64,000 bases of DNA from Bacillus subtilis subsp. subtilis str. 168. GTDB taxonomy: Bacteria > Bacillota > Bacilli > Bacillales > Bacillaceae. Positions 1 through 64,000 of the stretch are shown piece by piece. Every line of letters starts with the position of its first letter. The stretch's first letter is position 1. The notes below the pieces were generated by a model. That model did not search any database and was not told the origin of the DNA. It saw only the letters and a program-made list of their open reading frames with translations. The DNA is taken from contig NC_000964.3 of the NCBI RefSeq assembly GCF_000009045.1, positions 2,480,001 to 2,544,000 on the forward strand. Reading direction: 5' to 3'. A program made the position numbers and the translations under genes.

Positions 1-625
1 TGAATACTTTGTGCGCGGACAATATCATGCTGGTGAAATTGACGGTGTACCGGTTCCTGCTTATACAGATGAAGATAATGTCGCTCCTGACTCCAATACA
101 GAAACCTTTGTTGCCGGCAAGCTCTTGATCGACAACTTCAGATGGGCTGGTGTTCCATTCTACATCAGAACCGGAAAACGAATGAAAGAAAAGTCCACAA
201 AAATTGTCGTTCAATTTAAGGACATTCCGATGAACCTGTACTACGGTAATGAAAACAACATGAATCCGAACTTGCTTGTCATTCATATTCAGCCTGACGA
301 AGGCATTACGCTTTACTTAAATGCTAAAAAGCTTGGCGGAGCAGCACACGCACAGCCAATCAAACTCGATTATTGCAGCAATTGCAATGACGAGTTGAAC
401 ACCCCTGAAGCATATGAAAAACTAATTCACGACTGTCTTCTTGGCGATGCAACAAACTTTGCACACTGGGATGAAGTTGCCCTTTCTTGGAGCTTTGTCG
501 ACTCTATTTCTGAAACATGGGCAGCAAACAAAACCTTATCTCCTAACTACGAATCAGGCTCAATGGGACCGAAAGAATCTGATGATCTTTTGGTGAAAGA
601 CGGCTTACACTGGTGGAACATATAA
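1..625 (+). CDS. zwf: Glucose-6-phosphate 1-dehydrogenase, 3' part (start lies upstream of the window)
   Basis: C-terminal G6PD motifs RWAGVPFYIRTGKR and PEAYEKLI; stop at 625. Confidence 0.95.
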   Translation, partial: EYFVRGQYHAGEIDGVPVPAYTDEDNVAPDSNTETFVAGKLLIDNFRWAGVPFYIRTGKRMKEKSTKIVVQFKDIPMNLYYGNENNMNPNLLVIHIQPDEGITLYLNAKKLGGAAHAQPIKLDYCSNCNDELNTPEAYEKLIHDCLLGDATNFAHWDEVALSWSFVDSISETWAANKTLSPNYESGSMGPKESDDLLVKDGLHWWNI

Positions 626-632
626 TAAGAAG

Positions 633-674
633 AAAAAAGCCGAAATAGTTTACTAAGCATTTTCGGTCTTTTTT
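633..674 (+). terminator. Intrinsic terminator after zwf
   Basis: gccgaaa...tttcggt stem followed by a T-run. Confidence 0.6.
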
Positions 675-709
675 ACGCTGAACAAAGGTATAACAATCTC
701 CTTAATAAC

Positions 710-743
710 AAAACCCCCAAAGCTTAAGAGCTTCGGGGGTTTC
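710..743 (-). terminator. Intrinsic terminator after gndA
   Basis: aaaccccc/gggggttt stem with inner aagct/agctt, directly after the gndA stop. Confidence 0.7.
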
Positions 744-749
744 TATTGA

Positions 750-2159
750 TTACTTCATCCATTCAGTATGGAAGATGCCTTCTTTGTCAGTACGCTCATA
801 AGTATGAGCGCCAAAGTAGTCGCGCTGTGCTTGGATTAAGTTTGCAGGCAGTACGGCTGTGCGGTAGCTGTCATAGTAGGCTAATGCGCTTGAGAATGAT
901 GGCACCGGCACACCTTGGGCAACTGCAAGTGAAATCACTTGGCGAAGCGCTCCTTGATAGCTTTCTACAATATTCTTGAAATAGCTGTCAAGAAGCAGGT
1001 TGTCAAGCTCAGGCTCGCGATCGTAAGCTTCTTTGATCTTCTGAAGGAATGCCGCGCGAATGATGCAACCACCGCGGAAGATCATAGCGATTTCACCATA
1101 TTTCAGATCCCAGTTGTATTCTTCAGAAGCAGCTTTCATTTGGGCAAATCCTTGCGCGTATGAACAGATTTTACTCATGAACAACGCTTTTCTGACCGCT
1201 TCAATCAGCTCTTCTTTATTTTCTGTAACAGGCTTCACTTCTGGTCCTGAAAGAAGTCCGCTCGCTTTTACACGCTCTTCCTTCATAGCTGAGATAAAGC
1301 GTGCGAATACAGATTCAGTAATAATCGGAAGCGGAACGCCTAAGTCAAGTGCGCTTTGGCTTGTCCATTTTCCTGTTCCTTTTTGGCCTGCTTTATCAAG
1401 AATCACATCAACAAGCGGTTTGCCTGTTTCTTCGTCTTTTTTTGTGAAGATGTCAGCCGTAATCTCAATCAGGTAGCTATCAAGCTCACCTTTATTCCAT
1501 TCAGCGAAAACTTCATGAAGCTCATCAGCAGAAAGGCCCAGCACCTGTTTCAGAATGAAATATGATTCAGAGATCAGCTGCATATCTCCGTATTCAATTC
1601 CGTTGTGCACCATTTTTACGTAATGGCCGGCGCCGTCCGGACCGATATATGTCGTACAAGGTTCTCCGTCAACTTTTGCAGAAATGGCTTCAAGAATCGG
1701 TTTTACAAGCTCATGTGCTTCTTTTTGTCCGCCAGGCATGATAGAAGGTCCTTTAAGCGCTCCTTCTTCTCCGCCGGAAACGCCTGTTCCGATAAAATGA
1801 ATGCCGCTTTCAGCGAGTTCTTTGTTACGGCGCTGTGTATCTTTATAGTATGTATTACCGCCGTCAATTAAAATATCATCCTTCTCTAGATGAGGAAGAA
1901 GAGATTGAATTGTCGCATCTGTTGCAGTTCCCGCTTTAACCATTAATAAGATTTTGCGCGGTGTTTCCAAGGATTGGACAAATTCTTCAATGCTGTAAGT
2001 GCCAACAACATTTTTTCCTTTTGCCTCCTGTAAAAACTCCTCAGTTTTACTGCTTGATCTGTTGTAAACAGAAACAGAAAATCCCCGGCTTTCGATATTT
2101 AAAGCCAGATTTTTACCCATGACCGCAAGTCCGATAACGCCGATTTGTTGTTTTGACAT
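750..2159 (-). CDS. gndA: NADP-dependent 6-phosphogluconate dehydrogenase (469 aa)
   Basis: GLAVMG Rossmann motif, [26 protein letters not shown]; SD agaaggga. Confidence 0.97.
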
Positions 2160-2233
2160 ATTCTAACGTCCCTTCTGCAAACGTTTAATCATTTTAAAAT
2201 TTAAATTAAAATAAAATGATATTTATAATAAAG

Positions 2234-2263
2234 AAATTACCATACATTCACCCTTTTTTTCAA
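2234..2263 (-). promoter_or_regulatory. Putative SigA promoter of gndA
   Basis: TTGAAA-18-TAATTT with an extended -10 TG on the minus strand. Confidence 0.45.
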
Positions 2264-2268
2264 GCGAT

Positions 2269-3513
2269 TCAGCTTTTCTTTTCATCTTGAAAAAAATCTT
2301 TATTAAAGCTTGTTCCCTTTGTTTTGCTCTCCTCTTTTTTTAACGTTGCCCCTTTTCTGATCAGTTTGGTACCGTACTTTTTATTCAGCTTTTCCATCAT
2401 CTGCTGAATGGGCTCATCCTTCGCATCTTCATTAAAGCTGAACAAATCGAGCTGTTTATAGGCCTGCTCTTTTTCTACTAAATCCGTTCCGGTAATGCCA
2501 AGCAGCCTGACAGGATTTTTATTCCAATGTTTAAAAAAGAGGTGCTCCGCTTCTTTCAAAATGTCATTTTTTTGATCAATCGGGTTTCTCAGCGTAGTGC
2601 TTCTTGTGATGGTTCTCCAATCCGCATATCTAATCATAATAAAAAGCTTCGAAGCCATGACTTCCTTGCGCTGTAAACGGTCACTCACAGAAGCGGCAAG
2701 CTTTCTAAAAACGCCTAACAGCTCTTCTTCATCACTGGAATCATGGGAAAGTGTCGATGAGTTGCCGACGCTTTTAAATTCGTAAATGCGCTCCGGGTCA
2801 ACCGGCGCATGGTGAATGCCATTTGCTTTATTTTTAAGGCGCGGACCGTTGATGCCAAGCAGGCGCTTCAGCGAGTGTTCATCAGCTGCAGCTAGCTCTC
2901 CGATTGTATGGATGCCGAGTCCCTTCAGTTTTTCCGCTGTCTTTTTGCCGACTCCGTGCATCTCTCCAACAGGAAGCGGCCACAGGATATCGGGCACTTG
3001 CCTCTTTCTTAAGATCGTAATTCCAAGCGGTTTTTTCATATCAGACGCCATCTTAGCGAGAAATTTATTCGGTGCAATCCCTATGCTTGACGGGAGCAGC
3101 AGCTCTTTTTGCAGCCTGCTTTGGATTTCTTTTGCCGTCTCTAGAGCGCGGCTGCTGTATGGTGTATCGGTCATGTCCATATAGCCTTCGTCGATGGAGA
3201 CAGGCTCCACTAGGTCAGTATATTCACGAAGAATGGTAAACATCGCTCGTGAAGAGTTTCTATAGCGGTCAAAGTTCGGCGGAAGAACGATGAGCTCAGG
3301 ACAATGGCGCTTCGCTTGCCAAACCGGCATCGTTGTTTTGACGCCGCGCGCTCTTGCTTCGTAGCTGCATGTTACCACAATGCCCTTTCGCTCCTTTACG
3401 TTTCCGGCAACTGCGACCGGCTTTCCCCGGAGAGCCGGATCATATGCCATTTCAACCGACGCATAAAAGCTATTCATATCAATATGGAAAATAATTCGGC
3501 TCTTTCCCGGCAT
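2269..3513 (-). CDS. polYA: Y-family DNA polymerase (DinB/Pol IV-like, PolY1), 414 aa
   Basis: HIDMNSFYASVE and SIDEGY motifs; C-terminal QLDLF clamp motif; start moved to ATG 3513 behind SD aaaaggaga. Confidence 0.95.
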   Translation of the reverse strand: MPGKSRIIFHIDMNSFYASVEMAYDPALRGKPVAVAGNVKERKGIVVTCSYEARARGVKTTMPVWQAKRHCPELIVLPPNFDRYRNSSRAMFTILREYTDLVEPVSIDEGYMDMTDTPYSSRALETAKEIQSRLQKELLLPSSIGIAPNKFLAKMASDMKKPLGITILRKRQVPDILWPLPVGEMHGVGKKTAEKLKGLGIHTIGELAAADEHSLKRLLGINGPRLKNKANGIHHAPVDPERIYEFKSVGNSSTLSHDSSDEEELLGVFRKLAASVSDRLQRKEVMASKLFIMIRYADWRTITRSTTLRNPIDQKNDILKEAEHLFFKHWNKNPVRLLGITGTDLVEKEQAYKQLDLFSFNEDAKDEPIQQMMEKLNKKYGTKLIRKGATLKKEESKTKGTSFNKDFFQDEKKS

Positions 3514-3536
3514 AAACAAATCTCCTTTTCGGTCAT

Positions 3537-3565
3537 TAGACAACAGCTTGTACATATAGTAAAAT
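3537..3565 (+). promoter_or_regulatory. Putative SigA promoter of mifM-yidC2
   Basis: TAGACA-17-TAAAAT. Confidence 0.55.
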
Positions 3566-3585
3566 GAAGCTATTGAATGGATGTG

Positions 3586-3873
3586 ATGACAATGTTTGTG
3601 GAATCGATAAATGACGTTTTATTCTTAGTCGATTTTTTCACAATTATTCTTCCTGCTCTAACGGCAATCGGGATTGCATTCCTCTTACGGGAGTGCCGTG
3701 CGGGCGAGCAATGGAAATCAAAACGAACAGATGAACATCAGACGGTCTTTCACATTAACCGAACAGACTTTCTTATTATTATATATCATCGCATTACAAC
3801 TTGGATACGTAAAGTCTTCCGCATGAATTCGCCTGTGAACGATGAGGAAGACGCCGGTTCTCTTCTTTTATAA
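3586..3873 (+). CDS. mifM: MifM ribosome arrest peptide, membrane-insertion monitor (95 aa)
   Basis: N-terminal TM segment and C-terminal arrest sequence RITTWIRKVFRMNSPVNDEEDAGSLLL, directly upstream of yidC2. Confidence 0.95.
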   Translation: MTMFVESINDVLFLVDFFTIILPALTAIGIAFLLRECRAGEQWKSKRTDEHQTVFHINRTDFLIIIYHRITTWIRKVFRMNSPVNDEEDAGSLLL

Positions 3874-3899
3874 ACCGCATTTATAAAAAGGAGGAGAAC
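3857..3899 (+). promoter_or_regulatory. mRNA hairpin sequestering the yidC2 SD
   Basis: gttctcttcttttataaa (3857-3874) pairs with tttataaaaaggaggagaac (3880-3899), which contains the SD. Confidence 0.85.
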
Positions 3900-3903
3900 A
3901 AAA

Positions 3904-4731
3904 TTGTTAAAAACATATCAAAAACTTTTGGCTATGGGTATCTTTTTGATCGTATTATGCTCGGGCAATGCTGCATTTGCAGCGACTAATCAGGTGGGAG
4001 GCCTCAGCAACGTAGGTTTTTTCCACGATTATTTAATCGAACCGTTTTCCGCTCTGCTTAAGGGTGTTGCCGGGCTGTTTCACGGAGAATACGGACTCTC
4101 TATTATCCTCGTAACCATTATTGTGCGTATAGTTGTATTGCCTTTGTTTGTCAATCAGTTCAAAAAACAGCGCATCTTCCAAGAGAAAATGGCCGTTATT
4201 AAACCTCAGGTTGACAGTATCCAGGTTAAGTTGAAAAAGACGAAGGACCCGGAAAAGCAAAAAGAGCTGCAAATGGAAATGATGAAGCTGTATCAGGAGC
4301 ATAATATCAACCCGCTTGCGATGGGCTGTCTTCCAATGCTGATTCAGTCTCCGATTATGATTGGGCTTTATTACGCGATTCGCTCAACACCTGAAATTGC
4401 GTCACACTCGTTTCTATGGTTCAGTTTAGGGCAATCTGATATTCTCATGTCCCTTAGTGCAGGGATTATGTATTTTGTCCAAGCCTATATCGCTCAAAAA
4501 CTGAGCGCGAAATATTCCGCTGTCCCGCAAAACCCTGCAGCGCAGCAATCCGCAAAATTGATGGTGTTCATCTTCCCTGTGATGATGACGATTTTCTCGC
4601 TTAATGTGCCGGCAGCCCTTCCGCTGTACTGGTTTACAAGCGGACTGTTTTTGACAGTGCAAAACATCGTCCTTCAGATGACGCATCATAAAAGTAAAAA
4701 AACAGCCGCTCTTACTGAGTCGGTGAAATAA
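3904..4731 (+). CDS. yidC2: Membrane protein insertase YidC2 (275 aa, TTG start)
   Basis: YidC/Oxa1 motifs IIVRIVVLPL, GCLPMLIQSPI, LYWFTSGLF. Confidence 0.95.
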   Translation: MLKTYQKLLAMGIFLIVLCSGNAAFAATNQVGGLSNVGFFHDYLIEPFSALLKGVAGLFHGEYGLSIILVTIIVRIVVLPLFVNQFKKQRIFQEKMAVIKPQVDSIQVKLKKTKDPEKQKELQMEMMKLYQEHNINPLAMGCLPMLIQSPIMIGLYYAIRSTPEIASHSFLWFSLGQSDILMSLSAGIMYFVQAYIAQKLSAKYSAVPQNPAAQQSAKLMVFIFPVMMTIFSLNVPAALPLYWFTSGLFLTVQNIVLQMTHHKSKKTAALTESVK

Positions 4732-4770
4732 AAAAGCAACCCCGTGCAAAAAGCCGGGGTTGTTTTTTGT
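4731..4770 (+). terminator. Intrinsic terminator after yidC2
   Basis: caacccc/ggggttg stem followed by tttttt. Confidence 0.75.
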
Positions 4771-4849
4771 TACTTGCAAAGTACCGCGCCAAACAGTCTT
4801 GTTTATCATGGCTGAAGCAGAAATGGCCATCCTAAAAAATAGCCGTATC

Positions 4850-4874
4850 GTTTAAAAAGAAGGAAATCGGGAAT
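4850..4874 (+). promoter_or_regulatory. SigB-type promoter upstream of yqjF
   Basis: GTTTAA-13-GGGAAT, a match to the SigB consensus. Confidence 0.7.
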
Positions 4875-4910
4875 ACCTTTACTCACCTCCAACCGAAAGG
4901 AGCCTATACG

Positions 4911-5639
4911 TTGACGGAACGCTTTCAGCAAAAAAATATTTCTGTACCTGATGGAATCTGGATCATGAGACAAACCTGGAATGATGTCTTATTTGCTCAC
5001 TGGCCTGTTGATGTTTCTATCCTTCGCGCTTTGGTACCGTCCGTTTTAGAATTAGATACATATAACGGGCAAGCTTGGATCAGCATGCTTCCCTTTATGC
5101 TCACGAACCTGAGGGCGCGTTATCTCCCTGTCATTCCCGGTGCGCGTGCATTTCCTGAGCTTAACCTCCGCACCTATGTCACGTATAAAGGCAAGCCCGG
5201 CATTTATTTTTTTAGCTTAGATGCCGATCATCGTCTGGCGGTCCTTGGCGCTCGCACATTCTTTCATCTGCCTTATTTTTACGCGGATATGAAGTCCGAA
5301 AAAAACGGTGATGCCATTGACTATGTCAGCAAGCGGAAAAATGACAAAGAAGCAGCATTCCACGCCGCATACCGGCCAATTTCAGCGCCTTTTACAGCAG
5401 AAAAGGATTCGCTCGATTACTGGCTGACAGAACGATACAGGCTCTACACCACTTATCGCAATAAGCTCTATTACGAAGACATCCATCATCATCCGTGGCT
5501 GCTGCAAAACGCCGAAGCAGAAATTTCAGTCAATACGGTGACTGATGCTCACGGTATTACATTGCCGGAGTCAGACCCCTTGCTTCATTATGCTAAAAAA
5601 CAGGATGTGTTATTTTGGCCGCTTAGGAAATGGAGCTAA
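4911..5639 (+). CDS. yqjF: YqjF, DUF2071-like protein of unknown function (242 aa, TTG start)
   Basis: QTWNDVLFAHW and ELNLRTYV motifs; SD aaaggag. Confidence 0.85.
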   Translation: MTERFQQKNISVPDGIWIMRQTWNDVLFAHWPVDVSILRALVPSVLELDTYNGQAWISMLPFMLTNLRARYLPVIPGARAFPELNLRTYVTYKGKPGIYFFSLDADHRLAVLGARTFFHLPYFYADMKSEKNGDAIDYVSKRKNDKEAAFHAAYRPISAPFTAEKDSLDYWLTERYRLYTTYRNKLYYEDIHHHPWLLQNAEAEISVNTVTDAHGITLPESDPLLHYAKKQDVLFWPLRKWS

Positions 5640-5682
5640 AAAAACCCGATGCGGGAAATCGCACTCGGGTTTTCTTTTTTTA
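5638..5682. terminator. Bidirectional terminator between yqjF and yqjE
   Basis: aaaaaaacccga...tcgggttttt, flanked by A- and T-runs. Confidence 0.75.
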
Positions 5683-6795
5683 TTTTGCCGCCTCTTCAAT
5701 AATGGCAACAACCATTTCTGCCGTTTTAACGAGCTCTTCGATCGGCATTTTTTCATTTTTTGTATGGATTTGCTCATAACCGACAGCAAGATTGACCGTC
5801 GGGATGCCATGACCAGCGATTACGTTCGCGTCGCTTCCGCCGCCGCTCGTTTGCAGCTCGCTTGGACGTCCGATTTTAGCAGCCGCTTTTTTCGCGATTT
5901 CAACAACTTGGTCGCCGTCTTGATATTTAAAGCCCGGATACATAACCTCAATTTCGACTTCTGCGCGTCCGCCCATATCAGCAGCTGCCTCTTCAAAAGC
6001 AGCTTTCATTTTTTGAACCTGAGCTTCCATTTTCTCAGGAACTAAAGAGCGCGCTTCAGCAAGAATATGAACTTCGTCGCACACAATGTTTGTTTGTGTG
6101 CCGCCTTCAAACCGGCCGATATTAGCTGTTGTTTCTTCATCGATACGGCCCAATGGCATTTTTGAGATGGCTTTGCTAGCGATTGTAATCGCTGAAATGC
6201 CTTTTTCAGGTTCAACCCCGGCGTGAGCGGTTTTCCCGAAAATTGCCGCTCTTACCTTCGCCTGTGTCGGCGCGGCCACAATGATATTTCCGACTTTTCC
6301 GTCTGAATCAAGAGCATAGCCGTAGGATGCAGTGATCATAGAACGGTCAAGCGCCTTCGCTCCGATCAGACCCGATTCTTCCCCTACTGTGATGATGAAT
6401 TCAATCGTGCCGTGTTCAATATTTTCTTCTTTCAGCACCTTAATCGCCTCAAACATTGCAGCCAATCCCGCTTTATCATCAGCACCTAAAATCGTCGTGC
6501 CGTCAGTTTTGACGTAACCGTTCTCTACAACTGGTTTTACGCCGTTTCCGGGTACAACTGTGTCCATATGAGATGTAAAATAGATCGTATCTGTTTGTTT
6601 TGTCCCTTTTAGCGTGCAAATCAGGTTACCGGCTCCGTGGCCCGTGATATCCATTGTATCGTCTTCTTTAACGTCCACACCTAAATCAGAAAATTTTCGT
6701 TTCAGCACTTTGCAGATTTCAGCTTCGTGCTTTGTTTCTGAGTCAATTTGGACAAGCTCTAAAAATTCTTCCAGCAGGCGTTTTTCATTCACCAT
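5680..6795 (-). CDS. yqjE: M20/M42-family peptidase T-like protein (371 aa)
   Basis: SHMDTV, GADDKAG, GEESG and GGGSDAN metal-binding motifs. Confidence 0.9.
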   Translation of the reverse strand: MVNEKRLLEEFLELVQIDSETKHEAEICKVLKRKFSDLGVDVKEDDTMDITGHGAGNLICTLKGTKQTDTIYFTSHMDTVVPGNGVKPVVENGYVKTDGTTILGADDKAGLAAMFEAIKVLKEENIEHGTIEFIITVGEESGLIGAKALDRSMITASYGYALDSDGKVGNIIVAAPTQAKVRAAIFGKTAHAGVEPEKGISAITIASKAISKMPLGRIDEETTANIGRFEGGTQTNIVCDEVHILAEARSLVPEKMEAQVQKMKAAFEEAAADMGGRAEVEIEVMYPGFKYQDGDQVVEIAKKAAAKIGRPSELQTSGGGSDANVIAGHGIPTVNLAVGYEQIHTKNEKMPIEELVKTAEMVVAIIEEAAK

Positions 6796-6812
6796 TTGTA
6801 AGTCCCTCCATA

Positions 6813-8342
6813 TTAAAGCGGTATGTTACCGTGCTTTTTTTTCGGTCTCTCTTCTGTCTTATGTGTAAGCATATGAAAAGCTTGAATCAGTCTTCCCCTT
6901 GATTCTTCCGGCAAAATGATGTCATCGACCATTCCACAAGCGGCCGCTTTGTATGGGCCGGCGTTTTGCTTTTTGTATTCAGCAGTTTTTTCGCGTTTCG
7001 TCTTTTGCGGGTCAGCTGAAGCTTTGATTTCCTTTTCATACAAAATCGATGCCGCACCTTCTGGACCCATCACTGCGATTTCAGCATTCGGCCATGCAAA
7101 CACAAGGTCCGCTCCGATCGCTTTGCTGTTCATGGCCACATAGGCGCCGCCGTACGCTTTTCTAATGATGAGTGTGACTTTTGGGACAGTCGCTTCAGCA
7201 TAAGCAAACAATAATTTTGCTCCATGCCTGATGATTCCGTTGTGCTCTTGCTGAATACCCGGCAGAAACCCCGGGACATCTTCGACAGTCAACAGCGGGA
7301 TATCAAATGCGTCACAAAAACGGATGAACCTTGCTGCTTTATCAGCAGCGTCAATCGTCAGGCTTCCCGCCAGATGCTTCGGCTGGCTCGCCACGATGCC
7401 GATTGCTTTTTCACCCAGCCTTGCAAACCCAATGACAATGTTCTTCGCAAAAAATGGCTGAATCTCAAAAAAAGACTGCGGGTCAGCCAGCTCCCTAATC
7501 ACCTTCCGAACATCATAAGGCTTTGTCGTATCAGCAGGGACAAGACGGTTTAATAACGGTCTGGACGCCTCTTTCTCTGGCTTCGGCTCTGTTGTCCGGC
7601 CATTCAGCGGCAAATAAGACAGTAGTTTTCTCACCCCTGTCAGAACCTCCTTCTCCGTATGCCCGGAAAAGTGGGCGTTTCCGCTGACGGCATTATGTAT
7701 CCCCGCTCCGCCTAAGCTCTCCGCATCAACCTGTTCCCCTGTCACTTTTTCAATCACCTTCGGGCCGGTAATAAACATCCGGCCAGTCTGTTCAGCCATA
7801 AATATAAAATCTGTGAGTGCCGGAGAATATACAGCGCCTCCAGCGCACGGCCCTAAAATAACCGATATTTGCGGAATGACTCCGGAATATAAGACGTTTC
7901 GGTAAAATATGTGACCGTATCCATCTAATGATAACACACCCTCTTGAATTCTCGCACCACCTGAGTCATTCAGCCCGATAATCGGCGCCTTATTTTTTGC
8001 TGCCAGATCCATCAAAGCGCAGATTTTCCTGGCATGGGTTTCGCCAAGCGCCCCTCCGTACACTGTGAAGTCTTGCGCAAATACATAAACTGAGCGACCG
8101 TCAATTGTGCCGTACCCTGTCACGACCCCATCCCCTAACATGCGCTGTTCTCTTGTTAACACTTGACTTTCCATGAAGGGGTGTAATTCGATAAAGCTGT
8201 CCTGATCTAGAAGAAATATGATCCTTTCCCGAGCAGTGAGCTTGCCCTTTTGCCGCTGCTGAGCCAGCTTTTCCCGTCCTCCGCCTTCTTCTGCCTGCTT
8301 GCGTTTCGTGTAAAAATGATCCATGTGCTCATTCATGCTCAT
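6813..8342 (-). CDS. yqjD: Acyl-CoA (propionyl-CoA-type) carboxylase carboxyltransferase subunit
   Basis: DSGGARIQEG, GPCAGGAVYSPALTD, RKAYGGAY; SD aaaggaga 8 nt before ATG 8342 (alternative start 8336). Confidence 0.9.
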   Translation of the reverse strand: MSMNEHMDHFYTKRKQAEEGGGREKLAQQRQKGKLTARERIIFLLDQDSFIELHPFMESQVLTREQRMLGDGVVTGYGTIDGRSVYVFAQDFTVYGGALGETHARKICALMDLAAKNKAPIIGLNDSGGARIQEGVLSLDGYGHIFYRNVLYSGVIPQISVILGPCAGGAVYSPALTDFIFMAEQTGRMFITGPKVIEKVTGEQVDAESLGGAGIHNAVSGNAHFSGHTEKEVLTGVRKLLSYLPLNGRTTEPKPEKEASRPLLNRLVPADTTKPYDVRKVIRELADPQSFFEIQPFFAKNIVIGFARLGEKAIGIVASQPKHLAGSLTIDAADKAARFIRFCDAFDIPLLTVEDVPGFLPGIQQEHNGIIRHGAKLLFAYAEATVPKVTLIIRKAYGGAYVAMNSKAIGADLVFAWPNAEIAVMGPEGAASILYEKEIKASADPQKTKREKTAEYKKQNAGPYKAAACGMVDDIILPEESRGRLIQAFHMLTHKTEERPKKKHGNIPL

Positions 8343-8751
8343 TGTGTTGGTCTCCTTTCGGTTCACAAAGCTCTACAAGAACACCGTTTGTTTCCCGAGG
8401 GGAAATAAACGCGATCTTTTTCCCGTTCGCTCCCTGTCTTGGAAACCTGTCAATCAATTGAACATGCTGATCAGACAATGCTTGAAGCTGTTCAGATAGG
8501 CAGTTGCACAAAAACGCAATATGATGCAGTCCCTGCCCTTTCTTCTCCAAAAATAAATGGACGGGGCTGTCAGCTGTCAACGGCTCTATCAGCTCAAGTT
8601 TGACGCTACCAGCTTGAAAAAAAGCAACATTCACCTTTTGCTCTTCAACCGTTTCTTGATGAAGAAATGCAAGCCCCAATACATTTTCATAAAAGCTTCT
8701 TGCATCTTTTATCGAAAAAACGGCTATCCCGATATGGTCAAGCCTGTTCAT
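8329..8751 (-). CDS. yqjC: Methylmalonyl-CoA epimerase-like VOC-fold protein (140 aa)
   Basis: LDHIGIAV, GLHHIAF and GVLVELCE motifs; overlaps the yqjD start. Confidence 0.85.
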   Translation of the reverse strand: MNRLDHIGIAVFSIKDARSFYENVLGLAFLHQETVEEQKVNVAFFQAGSVKLELIEPLTADSPVHLFLEKKGQGLHHIAFLCNCLSEQLQALSDQHVQLIDRFPRQGANGKKIAFISPRETNGVLVELCEPKGDQHNEHE

Positions 8752-8782
8752 TTTCATCCCTGCTTTCGCTAATAGATATCGC

Positions 8783-8811
8783 TTGTCCGCCCATTCAAAA
8801 CACGCTAAAAT
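8783..8811 (+). promoter_or_regulatory. Putative SigA promoter of the Prli42-like small ORF
   Basis: TTGTCC-17-TAAAAT. Confidence 0.5.
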
Positions 8812-8840
8812 ATAGACAGATTGTTTAAGGAGTGAAAATC

Positions 8841-8933
8841 ATGTCTCAAAAACTGATGAAAAGCGTTTTGATCGTGATTTTGGGAGTTTTTATTCTTTCA
8901 ACTGTACTCTCAGGAATCGTCATGTTTCTATAA
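8841..8933 (+). CDS. prli42: 30-aa membrane miniprotein, Prli42-like (MSQKLMKSVLIVILGVFILSTVLSGIVMFL)
   Basis: Hand-translated; SD aaggag at 8827-8832; basic N-terminus plus one TM helix; C-terminus resembles Listeria Prli42 as I recall it. Confidence 0.75.
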   Translation: MSQKLMKSVLIVILGVFILSTVLSGIVMFL

Positions 8934-8937
8934 CGAT

Positions 8938-18092: not shown

Positions 18093-19076
18093 TTAAAACT
18101 CCGCTAATTCTCTCATCGCCGCTTCCACTTTATCAGGGTTGACCATAAAGTATTTTTCCATTGTCGGCGCATAAGGCATAGCCGGAATATCAGGACCTGC
18201 AAGCCGTTTGATCGGCGCGTCTAAGTCGAACAGACAATGCTCGGATATAATTGCGGCTACTTCGCTCATGATGCTGCCTTCTTTTGTATCTTCTGTGACC
18301 AAAAGAACCTTTCCAGTTTTGGACGCAGCTTCGATGATGGCTTCTTTATCAAGCGGGTAAACTGTTCTTAAATCCACCACATGCGCTGAAATGCCATCTT
18401 TTTCGAGACGTTCTGCAGCTTGTAAGGCGAAGTGGACACACAGGCCGTATGTGATCACTGTGATGTCGTCGCCTTCCCTTTTTACGTCCGCCTTGCCGAT
18501 TGGCAGGACATAATCATCAGCCGGAACCTCGCCCTTTATCAGACGGTATGCCCGCTTGTGCTCAAAAAACAGCACGGGGTCTTCGTCACGAACTGCGGCT
18601 TTTAAGAGCCCTTTCGCGTCATATGGTGTTGATGGCATGACAATTTTCAGTCCGGGCTGGTTGGCGAAAATTGCTTCGACTGATTGAGAATGATACAGGG
18701 CTCCGTGCACGCCTCCGCCGTATGGCGCTCTGACGACAATCGGACAGCTCCAGTCATTGTTGCTGCGGTAGCGGATTTTAGCCGCTTCAGAAATAATTTG
18801 GTTGACTGCCGGCATAATGAAATCAGCAAACTGCATTTCAGCAATCGGTCTCATTCCGTACATTGCCGCTCCGATACCGACTCCTGCGATTGCAGATTCA
18901 GCAAGCGGCGTATCCATAACGCGCTCTTCCCCAAATTGTTCATAGAGTCCCGCTGTCGCTTTAAACACACCGCCTTTTCTTCCTACATCTTCCCCAAGGA
19001 CGAAAACGCGAGAATCTCGTTCCATTTCTTCTTTCATCGCCAAATTGATTGCATCAATATATGACATTACTGACAT
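18093..19076 (-). CDS. bkdAB: BCKDH E1 beta subunit (327 aa)
   Basis: DTPLAESAIAG and AEMQFADF; start ATG 19076. Confidence 0.95.
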   Translation of the reverse strand: MSVMSYIDAINLAMKEEMERDSRVFVLGEDVGRKGGVFKATAGLYEQFGEERVMDTPLAESAIAGVGIGAAMYGMRPIAEMQFADFIMPAVNQIISEAAKIRYRSNNDWSCPIVVRAPYGGGVHGALYHSQSVEAIFANQPGLKIVMPSTPYDAKGLLKAAVRDEDPVLFFEHKRAYRLIKGEVPADDYVLPIGKADVKREGDDITVITYGLCVHFALQAAERLEKDGISAHVVDLRTVYPLDKEAIIEAASKTGKVLLVTEDTKEGSIMSEVAAIISEHCLFDLDAPIKRLAGPDIPAMPYAPTMEKYFMVNPDKVEAAMRELAEF

Positions 19077-19089
19077 TTGTTCTTCCTCC

Positions 19090-20082
19090 CTACTTCGCAT
19101 AAACATAATCAAGCGCTGACTCAGGAGCTGCATATGGGGCGTTCTCCGCTTCATCCGTCGCTTCATTTACGATTGCCATAATTTCATCCAGCATGGTTTG
19201 TTCTATCTCATCGGACAGCAGGCCTGTTTCCTTTAAGTAAGCTTGATAAGTAAGCAGGGGATCACTTTTTTTCGCTTCCTCTACTTCTTCACGGCCTCTG
19301 TAGCTGCTGTCATCGTCATCACTGGAATGTGGTGTAAGGCGGTAAGAAATCGTTTCAATTAATGTCGGGCCTTCTCCTCTGCGTGCCCTTTCGCGTGCTT
19401 CTTTAACCGCTTGATAAACTTCCAGCGGATCATTTCCATTCACAGTTACGCCAGGCATCCCATAGCCTATGGCACGGTCGGAAATGTTCTCACATGCGAC
19501 TTGCTTATCGTAAGGCACTGAGATTGCGTATTTGTTGTTTTCACACATGAAAATAACCGGCAGCTTATGGACAGCGGCAAAGTTTGCCCCTTCATGGAAA
19601 TCGCCTTGGTTTGAAGACCCTTCCCCGAATGTAACAAAGGCTGCGATATCCTTTTTCTCCATACGTCCCGCAAGCGCAATACCGACTGCGTGCGGCACTT
19701 GCGTTGTAACCGGAGATGATCCCGTCACAATGCGGTTTTTCTTTTGTCCGAAATGTCCCGGCATCTGGCGGCCTCCTGAGTTCGGATCTGCTGCTTTTGC
19801 AAACCCGGACATCATTAAGTCCTTTGCTGTCATGCCAAACGCGAGCACGACACCCATGTCTCTGTAGTACGGCAATACATAATCCATTTCACGGTCAAGT
19901 GCGAAAGCCGCTCCTACCTGTGCTGCTTCCTGTCCTTGACAAGAGATTACAAATGGAATTTTGCCAGAACGGTTTAACAGCCACATTCTTTCATCGATTT
20001 TTCTTGCTAACAGCATGGTTCTATACATATCAACGGCTTCCTGATCAGTCAGCCCTAGTGCTTGATGTCGGTTTGTACTCAT
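19090..20082 (-). CDS. bkdAA: BCKDH E1 alpha subunit
   Basis: TPP-binding motif GEGSSNQG...ENNKYAIS; PHSSDDD. Confidence 0.95.
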   Translation of the reverse strand: MSTNRHQALGLTDQEAVDMYRTMLLARKIDERMWLLNRSGKIPFVISCQGQEAAQVGAAFALDREMDYVLPYYRDMGVVLAFGMTAKDLMMSGFAKAADPNSGGRQMPGHFGQKKNRIVTGSSPVTTQVPHAVGIALAGRMEKKDIAAFVTFGEGSSNQGDFHEGANFAAVHKLPVIFMCENNKYAISVPYDKQVACENISDRAIGYGMPGVTVNGNDPLEVYQAVKEARERARRGEGPTLIETISYRLTPHSSDDDDSSYRGREEVEEAKKSDPLLTYQAYLKETGLLSDEIEQTMLDEIMAIVNEATDEAENAPYAAPESALDYVYAK

Positions 20083-20103
20083 TCAAGCCCCTCCTTTATG
20101 CTT

Positions 20104-21528
20104 TTAAAAATGAATGGCTTTGCCATCTGCGGCAAGCGCAGCTTCTCCAATTGCTTCAGAAAGCGTTGGATGCGGGTGAATCGTTTGCCCGACCTCCCAC
20201 GGTGTTGCGTCCAGCACTTTGGCAAGACCCGCTTCAGAAATCATGTCGGTGACATGCGGGCCAATCATATGAACGCCGAGAATATCATCTGTATCTCGGT
20301 CAGCCACGATTTTGACAAAACCGTCGCTTTCACCGTATACAAGCGCTTTTCCAATCGCCATAAATGGGAACTTGCCGATTTTGACATTATGCCCGTTCGC
20401 CTTTGCTTCGTCTTCGGTTAAGCCGACACTGGCAGCTTCAGGGCTTGAGTAAATGCACTTCGGCACAAGCGTCGGATCAAGCGGATGCGGATTGAGACCT
20501 GCAAAATGCTCAACAGCAATAATTCCCTCATGTGAAGCAACGTGAGCTAACTGCAGGCCACCGATTACGTCTCCGATTGCATAAATATGAGATTCCTTCG
20601 TTTGGCAGCTTTCATTGACTGAAATCATGCCATTTTCAGTAACAATATCGGTGTTCTCTAGGCCGATGCCTTCGATATTTGCCTGTCTGCCGATGGAAAC
20701 AAGCATTTTCTCAGCAGAATAGGTAACGGTTTCTCCGTCTTTTTCCGCTTGTATGCTGATATCGTCTGATGTTTTTGTCATTGTGTCAGGCAGCACTTTT
20801 GCCCCTGTTATGAACTGGATGCCTTTTTTCTTAAGAAGACTTTCCATTTCTTTTGAAATCTCTAGATCTTCAGTCGGCAATATGCGATCCGCGTATTCAA
20901 TAACCGTTACCTTAACGCCAAAATCATGAAGCATAGACGCCCATTCGATACCGATAACCCCTCCGCCGACAATGATGATTGACTGTGGCAGCTCCTCCAT
21001 TTGGAGCGCCTCATCTGAAGTCAGTACAGACTTACCGTCCACTTCAAGACCCGGAAGCATTCTCGGTCTTGATCCTGTTGCAATGATCACTTGTTTCGGG
21101 ATCAGCATGTCATTTTCTTCGCCATTTCCCCGCTCAACAGAAATTGTTCCCGGCAGCGGAGAGAAGATTGACGGTCCAAGGATACGTCCATATCCGGTGT
21201 ACACGTCAATTTTTCCTTTTTTCATTAAATGATTTACACCCGCTGCAAGCTTATCAACAACGGCTTGCTTACGCTGCTGCACTTTTTCAAAGTTGAGGGA
21301 CACGCCAGCCGTTTCCACTCCGAATTGATCGGCTTCACGAGCTGTCCGGTATACCTCTGCGCTTCTAAGCAGCGCTTTACTCGGGATACAGCCTTTATGC
21401 AGACATGTTCCCCCGAGTTTTTCCTTTTCCACAACGGCTGTTTTTAAGCCGAGCTGAGCGGCTCTGATGGCCGCAACATAACCGCCGGTACCGCCGCCCA
21501 GAATGACTACGTCATACTCAGTTGCCAT
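20104..21528 (-). CDS. lpdV: Dihydrolipoamide dehydrogenase E3
   Basis: GGTCLHKGCIPSK redox disulfide; HPHPTLSE. Confidence 0.96.
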   Translation of the reverse strand: MATEYDVVILGGGTGGYVAAIRAAQLGLKTAVVEKEKLGGTCLHKGCIPSKALLRSAEVYRTAREADQFGVETAGVSLNFEKVQQRKQAVVDKLAAGVNHLMKKGKIDVYTGYGRILGPSIFSPLPGTISVERGNGEENDMLIPKQVIIATGSRPRMLPGLEVDGKSVLTSDEALQMEELPQSIIIVGGGVIGIEWASMLHDFGVKVTVIEYADRILPTEDLEISKEMESLLKKKGIQFITGAKVLPDTMTKTSDDISIQAEKDGETVTYSAEKMLVSIGRQANIEGIGLENTDIVTENGMISVNESCQTKESHIYAIGDVIGGLQLAHVASHEGIIAVEHFAGLNPHPLDPTLVPKCIYSSPEAASVGLTEDEAKANGHNVKIGKFPFMAIGKALVYGESDGFVKIVADRDTDDILGVHMIGPHVTDMISEAGLAKVLDATPWEVGQTIHPHPTLSEAIGEAALAADGKAIHF

Positions 21529-21548
21529 GGTGACTCACTCCTGTCTGT

Positions 21549-22640
21549 CTATTCAATACGATATTGTTTGGATTGCTCTTCGCCCTGCAATACTCTTAGC
21601 GCCCCTTGGGCAAGAGACTGCAGTTCATTTTCACCCGGATAAACTAAAACGTCTGAAATCCAATCTATGTATGATCTGATAGCAGAAACAAAGCTTTTTC
21701 CGTACGCAAGGCCTCCCGTCAGCACAATCGCTTCAACTTCGCCTTTTAACGCCGCGCTGGCTGCCCCGATTTCCTTTGCTACCTGATATGCCATGGCATC
21801 ATAAATGAAGCGGGCTTTTTCATCGCCCCCTTGAATCATCTGTTCCACTTTTACTGCATCATTTGTACCGAGATAGCCTAAAAGTCCGCCGGTGCCAACA
21901 AGCTTTTTCATGATTTCTTCTTTTGTATATTCCCCTGAAAAACATAGATCAACAAGATCTCCCGCAGGCACTGTTCCTGCTCGTTCAGGACTGAATGGTC
22001 CCTCGCCGTGCAGGCCGTTATTGACATCCACCACTCGCCCGCGGTCATGGACGCCAATTGTAATACCTCCGCCCATATGGGTAATAATCATTTTCATGTT
22101 CTCATATCGTTTGCCAAGGGAGGCTGCCGCTTTACGAGCGACAGCTTTTTGGTTTAACGCATGGAAAATGCTTTTCCTTTCAATTTCAGGCATGCCTGAA
22201 ACTTTCGCAAGCACTGACATTTCGTCTACGACAACAGGGTCGACGATATACGAAGGGATATTCAGGCCGTCAGCGATTTCCCGCGCGATAATGCCGCCGA
22301 GATTAGAAGCATGCTGACCGGCGTAGCCGCTTTTCAAATCCTCAATCATCTCATCATTCACTACGTAGGTCCCGCCTTCAATTGGCCGGAGAAGGCCGCC
22401 TCTTGCGCAGACTGCATCAAACTTTGAAATATTGATTCCCTGTTCATGAAGCGTTTCGAGAATATGGTTTTTACGAAATTCATACTGATCAATAATTCGG
22501 TCAAATCGCTGCAGCTCTTCTATGTTGTGTCTCAATGTTTTTTCAAAAATGCTTCTTTCGTTATGAAAAACACCGATTTTCGTTGAAGTTGAGCCTGGAT
22601 TAATTGTGAGAATGCGTTTTTCGTCATGTAGCACTTTCAT
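21549..22640 (-). CDS. buk: Butyrate/branched-chain fatty acid kinase
   Basis: [16 protein letters not shown] and LTGGLAY ASKHA-family motifs. Confidence 0.95.
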
Positions 22641-22658
22641 AACCTCCAGATCAATTTC

Positions 22659-23753
22659 TTAACGTCTGCTTAATACACTGTGGCCGTTTTGCAAAAACTG
22701 GCTTCTTGAGCGGCGCATGCGTTCAATCCGTTCCTCTGCTAAGCGGTCAGCCGCTAAATATGCAGGAATGCCGTCACGCTGAGAAATCTCAAGTACACGC
22801 TCGATATTGCCGTAAATGCCTTCAACTTTTTTCAATGCACGTTCTGCATTATAGCCGTAAAGCTCATCTGCCACGTTGATGACACCGCCCGCGTTAATCA
22901 CGTAATCCGGTGCATAAACGATGCCCATTTCGTGAATTTGATCACCATGGCGTGTCTCTTTTAATTGGTTGTTAGCCGCACCTGCGATCACTTTCGCCTT
23001 CAGCTGTTTAATGGTGTCGTCGTTAATAGTCGCACCAAGGGCACACGGCGCATAAATATCGCAGTCTTGTGAATAAATGTCATCAGGATCTACCGCACGG
23101 GCGCCAAAATCTTCAACTGCACGCTGTACAGATTGTTTGTTGATATCCGTAACGATTAAGTTTGCTCCTTCTTCATGCAGGTGGCGGCAAAGGTTATAGG
23201 CTACGTTCCCAACACCCTGTACAGCAATGGTTTTTCCTTCAAGAGAGTCGGTTCCGAAAGCAGCTTTAGCTGCTGCCTTCATTCCTCTGTACACCCCGTA
23301 CGCTGTGACTGGGGACGGATTTCCAGAAGAGCCGAAAGCAGGAGAAATCCCTGTGACATAGTCTGTCTCATCATGAATGATATCCATATCCTCGACCGTT
23401 GTGCCCACATCTTCAGCCGTGATGTATCTGCCATTCAGTCCTTGAATATAGCGGCCAAACGCGCGGAACATTTCCTCATTTTTGTCTTTGCGCGGATCGC
23501 CGATAATGACTGTTTTTCCGCCGCCAAGGTTTAAGCCTGCCGCCGCGTTCTTATAGGTCATGCCTCTTGCCAATCTGAGCGCATCTTCAATTGCCGCTTC
23601 TTCATTTTCATATGTCCACATTCTCGTTCCGCCAAGCGCCGGACCAAGCGTTGTATCATGAATGGCGATAATCGCTTTTAATCCAGATTGTTCATCCTGG
23701 CAGAATACCAATTGTTCGTAATCGTATTTCTCCATATATTTAAAAAGTTCCAT
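22659..23753 (-). CDS. bcd: Leucine (branched-chain amino acid) dehydrogenase
   Basis: GGGKTVI, QGVGNVA, NAGGVI. Confidence 0.96.
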
Positions 23754-23764
23754 GTTCGTTCCTC

Positions 23765-24664
23765 CTAATGTGTGTATTCTTCAGATGCGCATATTGCCAG
23801 CGCAATGGAATACAGTTTATTTTCAGCAGAGTCCGCTCTGCTTGTTAAAGCAATCGGTGCTTTTGCTCCTGTAATGACAGCCGCCACGCTGGCCTTGGCA
23901 AAATAAATCAGTGATTTATATAAAATATTGCCGGCCTCAATTGTTGGGACGAGAAGGATATCTGCGTTGCCCGCTACGTCTCCCGAAATTTTTTTCTGGG
24001 CCGCGGCAATTTGTGAAACTGCGTTATCCAAAGCAAGCGGTCCATCAACAATGCAGCCTTTGATCTGGCCCCTTTTGTACATTTGAGCTAGAGCAGCTGC
24101 ATTCACGGTCGCTTCCATTTTAGGGTTCACCGTTTCGACCGCTGCAAGGGCAGCTGCTTTTGGCATATTGTTCCCCACTGCATGGGCCACATGAACGGCA
24201 TTTTGCAAAATCTGCCGGAGCTCTTCCAGCGAAGGAGCAATATTCATTGCCGAATCTGTCACAAACATCAGCCGGTCAAAATCCGGTATATCGAAGACAG
24301 CCACGTGAGAAAGGACACTTGCTGACCGAAGCCCCTCCTGTCTGTTCAATACCGCTTTAAGCAAAACAGAAGTCGGCACATTGCCTTTCATTAAAACGTC
24401 CGCTGTTTTATGATGCACAGCACGAACCGCTAATTTCGCCGATTCCTCAGGAGTATTGGCATGGACGATTTCCACTTGATGCCCTTGCATGGATGATGTC
24501 AGCTCGTTCAGTTTTTTGCTGTCGCCCGTTAACAAGAAACGGGCGGATAGGTGCTCGGCTGCCAGCTTTACAGCCCGGATCACTTCCTCATCCTCAGCAT
24601 GAGCAACCGCAATGGTCTTATTTTTGTGTATCGACGCTTTGCCGATTAAATCTTTCAGCTTCAT
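23765..24664 (-). CDS. ptb: Phosphate butyryltransferase
   Basis: DGPLALDNA and LTSRADS PTA/PTB motifs. Confidence 0.93.
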
Positions 24665-24702
24665 CTGTTACCACCTTTCTTGTTTCGACTCCGCCTTTTA
24701 TT

Positions 24703-24719
24703 ATGCAAGTTCCATGCCA
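24703..24719 (-). promoter_or_regulatory. SigL (sigma54) -24/-12 promoter of the bkd operon
   Basis: TGGCATGGAACTTGCAT on the minus strand. Confidence 0.9.
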
Positions 24720-24761
24720 GCTCTTAAGGGTGCTGTCATACCAGGTATACCGAAACATTCG

Positions 24762-24796
24762 TGCAGATGTTTGCGTTTATTCTGCAAATTATTGCA
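24762..24796. promoter_or_regulatory. Putative BkdR upstream activating sites
   Basis: TGCAGATGTTTGCG (24762) and TGCAAATTATTGCA (24783), 21 bp apart, upstream of the SigL promoter. Confidence 0.65.
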
Positions 24797-26867
24797 TGCC
24801 TTCATTTGCAAGGCCATATTTATCCATTTTGTAATATAAATTCCGAATGCTGACACCGAGAGCTTTTGCTGTTTTTGTCCGGTTAAAATGATGCTTTTCA
24901 AGCGTTTGCTGGATCAAATGCGCTTCAAATTTTTCTACTGCGACAGACAGCTTTTCGCCTTCAATATCCGGAAAATCAAAACCTGTTCCCTGATCTGTGT
25001 CATTTTCTTTTTGCTCAAGTTCGAATACAGGCAAGTGATCTTTTTCAATCCATTCCATATGCGGATTCAGAAAAATCATGGCTCGTCCAAGGACATTTTC
25101 AAGCTCCCGGACATTCCCAGGCCAATGGTAGGCAGATAAGGCGCGCAAGGCTTGCTGTGAGAGCCCTTTTACATTCCTGCCGTAATCCCGGTTGATCTTT
25201 TGGATAAGTCTGACGCTCAATGCTTCAATGTCCTCCAACCGCTGCCGCAAAGGCGGGATGGAGATCGGATAGCGATTGATCCGGTAATACAGGTCTTCCC
25301 GGAATGTTCCGTCCGCCATCGCCTTTTCAATATTTACATTTGTCGCCGCGATCACTCTGACGTTGACAGGGATCGCTTTCGTGCCGCCCACTCTGACGAT
25401 TTCCTTTTCTTGAAGGACGCGTAGCAATTTGGCCTGCATATTTTGTGTCAGCTCACCGATTTCATCTAAGAAAATACTGCCGTTATTTGCTTCCTCAAAT
25501 AAACCCTTTTTACCGCCGCGCTTCGCTCCTGAAAACGCACCATCCTCATAGCCGAACAATTCTGATTCGAGCAGGTTTTCAGAAAGGGCTGCACAATTCA
25601 CGCGAATAAATTTATTGTATTTCCGGTCACTTTCGTTATGGATGGCATGGGCGAACAGTTCTTTTCCTGTTCCTGATTCCCCGCGCAGCAAGATGGTTGC
25701 CGGTGTTTTCGCACCGAGCTTCGCCTGCTCAAGCGCAACCAGCATTTGCTCGCTTTTGCCGATAATGTCGTCAAACGTGTATTTCGCTTCAAGCGTGCGA
25801 ATAATTTGTCTGGCGCGATTAAGCTCCGCTGTCAGCATTTTAATTTCGGAAACATCGTGAATCACGCCGACGCTGCCTTTCAAAATCCCGTCCACAATCA
25901 CCGGTGCTACATTAACGATCACTTCTTTTTCATTCGGGCCGACCTTCATTCTGACACCGCGGACAGGACGTCTTGTTTCAAGCACCTTTAAATGCATGCT
26001 TTCGCCTTCGGAAATATCAGTGTTTGCAGGCTTGCCGATGACTTCTTTTTCAGAAAGCCCCGTCATTTTCGTATACGCTTTATTGATTAGCAGGCCGATG
26101 CCGTTTTCATCAACGACAGAAATCGCCTCATCGGAGGATTGAATAATTGCCTCCAGCATCGTACGGACCTGCTTTAAGTTGGTCACTTCCTCTGCCAGCT
26201 CGACCGCATCAGTGATATCTTTAAACACACAAAGAGCCCCGAGCAGACGTCCGCCTTCATCAATAATCGGCAGTCTTGTGGTCACAATTTGCAAATGATC
26301 GCCTAACAGCTGCTTCTGGTTGTATTCAGGCACTCTTGTTTTTAAAATCCGCGGCATCTTAGTGCTCGGAATCACTTCTTTTATTGGGCGCCCAATGACT
26401 TCCTCACGTTTTTTTCCGACCATTTTTTCGGCCATATGGTTAAAGAGAATGATTTCTTCATTGATATCAATAAAAATCATTCCATCATGGGTGGAATTAA
26501 AAATTCTGTCATATTTATAGGTTTGCTCTTTTAGCATTTGAATCAGGTGCTGCTTTTCTTCCATCAGCTGAAAAACGATGTATGCCATTTTTCCCGGCAT
26601 GACAATGGTATCTTCATGCTTTCTTTGAAGGAGCTCGTCAAACACGGCTTGATCGCCGGTAGTATGAATGACGATATCCGGTTTTTGTTGTATGTAAGGT
26701 TTCCAATCAGATGATACGGCAATCCCATACTGTTCTGCTTCTTTCAATCCCGGCGCCTCGGGGTCTTTGTCAACTACGGCAATGATATCTATGATGGCTG
26801 TTTTAATCAGAATATGTAATAACGCCGTTCCCCTTTTGCCGGCACCTACTATCAGTACCTTTTGCAT
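24789..26867 (-). CDS. bkdR: Sigma54-dependent enhancer-binding protein (692 aa)
   Basis: Two PAS domains, [25 protein letters not shown]-terminal HTH. Confidence 0.96.
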
Positions 26868-26935
26868 CCCGATACCCCTTTGTATGAAAAAATTTGCACA
26901 CCTATTTATTCCGTTGCAATAATTTGCACAACCCT

Positions 26936-26985
26936 ATGTTACCACGTTTTCTTCTCTTGACAAAATATTTTTTCCGCTGGACAAT
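26936..26985. promoter_or_regulatory. Overlapping divergent SigA promoters of bkdR and yqzF
   Basis: Plus strand TTGACA-17-GACAAT (26957-26985); minus strand TTGTCA-16-TAACAT with TG (26963 to 26936). Confidence 0.55.
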
Positions 26986-27019
26986 AAAGGAAATGAAAAG
27001 ATAAAGGGGTTTTCTGAAG

Positions 27020-27256
27020 ATGAGCCGACTTCTTGCGCTTTTAATATTAGTCATCCCCGGGGCTATTTCTGCTTTAGGCATTAAACTGATGAGAGATACA
27101 CTTTTCGGCCATACAATCAAGCCATTTTCAGCTCTTTGGCTCCAAGGGTTGTCAGGATTCATCTTTTTTGCGATCGGCCTCTATGTGCTGGCCGGGTTCA
27201 TTTTATACAGAGACAGAAAACGCAATCAAGTCAGCCCGCGATTCAGAAAACGATAG
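27020..27256 (+). CDS. yqzF: Small two-TM membrane protein (DUF2627-like)
   Basis: 78 aa, two hydrophobic helices, C-terminal GFILYRDRKRN; SD aaagggg. Confidence 0.85.
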   Translation: MSRLLALLILVIPGAISALGIKLMRDTLFGHTIKPFSALWLQGLSGFIFFAIGLYVLAGFILYRDRKRNQVSPRFRKR

Positions 27257-27259
27257 CTG

Positions 27260-27291
27260 AAAAAAAGCCGGAGAATGCTCCGGCTTTTTTT
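27260..27291. terminator. Bidirectional terminator between yqzF and mmgF
   Basis: aaaaaaagccggag/ctccggcttttttt. Confidence 0.85.
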
Positions 27292-27297
27292 GTTGCA

Positions 27298-28203
27298 TTA
27301 TTCGTCAGGCAAAACGGTCTTGGCAATCGTTTTGTCTAACGCTTCATAGTCATAATAAGAAATCGTATCGTACAGTTCTTTTCGTGTCTGCATATCATGA
27401 AGTCCTTCTTTTTGTGAGCCGTGCTCCTTCATCAAACCAAACATCCGCTCACAAGCTTTTGCCGCCGCTCGAAGCGAGGTGACAGGATATATCACCATGT
27501 GAAACCCCATATCTTCGAATTCATCGGCACGATAATATGGCGTTTTCCCAAATTCAGTCATATTCGCAAGGAGCGGAACGGGGATACGCTCAGCAAACTG
27601 GCGGAATTCATTCTCCGCCTGTAGCGCTTCCGGGAAAATTGCGTCCGCTCCCGCCTCAATGTAAGCCTCTGAACGTTTTATTGCGGCATCAAGCCCTTCC
27701 TGCGCCCTGGCATCAGTACGGGCAACAACAATAAGGGAGGGTGCCGCTTGTTTAATGGCTTTTATTTTTTGCGCCATTTCCTTTATCGGAACTAGCTGTT
27801 TGCCATTTAAATGTCCGCATTTTTTTGGGAGCTGCTGGTCTTCCATTTGAACGGCTGCTACCCTGGCTTCAAGCATCTCCCGGGCTGTTCGGGCGGCATT
27901 TAAGACACCGCCAAATCCCGTATCGATATCCACAAGCAAAGGCAGATCAGCTGCACGCACAAGATCTTTGGCCCGTTCAGCTATCTCTGCCGATGTGATG
28001 ATCCCTAAATCAGGCAGCCCCCTGCTGGCTGTATAGGCAGCACCGGACAAATAAATAGCAGAAAAACCGGCTTCTTTCGCAAGCAAAGCGGCCATCCCGT
28101 CATGGGCGCCGGGAATTTGAAGAATGTCCGGTGCTGACATCAGCTTGCGGAAACGCCCGGCAAGCTCCTCTTGTGACGATTGCTTATTGACGATCCACGA
28201 CAT
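27298..28203 (-). CDS. mmgF: 2-methylisocitrate lyase (PrpB; yqiQ)
   Basis: DIDTGFG and KKCGHL catalytic loop. Confidence 0.93.
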   Translation of the reverse strand: MSWIVNKQSSQEELAGRFRKLMSAPDILQIPGAHDGMAALLAKEAGFSAIYLSGAAYTASRGLPDLGIITSAEIAERAKDLVRAADLPLLVDIDTGFGGVLNAARTAREMLEARVAAVQMEDQQLPKKCGHLNGKQLVPIKEMAQKIKAIKQAAPSLIVVARTDARAQEGLDAAIKRSEAYIEAGADAIFPEALQAENEFRQFAERIPVPLLANMTEFGKTPYYRADEFEDMGFHMVIYPVTSLRAAAKACERMFGLMKEHGSQKEGLHDMQTRKELYDTISYYDYEALDKTIAKTVLPDE

Positions 28204-28220
28204 GAAACAAAATCCCCCTT

Positions 28221-29639
28221 TTACATGCAGAACATGTCTACGAATTCATTTACGCGCATCGTTTGTAATGTCTCATAGCTGGTACAGCGCTCATAAATGT
28301 GTTTGTGCTGTTTATCAGGAAAATGGGTTTTGAGATTGTCAGAAAACTTTTCCAGCAGTTTCGGCACTGCTTCCTCTCTTCGAAAACGATGGCCGAGGGG
28401 AAACTCACATTCCACCATTTCCGTGCTCGTTCCATCTTTAAAATGAACCTGAACGGCATTTGAGATGGAGCGTTTATCAGGCTTCAAATAATCCTCGGTA
28501 TATGTTTTATTTTCAGTCACTTCCATTTTATCACGAAGTTTATCTATTCTCGGATCATTCGCTGTTTCAGCTTCATAATGCTGTGCGGTGATATCACCAA
28601 AAAGCAAACCGATTGCTGTAATGTATTGGAGGCAGTGATCACGGTCTGCCGGATTGTGGAGCGGGCCTTTTTTATCAATGATTCGGATAGCTGATTCATG
28701 CGTTCTGATGACAACTCGGTCAATCTCGTCAATCCGGTTCTTTACCTGCGGGTGAAGAATGACGGCGGACTCCGCCGCTGTCTGGGCGTGAAATTCCGCA
28801 GGATAAGACACTTTAAATAACACATTTTCCATGACATAAGCGTCGAGCGGACGGGCAAGCTTGATCTCTTTCTTATTGAATAAAACGTCTTGGAACCCCC
28901 AACCCGGTGCACTCAAGGCTGTCGGATAACCCATTTCCCCTTTTAACGACATCAGCGCCAAATGAACACCTCTGCTCGTTGCATCTCCTGCCGCCCATGA
29001 TTTACGCGAGCCTGTATTCGGTGAATGGCGGTATGTCCTCAATGCTGCATTGTCAATCCATGCATTCGAAAGCGCATTTTTGATTTCTTCTCTTCCGCCG
29101 CCCAAAAGCTTTGCTGCAACAGCAGTTGTCGCAACTTTGACAAACAGCACATGGTCAAGGCCAACTCGATTTAAGCTGTTTTCTAACGCCAGCACACCTT
29201 GGATCTCGTGTGCTTTGATCATCATCTCAAGTACGTCGCGTACCGTTAACGGCTCTTTTCCTTCAGACAGCCTCACTCTTGATACATAATCAGCAGCGGC
29301 AAGGATTCCTCCCAAGTTATCGGATGGATGCCCCCACTCCGCCGCCAGCCACGTATCGTTGTAATCGAGCCAGCGAATCATGCAGCCAATATTAAACGCT
29401 GCCCTCACAGGATCGAGAACATATGACGTTCCCGGCACTTTGCTTCCATTCGGCACAGTCGTTCCTGGAACAATCGGGCCAAGCAGCTTTGTGCATTCCG
29501 GATACCGTAGCGCCAAGATTCCGCAGCCCAGGGTATCCAGCAATACATGCCCCGCTGTTGTATACGCTTCGGCACTAGTAATCTCTTTCTCAAGCACATA
29601 GTCTGTGATTTCTTCGATAACACGATCCGTTTTCGGCAT
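28221..29639 (-). CDS. mmgE: 2-methylcitrate dehydratase (PrpD; 472 aa)
   Basis: [19 protein letters not shown]; start ATG 29639. Confidence 0.94.
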
Positions 29640-29653
29640 TCTACCAGCTCCTT

Positions 29654-30772
29654 TCATGATTTTGTTTGATATCGCGGGCCCATGTAACTGACACGGGGAC
29701 GGAAGAGCCGATTATTGGCATGCTGTTCGATCACATGGGCGCATAAACCGGACGTTCTCGCGCTGAAAAAGATCGGCGTATATAAAGGAATCGGTATGCC
29801 GAGCATCCAATACACTGGGGCAGCATAGTAATCCAAATTCGGGTAAAGCCCTTTTTCCTTCTCCATCAGCCGCTCACCCGCTTCGCACATCTCATATAAA
29901 CGATGGTCACCGGCTTTATCGCATAATTGCTGCAGCGCCTCTTTCATCATGAGTGCTCTCGGGTCCATTTTTTTCATATACACCCGGTGGCCGAAGCCCA
30001 TGATTTTTTCTTTTCTTTTCAGTTTTGTTTGCAAAAGCTGCTCAAAATCAGATGTCGTTTTTGCCTCCAAAAGCAAATACATCACAGCTTCGTTTGCTCC
30101 TCCGTGAAGATTCCCTTTCAGGGAAGCGACAGCCCCAGTCAAAGCCCCATAAAGATCTGAATGTGTAGATGCAATGACCCTGGCCGCAAAGGTTGAATTC
30201 GGCATCTCATGCTCACTGTACAGGACGAGCGACCGGTCAAAAATCTGTTCTTCCAATGAAGACGGCAATTTCCCTGTCATCATGTAGAGAAAATTCGCAC
30301 TGTAGGATAGGGTTTGAAGCGGAAGAATCGGTTCTTTCTTATTAATGATCCTGTAGCTGGCAGCAGTGAGGGCAGGCATTTTCCCAAGAAGCTGATAGGC
30401 GCGTTCTTTGTTTGCGGAAGGAGACCGATCATCAATTTGCCGATCATAGCCAGCAAGTGCCGACAGGCCGGTACGCAGACCATCCATTGGATGAGTGTCC
30501 TCAGGGAGCAGCTCAAGCAGACGGAGATGATCAGCAGGCAGGCTTGAGGCACTGTTTATTTTACGTTCCAGCGTTTCCATTTCACTTTCTTCTGGCAGCC
30601 TGCCCTCCAGCAATAAATGGACAAGCTCCAGATAGCTTTTTGTTTCAGAAAGTTCTATTAAATCATAGCCTCTTATCAAAATCTGGCTGGACTGCGTGTC
30701 AAGATAAGAAATATGAGTTTCTGCCGCAATCACACCGTCCAACCCTGGAGAATAATGCTGTTTCTCCTCCAT
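29654..30772 (-). CDS. mmgD: 2-methylcitrate/citrate synthase
   Basis: [31 protein letters not shown]. Confidence 0.94.
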
Positions 30773-30805
30773 ATCCTCAACCTCCGTTTTTGCGTTTTTT
30801 GTCTA

Positions 30806-31945
30806 TCAGGTTCCGCCAAGCAAATACTTGGAAATAATCAGTCTTTGAATCTCGTTCGTCCCTTCATAAATTTGCGTCACCTTTGCATCGCGAAGCAGGC
30901 GCTCAACTGGATAATCCTTCATATAGCCATATCCCCCATAAATTTGAACGGCGTCTAACGCCGCCTTTACGGCTGCATCGGAAGCAAATTGTTTAGCCAT
31001 AGACGCTTCTTTTCCACAGTTTAGGCCGCGGTTATGAAGGTCTGCAGCGTGGTAGACAAGATGTCTTGCCGCCTCAGCTCTAGTCGCCATATCAGCCAGC
31101 TTAAATGATATGCCTTGATTGGCTGCAATCGGCCTTCCAAATTGCACTCGCTGCTTCGCATAATCAACGGCATGCTCAAGAGCCGCCTCTGCAATTCCGA
31201 GGGCCTGTGCCGCAATGCCGATCCGGCCGACATTTAAATTCGCCATGGCAATGTGAAAGCCATCCCCCTCTTTGCCAAGCAAATTGGCTTCAGGCACTTC
31301 TGCATTATCAAAAATCAGTTCCGTAGTATTGGAGCCATAAAGCCCCAGCTTTCTTTCTTTTTTTCCAACGGTAAAACCGGGTGTGTTTTTTTCAACAATA
31401 AAAGCCGAAATCCCGTGCCTGCCTTGATCTGGAGCTGTTAAAGCAAATGTGATATAGATATCAGCTGCTCCGCCATTCGTTATGAATATTTTCGATCCGT
31501 TTAATAGGTATTTGCCGTTCTTTTTGATTGCTGTTGTGCGGAGGCTCCCGGCATCCGACCCCGAGTGAGGCTCCGTTAGTGCAAATGCGCCCAAATGGTC
31601 TCCTGACGCGAGATTTGGTATATATTTCATCTTCTGTTCTTCGTTGCCGAAATACAGAATCGGATTCGTGCCGACTGAGGTATGAACGGAGAGAATCACG
31701 CCGACAGCCGCGCTGATTCTAGAAATCTCATGAATTGCCAAAATATAAGAAACAACGTCCGCTCCAGCACCGCCGTATTGTTCCGGCACCGGTATTCCCA
31801 TCAGTCCGTGTTTACCCATTTTTTTGATCAGCTGAAAGGGAAATTCGTCCGTTTTCTCCATGATTTCCGCAGCGGGAGCAATTTCTTTTCGTGCAAAATC
31901 ACGCACCATTTTTCGCATCATGACTTGCTCTTGGGTTACATGCAA
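30806..31945 (-). CDS. mmgC: Acyl-CoA dehydrogenase (379 aa, TTG start)
   Basis: FALTEPHSGSD, GSKIFITNG, IYEGTNEIQR; SD gggggtg before TTG 31945. Confidence 0.93.
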   Translation of the reverse strand: MHVTQEQVMMRKMVRDFARKEIAPAAEIMEKTDEFPFQLIKKMGKHGLMGIPVPEQYGGAGADVVSYILAIHEISRISAAVGVILSVHTSVGTNPILYFGNEEQKMKYIPNLASGDHLGAFALTEPHSGSDAGSLRTTAIKKNGKYLLNGSKIFITNGGAADIYITFALTAPDQGRHGISAFIVEKNTPGFTVGKKERKLGLYGSNTTELIFDNAEVPEANLLGKEGDGFHIAMANLNVGRIGIAAQALGIAEAALEHAVDYAKQRVQFGRPIAANQGISFKLADMATRAEAARHLVYHAADLHNRGLNCGKEASMAKQFASDAAVKAALDAVQIYGGYGYMKDYPVERLLRDAKVTQIYEGTNEIQRLIISKYLLGGT

Positions 31946-31972
31946 CTCGGCCACCCCCGGATGGAATAGACT

Positions 31973-32836
31973 TCAGGAAGTCTTCTCCTCATAGTCATAA
32001 AAACCGCGTCCGCTCTTTTTGCCAAGCCAGCCTGCTTTGACATACTTGCGGAGCAGCGGGCAAGGACGGTATTTGGAATCGCCAAGGCCTGAGTGAAGGA
32101 CTTCCATAATTGATAAACACGTATCCAGTCCGATAAAATCCGCTAATGCAAGCGGACCCATCGGATGATTCATGCCCAGCTTCATCACTTCATCTATTGC
32201 CTCCGGCTTCGCCACTCCCTCATACACGCAATAGATGGCTTCATTAATCATTGGAAGAAGCACACGGTTGGAAACAAACCCAGGAAAATCATTGACTTCT
32301 ACCGCTGTTTTCCCCATCTTTTCCGCTAATGCCATAACATCTAAGGCCGTTTCTTCTGATGTAGCCAAGCCTCGAATCACTTCTACCAGCTTCATTACAG
32401 GGACGGGATTCATAAAATGCATGCCAATAACCCGTTGAGGCCGGTTTGTTACAGCAGCGATTTCTGTAATAGGCAAGGAAGATGTATTGCTGGCCAAAAT
32501 CGTATGAGGCGGGCAAATGCGATCAAGTGTTTTAAACATCTCAGTTTTTGCCGCCATGTTTTCTGCGATAGCCTCAATCACAATGTCCGCATGCTCTGCC
32601 TCCTCAAGTGTTTGAGAAATCGAAATGCGGTTGATTACGCTCTTCACTTCCGTCTCGGTCCTTTTTCCTTTCTCAGCATCACGGGCCAGCTGTTTCTTCA
32701 GCCGTTTCAATCCTGCCTCCGCGGCCTCTGGATTCACATCATACATCCGCACATAAAAGCCCGCGTCGGCGGCTGTTTGAGCAATTCCGCTCCCCATCTG
32801 ACCTGCGCCAGCTACCATGATTTGTTTGATTTCCAT
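31973..32836 (-). CDS. mmgB: 3-hydroxybutyryl-CoA dehydrogenase
   Basis: [20 protein letters not shown]. Confidence 0.94.
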
Positions 32837-32860
32837 TCAAATCCCCTTTTTCATCATGTT

Positions 32861-34042
32861 TTAATGAACCTGCACTAAGACGGCGTCTCCCTGTGCTGCC
32901 CCGCTGCAAATAGCGGCAACGCCCAGACCCCCTCCCCGTCGCTTTAATTCATAAACAAGCGTCATGAGAATTCTCGCACCGCTCGCGCCGATCGGGTGGC
33001 CGAGCGCGATCGCACCGCCATTCACATTTACTTTTTCAAGATCGAAACCTACGATTTTTTCACATGTCAAAACAACTGAAGCAAAAGCTTCATTTACTTC
33101 AAACAAGTCAATATCTTGGACAGTTAAACCATTCTTTTTCAGGAGCTTGTTAATAGCAAACCCTGGCGCTGCCGCCAGCTCGTGCGCTGGCATTCCCGTA
33201 GTTGAAAAACCAAGAATTGTAGCCAGAGGCCGTTTGCCAAGCTCAGCAGCTTTTTCCTCAGACATCAGCACGAACGCGCCGGCTCCGTCATTGACTCCAG
33301 GAGCATTGCCGGCTGTGATAGAACCGTCACTTGCATAAATCGGAGCAAGTTTTGCGAGCTGATCCAGACTTGTGTCACGGCGAATCGCTTCATCTTTATC
33401 AACAACGTTTGGTTTTCCTTTTCGACCGATCCAGTTGACGGGAACAATTTCATCCTGAAACTTCCCTTCATCGGCGGCCTTAGCTGCCCTTGCATGACTT
33501 CTCAACGCCCATTCGTCCTGCTCTCTTCGTGAGATTGCATATTCCTTGGCAGCTGTATTTCCGTGAACAGCCATGTGCACCTCGTCAAATGCGCACGTTA
33601 ATCCGTCATACACCATTAAGTCCCTAAGCTCGCCGTCCCCCATCCGTGCTCCCCAGCGCCCGGCGGGAACGGCATACGGAATATTGCTCATGCTTTCCAT
33701 CCCCCCCGCAACAAGTATGTCCGCATCCTGCGCCCGAATCATTTGATCACATAAAGTGACAGCGCGAAGGCCGGAAGCACAGACTTTATTCAGTGTTTCT
33801 GACGGCACACTCCAAGGCATTCCCGCCAGACGGGCAGCTTGACGGGAAGGTATCTGCCCTGAGCCGGCCTGGACAACCATGCCCATGACGTTTCCTTCTA
33901 CATCATCTCCAGAGACTCCAGCCTGTTGCAGCGCCTCCTTCATCACAATGCCCCCAAGCTCAGCAGCTTTCACCTCTTTCAAAACTCCGCCGAATTTGCC
34001 AAATGGAGTTCTTGCAGCACTTACAATGACTGTTTTCCTCAT
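32861..34042 (-). CDS. mmgA: Acetyl-CoA acetyltransferase (thiolase)
   Basis: [25 protein letters not shown]. Confidence 0.95.
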
Positions 34043-34064
34043 GGTTTCACCTCATTCAGAAGAT

Positions 34065-34078
34065 AGACAGCGCTTACA
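34065..34078 (-). promoter_or_regulatory. cre site (CcpA operator) in the mmgA leader
   Basis: TGTAAGCGCTGTCT on the minus strand. Confidence 0.8.
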
Positions 34079-34098
34079 ATTTCTAGTTGTCTTCTATG

Positions 34099-34128
34099 AA
34101 TGTATGCTTTGAAACGGGCATGAATGAA
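34099..34128 (-). promoter_or_regulatory. SigE promoter of the mmg operon
   Basis: -10 CATACATT with a TCATTC-like -35. Confidence 0.65.
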
Positions 34129-34129
34129 T

Positions 34130-34163
34130 GAAAAAAGAAGGCTGCGTCAAACAGCCTCCTTCT
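34130..34163 (-). terminator. Terminator after yqiK
   Basis: aggctg/cagcct stem followed by tcttttttt on the minus strand. Confidence 0.7.
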
Positions 34164-34168
34164 AACAA

Positions 34169-34900
34169 CTATTCATTTTTCAGCAATGCCGAAGCCTTTT
34201 CTGGAAAGTCGGTAAACATGCCGTCTGCTCCCGCTTCAATGAGACGCTTCATATCTTCCGGACGATTGACTGTATACGGCCTTACCTTAATCAAACCGTT
34301 CCTCATTTTCTTCAGTACTTCATCTGTGACCCCTGGGCTGTTTATCTTCGGGTGATAGCCGGAAGCCGGAATAGACGCGATATATCGATCTGCCTGATAA
34401 AGCACATCTGAAGTTAATACTGCCCGTTCGATATGCGGTGCAAGCCGGGCGCACAGCGCCAAGCTGTCATGATTAAACGTGGATAGGATGACTCTGTCCT
34501 CTACATTAAATCGCTTCACTGCCTCCAGCACTTTTTCTTCCATTCCCTCATAGCGGATCACGCTGTTTTTTAATTCAATGTTGATGAGAAAATCCTTTTT
34601 TACCGCCCACGAGAGCACATCTTCTAGCAGCGGCACTTTTATATCGCTGTACGCTTGATCGTGACCAGCGGCCGCATTCGCAGTCTTTACCTCATCATAG
34701 GCTGTATCCTTCACGAATCCTTTAAGTGATGTCGTGCGATTAAGTCTTTCATCATGAATTACAACAATGCGTCCGTCTTTCGTCAGCTGTACATCAAGCT
34801 CTATCCCATCCGCTCCGGCTTCAATTCCTTTTTCAAATGCAAGCATTGTATTTTCGGGAAATTGACCTGATGCCCCCCGGTGGGCAAAAATCTTTGTCAT
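34169..34900 (-). CDS. yqiK: Cytoplasmic glycerophosphodiester phosphodiesterase
   Basis: AHRGASG...PENT, IELDVQLTKDG, HD motif. Confidence 0.92.
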   Translation of the reverse strand: MTKIFAHRGASGQFPENTMLAFEKGIEAGADGIELDVQLTKDGRIVVIHDERLNRTTSLKGFVKDTAYDEVKTANAAAGHDQAYSDIKVPLLEDVLSWAVKKDFLINIELKNSVIRYEGMEEKVLEAVKRFNVEDRVILSTFNHDSLALCARLAPHIERAVLTSDVLYQADRYIASIPASGYHPKINSPGVTDEVLKKMRNGLIKVRPYTVNRPEDMKRLIEAGADGMFTDFPEKASALLKNE

Positions 34901-34978
34901 CGTTTCACCTCAAACCCTAAAGTTTTCTCCATTATACTTATTTTGTCGGCTCCACTCTAGGATTAAGGCTGTATCAAT

Positions 34979-35599
34979 CTACTGATCATAATAAGAATCA
35001 ATGCCATTGACAATCGCATCTGCGGCCTTTTGCTGGTATTCTTCACTTCCCAGCTTGTCCGCGTCAGAGCTGTTCGTGATAAACCCAAGCTCCGCCAACA
35101 CACTTGGCATTTGTGAATATGTAATGACGTAAAAGTCTGATTCTTTCACGCCCCTGTCTCTCGTTTGTAAGGAAGAAACGAGCTGTGACTGAATATCGGA
35201 TGCCAGACGCCGGCTGTTCTCCCCTTCATAATCAGATTGAAAATACGTTTCTGTTCCTGAAGCTGAAGCAACCCCTGAATTCACATGAATGCTGACAAAA
35301 AGGTCAGCCTGATTGGCACTTGCCTTAGCCACTCTTTCCTCCAAGGTCAGAAAATGATCGTCAGACCGGGATGCAACAGGATTGGCTCCCTCCTCTTTTA
35401 GTTTGTCTGTCACATGCTCTGAGACAGCCAAATTAATATCCTTTTCAAAGAGCCCGTTTCCGACCGCTCCACTGTCTTCACCGCCGTGTCCGGCATCAAT
35501 ATACACTGTTTTCCCTTCTATCGGCTCTGCTGCCTGTGCACAAGGCGCGAGCGTCAAAGCCAATCCGCACAGCGCCAAGCTCCTCCATAACATTCTCAA
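34979..35599 (-). CDS. yqiI: Secreted N-acetylmuramoyl-L-alanine amidase (206 aa, TTG start)
   Basis: Signal peptide; IDAGHGG, SIHVN and ELGF Amidase_3 motifs; SD ggagggag. Confidence 0.92.
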   Translation of the reverse strand: MRMLWRSLALCGLALTLAPCAQAAEPIEGKTVYIDAGHGGEDSGAVGNGLFEKDINLAVSEHVTDKLKEEGANPVASRSDDHFLTLEERVAKASANQADLFVSIHVNSGVASASGTETYFQSDYEGENSRRLASDIQSQLVSSLQTRDRGVKESDFYVITYSQMPSVLAELGFITNSSDADKLGSEEYQQKAADAIVNGIDSYYDQ

Positions 35600-35613
35600 C
35601 TTACTCCCTCCGG

Positions 35614-35907
35614 TCACGAGTTCTTTCGCAGCTGAATATCTTCCAGCTGTAAAGTTCCATTATCCTTCTTTGTATATTTCACCAGGACATGTGTCTGATC
35701 TGGCAGTGATTCACATTCATCACGTTTATCCTTCGGAACTTGTATCATGGTTTCTTCTCCATTAAGAGAAACCGCAATCGTATGAGGATCAGCCGAGCCA
35801 ATGTATTTTCCCTCTTCGGTAAACCTCGGCACTGAGTCATCCGCACTTGCAACACTGCACCCCGAAAGAAAGAGCGCAGTAAACAGCAAAAGAACCGTTT
35901 GTTTCAC
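35614..35907 (-). CDS. yqiH: Small lipoprotein (97 aa, GTG start)
   Basis: Lipobox LSGC; SD gaggtgg before GTG 35907. Confidence 0.88.
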   Translation of the reverse strand: MKQTVLLLFTALFLSGCSVASADDSVPRFTEEGKYIGSADPHTIAVSLNGEETMIQVPKDKRDECESLPDQTHVLVKYTKKDNGTLQLEDIQLRKNS

Positions 35908-35937
35908 ATGACCACCTCTTCCTGATGTTTGGCTTTT

Positions 35938-35966
35938 ATCTTTGACCAGAATGGAGAATTTGTAAA
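35938..35966 (-). promoter_or_regulatory. Putative SigA promoter of yqiHIK
   Basis: TTTACA-17-AAAGAT on the minus strand. Confidence 0.45.
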
Positions 35967-36165
35967 GACAACGCGAATGCAGGCGAGCAAGTTCCATGAT
36001 TTTCAAAAGGGCTATACGACCCGATCATTTCCTGTTGTTAGAAAGATAACGAGCAGATTTGTCTATGAGGATGGCTCTAATTGAGGCGCCAATTAGAAAA
36101 AATTAGCGGAAAGAAGCAACTTTTTATTCATTTTAAAAAATTTGAGAATAGGGTGAGCAAATCGT

Positions 36166-36194
36166 TTGACGGGTGGGTCAGCCAAGCGTAACCT
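36166..36194 (+). promoter_or_regulatory. Putative SigA promoter of the 44-aa small ORF
   Basis: TTGACG-17-TAACCT preceded by an AT-rich tract. Confidence 0.5.
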
Positions 36195-36232
36195 TTTAAA
36201 GGATATTTACTTTATTGAAAGAAGTTAAAGCC

Positions 36233-36367
36233 ATGAAAAAATTCGTTCTGCTGCTGGCGGCAGCTGTCATCACATGCTCCATCGGCCACCAAATCAGTGG
36301 CGGCTACAAAGGCCCCGAAAAAGAGCGGCCAAAACATCACTCTGCACTCAAGATATTCAGTCGGTAA
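36233..36367 (+). CDS. Candidate 44-aa exported peptide (MKKFVLLLAAAVITCSIGHQISGGYKGPEKERPKHHSALKIFSR)
   Basis: Hand-translated; signal-peptide-like N-terminus; weak SD gaaagaag; upstream promoter. Confidence 0.5.
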   Translation: MKKFVLLLAAAVITCSIGHQISGGYKGPEKERPKHHSALKIFSR

Positions 36368-36377
36368 AGCAGATCAA

Positions 36378-36407
36378 TTGCATTAATTTTTACATATAGG
36401 CTAGAAT
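36378..36407 (+). promoter_or_regulatory. Putative SigA promoter of yqiG
   Basis: TTGCAT-18-TAGAAT, with AGCA at 36368-36371. Confidence 0.5.
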
Positions 36408-36439
36408 ATGTGCGAATCCAAACGAAAGAAGATGATCAA

Positions 36440-37558
36440 ATGAATCCTAAGTATAAGCCACTTTTTGAACCATTTACGTTTAAAAGCGGCGTTACAATCA
36501 ACAACCGGATCGCAGTAGCACCGATGACTCATTACGCTTCTAATGAAGACGGTACAATATCTGAAGCGGAGCTCGACTACATCATCCCCCGTTCAAAAGA
36601 GATGGGAATGGTGATTACAGCCTGCGCAAATGTTACACCGGACGGAAAAGCATTCCCCGGGCAGCCGGCCATCCATGACGATTCCAACATTCCAGGTTTA
36701 AAAAAGTTAGCACAAGCCATTCAGGCACAAGGCGCTAAAGCTGTTGTACAAATTCATCACGGCGGTATTGAGTGCCCGTCTGAGCTCGTTCCTCAACAGG
36801 ATGTTGTGGGGCCAAGTGACGTGTTTGATAACGGCAAACAAATTGCTCGCGCATTAACAGAAGAAGAAGTGGAAAACATTGTGAAGGCGTTTGGAGAAGC
36901 GACAAGACGCGCCATTGAAGCCGGCTTTGACGGTGTCGAAATTCACGGTGCAAACGGCTACTTAATTCAGCAGTTTTATTCTCCGAAAACCAACCAGCGC
37001 ACGGATCGCTGGGGAGGAAGCGATGAAAAACGATTAGCCTTCCCGCTCGCTATTGTCGATGAAGTGAAAAAAGCCGCTTCAGAACATGCGAAGGGTGCAT
37101 TCTTAGTCGGCTACCGCCTGTCTCCGGAAGAACCTGAGACACCGGGATTGACAATGACTGAAACTTATACGCTTGTTGATGCTTTAGGGGATAAAGAATT
37201 GGATTATCTTCATATCTCACTGATGGACGTGAACTCAAAAGCGCGCCGCGGTGCAGATCCGACTCGCACACGCATGGACTTATTGAATGAACGTGTCGGA
37301 AACAAAGTGCCGCTGATCGCCGTCGGTTCCATCCATTCCGCTGATGACGCGCTTGCCGTCATCGAAAACGGTATTCCACTGGTCGCTATGGGACGCGAAA
37401 TTCTAGTTGACCCTAACTGGACGGTAAAAGTAAAAGAAGGCCGTGAAAAGCAAATCGAAACAGTGATCAAAGGCACAGATAAAGAAAAATATCATTTGCC
37501 TGAACCGCTATGGCAAGCAATTGTGAACACACAAGGCTGGGTGCCTTATAAAGATTAA
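36440..37558 (+). CDS. yqiG: Old-yellow-enzyme-family NADH:flavin oxidoreductase (372 aa)
   Basis: NRIAVAPMT, EIHGANGYLIQQF, NQRTDRWGG. Confidence 0.92.
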   Translation: MNPKYKPLFEPFTFKSGVTINNRIAVAPMTHYASNEDGTISEAELDYIIPRSKEMGMVITACANVTPDGKAFPGQPAIHDDSNIPGLKKLAQAIQAQGAKAVVQIHHGGIECPSELVPQQDVVGPSDVFDNGKQIARALTEEEVENIVKAFGEATRRAIEAGFDGVEIHGANGYLIQQFYSPKTNQRTDRWGGSDEKRLAFPLAIVDEVKKAASEHAKGAFLVGYRLSPEEPETPGLTMTETYTLVDALGDKELDYLHISLMDVNSKARRGADPTRTRMDLLNERVGNKVPLIAVGSIHSADDALAVIENGIPLVAMGREILVDPNWTVKVKEGREKQIETVIKGTDKEKYHLPEPLWQAIVNTQGWVPYKD

Positions 37559-37564
37559 TGTGCA

Positions 37565-37597
37565 AAGACTGCCGAAACGATTCGGCAGTCTTTTTTC
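37565..37597 (+). terminator. Terminator after yqiG, probably bidirectional
   Basis: aagactgccgaa/ttcggcagtctt stem followed by tttt. Confidence 0.85.
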
Positions 37598-37600
37598 CCT

Positions 37601-37714
37601 TTATATAAATAGTTTGTGTACACATCTAAACAGCAAAAGAAAGAGCTCCCCACCAACTTCGAAAAGAAAATCCAGGAAAAACCCCTCACGCTTTCTTGCT
37701 TTTTTCTTTTTCAT
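37601..37714 (-). CDS. Candidate 37-aa small protein (MKKKKARKREGFFLDFLFEVGGELFLLLFRCVHKLFI)
   Basis: Hand-translated; strong SD AAAAAGGAGA 7 nt upstream; stop TAA abuts the yqiG terminator. Confidence 0.6.
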   Translation of the reverse strand: MKKKKARKREGFFLDFLFEVGGELFLLLFRCVHKLFI

Positions 37715-37871
37715 TCGTACGTCTCCTTTTTACATGAATACGCCTTACTTACGATTTTGCAGGAGAAAGGTTTCATTTTATAACGGACACATCTAGGGTC
37801 GATCATGCTTCGTGATCCTATAAGATGTATGAATGGACCAAGAGTGCAGGTAATACCGCCATTTGCTTTCC

Positions 37872-37943
37872 TTACTTTTCAAACCTATCCTTTACTATAT
37901 GCGGATACTTAATATTCTTCTCCCATACTACAAATGTCCCCAA
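37872..37943 (-). CDS. Candidate 23-aa peptide (MGTFVVWEKNIKYPHIVKDRFEK, TTG start)
   Basis: Hand-translated; perfect SD AGGAGG 9 nt upstream of TTG; 80 nt downstream of the spo0A stop. Confidence 0.35.
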   Translation of the reverse strand: MGTFVVWEKNIKYPHIVKDRFEK

Positions 37944-38022
37944 AACAAAACGCCTCCTATTTATCAGCGCAAACTAATAAATAAAAGACGTTTGATTTAA
38001 TGACCACTTAATAAGCTCATGT

Positions 38023-38826
38023 TTAAGAAGCCTTATGCTCTAACCTCAGCTTATCCGCAACCATTGCAATGAATTCACTGTTGGTAGGTTTAGCTTTTGT
38101 CATGCTGACAGTATAACCAAACAACGAGGAAATGGAATCAATGTTTCCTCTGCTCCATGCCACTTCAATTGCATGGCGGATCGCTCTTTCTACACGGCTT
38201 GCGGTTGTGTTAAATTTTTTGGCGATGTCCGGATAGAGGACTTTTGTAATGCTGCCGAGCAATTCGATGTCATTGTATACCATTGAGATTGCTTCGCGCA
38301 GATAGAGATAGCCTTTAATATGGGCTGGGACGCCGATTTCATGGATAATGCTTGTGATGCTCGCGTCGAGATTTTTCTTCTTTGGTTCAGGCTGGCTGCT
38401 GCGTATAATACTGCTTTGCGATGATGGCGCACGATGCGTCACACTGCTGGCATTTCCGCTGACCTGGCGGATATGGCCGACAAGGTTTTCCATATCAAAC
38501 GGTTTGAGAATAAAGTAGGACGCGCCTAAATCGACGGCCTTTTTCGTGACATCTTCCTGCCCAAAGGCTGTCAGCATAATGACATTCGGCTGTTTTTTCA
38601 GATCTGATTCCCTCAGCCTCTCTAAAACCGCAAGTCCGTCTAGATGCGGCATAATAATATCTAATACGAGCACATCGGGATCTTTTTCTTTAAACAGCGA
38701 CAGGCATTCCTGTCCGTTATAAGCAACGCCGATCACTTCCATGTCTTCCTGTCCTTCTATATATTCACTTAACAGGCTTACCAGCTCTCGATTATCATCA
38801 GCAACACAAACTTTAATTTTCTCCAC
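38023..38826 (-). CDS. spo0A: Sporulation master response regulator (267 aa, GTG start)
   Basis: Receiver domain [10 protein letters not shown]; [21 protein letters not shown]-binding domain. Confidence 0.98.
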
Positions 38827-38879
38827 GTTTCTTCCTCCCCAAATGTAGTTAACAGGATTCACCCTTGCTACATGTTTAC

Positions 38880-38906
38880 ATTCGACAAAACCGCTATATA
38901 CCCTCT
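38880..38906 (-). promoter_or_regulatory. spo0A Ps promoter (SigH) with an overlapping 0A box
   Basis: AGAGGGTAT-11-GTCGAAT; TGTCGAA at 38881-38887. Confidence 0.8.
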
Positions 38907-38968
38907 AAAAAAATCATAATCACCAATATTAGTGGCATATCTTTGTTATTCTATGTTTTTCTCTGTTT

Positions 38969-39017
38969 TTCGACTAAAAATGAAATTTGACAAACAAGGA
39001 AACGTGAATTTGTCGAA
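38969..39017. promoter_or_regulatory. Spo0A boxes upstream of spo0A
   Basis: AGTCGAA (38969-38975, minus), TGTCAAA (38986-38992, minus), TGTCGAA (39011-39017, plus). Confidence 0.75.
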
Positions 39018-39033
39018 AAATCTTCTTTTGTAT

Positions 39034-39062
39034 ATTTTACCGTATGTATTCTGAGAAGTGAA
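39034..39062 (-). promoter_or_regulatory. spo0A Pv promoter (SigA)
   Basis: TTCACT-17-TAAAAT. Confidence 0.75.
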
Positions 39063-39075
39063 GAGGGATCAAAAT

Positions 39076-39102
39076 AAAAAAACTGCCGGAAACTCCGGCA
39101 GT
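39076..39102 (-). terminator. Terminator after spoIVB
   Basis: actgccgga/tccggcagt stem followed by a T-run. Confidence 0.8.
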
Positions 39103-40382
39103 CAGCTTGCTTTTTCTTTTCCATAAATATCGATTCCTGCTTCTGACAGCATCCATTCAATATGAACACCGTAGCCGCTTGTCGGGTCATTTACAAATAC
39201 ATGGGTGACAGCACCGATCACTTTTCCATTTTGAATGATCGGGCTTCCGCTCATCCCCTGTACGATGCCTCCTGTTTCTTTCAACAGTCTTGGATCGGTA
39301 ATTTTCAACACCATTCCTTTTGTCGCAGGGAATTTTTGCGGCGTTGTGCTGACGATTTCAATATCGAATTTTTCTACTTTGTCATCATCAATAACCGTTA
39401 AAATTTCAGCCGGCCCTTTTTTGACTTCGGTAGAAAACGCAACCGGCAATGCTTGATCTGATATGTTGTTTTGAATCGGCTGATGCAGTGTGCCGAAAAT
39501 CCCAAACGGGCTGTTTCTGTTAATATCCCCGATCGTTTTGCGTTCTGAGGAAAATCGCGCCAGTTTTTCTCCCGGATTACCGCCTGTCCCTTTTTCAATT
39601 GATGTTACAGTGGATTTAACGATTTCTCCATTCTCCACTACAATTGGTTTCTTTGTGTCCATATCGGAAATCACGTGGCCAAGTGCTCCGTATTTTTTTG
39701 TTTTCGGTTCATAAAAGGTCATAGTGCCGATGCCAGCAGCAGAATCTCTGATATATAACCCGATTCTGTATTTGCCTTCTCCTTCATCCTTTTCTGGGAT
39801 CAGCTTCGTTTTGATTTTCTGTTTATCACGTTTGATCAGTAAGTCTAAAGATTCACCAGTTTTCCCAGCCTTTTGAATAAATGGGGCTACATCATTCATT
39901 TTTTCAATTTTCTGTCCATTCATCTCAATAATGATGTCGCCCGCTTCAATTCCTGCCGTTTCTCCCGGAGATTTTTTGCCTTCACTTGTATTGATTTGAT
40001 GAAATCCGACGACAAGAACACCGACGGAATGAAGTTTTACACCGATTGATTGTCCGCCAGGTATAACTTTTAAATCAGGAAGAACATGCACTTTTGTTTT
40101 TTTAATTGGAAATCCGGCAAGATCATATACCAATTCTGACTCACCTGATTTTTTGCCCGTCACCTTGATTTCATGCGGATCTTTCTTTACTGTAAACGCT
40201 TCTGAGGATTCTGATGTCTGAGCGTTTACCGATAAACTCGTTTCAATCGCTTGTGTTTGGGTTTCAAATACTCTCATTTGCGTTGGAATCAGTAAATATT
40301 CTTTTAGCGGTTTGCATAAACCTACACTTAATAACGAAACAAGGAGAATTAAACCTACTGCTTTTCTGATGTTATCGGGCAT
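39102..40382 (-). CDS. spoIVB: SpoIVB PDZ serine peptidase (426 aa)
   Basis: PDZ domain; ALGHVI, GIGT, QGMSGSP. Confidence 0.96.
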
Positions 40383-40444
40383 TCACTACTTCACTCTCCT
40401 CGCTCCTATCCCACACCTTCTTTATGACTTGCTGCTACATCATT

Positions 40445-40475
40445 TAATTTTGCCTTCTGACGGCTTATTTATAAC
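40445..40475 (-). promoter_or_regulatory. Forespore SigF/SigG-type promoter of spoIVB
   Basis: GTTATA-15-GGCAAAATTA. Confidence 0.6.
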
Positions 40476-40527
40476 TGTCATATGAAGAAAAACATTGGAT
40501 ATACTGATGAACGAATGGATGTGCACG

Positions 40528-40559
40528 AAAAAAATAAGCTGCGCTTCTCGCGCAGCTTA
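40528..40559 (-). terminator. Terminator after recN
   Basis: taagctgcgc/gcgcagctta stem followed by tttttt. Confidence 0.8.
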
Positions 40560-42287
40560 CCCAGTTGTTTTGACTTGATCCGCTTGTTTTAAAAGTTCTT
40601 TCGCATGGCGTTTCGTTAAGTCGGTTACTTCGACACCTGCAATCATGCGCCCGATTTCCGCTACCTTTTCCTGCTTAGAGAGCGGCTTGACACGTGTCGT
40701 CGTTCTGCCGTCTTTTAACTCCTTCGCAATATAAAGATGCGTATCGGCCATGGCAGCCACCTGAGGCAGGTGTGTAATGCACAGCACTTGTGATCCTATT
40801 GACACCTTATGGATCTTCTCAGCAATTGCCTGTGCGACCCTGCCGCTTACACCGGTATCAACCTCGTCAAAAATGATCGATGTCACATCCTGTTGTGAGG
40901 AAAAAATGCTTTTTATGGCAAGCATCACCCGTGACAGCTCTCCACCTGAAGCGACTTTCGAAAGGGATTTCAGCGGCTCGCCTGTATTGGTTGAAATTAA
41001 AAACTTCACCAGGTCAATCCCTTGTTCAGTCAGCTGAACGGGCTGGCCGTTTACAAGCGGCGCCTCTTCATTGCGTGACGCTGTTCTGACCTTAAATTCC
41101 GTATCAAAAGTTGATTTTTCCATGTACAGGCTTTTTAATTCCCGATGAATCTCATCAGCCAGCTTTTTCGCCCATGTTTTTCGGATTTGTGACACATTTG
41201 CCGCTTCCACTGCGACATCTTTGCCGACGGAGTCAAGCTCCTTTTTCAAGCTTTGAAGGTGGCTGTCCCTGTTTTCAATTTGGTCAATCTCTTCTTCAAT
41301 TTTAGAAGCATATTCCAAAATGTCTTCAACAGTGGCACCGTATTTTCGTTTCAGCTGTTTGATTTCATTAAGTCGCGTCTCAATATAGTTCAGGCGTTCC
41401 GGATCAAATTCAAGCTCATCCAGCATATTTCTCATCTGAAATGTGGCATCCTCAAGCAAATAGTAGGAGTTCGAAACACTTTCAGACATTTTTTTCAGCG
41501 GTTCGTTTATATCAGATATATCTTCAAGCTGCGCTGATGCCATTCCAACCCAGTCCAATCCGCCCTGCTCACTGCGAAGCGCGTTATATGCATTTTGCAG
41601 CGACTCATATATCTTCTCAAAGTTTGAAATTTGCTGGCGCTCTTCTTGGAGCTGTTCATCTTCGTTAAGCTCAAGCTTTGCCGATTCGATTTCTTCGAGC
41701 TGAAATTGAATAAGATCAAGACGATGGGCCATTTCCTGTTCGCTTTCAGAAAGCTGCTTAAGCTTTTTGAGCAGCTTCACATACCGCTGGTACCCTTCCT
41801 GATACGTTTTGAGCGCGCTTTCCACTTCGGCCCCGGCAAACTTGTCCAAAAGCTGGAGATGATTTTCGTCTTCCATTAACAGCTGGTTATCGTGCTGCCC
41901 GTGAATATCTAATAAAAGCCTGCCGATCTCTCTTAGTGAAGCAATCGTGACAAGCTTGCCATTGACACGGCAAACGCTTTTCCCGCTCGTGCTGATATCC
42001 CTTCTCATGACGATCATTTCGTCTGAAACGTCGATTCCCTGCTCAGCGCATACGCCTAAAACAGGATGGCCGCTCTCCAACAGAAACAGCCCTTCAAGTT
42101 CGGCTTTTGCTTCCCCATATCTAACAAATTCAGATGATCCGCGGCCTCCGACTAAAAGAGAAATGGCATCTATGATGATGGATTTGCCGGCTCCGGTTTC
42201 TCCTGTTAAAACCGTAAGCCCGCGTTCAAAAGAAACCGTCAGTTCCTCAATAATGGCAAAGTTTTTAATCGATAGTTCAGCTAACAA
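40557..42287 (-). CDS. recN: SMC-like DNA repair protein RecN (TTG start)
   Basis: GETGAGKS, SGGELSR, FDEVDTG, ITHLPQVA. Confidence 0.97.
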   Translation of the reverse strand: MLAELSIKNFAIIEELTVSFERGLTVLTGETGAGKSIIIDAISLLVGGRGSSEFVRYGEAKAELEGLFLLESGHPVLGVCAEQGIDVSDEMIVMRRDISTSGKSVCRVNGKLVTIASLREIGRLLLDIHGQHDNQLLMEDENHLQLLDKFAGAEVESALKTYQEGYQRYVKLLKKLKQLSESEQEMAHRLDLIQFQLEEIESAKLELNEDEQLQEERQQISNFEKIYESLQNAYNALRSEQGGLDWVGMASAQLEDISDINEPLKKMSESVSNSYYLLEDATFQMRNMLDELEFDPERLNYIETRLNEIKQLKRKYGATVEDILEYASKIEEEIDQIENRDSHLQSLKKELDSVGKDVAVEAANVSQIRKTWAKKLADEIHRELKSLYMEKSTFDTEFKVRTASRNEEAPLVNGQPVQLTEQGIDLVKFLISTNTGEPLKSLSKVASGGELSRVMLAIKSIFSSQQDVTSIIFDEVDTGVSGRVAQAIAEKIHKVSIGSQVLCITHLPQVAAMADTHLYIAKELKDGRTTTRVKPLSKQEKVAEIGRMIAGVEVTDLTKRHAKELLKQADQVKTTG

Positions 42288-42323
42288 ACAGCATTACACC
42301 TCTTATCTTTGTTAGATTTTCTG

Positions 42324-42773
42324 TTACAGCAGTTCAAGGAGCCTGTTTTTTACGCCTTCTGTATCTTCAGGAGTCCGGCAAATAATTAAAATCGTATCAT
42401 CTCCGCAAATGGTCCCCATCATTTCATCCCAGTCCAAATTGTCCATCAGCGCCCCGATTGCCTGGGCATTGCCCGGCATCGTTTTCAGCACAATCATATG
42501 GCTTGCTGAGTCTATTTTCACAAATGCGTCCATCAATGCCCGCTTTAGCTTTGACAGCGGATTGAAACGCTGGTCCGCCGGAAGACTGTATTTGTAAGAA
42601 CCATTATTTGTAGGCACTTTTACAAGGTGAAGTTCTTTAATATCCCGTGATACCGTGGCCTGCGTTACTTTGTATCCATCCTGCTTTAGCATGTCGACCA
42701 ATTCATCCTGCGTTTCGATTTCATTGCTTGTAATGATCTCTCTGATTTTAATATGCCTCTGGCCTTTGTTCAT
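42324..42773 (-). CDS. ahrC: Arginine repressor/activator AhrC (ArgR)
   Basis: [20 protein letters not shown]. Confidence 0.97.
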
Positions 42774-42847
42774 GTAAGCACCTCTATTTCCAAGCTTATC
42801 TGTTCTTTTATGTTATATGATTCTCTGCACATTGTACATGAATGCAG

Positions 42848-42877
42848 AAAAAAGGAATAATAGCGCCCTATTATTCC
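42848..42877 (-). terminator. Terminator after yqxC
   Basis: ggaataatag/ctattattcc perfect 10-bp stem followed by tttttt. Confidence 0.75.
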
Positions 42878-43716
42878 GGTACATCTGCTTTTTTTTCTTT
42901 TAACGTCTTATGTGCTTCTTCTACAACGCGCATGATCTCTTCTTCCGGCAGTTCCTGGCCTTCCTGTCCCTCTCCCGGCCAATGCAAATGAAGGAGAAAC
43001 TCAATATTTCCGTCTCCTCCCGTGATTGGAGAAAATGACAAGCCTTTACAGATATAGCCTTCAGCGGCAGAAAAACTGATCATTCGCTTGAGCACATCAG
43101 CATGCACTTTAGGATCTCTAACAATCCCTTTTTTGCCGACGGATTCCCGTCCCGCTTCAAACTGAGGCTTAACTAAAGCCATGCAGTCGCTGCCCGGTAC
43201 GAGCAAAGTCCTTAGGACAGGCAGGATGAGCCGCAGTGAAATAAAGGACACATCAATTGTGGCAAACTCCGGCATGCCCTTTGTAAAGTCTGCCGGTGTT
43301 GCATAACGAAAGTTCGTCCGTTCCATCACGACGACCCGTTCATCCTGTCTAAGCTTCCATGCAAGCTGATTATAGCCTACATCCACAGCGTATGACTGTT
43401 TAGCTCCATTTTGCAAAGCGCAGTCCGTAAAACCGCCGGTGGAGGAGCCAATATCAATCATAATTTTATCTTTGACAGAGACGGGAAATTCCTTCAACGC
43501 TTTTTCGAGCTTTAAGCCGCCCCTGCTCACATACCTCAGCGGGTTTCCTTTGACAGTTAACGGAAGGTCGCGGTCAATTTTTTCTCCAGGCTTGTCCAAG
43601 CGGTTTTCGTTTGAATAGACGATCCCCGCCATAATGGCTCTTTTGGCTTTTTCACGCGTTTCCGCCAGCCCTCTTTCCACTAATAATACATCTAATCGTT
43701 CTTTCTTTGACGTCAT
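42871..43716 (-). CDS. yqxC: TlyA-family rRNA 2'-O-methyltransferase with S4 domain
   Basis: [25 protein letters not shown]. Confidence 0.92.
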
Positions 43717-45614
43717 GATCCAATTCCTTTGTGTGTCTTTGGTGGCATCAGTAATCTAATACGATTTGCCACCTGCTGTTTTGTCAGTCCAATTTCCTCA
43801 AGAAGCGCTGTTACACTTCCGTGTTCAATAAACCGATCAGGTATACCCATTCTGTCAATCGGAGTATGATATTCACCTTGATCATGAGCGAATTCTAAAA
43901 TCGAGCTTCCGAAACCGCCTTCTAAGACCGCTTCTTCAATTGTTAAAATTGGCAAGCCTTCTTTTAGGATACTCTTCATCATCTTTTCATCAATCGGCTT
44001 AATAAAACGCGCATTCACAACGCGCACGGAAAGGCCTTCTTTCTGCAGCTCTTCGGCTGCTTCAATCGCCATTTCGATTGTTGTGCCGAATGTTAAGATG
44101 ACAGCATCGTTCCCTGGACGCAGCACCTCCCACGTACCGATCGGAATCGTTTTCAACTGTTCATCCATTTTTACGCCGAGTCCGTTTCCGCGCGGAAAAC
44201 GCATTGCTATCGGGCCTTCGTCATAGCTAAGTGCTGTATGAACCATGTGCTGGCCTTCATTTTCGTCTTTCGGCATCATTAAGACCATGTTTGGAATGTG
44301 GCGCATAAACGCAATATCAAACACGCCTTGATGTGTCTCTCCATCAGCGCCAACGAGTCCAGCACGGTCAATTCCAATAAACACATTAGCGTTTTGGCGG
44401 CAGATGTCATGAACAACTTGGTCATATGCCCTTTGCAGGAAGGTTGAGTAAATCGCCAAAAACGGCTTCATACCCTGCATTGCCATAGCTGCAGCCATTG
44501 TTGCGGCATGCTGTTCTGCGATTCCTACGTCGAACATCCGGTCAGGGAATTCCTTTGCGAAGCCTTCAAGCTTTGAACCGACAGGCATAGCCGGCGTAAT
44601 GGCTACAATGCGTCCGTCCTCGCGCGCCATTCGCTGCACAGTTCCGCTGACAAGACCGCTCCACGAAGGAGCTGCGGCTTTCGGCTTTACAAAGTCACCG
44701 GTATTAATTTTATATGGTCCGGTACCATGCCATGTCCCAATCGTATCGGTCTCAGCCGGTTTGTACCCCTTCCCTTTTTTCGTAATGACGTGCAGAAGAA
44801 CAGGGCCTTTCGTTTTTTTGGCGTATTGAAGATTCTCAATCAGCTCATGATAAGAATGTCCGTCCACTGGGCCCAAATACGTAAAACCGAGCTCCTCGAA
44901 AAACATTCCGGAGACGAGCATGTATTTCAGGCTGTCTTTGACCCGTTCCGCCGTGGCGGCAAGCTTGCCCCCAACTGCCGGAATCTTTTTAAATAAGTAT
45001 TCAAGCTCATCTTTGACCCACTGGTATTTCCCCGCAGTGCGGAGCCGTCCGAGCATAGAGTGAATGGCACCGACGTTTGGCGCAATACTCATTTCATTAT
45101 CATTAAGGATGACAATCATGTCTTTTTTCTCGTCGCCGATGTGGTTAAGGGCTTCGAGCGCCATACCGCCGGTCAGCGCGCCGTCACCAATGATCGGAAT
45201 AATATATTCATCCGTTCCTTTAATATCACGGGCAGCTGCCATTCCCATCGCGCCTGACAGAGAAGTCGAGCTGTGCCCGGTTTCCCAAACATCGTGCTCG
45301 CTTTCACTCCGCTTTGGAAATCCGCAAAGCCCTTTGTACTGGCGAAGCGTCGCAAATTCTTTTCCGCGTCCTGTCAGCAGCTTATGGACATACGACTGAT
45401 GGCCTACATCCCATAAAAATTTGTCTTTCGGGCTGTTAAATTCCTTATGCAGGGCAACAGTAAGCTCTACGACACCTAAGTTTGGGCCGATGTGGCCGCC
45501 GGAAGCGGATAAACTTGTAATTAAAAACTGACGGATTTCATCACTTAATTTCTCTAATTCATCAATGGACATGTTTTTTAAAAACGACGGGTCCTGTATT
45601 GATAAAAGATCCAA
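43713..45614 (-). CDS. dxs: 1-deoxy-D-xylulose-5-phosphate synthase (TTG start)
   Basis: [16 protein letters not shown]...LNDN, IAEQHA. Confidence 0.97.
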
Positions 45615-45746
45615 AGCGGATCAACTCACTTTCAGCATGAATTTCTGCAATGATACATGTCTTTTGCATGCCGAGCTGACAATAATCTCAGACATAAAAA
45701 AAGACAAACGCGCTTTTCCTTTTCATTTTTCATATAAACTGCTTAC

Positions 45747-45776
45747 ATTTTACCATACCTCGTGCAGCCGCTTCAA
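45747..45776 (-). promoter_or_regulatory. Putative SigA promoter of dxs
   Basis: TTGAAG-18-TAAAAT with an extended -10 TG. Confidence 0.55.
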
Positions 45777-45788
45777 ATTAGGATCGTT

Positions 45789-46679
45789 TTAGTGATCTCT
45801 TGCCGCAATTAAATCACAAAGCTCATATAAAAGGTCTTTTTGAAGAGAGAGTCCGCCGATCAATCGCTTCGCCTCTTTTATATGAACATCCAATTTATGT
45901 TTGGCCCCTTCCAATGAAAGAAGCGACGGGTATGTCGATTTGTCATTTGTGGTATCCGAGCCGACACGTTTGCCGATTTTCTCTTCACTGCCTTCTAAAT
46001 CTAAAATATCGTCTCTGATTTGAAATCCGATTCCAATGTGGCTGCTGAAGGTACGCAGTGTTTCAATGTCTTCCTCAGGCGCATCAGCCAAAATAGCACC
46101 GGCGATTACACAAAAGCCAAGGAGCTTGGCAGTTTTCCGTTCATGAATGGATTCGAGCTCTTCAAGCGTGACTTGTCGGTTTTCCGCTTCCATATCAGCT
46201 ACTTGCCCACCGACCATGCCTTCGGTGCCTGCCGCTGAAATCAGTTCATTCACAAGCCGCAGGCGCTTTTCTGCTGACACCTCGTCTGACACGTGGGAGG
46301 TAATCAGCTTAAAGCTTTCTGTGAGCAGCCCGTCACCCGCTAATACTGCCGTCGCTTCACCAAACACTTTATGGTTTGTCGGCTTCCCGCGGCGCAAATC
46401 GTCATCATCCATGCATGGAAGATCATCATGAATTAACGAATACGTGTGAATCATTTCGACAGCACAGCCCACCGGAATGCCGTCTTTTTCGCTTTTTCCA
46501 TATGCATTTAAAACAGCCAGTACAATCAGAGGCCGCAACCGCTTTCCGCCGGCCTGTAGAGAATATAGCATAGATTTCTTTAATGAGTCCGGCATATCAA
46601 GCTTTTCTGTATAGACAGAAAGCTGATTTTCAATTGTTTTTTTCCGGTCCGCCAGAAAGCTCGTTAATTTATTTGTCAC
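45789..46679 (-). CDS. ispA: Farnesyl/geranyl diphosphate synthase (296 aa, GTG start)
   Basis: [30 protein letters not shown]. Confidence 0.95.
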
Positions 46680-46923
46680 CTTCGTCTTCCTCCTGAACAC
46701 TGAAAGGTGCCAGTTCGCCGTCTTCTTTTAAAATGAAGTCCATTTGCTTTTCGACTTTTTGCAGCTTTTCATGGCACATTTTTGACAGAGCCATGCCTTC
46801 TTGGAAATAGTTAATGGCTTGCTCTAGAGGCACATCTCCCTCTTCAAGCTTTGATACAATGCTCTCAAGCCCTTTCATCGCTTCTTCAAATGTCATGTTT
46901 TCATTTTTTTTCACGTCTGTCAT
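46669..46923 (-). CDS. xseB: Exodeoxyribonuclease VII small subunit
   Basis: [17 protein letters not shown]...LEQA motif. Confidence 0.93.
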
Positions 46924-48266
46924 TTTTCTTCCCCTCTCTTTTCTAATACTTCACAGGTCAGCACGCCATCCTTCAGCTTGATTTCAAGCCGGTCCTGCTC
47001 TTCTATTTGACTGACACTTTTAATGAGTTTATCTTCTTTATAAGCCAAGCTGTATCCTCTTTCCATCACTTGAAGAGGACTTAGTGCATTCAGCTTGCCA
47101 AGAACGGTTTGAAATTGGGAATGCAGCTGCTTCATTTGGATATTCATATTTTTTCTCAGCTGATTTGTTTGTTCCTGGTATCGTGTTCTCGCTTGTTTCA
47201 GCTGTTCATGAGGATGCAATGCCTCTAATCTGTACGTTTCACGCTCCAGCTGTCTGCTTTTCCGATCTAAAAGAGCGGTCAGCTGTGCTTGAAACTGCTG
47301 GTACGCGAGGTCAAACTGCTGCTCTTTTTGCGCATACAAACGCTTTGGAAAACGAAAGGCATAGGACGATTGCAGCGTTTGTATCCGTTCTTTTTTCTGG
47401 CCGAGATGCTGCTGCATTGCTCTTGTCATTCTGACTTCCGCTGTTTTTGTCCGTTCGATTAAATCAGTGGTATGAGGCACAGCAATCTCAGCTGCTCCTG
47501 TCGGCGTCGCAGCTCTGATATCGGCGACAAAATCACTAATCGTAAAATCCGTCTCATGTCCGACTGCCGATATAATCGGAATATTGGAAGCAAAGATGGC
47601 GCGTGCTACAATTTCTTCATTGAATGCCCACAGTTCTTCTATCGAACCGCCGCCTCTCCCGACAATTAATACGTCGCAAATCTCTTTTTCATTTGCCTCT
47701 TCAATGCGCGTAACGATGGATCTGCTCGCATTTTCACCTTGTACGAGCGCTGGAAGAACAATGACTTTTACAAGGGGATATCTTCTTTTTAGAGTTGTAA
47801 TAACGTCTCTGACAGCGGCACCCGTTGGAGATGTCACAACCCCGATTGTGGCTGGAAATGCGGGGATTTGTTTTTTGTAGCGGTCGTCAAATAAACCTTC
47901 TCCGGCAAGCTTCTTTTTTAATTCTTCGTACGCTAAATAAAGCGCTCCAACCCCGTCAGGCTGCATTTCTTTGGCATATAATTGATAGTTTCCGCTCGGT
48001 TCATATACGGAAATTCCGCCTCTGACCAGCACTTTCATTCCGTTTTCAGGTTTAAAAGGCAGACGCTCGCTTTGTCTCGCGAACATCACCGACTGCATTC
48101 TTGCGTTTTCGTCTTTTAAAGTGAAATAAATATGCCCTCGTGTGTGTATCTTTACATTCGACAATTCGCCTTTAATCCAAATATTTTCAAGGTGAGGATC
48201 TACATCGAATTTTCGTTTTATATACTTTGTCAGCGCTGAGACGGTCACATACGCTGCTTCACCCAT
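46920..48266 (-). CDS. xseA: Exodeoxyribonuclease VII large subunit (448 aa)
   Basis: [26 protein letters not shown]. Confidence 0.95.
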
Positions 48267-48403
48267 GTCTAAAAACTCCTCTCCTAAGCATTCCTGCACC
48301 ATAACTAAAGAAAACCCGCCCTGGCTTTAGGAGCCTGAAGAAGCGGGTATCGTGCTCATATTCAAGGCGGGTAAACATTTCGCCTGTGAATATCTCCAAT
48401 TAT

Positions 48404-49255
48404 CTATGATAACGTACGTTTCGCAGATTTAACAGTATTATGCGCAAGCATCGTGATGGTCATCGGACCTACTCCGCCCGGAACCGGCGTTATGAAGGAC
48501 GCTTTTTCCTTTGCCCCTTCAAATTCAACGTCTCCGCAAAGCTTTCCGTTTTCCAGACGGTTAACGCCGACGTCAATGACAACAGCGCCCTCTTTGATCT
48601 GGTCTGCACTGATGAAGTTGGCTCTGCCGACTGCCACCACCAGGATGTCCGCTTTTTTCGTATGTTCAGTAATATTTTCTGTTCTTGAATGACAGTAAGT
48701 AACCGTCGCGTTTTCATTTAATAAAAGCTGGCCGACAGGTTTGCCGACAATGTTGCTTCGGCCGACTACAACAACCTCTTTACCGGAAAGGTCAATATTG
48801 GTTTTCTTCAAAAGCTCAACAATTCCATGAGGCGTGCAAGGAAGAAACGTATCTTCGCCAAGCAGCATTTTCCCTACGTTTAACGGATGAAAACCGTCTA
48901 CATCTTTATCAGGGGAGATACGTTCGATCACCGCTTTTTCAGAAATATGGTCTGGGAGCGGAAGCTGAACGAGAATGCCATGAAACTCAGGGTCTTGGTT
49001 ATATTGATCAATAATGGAAAGCAGTTCAGCTTCTGTGAGGCTGCTGTCAAATTGATCGAGCTTGAAATTCATTCCCATTGTTTCTGCCGCTTTTTTCTTT
49101 CCTCGCACGTAAGAGTGAGAAGCAGGATCATCTCCAATCAAAATAACCGCCAGTCCGGGAGTGACGCCTTGCTTTTTAAGCTCTTCTACCTCTTTTGCCA
49201 ATTGTTCGCGTTTTTCTCTAGCCGTTTCTTTTCCGTCGATGATTGTTGCAGTCAT
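48404..49255 (-). CDS. folD: Methylene-THF dehydrogenase/cyclohydrolase
   Basis: [25 protein letters not shown]. Confidence 0.97.
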
Positions 49256-49266
49256 TTTCTTTCCTC

Positions 49267-49662
49267 CTATGATTGTTCAATATCAGATTTAATGTTAGAA
49301 AGAACCCCGTTTACAAACTTTGTCGCTTTGTCATCACCAAACCGTTTTGCCAGCTCAATCGCTTCGTTCATGGAGACATTCACCGGAATGTCTTCGGCAT
49401 ATGCCATTTCATATGCTGCCAGGCGCAAAATCGCACGGTCAACATTGGCAATCCGATCGAGCTTCCAATTCACCAGATGCTTGGAGATCATTTCATCCAG
49501 CTGGTCTTGGTGTTCCAATACCCCGTGTACAAGCTGTTCAAAGAAAGGATCTGTTTTTTCTTCATCCAGTGCGTGTTCTATGGCTTCATTCACTGCAATA
49601 TCGCTGACATCAATTTGAAATAGTGCCTGCAAAGCTTTTTCTCTTGCTGTTCTTCTTTTCAT
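49267..49662 (-). CDS. nusB: Transcription antitermination factor NusB
   Basis: [29 protein letters not shown]. Confidence 0.96.
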
Positions 49663-49879
49663 TTTCTTTCTCCTTTGATCCTCTTTATCCGCTTGTCGTT
49701 AAGCCACAAAGAGATCATAACATATTTTTTTCGTATCCGCATATTGAAATCAAGGTTTTTTTACCCTATTACCGAATATTTTCACACACCTTAATATGAT
49801 TATTCGGATTTCACGTTCATGAAGAAACTCGGCTATGTAAGCCGGCTTTCTTCATGCTTTGAAATAAAGGGTAACGTGT

Positions 49880-49912
49880 AAAAAAACCAAAGGGCCGCCC
49901 TCCCCTTGGTTT
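49880..49912 (-). terminator. Terminator after yqhY
   Basis: aaaccaa(a)ggg/cccttggttt stem followed by a T-run on the minus strand. Confidence 0.7.
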
Positions 49913-49925
49913 CGTGTTAAGCCAT

Positions 49926-50333
49926 TTACATTTCTTCGTCGATTTGGACTTCTTGGGCTTTTGTGTCAAATTGAATGCCGACGATGTGAATATTGATCTC
50001 GTTAATCGAAAGAGACGTCATATTTAATAAGGTTTGACGAATGTTTTCCTGAACGGATGCTGCAACTTTCGGAATCGAAACGCCAAATGTAACGACACAG
50101 TATACATCGATCGTAATTCCGTCATCCGCCAGGTCGACTTTGACACCTTTGCCATGATTCACTTTGCCAAAGCGCTCAACGACGCCTGTCGCAAAGTTTC
50201 CGCGCATTTCGGCAACTCCATCAACTTCTGATGCTGCAATGCCGGCAATGACCTCAATGACCTCCGGTGCAATCTCAACCTTACCCAAATGCGTATCTTC
50301 GTGATCCATTTTAAGCAAGCTGTTGTCTTTCAT
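49926..50333 (-). CDS. yqhY: Asp23/Gls24-family protein, linked to acetyl-CoA carboxylase
   Basis: GKVEIAPEVIEVIAGIAA, GVKV, INIHIVGI. Confidence 0.92.
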   Translation of the reverse strand: MKDNSLLKMDHEDTHLGKVEIAPEVIEVIAGIAASEVDGVAEMRGNFATGVVERFGKVNHGKGVKVDLADDGITIDVYCVVTFGVSIPKVAASVQENIRQTLLNMTSLSINEINIHIVGIQFDTKAQEVQIDEEM

Positions 50334-50353
50334 TCAATTCACCTCCGTAAAAA

Positions 50354-51706
50354 TTATGAGCCCATTACATCATATGTTTCTAAAAATTTCGTATTAAACT
50401 CTCCGCTCACAAATGTTTCGTGTTCAAGCAGTTTTAAATGGAAAGGGATTGTTGTCTCAATGCCTTCGATGACGAATTCGCTCAATGCGCGCTTCATGCG
50501 GGCAATCGCTTCATCTCTCGTTTTTCCGTATGTGATTACCTTTGCAATCATGCTGTCATAGTACGGTGGGATGGAATAGCCAGGGTACGCAGCTGAATCG
50601 ACACGGACACCAAGACCGCCAGGAGGCAGGTACATTTTAATTTCACCAGGTGACGGCATGAAATTTTTGCTTGGGTTTTCTGCGTTGATTCGGCATTCGA
50701 TGGCCCAGCCTTCAAATTCAACATCTTCTTGCTTGAGGCTCAGTTCCATTCCTGAAGCCACTTTGATTTGTTCCTTGATCAGGTCAGTTCCCGTCACCAT
50801 TTCTGTGACTGGGTGCTCCACCTGGATTCTCGTGTTCATTTCCATGAAGTAATAGCGCTGTTCATTGTAGTCATAGATAAATTCAACTGTTCCAGCACCT
50901 GTATAGCCAACCGCTTTGGCAGCCTTTACCGCTGCATCTCCCATTTGCTCCCTGATTTCTGAATCAAGGGCAGGAGATGGTGATTCTTCCAAAAGCTTTT
51001 GCAGGCGTCTTTGGATCGAGCAGTCGCGTTCGCCCAAATGGATCGTATTTCCGTAGTTATCAGCAAGCACTTGGATCTCAACGTGGCGAAAATCTTCTAT
51101 GTATTTTTCGATGTATACACCTGGATTCCCAAATGCAGTTGCCGCTTCCTGCTGTGTAATCTTAATGCCATTAATCAGTTCCTCTTCAGTGCGGGCAACC
51201 CTAATTCCTTTTCCGCCTCCGCCTGCGGTGGCTTTTATAATTACAGGATACCCAATTTCATTAGCAAGCGAAACCGCTTCTTCCACATTTTCTATAATTC
51301 CCTGTGAACCCGGTACGATTGGCACGCCGGCCTGTTTCATCGTTTCCCGCGCAACGTCTTTTGTTCCCATTTTTGAAATGGCGTCAGCGCTCGGGCCGAC
51401 AAACGTGACATTCACTTCTTCACATAATTCAGCGAAATCAGCATTTTCAGCTAAAAATCCGTATCCCGGATGAATGGCGTCCGTGCCAGTCAGCTTTGCA
51501 ACACTCACAATATTTGTAACGTTTAAATAGCTGTCTTTTGATGCTTTCGGTCCGATACAAAAAGCTTCATCGGCCATTTGAACATGAAGGGCATCTTTAT
51601 CAGCTTCTGAATAAACAGCGACAGTCTCAATTCCGAGCTCTCTGCAGGCTCTGATGATTCTGACAGCAATTTCTCCTCTGTTGGCGATCAATAGCTTTTT
51701 AATCAT
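50354..51706 (-). CDS. accC: Acetyl-CoA carboxylase biotin carboxylase
   Basis: [23 protein letters not shown]. Confidence 0.97.
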
Positions 51707-51717
51707 GTTCAGTCTCC

Positions 51718-52197
51718 TTACTCCGCTTTTACAAGAAATAGAGGTTGTCCGTATTCGACCAGCTGGCCGTTTTCTACTAATACTTCAACGATTTCGCCTT
51801 TCACTTCTGCTTCGATTTCGTTGAAAAGCTTCATCGCTTCTACAATGCAGACAACTGTGTTTTCATTTACTTTTGAACCGGCTGTTACATACGGGCCAGC
51901 TTCCGGTGATGAAGAAGCATAAAATGTTCCTACCATTGGTGAAGTGATTTTATGCAGATTCTCATCTTGCTTTGGTGCTTCTTGGGCAGGTGCCGCTGCT
52001 TGCTGCGCTTGCGGCTGAACTGCCTGCGGAGCCTGTGCTTGTACAGGTGCTGCCGGTGCCTGCTGCATGACTTGAACCGTGCCTGCTTCGTGTTTTTTCA
52101 GTTTTAAGGATACACCTTCATTTTCATATACGAATTCGTCAATTGTAGACTCGTCAATTGCTTTAATCAGCTCGTGGATTTCTTTGATATTTAACAT
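51718..52197 (-). CDS. accB: Biotin carboxyl carrier protein
   Basis: EAMKL biotinylation motif; Ala/Pro/Gln-rich linker. Confidence 0.97.
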
Positions 52198-52264
52198 TCA
52201 ATCGCACTCCTATGTATGAAATTTCTTTTTTTATAGGTTACTACTAAAAGTACATACTATGTTC

Positions 52265-52293
52265 ATCTTACAGGAGCGGACTTTTGAATTCAA
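52265..52293 (-). promoter_or_regulatory. Putative SigA promoter of accB-accC-yqhY
   Basis: TTGAAT-17-TAAGAT. Confidence 0.6.
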
Positions 52294-52313
52294 CTCTAAT
52301 ATGACAGCAACGC

Positions 52314-52343
52314 AAAAAGCCCGCTTGTTTAGCGGGCTTTTTT
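52314..52343. terminator. Terminator after spoIIIAH
   Basis: aaaaagcccgct/agcgggcttttt. Confidence 0.85.
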
Positions 52344-52352
52344 CCCTCATTC

Positions 52353-53009
52353 TTATTTAGAGGGTTCAAATGTGACAGCGACATCTTTCATTGTTTTGAT
52401 TTCTTTTGCCACAAGGTCTATAATGGCTGTCGCCTTCGATTTAGAGTGTTTGTCTGATTTGACTGTAATATTGATTTTATCTCCTTCAGCATTAACAAGC
52501 GCATCCTCGTAACCTTGTGTTTTAATCAGCGTTTCCAGCTGTTTTTCTGTTCCTTCCACTTCACTGAGAGCCGTCATTTTATCGTATGCTTCGCTTTTCT
52601 CCTTGGCTGTTGCATCATCGCTTGACACAATGGCATTCAGCTCTTCTCTTTCTTTGCTTCTGGCATCTTCTAAATCAAGACGGTACGTTGTAAACAAATC
52701 ATCATCGGCTGTTTCCGTAACAACAGTTCCTTTTTCACTGGCTTCAGCGGATGTTTCCTTGTCTGCTGATGAATCTTTCGTTCCCTTTGTTCCATCTTCT
52801 TTTCCTTTTTCAGTTTCTGTACCGCTTTTTTCCTTCGTGTCTTGCTTGGCAGGCGCTTTTTCAGTTGCGACCTCTCCGCTGTCAGACGCGCTTTTTTCAC
52901 TTTGCATCTGCACGGCGTTTTTGCTTTCCGGCGACATGATATAGTAGACGCTTAACACCACGACAAGACTGAGCATTGTTAATAGCCAAACGGTTTGTTT
53001 TTTAAGCAT
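52353..53009 (-). CDS. spoIIIAH: Stage III sporulation protein AH
   Basis: MLKKQTVWLLTMLSLVVVLSVYY N-terminal anchor; operon position. Confidence 0.95.
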   Translation of the reverse strand: MLKKQTVWLLTMLSLVVVLSVYYIMSPESKNAVQMQSEKSASDSGEVATEKAPAKQDTKEKSGTETEKGKEDGTKGTKDSSADKETSAEASEKGTVVTETADDDLFTTYRLDLEDARSKEREELNAIVSSDDATAKEKSEAYDKMTALSEVEGTEKQLETLIKTQGYEDALVNAEGDKINITVKSDKHSKSKATAIIDLVAKEIKTMKDVAVTFEPSK

Positions 53010-53699
53010 TTATGAATCCTCCTTTATTTTTTTAGGGGCAACCGCAACCCGGTGGCTTGGAACATCCAGGACCCGTGTCACCGCTTCGATAATGGTTTGT
53101 TTTATTTGAACGTTGTCCACTCCTTGAGCAACAACGAGTACACCGCGTATATCAGGTTTTTTCGTTTGGACGACGACAGGTGTTTCTTTATCGCCGTTTT
53201 TGATCATGACGATTTCTTCCTCCGATGATTGGTCTGTAACGCTTCTTTTTCCGCCTTCTTTGTCAGTTTCTTCAGTGGTTGTATTTTTGTTTGATTTGTT
53301 TTTTTCGTATACTTTCAGCGACGTTGCATCTACATTCACGACAACCGAGACATCGTCCACACCAATGATTGTTTCAAGAATTTCTTTCAGTTGATTTTCG
53401 TATTCTTTTTCATAGTCATCGATCGAGTCTTTAGGTTTATCAGATTTTGAGGCTTTAAACACTTCGGCTGTTTTCTCTTTGCTGTCTGCGGAATGTTGTG
53501 ATGATACGGCCGTTATCGTTTTGGCGTTTTCAGTTTTCTCAGGTGAAGAAAACAGCTGGCTGACAAGCATAAAGGAAACTCCGAGAACAAAAACGAATAG
53601 AAAGTAATGATATTTGGTCAGCTTCGGCTTTTCGCCGTCCTTCGTTTGTCCCGGAAGAAACTGCTTTTTCAATACATTCCATAATCCGTTTTTATTCAT
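53010..53699 (-). CDS. spoIIIAG: Stage III sporulation protein AG (229 aa)
   Basis: GVDDVSVVVN, GVLVVAQG; start ATG 53699. Confidence 0.94.
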   Translation of the reverse strand: MNKNGLWNVLKKQFLPGQTKDGEKPKLTKYHYFLFVFVLGVSFMLVSQLFSSPEKTENAKTITAVSSQHSADSKEKTAEVFKASKSDKPKDSIDDYEKEYENQLKEILETIIGVDDVSVVVNVDATSLKVYEKNKSNKNTTTEETDKEGGKRSVTDQSSEEEIVMIKNGDKETPVVVQTKKPDIRGVLVVAQGVDNVQIKQTIIEAVTRVLDVPSHRVAVAPKKIKEDS

Positions 53700-54312
53700 T
53701 GCCGACACTCTCCCCGCCTTCCATATGAACCGTAATTTTCTCACTTCCGATTTCCCAAATGTCCGCGAGCTGCGTTTGTATCTGTTTGGCTTCTTTTTGT
53801 TCGGCTGCTTCTTTTGTTACGTATGCATGATCTGTATCAATGTGGACCGGCGCGACCGTTTGGACCGTTTTTTCAGAAGACGGGGCCATATACACGCTGA
53901 TTGTTTTAATATCCTCTTCTGAATCTACCTTTTCTCCTGCCGTGAGTTTGATGCGGCCTACTTTATATTCATCATGACTGAATCTCTCCTCCGCTTTCTT
54001 TTTTAGTTGGACAGCCATTTCTTCTAGAATATATGCGCGCTGGGAAGCTTGTATTTCTATTTTTTTTGAATTGATTTGATTTTTTATGTCGGCAGACTCT
54101 GACTGCCCGTTTTTTGTGAGGTATTCAAAGATGACTTCGGGGTCTGTCTTGAAAAGTTTAAAAATCGGCGTAAGCATGACGACAATCAAGAGCAGGCTGA
54201 CTACCATTTTTGCGTACTTTTGCATGCTGGAGCTCGGCAGCAGCATATCAATCACAATTGCAAATAGGATAAACAACACGATGGTGGTAAGCCATTCCGT
54301 TAAAAAACTCAT
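53692..54312 (-). CDS. spoIIIAF: Stage III sporulation protein AF
   Basis: LLPSSSMQKYAKMVVSLLLI. Confidence 0.94.
   Translation of the reverse strand: MSFLTEWLTTIVLFILFAIVIDMLLPSSSMQKYAKMVVSLLLIVVMLTPIFKLFKTDPEVIFEYLTKNGQSESADIKNQINSKKIEIQASQRAYILEEMAVQLKKKAEERFSHDEYKVGRIKLTAGEKVDSEEDIKTISVYMAPSSEKTVQTVAPVHIDTDHAYVTKEAAEQKEAKQIQTQLADIWEIGSEKITVHMEGGESVGNE
53818..53845 (-). promoter_or_regulatory. Candidate internal SigE promoter (P2) inside spoIIIAF driving spoIIIAG-AH
   Basis: CCACATT-13-CATACGTA; an internal SigE promoter is known for this operon, but the exact placement here is my inference. Confidence 0.4.
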
Positions 54313-54325
54313 TTGCCTGCCTCCT

Positions 54326-55525
54326 TCATTTCATCATCATCGTGAGGTTTCCGGCTGTGATTATGACAGTAAGGCTTAAAAAAAACATGAGAGACACAAT
54401 GGCGAGAGCTGCAAAAATATAAATGACGCTTTTGCTGATGACGTCGAGGCAGGTGATGACGGGCCCGCCTCCTAGCGGCTGAAGAATCGCGGCTGCCAGC
54501 TTATAAATAAAAGCGAGGGAAAGCACTTTGATTGCCGGAAATGCCGCAATACAGATCAAAATAGCGACACCGAGAATCCCTACCGTATTTTTCAGCAGTA
54601 AAGAGGCGCTGATTACTGTATCTGTTGCGTCTGTAAACATTCGGCCAAGCACAGGAATAAAATTTCCGGTTATAAATTTAGCCGTCCTGAGCGTAATGCC
54701 GTCTGTCACTGCAGCTGACGCTCCCTGAACAGAGATGACGCCGAGAAAGATGGTAAGAAAAACAGCCAGTGCTCCGATGGCGATATTTCTGAGCAGGTTA
54801 GCCAGCTGCGTTACTTTGTATTGTTCAGTCATCGTGCTGACAATGCTCAGAATCGCTGATAAAAAAATCAGCGGCATGACGATATTCTGAATCAAGAGAC
54901 CGCTCGTGTTCATCAGGAAGAGGATAACAGGATGAAAGAAGGCAGCAGATACAGCTCCGCCTGAGGAAGCCAAAAGCGCCAAGAGGAGCGGAATGAGCGC
55001 CAGGATAAAGCTGGTCATCGTCTGAATCGCCTCAGTTGCATAGTTAATTGCCACATGAAAGCTATTAAGCGCAAGGATAATCAGCACCATGTACACAATT
55101 GAGTAAGCGACCTTACTGACGGTGCTTTGCTGAAAAGCATTTTGCAAAAGCTGCAGAATGACGCAAAAAATCGTGAGCAAAATCAATGTGCCCAGCAGCT
55201 TTCCGTTGGCAAGCACTTCATGAAACAAATAAGAAAAGAGAGCTTTCAGCCATTCTTGCGGTGAGAATGATTTATCGCCATTGATAAACTCCATTAAGCT
55301 GCCTTTTTGGCTTTCCGGCAGCAGTCCGCCGTATTCTGTCATAATGTCATTCCAAAATTCCCCGATCTTATCTGTTTCAAGCGAGGCTGCTGTCCTTTCC
55401 GCTAATTGCTCGGCTGTTTCAGCATGGTCTTCCGTTTGTTCTGCATTACCAGCTGCTTGTACAATTTCTGCACGGCCTGCTATGATCAGCACGGCCAAAA
55501 GCAAAACCCATTGAAAGCGCTTCAA
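54326..55525 (-). CDS. spoIIIAE: Stage III sporulation protein AE (TTG start)
   Basis: Polytopic membrane protein; TAKFITGNFIPVLG. Confidence 0.94.
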   Translation of the reverse strand: MKRFQWVLLLAVLIIAGRAEIVQAAGNAEQTEDHAETAEQLAERTAASLETDKIGEFWNDIMTEYGGLLPESQKGSLMEFINGDKSFSPQEWLKALFSYLFHEVLANGKLLGTLILLTIFCVILQLLQNAFQQSTVSKVAYSIVYMVLIILALNSFHVAINYATEAIQTMTSFILALIPLLLALLASSGGAVSAAFFHPVILFLMNTSGLLIQNIVMPLIFLSAILSIVSTMTEQYKVTQLANLLRNIAIGALAVFLTIFLGVISVQGASAAVTDGITLRTAKFITGNFIPVLGRMFTDATDTVISASLLLKNTVGILGVAILICIAAFPAIKVLSLAFIYKLAAAILQPLGGGPVITCLDVISKSVIYIFAALAIVSLMFFLSLTVIITAGNLTMMMK

Positions 55526-55543
55526 TCTACCGCCTCCTTTCGG

Positions 55544-55945
55544 TTATGACATAGAAGGTATAAGTCCGAGAATCGTTTCGATAATGACGGTTAAAATAGG
55601 CACAGCCATTACGAGTATTAAAATTTTCCCCGCCAATTCTATTTTCGAGGCGATGGCTCCTTGACCGGCATCTTTTGTGAGCTGTGCCCCGAATTCAGCA
55701 ATATAGGCGATTCCGATAATCTTTAAAATGGTTTCAACATAGACCATGTTGACATTTGCATTAATCGCAATTTTTTCTATCATTCGAATAATGTCGTAGA
55801 TTTGGTCTACCAAATAAAGAAAAATGGCACATCCGGCAAAAACGACGATTAAAAACGCAAAAGTCGGCTTTTGTTCTTTTACAATTAAAGAAAGGAAGGT
55901 GGCGATCAGCCCTAAACCTACAATTTGAACAATGTCAATCTGCAA
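55544..55945 (-). CDS. spoIIIAD: Stage III sporulation protein AD
   Basis: LKIIGIAYIAEFGAQLTKDAG. Confidence 0.94.
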   Translation of the reverse strand: MQIDIVQIVGLGLIATFLSLIVKEQKPTFAFLIVVFAGCAIFLYLVDQIYDIIRMIEKIAINANVNMVYVETILKIIGIAYIAEFGAQLTKDAGQGAIASKIELAGKILILVMAVPILTVIIETILGLIPSMS

Positions 55946-55951
55946 GCCCCC

Positions 55952-56158
55952 CTATCCTTGGAATAAAAACACAGCTTTTATCTTTTTAAATAGGTCATCT
56001 ACAATCGTGGCGACCATAAATAAAATATAGATAAAACCTAACAGCGTCACCCACTGAGCATATTCTTTCTTGCCCATCTGATCCAATATCGTGTGTAAAA
56101 AAGCGACCACGATTCCCACTCCGGCGATTTGAAATATGACATTCACGTCTACTCCCAT
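55952..56158 (-). CDS. spoIIIAC: Stage III sporulation protein AC
   Basis: IFQIAGVGIVVAFLHTILDQMGK. Confidence 0.94.
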   Translation of the reverse strand: MGVDVNVIFQIAGVGIVVAFLHTILDQMGKKEYAQWVTLLGFIYILFMVATIVDDLFKKIKAVFLFQG

Positions 56159-56180
56159 TTTATTTTTGCTCCCCTCACGT

Positions 56181-56696
56181 TTACATCAATAGAAGAATGA
56201 GTAACAAGCCCGCTAAAAAGCCCAAACTTTTTATCATCTTTTCGTTTTTCGCTTGCGCCTGCTCAGCATCCGCTTCTGAGGCTTCCAAATGTGTCAGCGC
56301 CAGCTTGATGTGCTTTTGCTGAGAGATTCGATCATGAATCCCAAGCGTCTCGCCAAACTGCTTCAGCACTTCGTATTCGCTTTTTTTCAAAGACAGGGTG
56401 TCCCATACCTTCTTTAAGCTTTGCTCCCACGCCGTTTTCGCGGAATCACTTCCCTTGTCCAGCTGATCACTGAATGCGGAAAAAAGAGTTGAAACAGGCT
56501 GTGCGAGCTGTTTGGCAATCTGCTGTGAAGCAGTATGAAGCGGTGTATGGCCGTACATGATTTCAGCCTCGAGGGATTGAAGCGCCGCACGCAGCTGGCG
56601 GATTTGCCGCGGCCGTTCTGTATAAATCTTCGCCATCTCAAAACCTGTCCATGTTGTCGCTACCACAATGAATACAGCGCCCAGCAGCTTCAGCAT
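56181..56696 (-). CDS. spoIIIAB: Stage III sporulation protein AB
   Basis: LQSLEAEIMYGHTPL. Confidence 0.94.
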   Translation of the reverse strand: MLKLLGAVFIVVATTWTGFEMAKIYTERPRQIRQLRAALQSLEAEIMYGHTPLHTASQQIAKQLAQPVSTLFSAFSDQLDKGSDSAKTAWEQSLKKVWDTLSLKKSEYEVLKQFGETLGIHDRISQQKHIKLALTHLEASEADAEQAQAKNEKMIKSLGFLAGLLLILLLM

Positions 56697-57613
56697 GTTT
56701 TCACGCCCGTCGTCCTAGACAGCACATTTCCGTCTTTGTCATAAATTTGGCTCACTGTGCCCGGCCCTTTTGCTCTTGATAATTCCAAATAGCGGTCAAA
56801 GGCTCTTTCTTCCCACAAACGCTTCAATGAAGGCCGCTTCATCAGGTCGGATATACTCCAGCCATGCGCCGATACGATTACTGAAACACCGGCATGCAGC
56901 GCCTCCAGAAGTGCATCTGTATCTTCCATACGCCCGATTTCATCGACAATCATCACCTCAGGGCTCATGGATCGAATCATCATCATCAGCCCTTCAGCTT
57001 TTGGACAGGCGTCTAACACGTCAATTCTCTGACCAAATTGATGCTGCGGAATACCGCGAAGACATCCGGCAATCTCTGACCGTTCATCGACGATCCCTGT
57101 CTTTACGGGCAGCATGTTTTTTTTGCCGGTGCTTGAGAGCCTCGCAAGGTCCCGGAGAAGTGTTGTTTTGCCGGTTTGGGGCGGTCCGATAATCAGCGTA
57201 TTCAGCCAGCTGTTTTGATATAAGTATGGAAGCAGCGGCTCCGCAATCCCCAGCTTTTGCCGGGCAATTCGTATATTAAAAGATGCGATGTCACGGAGGC
57301 CTTTCACACCTCCGTTTTCCGTAATGACTCTGCCCGCCAGTCCGACTCTGTGGCCGCCTCTGATCGTGACATACCCTTTCTTCAGCTCTTCTTCAAGTGT
57401 ATACATACTATAGTTGCTGAGCCGGCTCAGGATCAGATGGGCATCCTCGGCCGTGCCCGCATAGGACAAATAAACAGGTTGTCCTCTTCGAATCAATTCA
57501 ACAGGGCGGTTGATCCGAATTCTGACTTCTTCGATTTCCAGCCATTGTTGTTCCGGTATTTCAGAAAGGGCGTTTTTCATGGATTCAGGGAGAACCTCAG
57601 CGATTTCATTCAA
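56690..57613 (-). CDS. spoIIIAA: Stage III sporulation secretion-type ATPase AA
   Basis: GPPQTGKTT, VDERSEIAG, IVDEIG. Confidence 0.96.
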   Translation of the reverse strand: MNEIAEVLPESMKNALSEIPEQQWLEIEEVRIRINRPVELIRRGQPVYLSYAGTAEDAHLILSRLSNYSMYTLEEELKKGYVTIRGGHRVGLAGRVITENGGVKGLRDIASFNIRIARQKLGIAEPLLPYLYQNSWLNTLIIGPPQTGKTTLLRDLARLSSTGKKNMLPVKTGIVDERSEIAGCLRGIPQHQFGQRIDVLDACPKAEGLMMMIRSMSPEVMIVDEIGRMEDTDALLEALHAGVSVIVSAHGWSISDLMKRPSLKRLWEERAFDRYLELSRAKGPGTVSQIYDKDGNVLSRTTGVKTC

Positions 57614-57649
57614 CAGAGCCTCCTCCTTTCTACCGATTGGCTTCTTTAA

Positions 57650-57678
57650 AATGTATGATGTGAGGCAGACTTTATGAC
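57650..57678 (-). promoter_or_regulatory. SigE promoter of spoIIIA
   Basis: GTCATAAA-13-CATACATT. Confidence 0.8.
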
Positions 57679-57688
57679 AAGCCTCTCT

Positions 57689-57970
57689 TTATTTATGAAC
57701 ACCCGCCAAAATCAAGACAACACCCGTAAAAATCAGAATCAGCTTTGCATACGAAAGCTGCCCGGCAATTTGGTAGATTCCGACAGTCATTGTAATGATA
57801 AAAATCAACGGACCGACAATAGCGAGAATGCTGTTAACCACAACCGCCTTCCGGACATCGTTGGTCACAAGCATGACAATTGCTGCCGTCAGCTCAATCA
57901 TAGAGGATAAAACTCGTAATCCCGCCATTGTTAAAACAGTAGAATTGATATTTCCAAGTAAAAATTTCAT
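57689..57970 (-). CDS. yqhV: Small membrane protein (DUF2619-like, 93 aa)
   Basis: LRVLSSMIELTAA; three hydrophobic segments; start ATG 57970. Confidence 0.85.
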   Translation of the reverse strand: MKFLLGNINSTVLTMAGLRVLSSMIELTAAIVMLVTNDVRKAVVVNSILAIVGPLIFIITMTVGIYQIAGQLSYAKLILIFTGVVLILAGVHK

Positions 57971-58069
57971 AGCACTCTCCCAACCTCCCATTTTTTTATA
58001 TGATATGCTCTAGCTTGCTGAAGTAGTCTTGTCATTTTCGTATAAAAGAAAGATTCTGTTTTTGGGCAC

Positions 58070-58110
58070 AAAAAAAGCCTGCTCCCATTTGGGAACAGAC
58101 TTCTTTTTTT
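58070..58110 (-). terminator. Terminator after efp
   Basis: Imperfect stem flanked by A- and T-runs immediately after the efp stop. Confidence 0.6.
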
Positions 58111-58114
58111 CTTT

Positions 58115-58672
58115 CTATGCTCTTGAAACGTAAGAACCGTCTGATGTATTGACAACAAGTGTGTCGCCTTCATTCACAAAGAACGGCACGTTTACAACAA
58201 GCCCGGTTTCAGTTTTCGCAGGTTTTGTACCGCCTGACGCTGTATCACCTTTAATACCAGGTTCAGTTTCAACAACTTTCAGCTCAACTGTGTTTGGAAG
58301 TTCGATACCAAGTGTTTCATCCTGGTACATCATGATATGCACAGACATGTTTTCTAGCAGGTATTTTAATTCTTCTTCGATTTGAGTTGCGCTCAGTTCA
58401 AGCTGCTCATAAGAAGAAGTATCCATAAATACGTGCTGATCTCCGTTTGCATATAGATATTGCATTGTTTTGGTTTCGATTTGCGCTTTCGCTACTTTTT
58501 CACCAGCGCGGAATGTTTTTTCCTGAATCGCGCCAGTGCGAAGGTTGCGGAGTTTAGAGCGGACAAATGCCGCACCTTTTCCAGGTTTTACGTGCTGGAA
58601 GTCAACGACGCGCCAAATGCCGCCATCTACTTCAATTGTTAATCCTGTACGGAAATCGTTAACTGAAATCAT
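58115..58672 (-). CDS. efp: Elongation factor P (185 aa)
   Basis: [12 protein letters not shown] loop; start ATG 58672 after SD aggagg. Confidence 0.97.
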
Positions 58673-58696
58673 GTTTAATGTCCTCCTATATTCCAA

Positions 58697-59758
58697 TCAC
58701 AAAATAATAAGTTCTTTTGGGGAATGGGTGATTGTCCGGTTGCCGTTTTCTGTAATCACGATGTCATCTTCAATGCGGACACCGCCTGTTTCTGGTATGT
58801 AAATGCCCGGCTCCACTGTGACCACCATACCCGGTTCAAGGATAGCTGAAGATCTGACGGATAATCCCGGCGATTCATGAACTTCCATGCCGAGCCCGTG
58901 CCCGGTTGAATGGCCGAAATAGTCACCGTAGCCTTTTGCAGCAATATGATCCCTTGTGAGGGCGTCAGCCTCTTTTCCTGTCATTCCCGGCTTAATATGT
59001 GCGACGCCAAGCGCCTGAGCATCAAATACAACCTGATAGATCTCCTTCAATTGATCACTGGGCTGACCTACAGCGACCGTCCGGGTAATATCAGAACAAT
59101 ATCCTTTATAATAAGCGCCAAAATCAAGCGTAACAAGGTCTCCGCTTTCAATCAGTTTGTCACTGGCCACACCGTGCGGAAGGCTTGAACGAAGGCCTGA
59201 GGCGACAATCATATCAAAAGAAGAGCTGTCTGCTCCCTGGCTTCTCATATAAAACTCCAGCTCATTGGCAACAGCGATTTCAGAAATGCCGGGTTTCATA
59301 AACGTCAAGATATGTCTGAAGGCATCATCTGCAATCTTCGCAGCTTCCTCTAATATCTTAATCTCTTCACTAGACTTAATCAAGCGCAACTTTTCCACGG
59401 ATTCAGCCACAGGCACTAATTCGGCATCACTGATAACGGCGCTGTATGAAGCGTAAGTGCCATATGTCATGCTGTTCTGTTCAAAGCCGAGACGCTTGAT
59501 GCCAAACGATTCAACAGTGTCGGCAGTGGTCTGAATCAAGCTGCCGCCATGTTCAATGATCTCAAAACCCTTTACCTGAACCTTCGCCTGCTCAGTATAA
59601 CGAAAATCCGTAATAAACGCTGCTTTGTCACCCGATATAACAGCCAAACCCGCCGAACCTGTAAACCCTGTCATATAGCGTACATTAGTGTTGCTTGTAA
59701 TCAGCATGCCGTCAATTCCCAGCTGTCCAAACAGGTTTCTTAATTTCTCTAGCTTCAT
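58697..59758 (-). CDS. papA: Xaa-Pro aminopeptidase, M24 family (yqhT)
   Basis: DFGAYYKGYCSDITRT, HSTGHGLGMEVHE, TVEPG, RIEDD. Confidence 0.93.
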   Translation of the reverse strand: MKLEKLRNLFGQLGIDGMLITSNTNVRYMTGFTGSAGLAVISGDKAAFITDFRYTEQAKVQVKGFEIIEHGGSLIQTTADTVESFGIKRLGFEQNSMTYGTYASYSAVISDAELVPVAESVEKLRLIKSSEEIKILEEAAKIADDAFRHILTFMKPGISEIAVANELEFYMRSQGADSSSFDMIVASGLRSSLPHGVASDKLIESGDLVTLDFGAYYKGYCSDITRTVAVGQPSDQLKEIYQVVFDAQALGVAHIKPGMTGKEADALTRDHIAAKGYGDYFGHSTGHGLGMEVHESPGLSVRSSAILEPGMVVTVEPGIYIPETGGVRIEDDIVITENGNRTITHSPKELIIL

Positions 59759-60201
59759 CTTGATTCTCCCCCTTGCTGGCTTAATAAGTAGCGAACAGCA
59801 AGCTTGTAGCCTTCAGCTCCAAGACCGACAATCTGCCCTTTCGCAACAGGAGCGATAACCGACTGATGCCTGAATTCTTCCCTGGCGTATAAGTTTGATA
59901 AATGCACCTCTACCACAGGAAGACTGATGCTTGAAACAGCATCCCTGATCGCATAGCTGTAATGACTCAGGGCGCCGGGGTTCAGAACAATCCCGCTGTA
60001 TTGCTCCTCAGCCTCATGTATCGCATCTATCAAATCACCTTCGTGATTAGACTGGAAGAAAGTGAGCTGGATATGTAAGGCTTCAGCAAACTGAAAAAGA
60101 TCTGTTTCAATATCGGTCAGTGTCTGGCGGCCGAATACTTCAGGCTCACGACTCCCAAGCCGGTTAACATTCGGTCCGTTCAAAATCAAAAAATGAGGCA
60201 C
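59755..60201 (-). CDS. yqhS: Type II 3-dehydroquinate dehydratase homologue (AroQ-like, GTG start)
   Basis: LNGPNVNRLG, NPGALSHYS, EVHLSN. Confidence 0.9.
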   Translation of the reverse strand: MPHFLILNGPNVNRLGSREPEVFGRQTLTDIETDLFQFAEALHIQLTFFQSNHEGDLIDAIHEAEEQYSGIVLNPGALSHYSYAIRDAVSSISLPVVEVHLSNLYAREEFRHQSVIAPVAKGQIVGLGAEGYKLAVRYLLSQQGGESR

Positions 60202-60287
60202 ACAATCTCTCCTTTTCGCGAGGGTTTCTCATGTAAAAAATGTTCACTTCTCGTGAACATTTTATCATACTGGAAAAGGATTATACA

Positions 60288-60824
60288 CTATTCTCTATGC
60301 ATTCCCAGCGCACGTGCAAGCTTTTCCGAATTCAGCTCATTGTATTCAAATGAAATAGAATACCCGACAAACAGCCCGTAAAGCAAATAAATGCAAATGG
60401 TCGTAATAATTGTATCTGATGTCAGTTCGGTCACCGTGCGCACATCTGGAAAAATCGGATTAAAAACAAAAAACACGAGCAGCCAAAGCACCAAGCCGTA
60501 TAAAATACCCGGCCACATTGTTTTTAAACGTTTCAATAGAAGAAAATAAAGAAATGCTGCGCCAATTGAAATTACTCCAATCAAAATGATGCTGATTACC
60601 GTTCCCAGCCCATGTTTTTTCCACTCTCCGAGTACAAACGGCTGCAATATCATATTCGGGCTGATTTCGGAAAAATGAAACAAATATGCGATATAAGCAA
60701 CGAAACTCCAAAGTACGCCTCCGCAAAAACCTGTTGCCGCCACCCTGCCGGCCATTGAAACAGGCGGCTTTTGCTTCTCATTCAATTCTTCATTTTGTTC
60801 TGTATCTTTTTCGCTTGTCATCAT
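60288..60824 (-). CDS. yqhR: YqhR membrane protein (178 aa)
   Basis: Several TM segments; SD ggagg before ATG 60824. Confidence 0.85.
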   Translation of the reverse strand: MMTSEKDTEQNEELNEKQKPPVSMAGRVAATGFCGGVLWSFVAYIAYLFHFSEISPNMILQPFVLGEWKKHGLGTVISIILIGVISIGAAFLYFLLLKRLKTMWPGILYGLVLWLLVFFVFNPIFPDVRTVTELTSDTIITTICIYLLYGLFVGYSISFEYNELNSEKLARALGMHRE

Positions 60825-60894
60825 GGCACCTCCAGTTAAAGTGTGCCCAAAAAATGAAATGTCAATAAAAAAGCTCACACTTTTTGGCAGCTGC

Positions 60895-60920
60895 GAGTAA
60901 AATTTGAAAATAACGGGTAT
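60895..60920 (+). promoter_or_regulatory. Candidate SigB promoter of yqhQP
   Basis: GAGTAA-14-GGGTAT; strong -10, degenerate -35. Confidence 0.4.
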
Positions 60921-61050
60921 AATGCATGTAGAAAAAGCAAGGCTATGGCAATTTTTTCAGCCTGTCAATCTAGAGGTTTAGCGCTGTTTCCTGTACAATA
61001 GAGTGAAAGGAAATGGTTAGCAATCCTAAAGAAATAGGCAGGTTGATAAT

Positions 61051-62007
61051 ATGTCAAAACATAAAGTTCCGCCCGCTTACGGCGGGCAGGCTGTTGTGGA
61101 AGGCGTTATGTTTGGCGGAAAGCATCATTACGTTACAGCCATCAGAAGAACGGATGGAAGCATTGACTTTTTTAAGCTTCCACGCAAACACAACCCGAAA
61201 CTGAACATCGTGAAAAAGATACCGTTTTTACGGGGGATCGCGGCCATTATCGAAGCGAGTGCAAACGGCACAAAGCATTTGAATTTTTCAAGCGAACGTT
61301 ACGGGCTCGATCCATCTGAAGACGAGACACTTGAGCAGGAAGAAAAAAAATCCTCTGGGCTGTCTATGTATCTCAGCCTCGCAGTTATAGGCGTCCTATC
61401 ATTTTTGTTCAGTAAATTCGTATTTACATTGGTTCCAGTTTTCTTAGCGGAACTGACAAGGCCGATTTTTTCCTTGAACACAGCGCAAATCGCGATTGAA
61501 AGCCTGTTTAAGTTGATTTTGCTGCTCGGTTACATCTATTTTTTGTCCATGACACCGCTTATTAAAAGAGTGTTTCAATATCATGGAGCCGAACATAAAG
61601 TCATAAACTGTTATGAACAGAATTTGCCAATTACTGTGGAGAATGTCCAAAACCAATCTCGGCTTCATTACCGCTGCGGATCAAGCTTTATTTTATTTAC
61701 GATTATTGTCGGCATGTTTGTTTATTTACTCGTTCCGACAGATCCGCTTTGGCTGCGTGTTATAGATCGTGTCGCACTGATACCGGTCGTGCTTGGTATA
61801 TCCTTTGAAGTTCTGCAGCTGACAAACAAAGTGCGTGACATTCCCGGTCTGAAATTACTTGGGTACCCGGGACTTTGGCTTCAGCTGTTAACCACAAAGG
61901 AACCTAAGGATGAACAGGTTGAAGTTGCCATCGAAAGCTTTAACGAACTTCTCAGACTCGAAGCATTGTCTGAGCAAAATCAGAAGCCTTCTCACAACGT
62001 CATCTAA
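61051..62007 (+). CDS. yqhQ: DUF1385-like membrane protein
   Basis: YGGQAVVEGVM, FQYHGAEHK, HYRCGSSF, TTKEP. Confidence 0.88.
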   Translation: MSKHKVPPAYGGQAVVEGVMFGGKHHYVTAIRRTDGSIDFFKLPRKHNPKLNIVKKIPFLRGIAAIIEASANGTKHLNFSSERYGLDPSEDETLEQEEKKSSGLSMYLSLAVIGVLSFLFSKFVFTLVPVFLAELTRPIFSLNTAQIAIESLFKLILLLGYIYFLSMTPLIKRVFQYHGAEHKVINCYEQNLPITVENVQNQSRLHYRCGSSFILFTIIVGMFVYLLVPTDPLWLRVIDRVALIPVVLGISFEVLQLTNKVRDIPGLKLLGYPGLWLQLLTTKEPKDEQVEVAIESFNELLRLEALSEQNQKPSHNVI

Positions 62008-62046
62008 AATCCGTTGCCCTGCTATTACTTTCGGAGGTGGACAGTT

Positions 62047-62442
62047 ATGAATCATCGTGTACAACCTATTATTGCTGTATTAATTGCGCTGGGAGCGTTC
62101 GGTTTCCTCTATGTGCTGGTAACCAATCCCGGAGAAATGGCAAAAATGGCGGTAACCGTCATCGTGGCAGGTATCATTATTTATTTTATTGTGAAATATG
62201 TAATGAATCGAAATGCGGGCAGCGAAGGAGCAGCCTTCAAAAAAGCGGCGAAACAATCACGGCGCCGGATGAAAGAACAAAAAGCAAAACACCGCGCCGG
62301 ACATAAGGGACGTGTCAGCCACCTGCGAAGCGTTCCGAGCGCCAGCAAGCCTAAGCCGATGATTCTCAAGAAAAAAAGCCAGACTCAGCTGACTGTTATA
62401 GAAGGGAAAAAAAATAAAAAGAAAAACAGAGCGCTTTTTTAA
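62047..62442 (+). CDS. yqhP: YqhP membrane protein with a basic C-terminus (131 aa)
   Basis: Two TM segments; ends LTVIEGKKNKKKNRALF; SD ggaggtg. Confidence 0.85.
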   Translation: MNHRVQPIIAVLIALGAFGFLYVLVTNPGEMAKMAVTVIVAGIIIYFIVKYVMNRNAGSEGAAFKKAAKQSRRRMKEQKAKHRAGHKGRVSHLRSVPSASKPKPMILKKKSQTQLTVIEGKKNKKKNRALF

Positions 62443-63314
62443 TAGGTCCACTGCTTTAAAAACAGCTCTGTCCGTCTTTTACCTAGCTCAATCAGGGCTA
62501 GTTTTTTTTGTTGTGTTAAATGAAAATCAGTGGCCATTACGTCATCAACAGGGAGAAAAATGATATTTTGTTCATAGCGTGACGCAATGTGCCTTGCGTC
62601 ATGAGCATCCTTCATCGTTTCAAACAGGGCGCCGAACAGTTCAAAAGCGTTGCGGATATTTTTTTTCGGACGCTCTCTTTCACGCGGCGCAAGCGTGACA
62701 CCGATCACAGGGCGCTTTCTTTCCTTTGAAAACAGCCAGATTGGAAAATTGCTTAACACGCCTCCGTCGACAACCGTGGCGGTGCCTGTGTCCGTTTTTA
62801 ATTTTATCGGTTCAAAGAAATACGGAATGCTGCAGCTCATTCTGACCGCTCTGGCAACCGGGAACATATCTGGATTTAACCCGTAACGGGCCAAATCGTC
62901 CGGCAAAACAATCATGGTGCCGTTTGTCAGATCAGAAGCAATAAGGCGCAGAGACCCTTTCTGCAAATCGCCGAAAACCCTTATGCCTTTCGCTCTTAAC
63001 AGATCAGCAATCCATTTTTCTATCGTATCGCCTTTGTATAAGCCAAGACGCCAGTAGATGGACACCCACTGGAGCATCTTTAAGGGGAGAAATGAGTACC
63101 TCTGATCCAGCAATTTCTCTCCGTCCACTTCTTCAATTAAAGCGTGGATTTCCTTACTGGTGTAACCTGACGCAATGAAAGCGGCAATAATGGCGCCGGC
63201 GCTTGTACCCGCAACTCTTTTAAAGCGGAAGCCTTTTTCCTCAAGCACTTCATAAGCGCCTGCGAGCGCAATGCCTTTTACTCCTCCGCCGGAAAACACA
63301 CCGTCAATATACAT
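62439..63314 (-). CDS. yqhO: Patatin-like phospholipase
   Basis: GGGVKG, GTSAG and DGG motifs. Confidence 0.9.
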   Translation of the reverse strand: MYIDGVFSGGGVKGIALAGAYEVLEEKGFRFKRVAGTSAGAIIAAFIASGYTSKEIHALIEEVDGEKLLDQRYSFLPLKMLQWVSIYWRLGLYKGDTIEKWIADLLRAKGIRVFGDLQKGSLRLIASDLTNGTMIVLPDDLARYGLNPDMFPVARAVRMSCSIPYFFEPIKLKTDTGTATVVDGGVLSNFPIWLFSKERKRPVIGVTLAPRERERPKKNIRNAFELFGALFETMKDAHDARHIASRYEQNIIFLPVDDVMATDFHLTQQKKLALIELGKRRTELFLKQWTY

Positions 63315-63408
63315 CTCATTCCCTCCCCCTCCATCCGATCGTTTATTACCATTTTAAGAAAACACGCGAAGAAATAGACCAACGAATGACGGGTGGCGTC
63401 AGCGTATC

Positions 63409-63441
63409 AAAAAAGACGGCCTCCTTCGAGACCGCCTTTTT
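63409..63441 (-). terminator. Terminator after mntR
   Basis: Imperfect aaaaagacgg/ccgccttttt hairpin at the mntR stop. Confidence 0.55.
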
Positions 63442-63868
63442 ACTGATTATGATGTTCTGTTTTCTTTTGGATTGATTTCAGATCTTTTTTACGGGCATCA
63501 TCTTCTTCAAAATATTGAACAAGATCCCCGATGCGATCAATACTGTTCCAGCTTAAATGATGTTCGATTCCTTCGACATCGTTATATATTTTCTCTTCAT
63601 CAACACCAATGATTCTTAAAAACTGCTCAAGCAATTCATGTCTGTATACCAGCCGTTTGCCTATTTTTTTCCCTTTAGACGTTAACACGAGACCGCGATA
63701 TTTTTCATAAATTAAATATTCGTCTTTATCTAGTTTTTGAACCATTTTTGTTACAGAGGAGGGATGGACTGCCAATGCTTCCGCGATATCGGAAACTCGT
63801 GCATATCCTTTTTCTTCAATCAGCATATAAATCTGTTCAATATAATCTTCCATACTTGGTGTTGTCAT
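63440..63868 (-). CDS. mntR: Manganese-responsive DtxR-family regulator (142 aa)
   Basis: [28 protein letters not shown]; SD gggaggg. Confidence 0.96.
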
Positions 63869-64000
63869 CGAAACCCTCCCAAAAAGCACCTTAACTTTAT
63901 AAACCATTACAAGTTTACACTAATGAACTTGAAAAAACAAGGATGCTCCGCGGGTCAAAAGCCCTGTTTACCGCTTATAATTCCATTCATCTGAAGCGTA

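Follow-up and report, generated by a model that had tools for sequence, protein, structure and literature searches.

The small open reading frame (sORF) between yqiH and yqiG of Bacillus subtilis 168 is, judged from its conservation among relatives, a real micro-protein gene. The idea that it encodes a Phr-like signal is not supported. It is a conserved gene in the reference Gram-positive B. subtilis 168 for which there is no Pfam or NCBIfam entry, and for which the literature search found no paper. Selection on the frame and a family in five genera, with an unusually conserved expression cassette, add a testable micro-protein to the small-protein inventory. The analysis would also correct the start codon (ATG 36233, and not the TTG of the 50-amino-acid models) and the notion of an orphan Phr signal beside spo0A. 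The control region of yqiG and yqiHIK holds a coding gene, and this is relevant when promoters there are deleted.

The gene and its neighbourhood

The window is the whole 64,000-nucleotide stretch that was analysed (NC_000964.3, positions 2,480,001 to 2,544,000 of the forward strand), and coordinates are positions in it unless another locus is named. The following features are referred to below:

35614-35907, minus strand: yqiH, a 97-amino-acid lipoprotein-like ORF; no match in Pfam
36166-36171, plus strand: -35-like hexamer TTGACG, read in the sequence; the TTGAnn position is conserved in the family loci
36189-36194, plus strand: -10-like hexamer TAACCT, three of six positions as in the consensus, 17-nt spacer from the -35
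36215-36217, plus strand: TTG start of the 50-amino-acid pipeline models, probably not the real start
36217-36224, plus strand: ribosome-binding motif GAAAGAAG, 8 nt before the ATG and conserved across loci
36233-36367, plus strand: sORF coding sequence, 44 codons and TAA, identified by translation, dN/dS, codon periodicity and relatives
36368-36407, plus strand: yqiG promoter (AGCA at 36368-36371, TTGCAT at 36378-36383, TAGAAT at 36402-36407), directly after the sORF stop
36440-37558, plus strand: yqiG, Oxidored_FMN (Pfam)
38023-38862, minus strand: Spo0A (Pfam)

Translation of positions 36233-36364 gives 44 residues (P0001), and the stop codon TAA follows at 36365-36367. These are exactly the 44 residues of the peptide quoted in the original prediction, so the ORF described there stands. 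The neighbours that it named (yqiH, yqiI, yqiG and spo0A) were all recovered from the ORF list and Pfam; yqiI (Amidase_3) and yqiK (GDPD) lie past yqiH. Spo0A, placed at about 1.7 kb, is 1.66 kb away when measured from the sORF stop. The sORF is present in single copy, and no paralogues were found in the B. subtilis 168 genome (4,215,606-bp chromosome). An Rfam scan of positions 35000-38000 gave no matches.

The ORF listing contains 80 ORFs of at least 30 amino acids within 7 kb around the locus. The length of the sORF alone is thus not beyond chance, and the case for a gene depends on conservation. Public annotation pipelines label the product 'hypothetical protein'. Searches of Pfam and NCBIfam with the 44-amino-acid peptide returned no family match at E values up to 10. 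Pfam gave only stray sub-threshold matches for 13 family members, and a profile search of the PDB with the family gave chance-level matches only (E >1). In the literature search, the core peptide strings and the BSU2420x locus tags occurred in no paper found, and no B. subtilis small-protein census was found that includes the sORF.

Selection on the reading frame

The frame is present in 17 of 49 Bacillus species genomes, as found by DNA search in relatives and protein search of the genus; 13 copies are intact and four are damaged. The intact copies belong to two clades, one subtilis-like with 44 codons and the other amyloliquefaciens-like with 45 codons. Between these clades the sORFs are about 70% identical, at the DNA and the protein level alike, and there are no indels inside the frame. 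Pairwise dN/dS is 0.05-0.23 (Nei-Gojobori). In the Bacillus alignment, the variable sites are distributed 20/11/37 over codon positions 1, 2 and 3, and the codon for Ser22 alternates between AGT/AGC and TCA among species. Six subtilis-clade species served as a control: the sORF has 7/5/19 variable sites per phase, whereas two equal-sized upstream intergenic blocks have 19/17/17 and 11/13/12, with no periodicity.

This pattern of substitution indicates that the frame is under purifying selection and that the gene is real. The original prediction claimed a genuine small gene with its own promoter, and proposed ORF conservation and dN/dS across Bacillus as a check. Frame conservation, the low dN/dS and the conserved promoter support it. 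Of the damaged copies in the four species, one has lost its start and contains a TGA inside the frame, one lacks 2 nt close to the start, one is deleted at the N-terminus and one is frameshifted at the C-terminus. Frameshifted copies also occur in rare B. subtilis strains. The sORF is therefore selected, yet dispensable in some lineages.

A family in five genera of Bacillales

By homology, the sORF of B. subtilis belongs to a family of Bacillales that has no name and occurs in five genera. A profile of the Bacillus sequences gave 15 matches among 1.84 billion representative proteins, including proteins of 40-59 amino acids with the same layout. Genome searches and a scan of GTDB species detected relatives of 38-48 amino acids in Peribacillus (many species), Neobacillus, Metabacillus and Domibacillus. 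Carriers within Bacillus include halotolerans, stercoris, siamensis, nakamurai and velezensis. No relative was found in 24 genomes of the genus coded g19, nor in 32 of the 49 Bacillus genomes searched. The gene had been called an orphan; that label has to be dropped, since the family occurs in five genera and pipelines already annotate the product as a hypothetical protein.

The 32-sequence alignment (A3) has five invariant residues: M1, K2, Q20, G23 and G24. A further eight (L6, I13, S16, G18, H19, Y25, P28 and R32) are at least 90% conserved. The consensus consists of MKK, about 15 hydrophobic residues, the motif S-[IL]-G-H-Q-x-x-G-G-Y-x-D-P-[RE]-K-x-R, and a variable basic end. Position for position, conservation in the hydrophobic segment equals that in the neighbouring motif, and the C-terminus is the most variable region of the family. 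All 30 unique members derived from the loci have a tail with a net charge of +3 to +7; in the strain 168 protein it is +4.

Codon 33 (36329-36331) encodes Pro in strain 168 and related strains, and Arg in most B. subtilis strains and in other Bacillus species. The Pro33 of the 168 type is probably a tolerated change, as Peribacillus members likewise carry Pro there.

Promoter, ribosome-binding site and start codon

Direct reading of positions 36166-36194 confirms the promoter sequence of the original prediction, TTGACG and TAACCT with 17 nt between them. A consensus promoter scan missed it because the -10 hexamer, with three of six positions as in the consensus, falls below the threshold. TTGAnn is found 17 nt before TAnnCT at most loci of Bacillus, Peribacillus, Domibacillus and Metabacillus and at one of the two Neobacillus loci; three loci are without it. 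In relatives, TAnnCT takes the forms TATGCT, TAATCT, TACTCT, TATCCT and TAACCT, all at the same spacing. An A-rich leader of 30-40 nt recurs across genera. Readings of the promoter as SigB, SigW or another ECF type were rejected by eye; only the SigA-type spacing of 17 nt is constant across genera.

The motif GAAAGAAG is identical in 25 of 27 loci of the genome-contig scan and usually lies 8-9 nt upstream of the start. Among loci it is read in differing frames relative to the start, and its conservation is therefore at the RNA level. The predicted weakness of the Shine-Dalgarno (SD) sequence is confirmed by the computed duplex with the 3' end of 16S rRNA, which is only -5.3 kcal/mol, compared with -13.0 for yqiG and -18.9 for yqiH. 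Family members of Bacillus start with ATG, those of most other genera with TTG. Folding of the leader RNA found no structure beyond that of shuffled controls (z = 0.09). The conserved SigA-like promoter, the fixed imperfect SD and the frequent TTG start point to deliberately low expression, and the layout of the family suggests a gene suited to this.

The octamer GAAAGAAG also precedes yqiG (36424-36431), with the same 8-nt gap to the ATG. There are 548 copies genome-wide, against about 151 expected from composition, and 53 of them are followed, after 6-11 nt, by a start codon whose frame is open for at least 100 codons.

Many public annotations begin the protein at TTG 36215, which gives 50 amino acids. 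This TTG overlaps the conserved GAAAGAAG and is missing in other species, which read 'acagaaagaag' here. Its absence from those species and the conservation of GAAAGAAG at the RNA level argue against the 50-amino-acid model. The start is probably ATG 36233, for a protein of 44 amino acids.

Evidence of translation

Ribosome profiling had been proposed as a further check, and about one fragment was found at ATG 36233, which is the right place but weak support. The data come from one MNase Ribo-seq run (X24), which was sampled at about 6% and is sparse. Depth in the sORF bins 36203-36232 and 36233-36262 is 1.33 and 1.13, which is consistent with a single fragment, about 37 nt long, whose 5' end lies about 20 nt upstream of the ATG (n of about 1). 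Footprint 5' ends for yqiG lie at 36422 (ATG 36440), and that for yqiH at 35925 (GTG 35907), in both cases 18 nt upstream of the start. The bin at 36173-36202, where a footprint from the TTG start would be expected to originate, has zero depth in this sparse run. RNA runs X21-X23 have no reads on the region and thus provide no test of expression.

Run X24 also contains pile-ups at the starts of yqiH (35895-35925, minus strand) and yqiG (36422-36454, plus strand). There is an internal yqiG peak at 36623-36682 (plus strand), about 185-240 nt into the gene.

Genomic context

The yqiG promoter is conserved in both Bacillus clades. A terminator scan of positions 35500-36900 found no terminator-like site, and hence none between the sORF and yqiG. 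Expression of yqiG is reported to be Spx-dependent and induced by disulfide stress (PMC3479203, PMC3351151). Outside Bacillus, a terminator-like hairpin lies 3' of the gene in several loci. The sORF of the B. subtilis group would have lost its terminator and come to abut the yqiG promoter, and its transcript probably continues into yqiG. The link between the two genes would be positional and not functional.

In the amyloliquefaciens-like clade, the sORF lies about 95 nt upstream of yqiG. Here, a gene for an MntP-family membrane protein, a gene for an HTH_3 and DUF1232 protein, and a 31-codon sORF separate yqiH from the sORF, which is thus not tied to the YqiH/YqiI module. A partnership with the divergent YqiH/YqiI cell-wall module had been suggested. 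It does not agree with these two intervening genes and the additional sORF, with adjacency to yqiG being kept, nor with the loci outside Bacillus, where neither yqiH nor yqiI is a neighbour.

The spacing of yqiH and yqiG in the amyloliquefaciens-like clade reflects about 1.8 kb of extra DNA relative to B. subtilis; the MntP-family and the HTH_3 and DUF1232 proteins are encoded at L013:1804-2439 (minus strand) and L029:534-1208 (plus strand). The second sORF of this clade, at L029:1328-1423 (also in L028 and L030-L032), has 31 codons, a hydrophobic product with a KWKKE-type tail, and a strong AAAGGAGG SD. No homologue of it was found in the B. subtilis 168 genome.

Outside Bacillus, no OYE gene adjoins a family member. 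The neighbours in Peribacillus are gltC, a Coat_F gene and a lipoprotein gene, and in Neobacillus two Coat_F genes. Others outside Bacillus are YebC-like, methyltransferase, yugN, pgi, ssb, GNAT, HlyD-like, HAD and transporter genes. No partner gene is recurrent across all family loci examined, and with neighbours as heterogeneous as these no partner can be named. Coat_F is the sole repeated theme, in two contexts: genes for spore coat protein F-like products lie one to two genes upstream on the same strand in Peribacillus and Neobacillus (L051:2467-2958, L064:3548-3853 and L070:3429-3737). This adjacency may be a link to the spore or a coincidence.

A probably membrane-retained, possibly secreted product

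The balance of probability tips towards a low-abundance, single-pass membrane micro-protein that would be retained by its N-terminal anchor. The N-terminus had been described as resembling an export or membrane-insertion signal, and the MKK followed by a hydrophobic segment agrees with this. AlphaFold2, run with the family alignment, predicts a helix over residues 2-22 (pLDDT 84-92) and a tail of low confidence. MKK and the hydrophobic helix would insert in the membrane and remain there as an anchor. The S-[IL]-G-H-Q-x-x-G-G-Y-x-D-P-[RE]-K stretch beside the membrane, together with the basic tail, would form the working surface; it would bind a membrane-associated partner encoded elsewhere, not next door. 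The protein would thus act in the manner of known small membrane-protein modulators. Since the hydrophobic segment is conserved and the far C-terminus is variable, a retained helix fits better than a disposable signal peptide. The basic tail resembles the cytoplasmic tails of known small membrane proteins.

Some features speak against the anchor. Only 14-15 residues (F4-G18) make up the uncharged core, a length that is typical of cleavable signal peptides and short for spanning a membrane; at S16 and G18 the sequence also obeys the -3/-1 rule of signal peptidase I. As both flanks of the hydrophobic core are positively charged, topology is ambiguous.

The same features could be read as those of a secreted cationic peptide, a serious alternative which we nevertheless regard as unlikely. 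Residues 1-18 would serve as a Sec signal peptide that signal peptidase I removes by cleavage behind S-I-G. This would free a basic peptide, 21-30 residues long (26 in strain 168) and with HQ at its N-terminus, for a role outside the cell as a signal, an antimicrobial or a factor that binds the wall or the membrane. An n-region with MKK, an h-region of 14-15 residues and the near-invariant S (-3) and G (-1) agree with such a precursor, and the nearest protein atlas neighbours are Phr- and PapR-like precursors, with scores (0.75-0.79) at chance level. However, signal peptides do not usually have an h-region conserved at the level of single residues, as this one is, and the h-run is shorter than the 17-19 residues of five genuine Phrs. 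The would-be mature N-terminus is strongly basic (+3 to +7), and a strongly basic mature N-terminus hampers Sec export. At the loci examined there is no linked processing, export or receptor gene. Slightly less likely still is a fuller version of this reading, in which the gene would be a self-contained module whose dosage is limited by the conserved sub-optimal promoter, the fixed imperfect SD and the frequent TTG starts. Its product would be exported and cleaved to an Arg/Lys/Pro-rich His-Gln peptide of 21-30 residues (26 in 168), acting outside the cell without a linked receptor. If this were true, the family would be a new class of Bacillales peptide signal or envelope-binding factor, and not a membrane-retained modulator.

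A mini-lipoprotein had also been proposed. This is not borne out, because most relatives have S, M, V, I or T in place of Cys15. The replacement is found in 18 of 30 unique loci-derived sequences, and also in further relatives in A3. The strain 168 site itself reads V-I-T-C, with T at -1, and thus departs from the lipobox pattern [LVI][ASTVI][GAS]C with an invariant Cys.

Other explanations

It is very unlikely that the sORF is not a gene and that its frame is kept by constraint on the regulatory DNA of the divergent yqiHIK and yqiG control regions. The region does sit between two regulated promoters, the SD is weak and there is very little Ribo-seq signal. In 2012, Fischer and Bremer reportedly described a long-range control acting on the yqiHIK promoter. 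But codon periodicity, low dN/dS, switches between serine codon families and the lack of indels are unexpected of regulatory DNA, and the protein itself recurs in four other genera, where it is encoded at unrelated loci.

There is similarly little to recommend a type I toxin-like membrane peptide, whose translation would be held low by the weak SD and TTG start. The peptide is small and hydrophobic with a basic C-terminus, and its poor initiation signals are conserved. However, the gene is single copy in the genome and its loci are chromosomal, the hydrophobic core is short, and the leader has no significant structure (z = 0.09). Inspection by eye of the downstream side found neither a convergent promoter nor space for an antisense RNA; in Bacillus, the yqiG promoter occupies the 3' flank.

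A rap-less quorum-sensing precursor of the Phr type, from which ERPKH would be released to inhibit a Rap phosphatase or another RRNPP receptor, is highly improbable. The missing defining features have already largely refuted it. In its favour are its length and N-terminal hydrophobic segment, which resemble those of Phr precursors, and its neighbours in the protein atlas (a language-model search), which are Phr-like or PapR-like at the chance-level scores given above; a search of the atlas with the tail alone found nothing. The genome contains 11 rap genes (RapH_N search), and the nearest is about 143 kb from the sORF; the original prediction was thus correct that no rap gene is adjacent. No rap or TPR receptor gene lies beside the family genes in the seven Bacillus loci of the genome scan, where the flanks are known genes. 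In other genera, there is none among the immediate neighbours scanned with Pfam (some of which have no Pfam match) or among recurring neighbour families.

Comparison was made with PhrE, F, G, I and K, read from this genome. The five genuine phr genes overlap or abut their rap gene, with offsets of -44 to +3 from the rap stop codon. Their products have uncharged runs of 17-19 residues, compared with 14-15 in the sORF product, and tail net charges of -1 to 0, compared with +3 to +7 in the sORF family. The family profile scores at most 5.9 bits on them, and only over 'MKKL..'; there is no match to NCBIfam or Pfam. The proposed pentapeptide fares no better. ERPKH occurs only in the 168 lineage (302 contigs), whereas ERRK is the commonest form in B. 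subtilis (791 contigs) and the form in all other Bacillus species; elsewhere in the family this position has ERRK or SRPR. ERPKH as a conserved pentapeptide signal is therefore not supported: it is a variant of the 168 lineage, and most B. subtilis strains have ERRK. What is conserved is GHQxxGGYxDP and not a C-terminal pentapeptide. With no rap gene nearby, a basic tail, a variable C-terminus and no profile match, the peptide does not bear out its description as Phr-like.

Finally, it is also scarcely credible that the sORF encodes a MifM- or SecM-like leader or arrest peptide that regulates yqiG, with membrane insertion relieving a stall at GGYxDPRK. In both Bacillus clades the sORF does lie immediately before yqiG without a terminator, and its product does combine an insertion signal at the N-terminus with a conserved motif, next in the sequence, that contains Pro and Arg. 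But the conserved yqiG promoter lies between the two genes, and outside Bacillus the gene stands alone near unrelated genes, with a terminator-like hairpin at several loci.

Comparison with known systems

MifM (yqzJ) of B. subtilis is an arrest peptide that monitors membrane insertion; its stall unmasks the SD of yidC2 (yqjG). To our knowledge, MifM is always coupled to yidC2 (yqjG). The sORF resembles it in being small, in its N-terminal membrane segment, in its place upstream of another gene and in lying in the same region of the B. subtilis chromosome. In contrast to MifM, it is followed by a gene that is transcribed from a promoter of its own and that is not kept next to it outside Bacillus, and obligate coupling to a regulated downstream gene is not found.

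The similarity to Phr and to PapR/NprX-type RRNPP peptides lies in a length of about 40 amino acids, a basic N-terminus followed by a hydrophobic segment, and small genes. The conserved element of the sORF product is beside the helix and not C-terminal as in Phr, and there is no receptor gene nearby. The type I toxins TxpA, BsrG, BsrE and YonT of B. subtilis are small hydrophobic peptides with basic ends and restrained translation; their genes belong to prophage-like elements and are paired with convergent antisense RNAs, and their membrane spans are longer. A prophage-like setting, a convergent antisense RNA and a longer span were not seen for the sORF.

The membrane-anchored micro-protein proposed here may be compared with the small single-pass modulators MgrB, AcrZ, KdpF and CydX of E. 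coli. These proteins have fewer than 50 amino acids, one N-terminal helix and a short charged tail. Their genes stand alone or are loosely linked and are expressed at low levels, and the proteins bind larger membrane proteins. The sORF product has no sequence relationship to them and a shorter hydrophobic core; it is like them in its size, its single predicted N-terminal helix and its charged tail.
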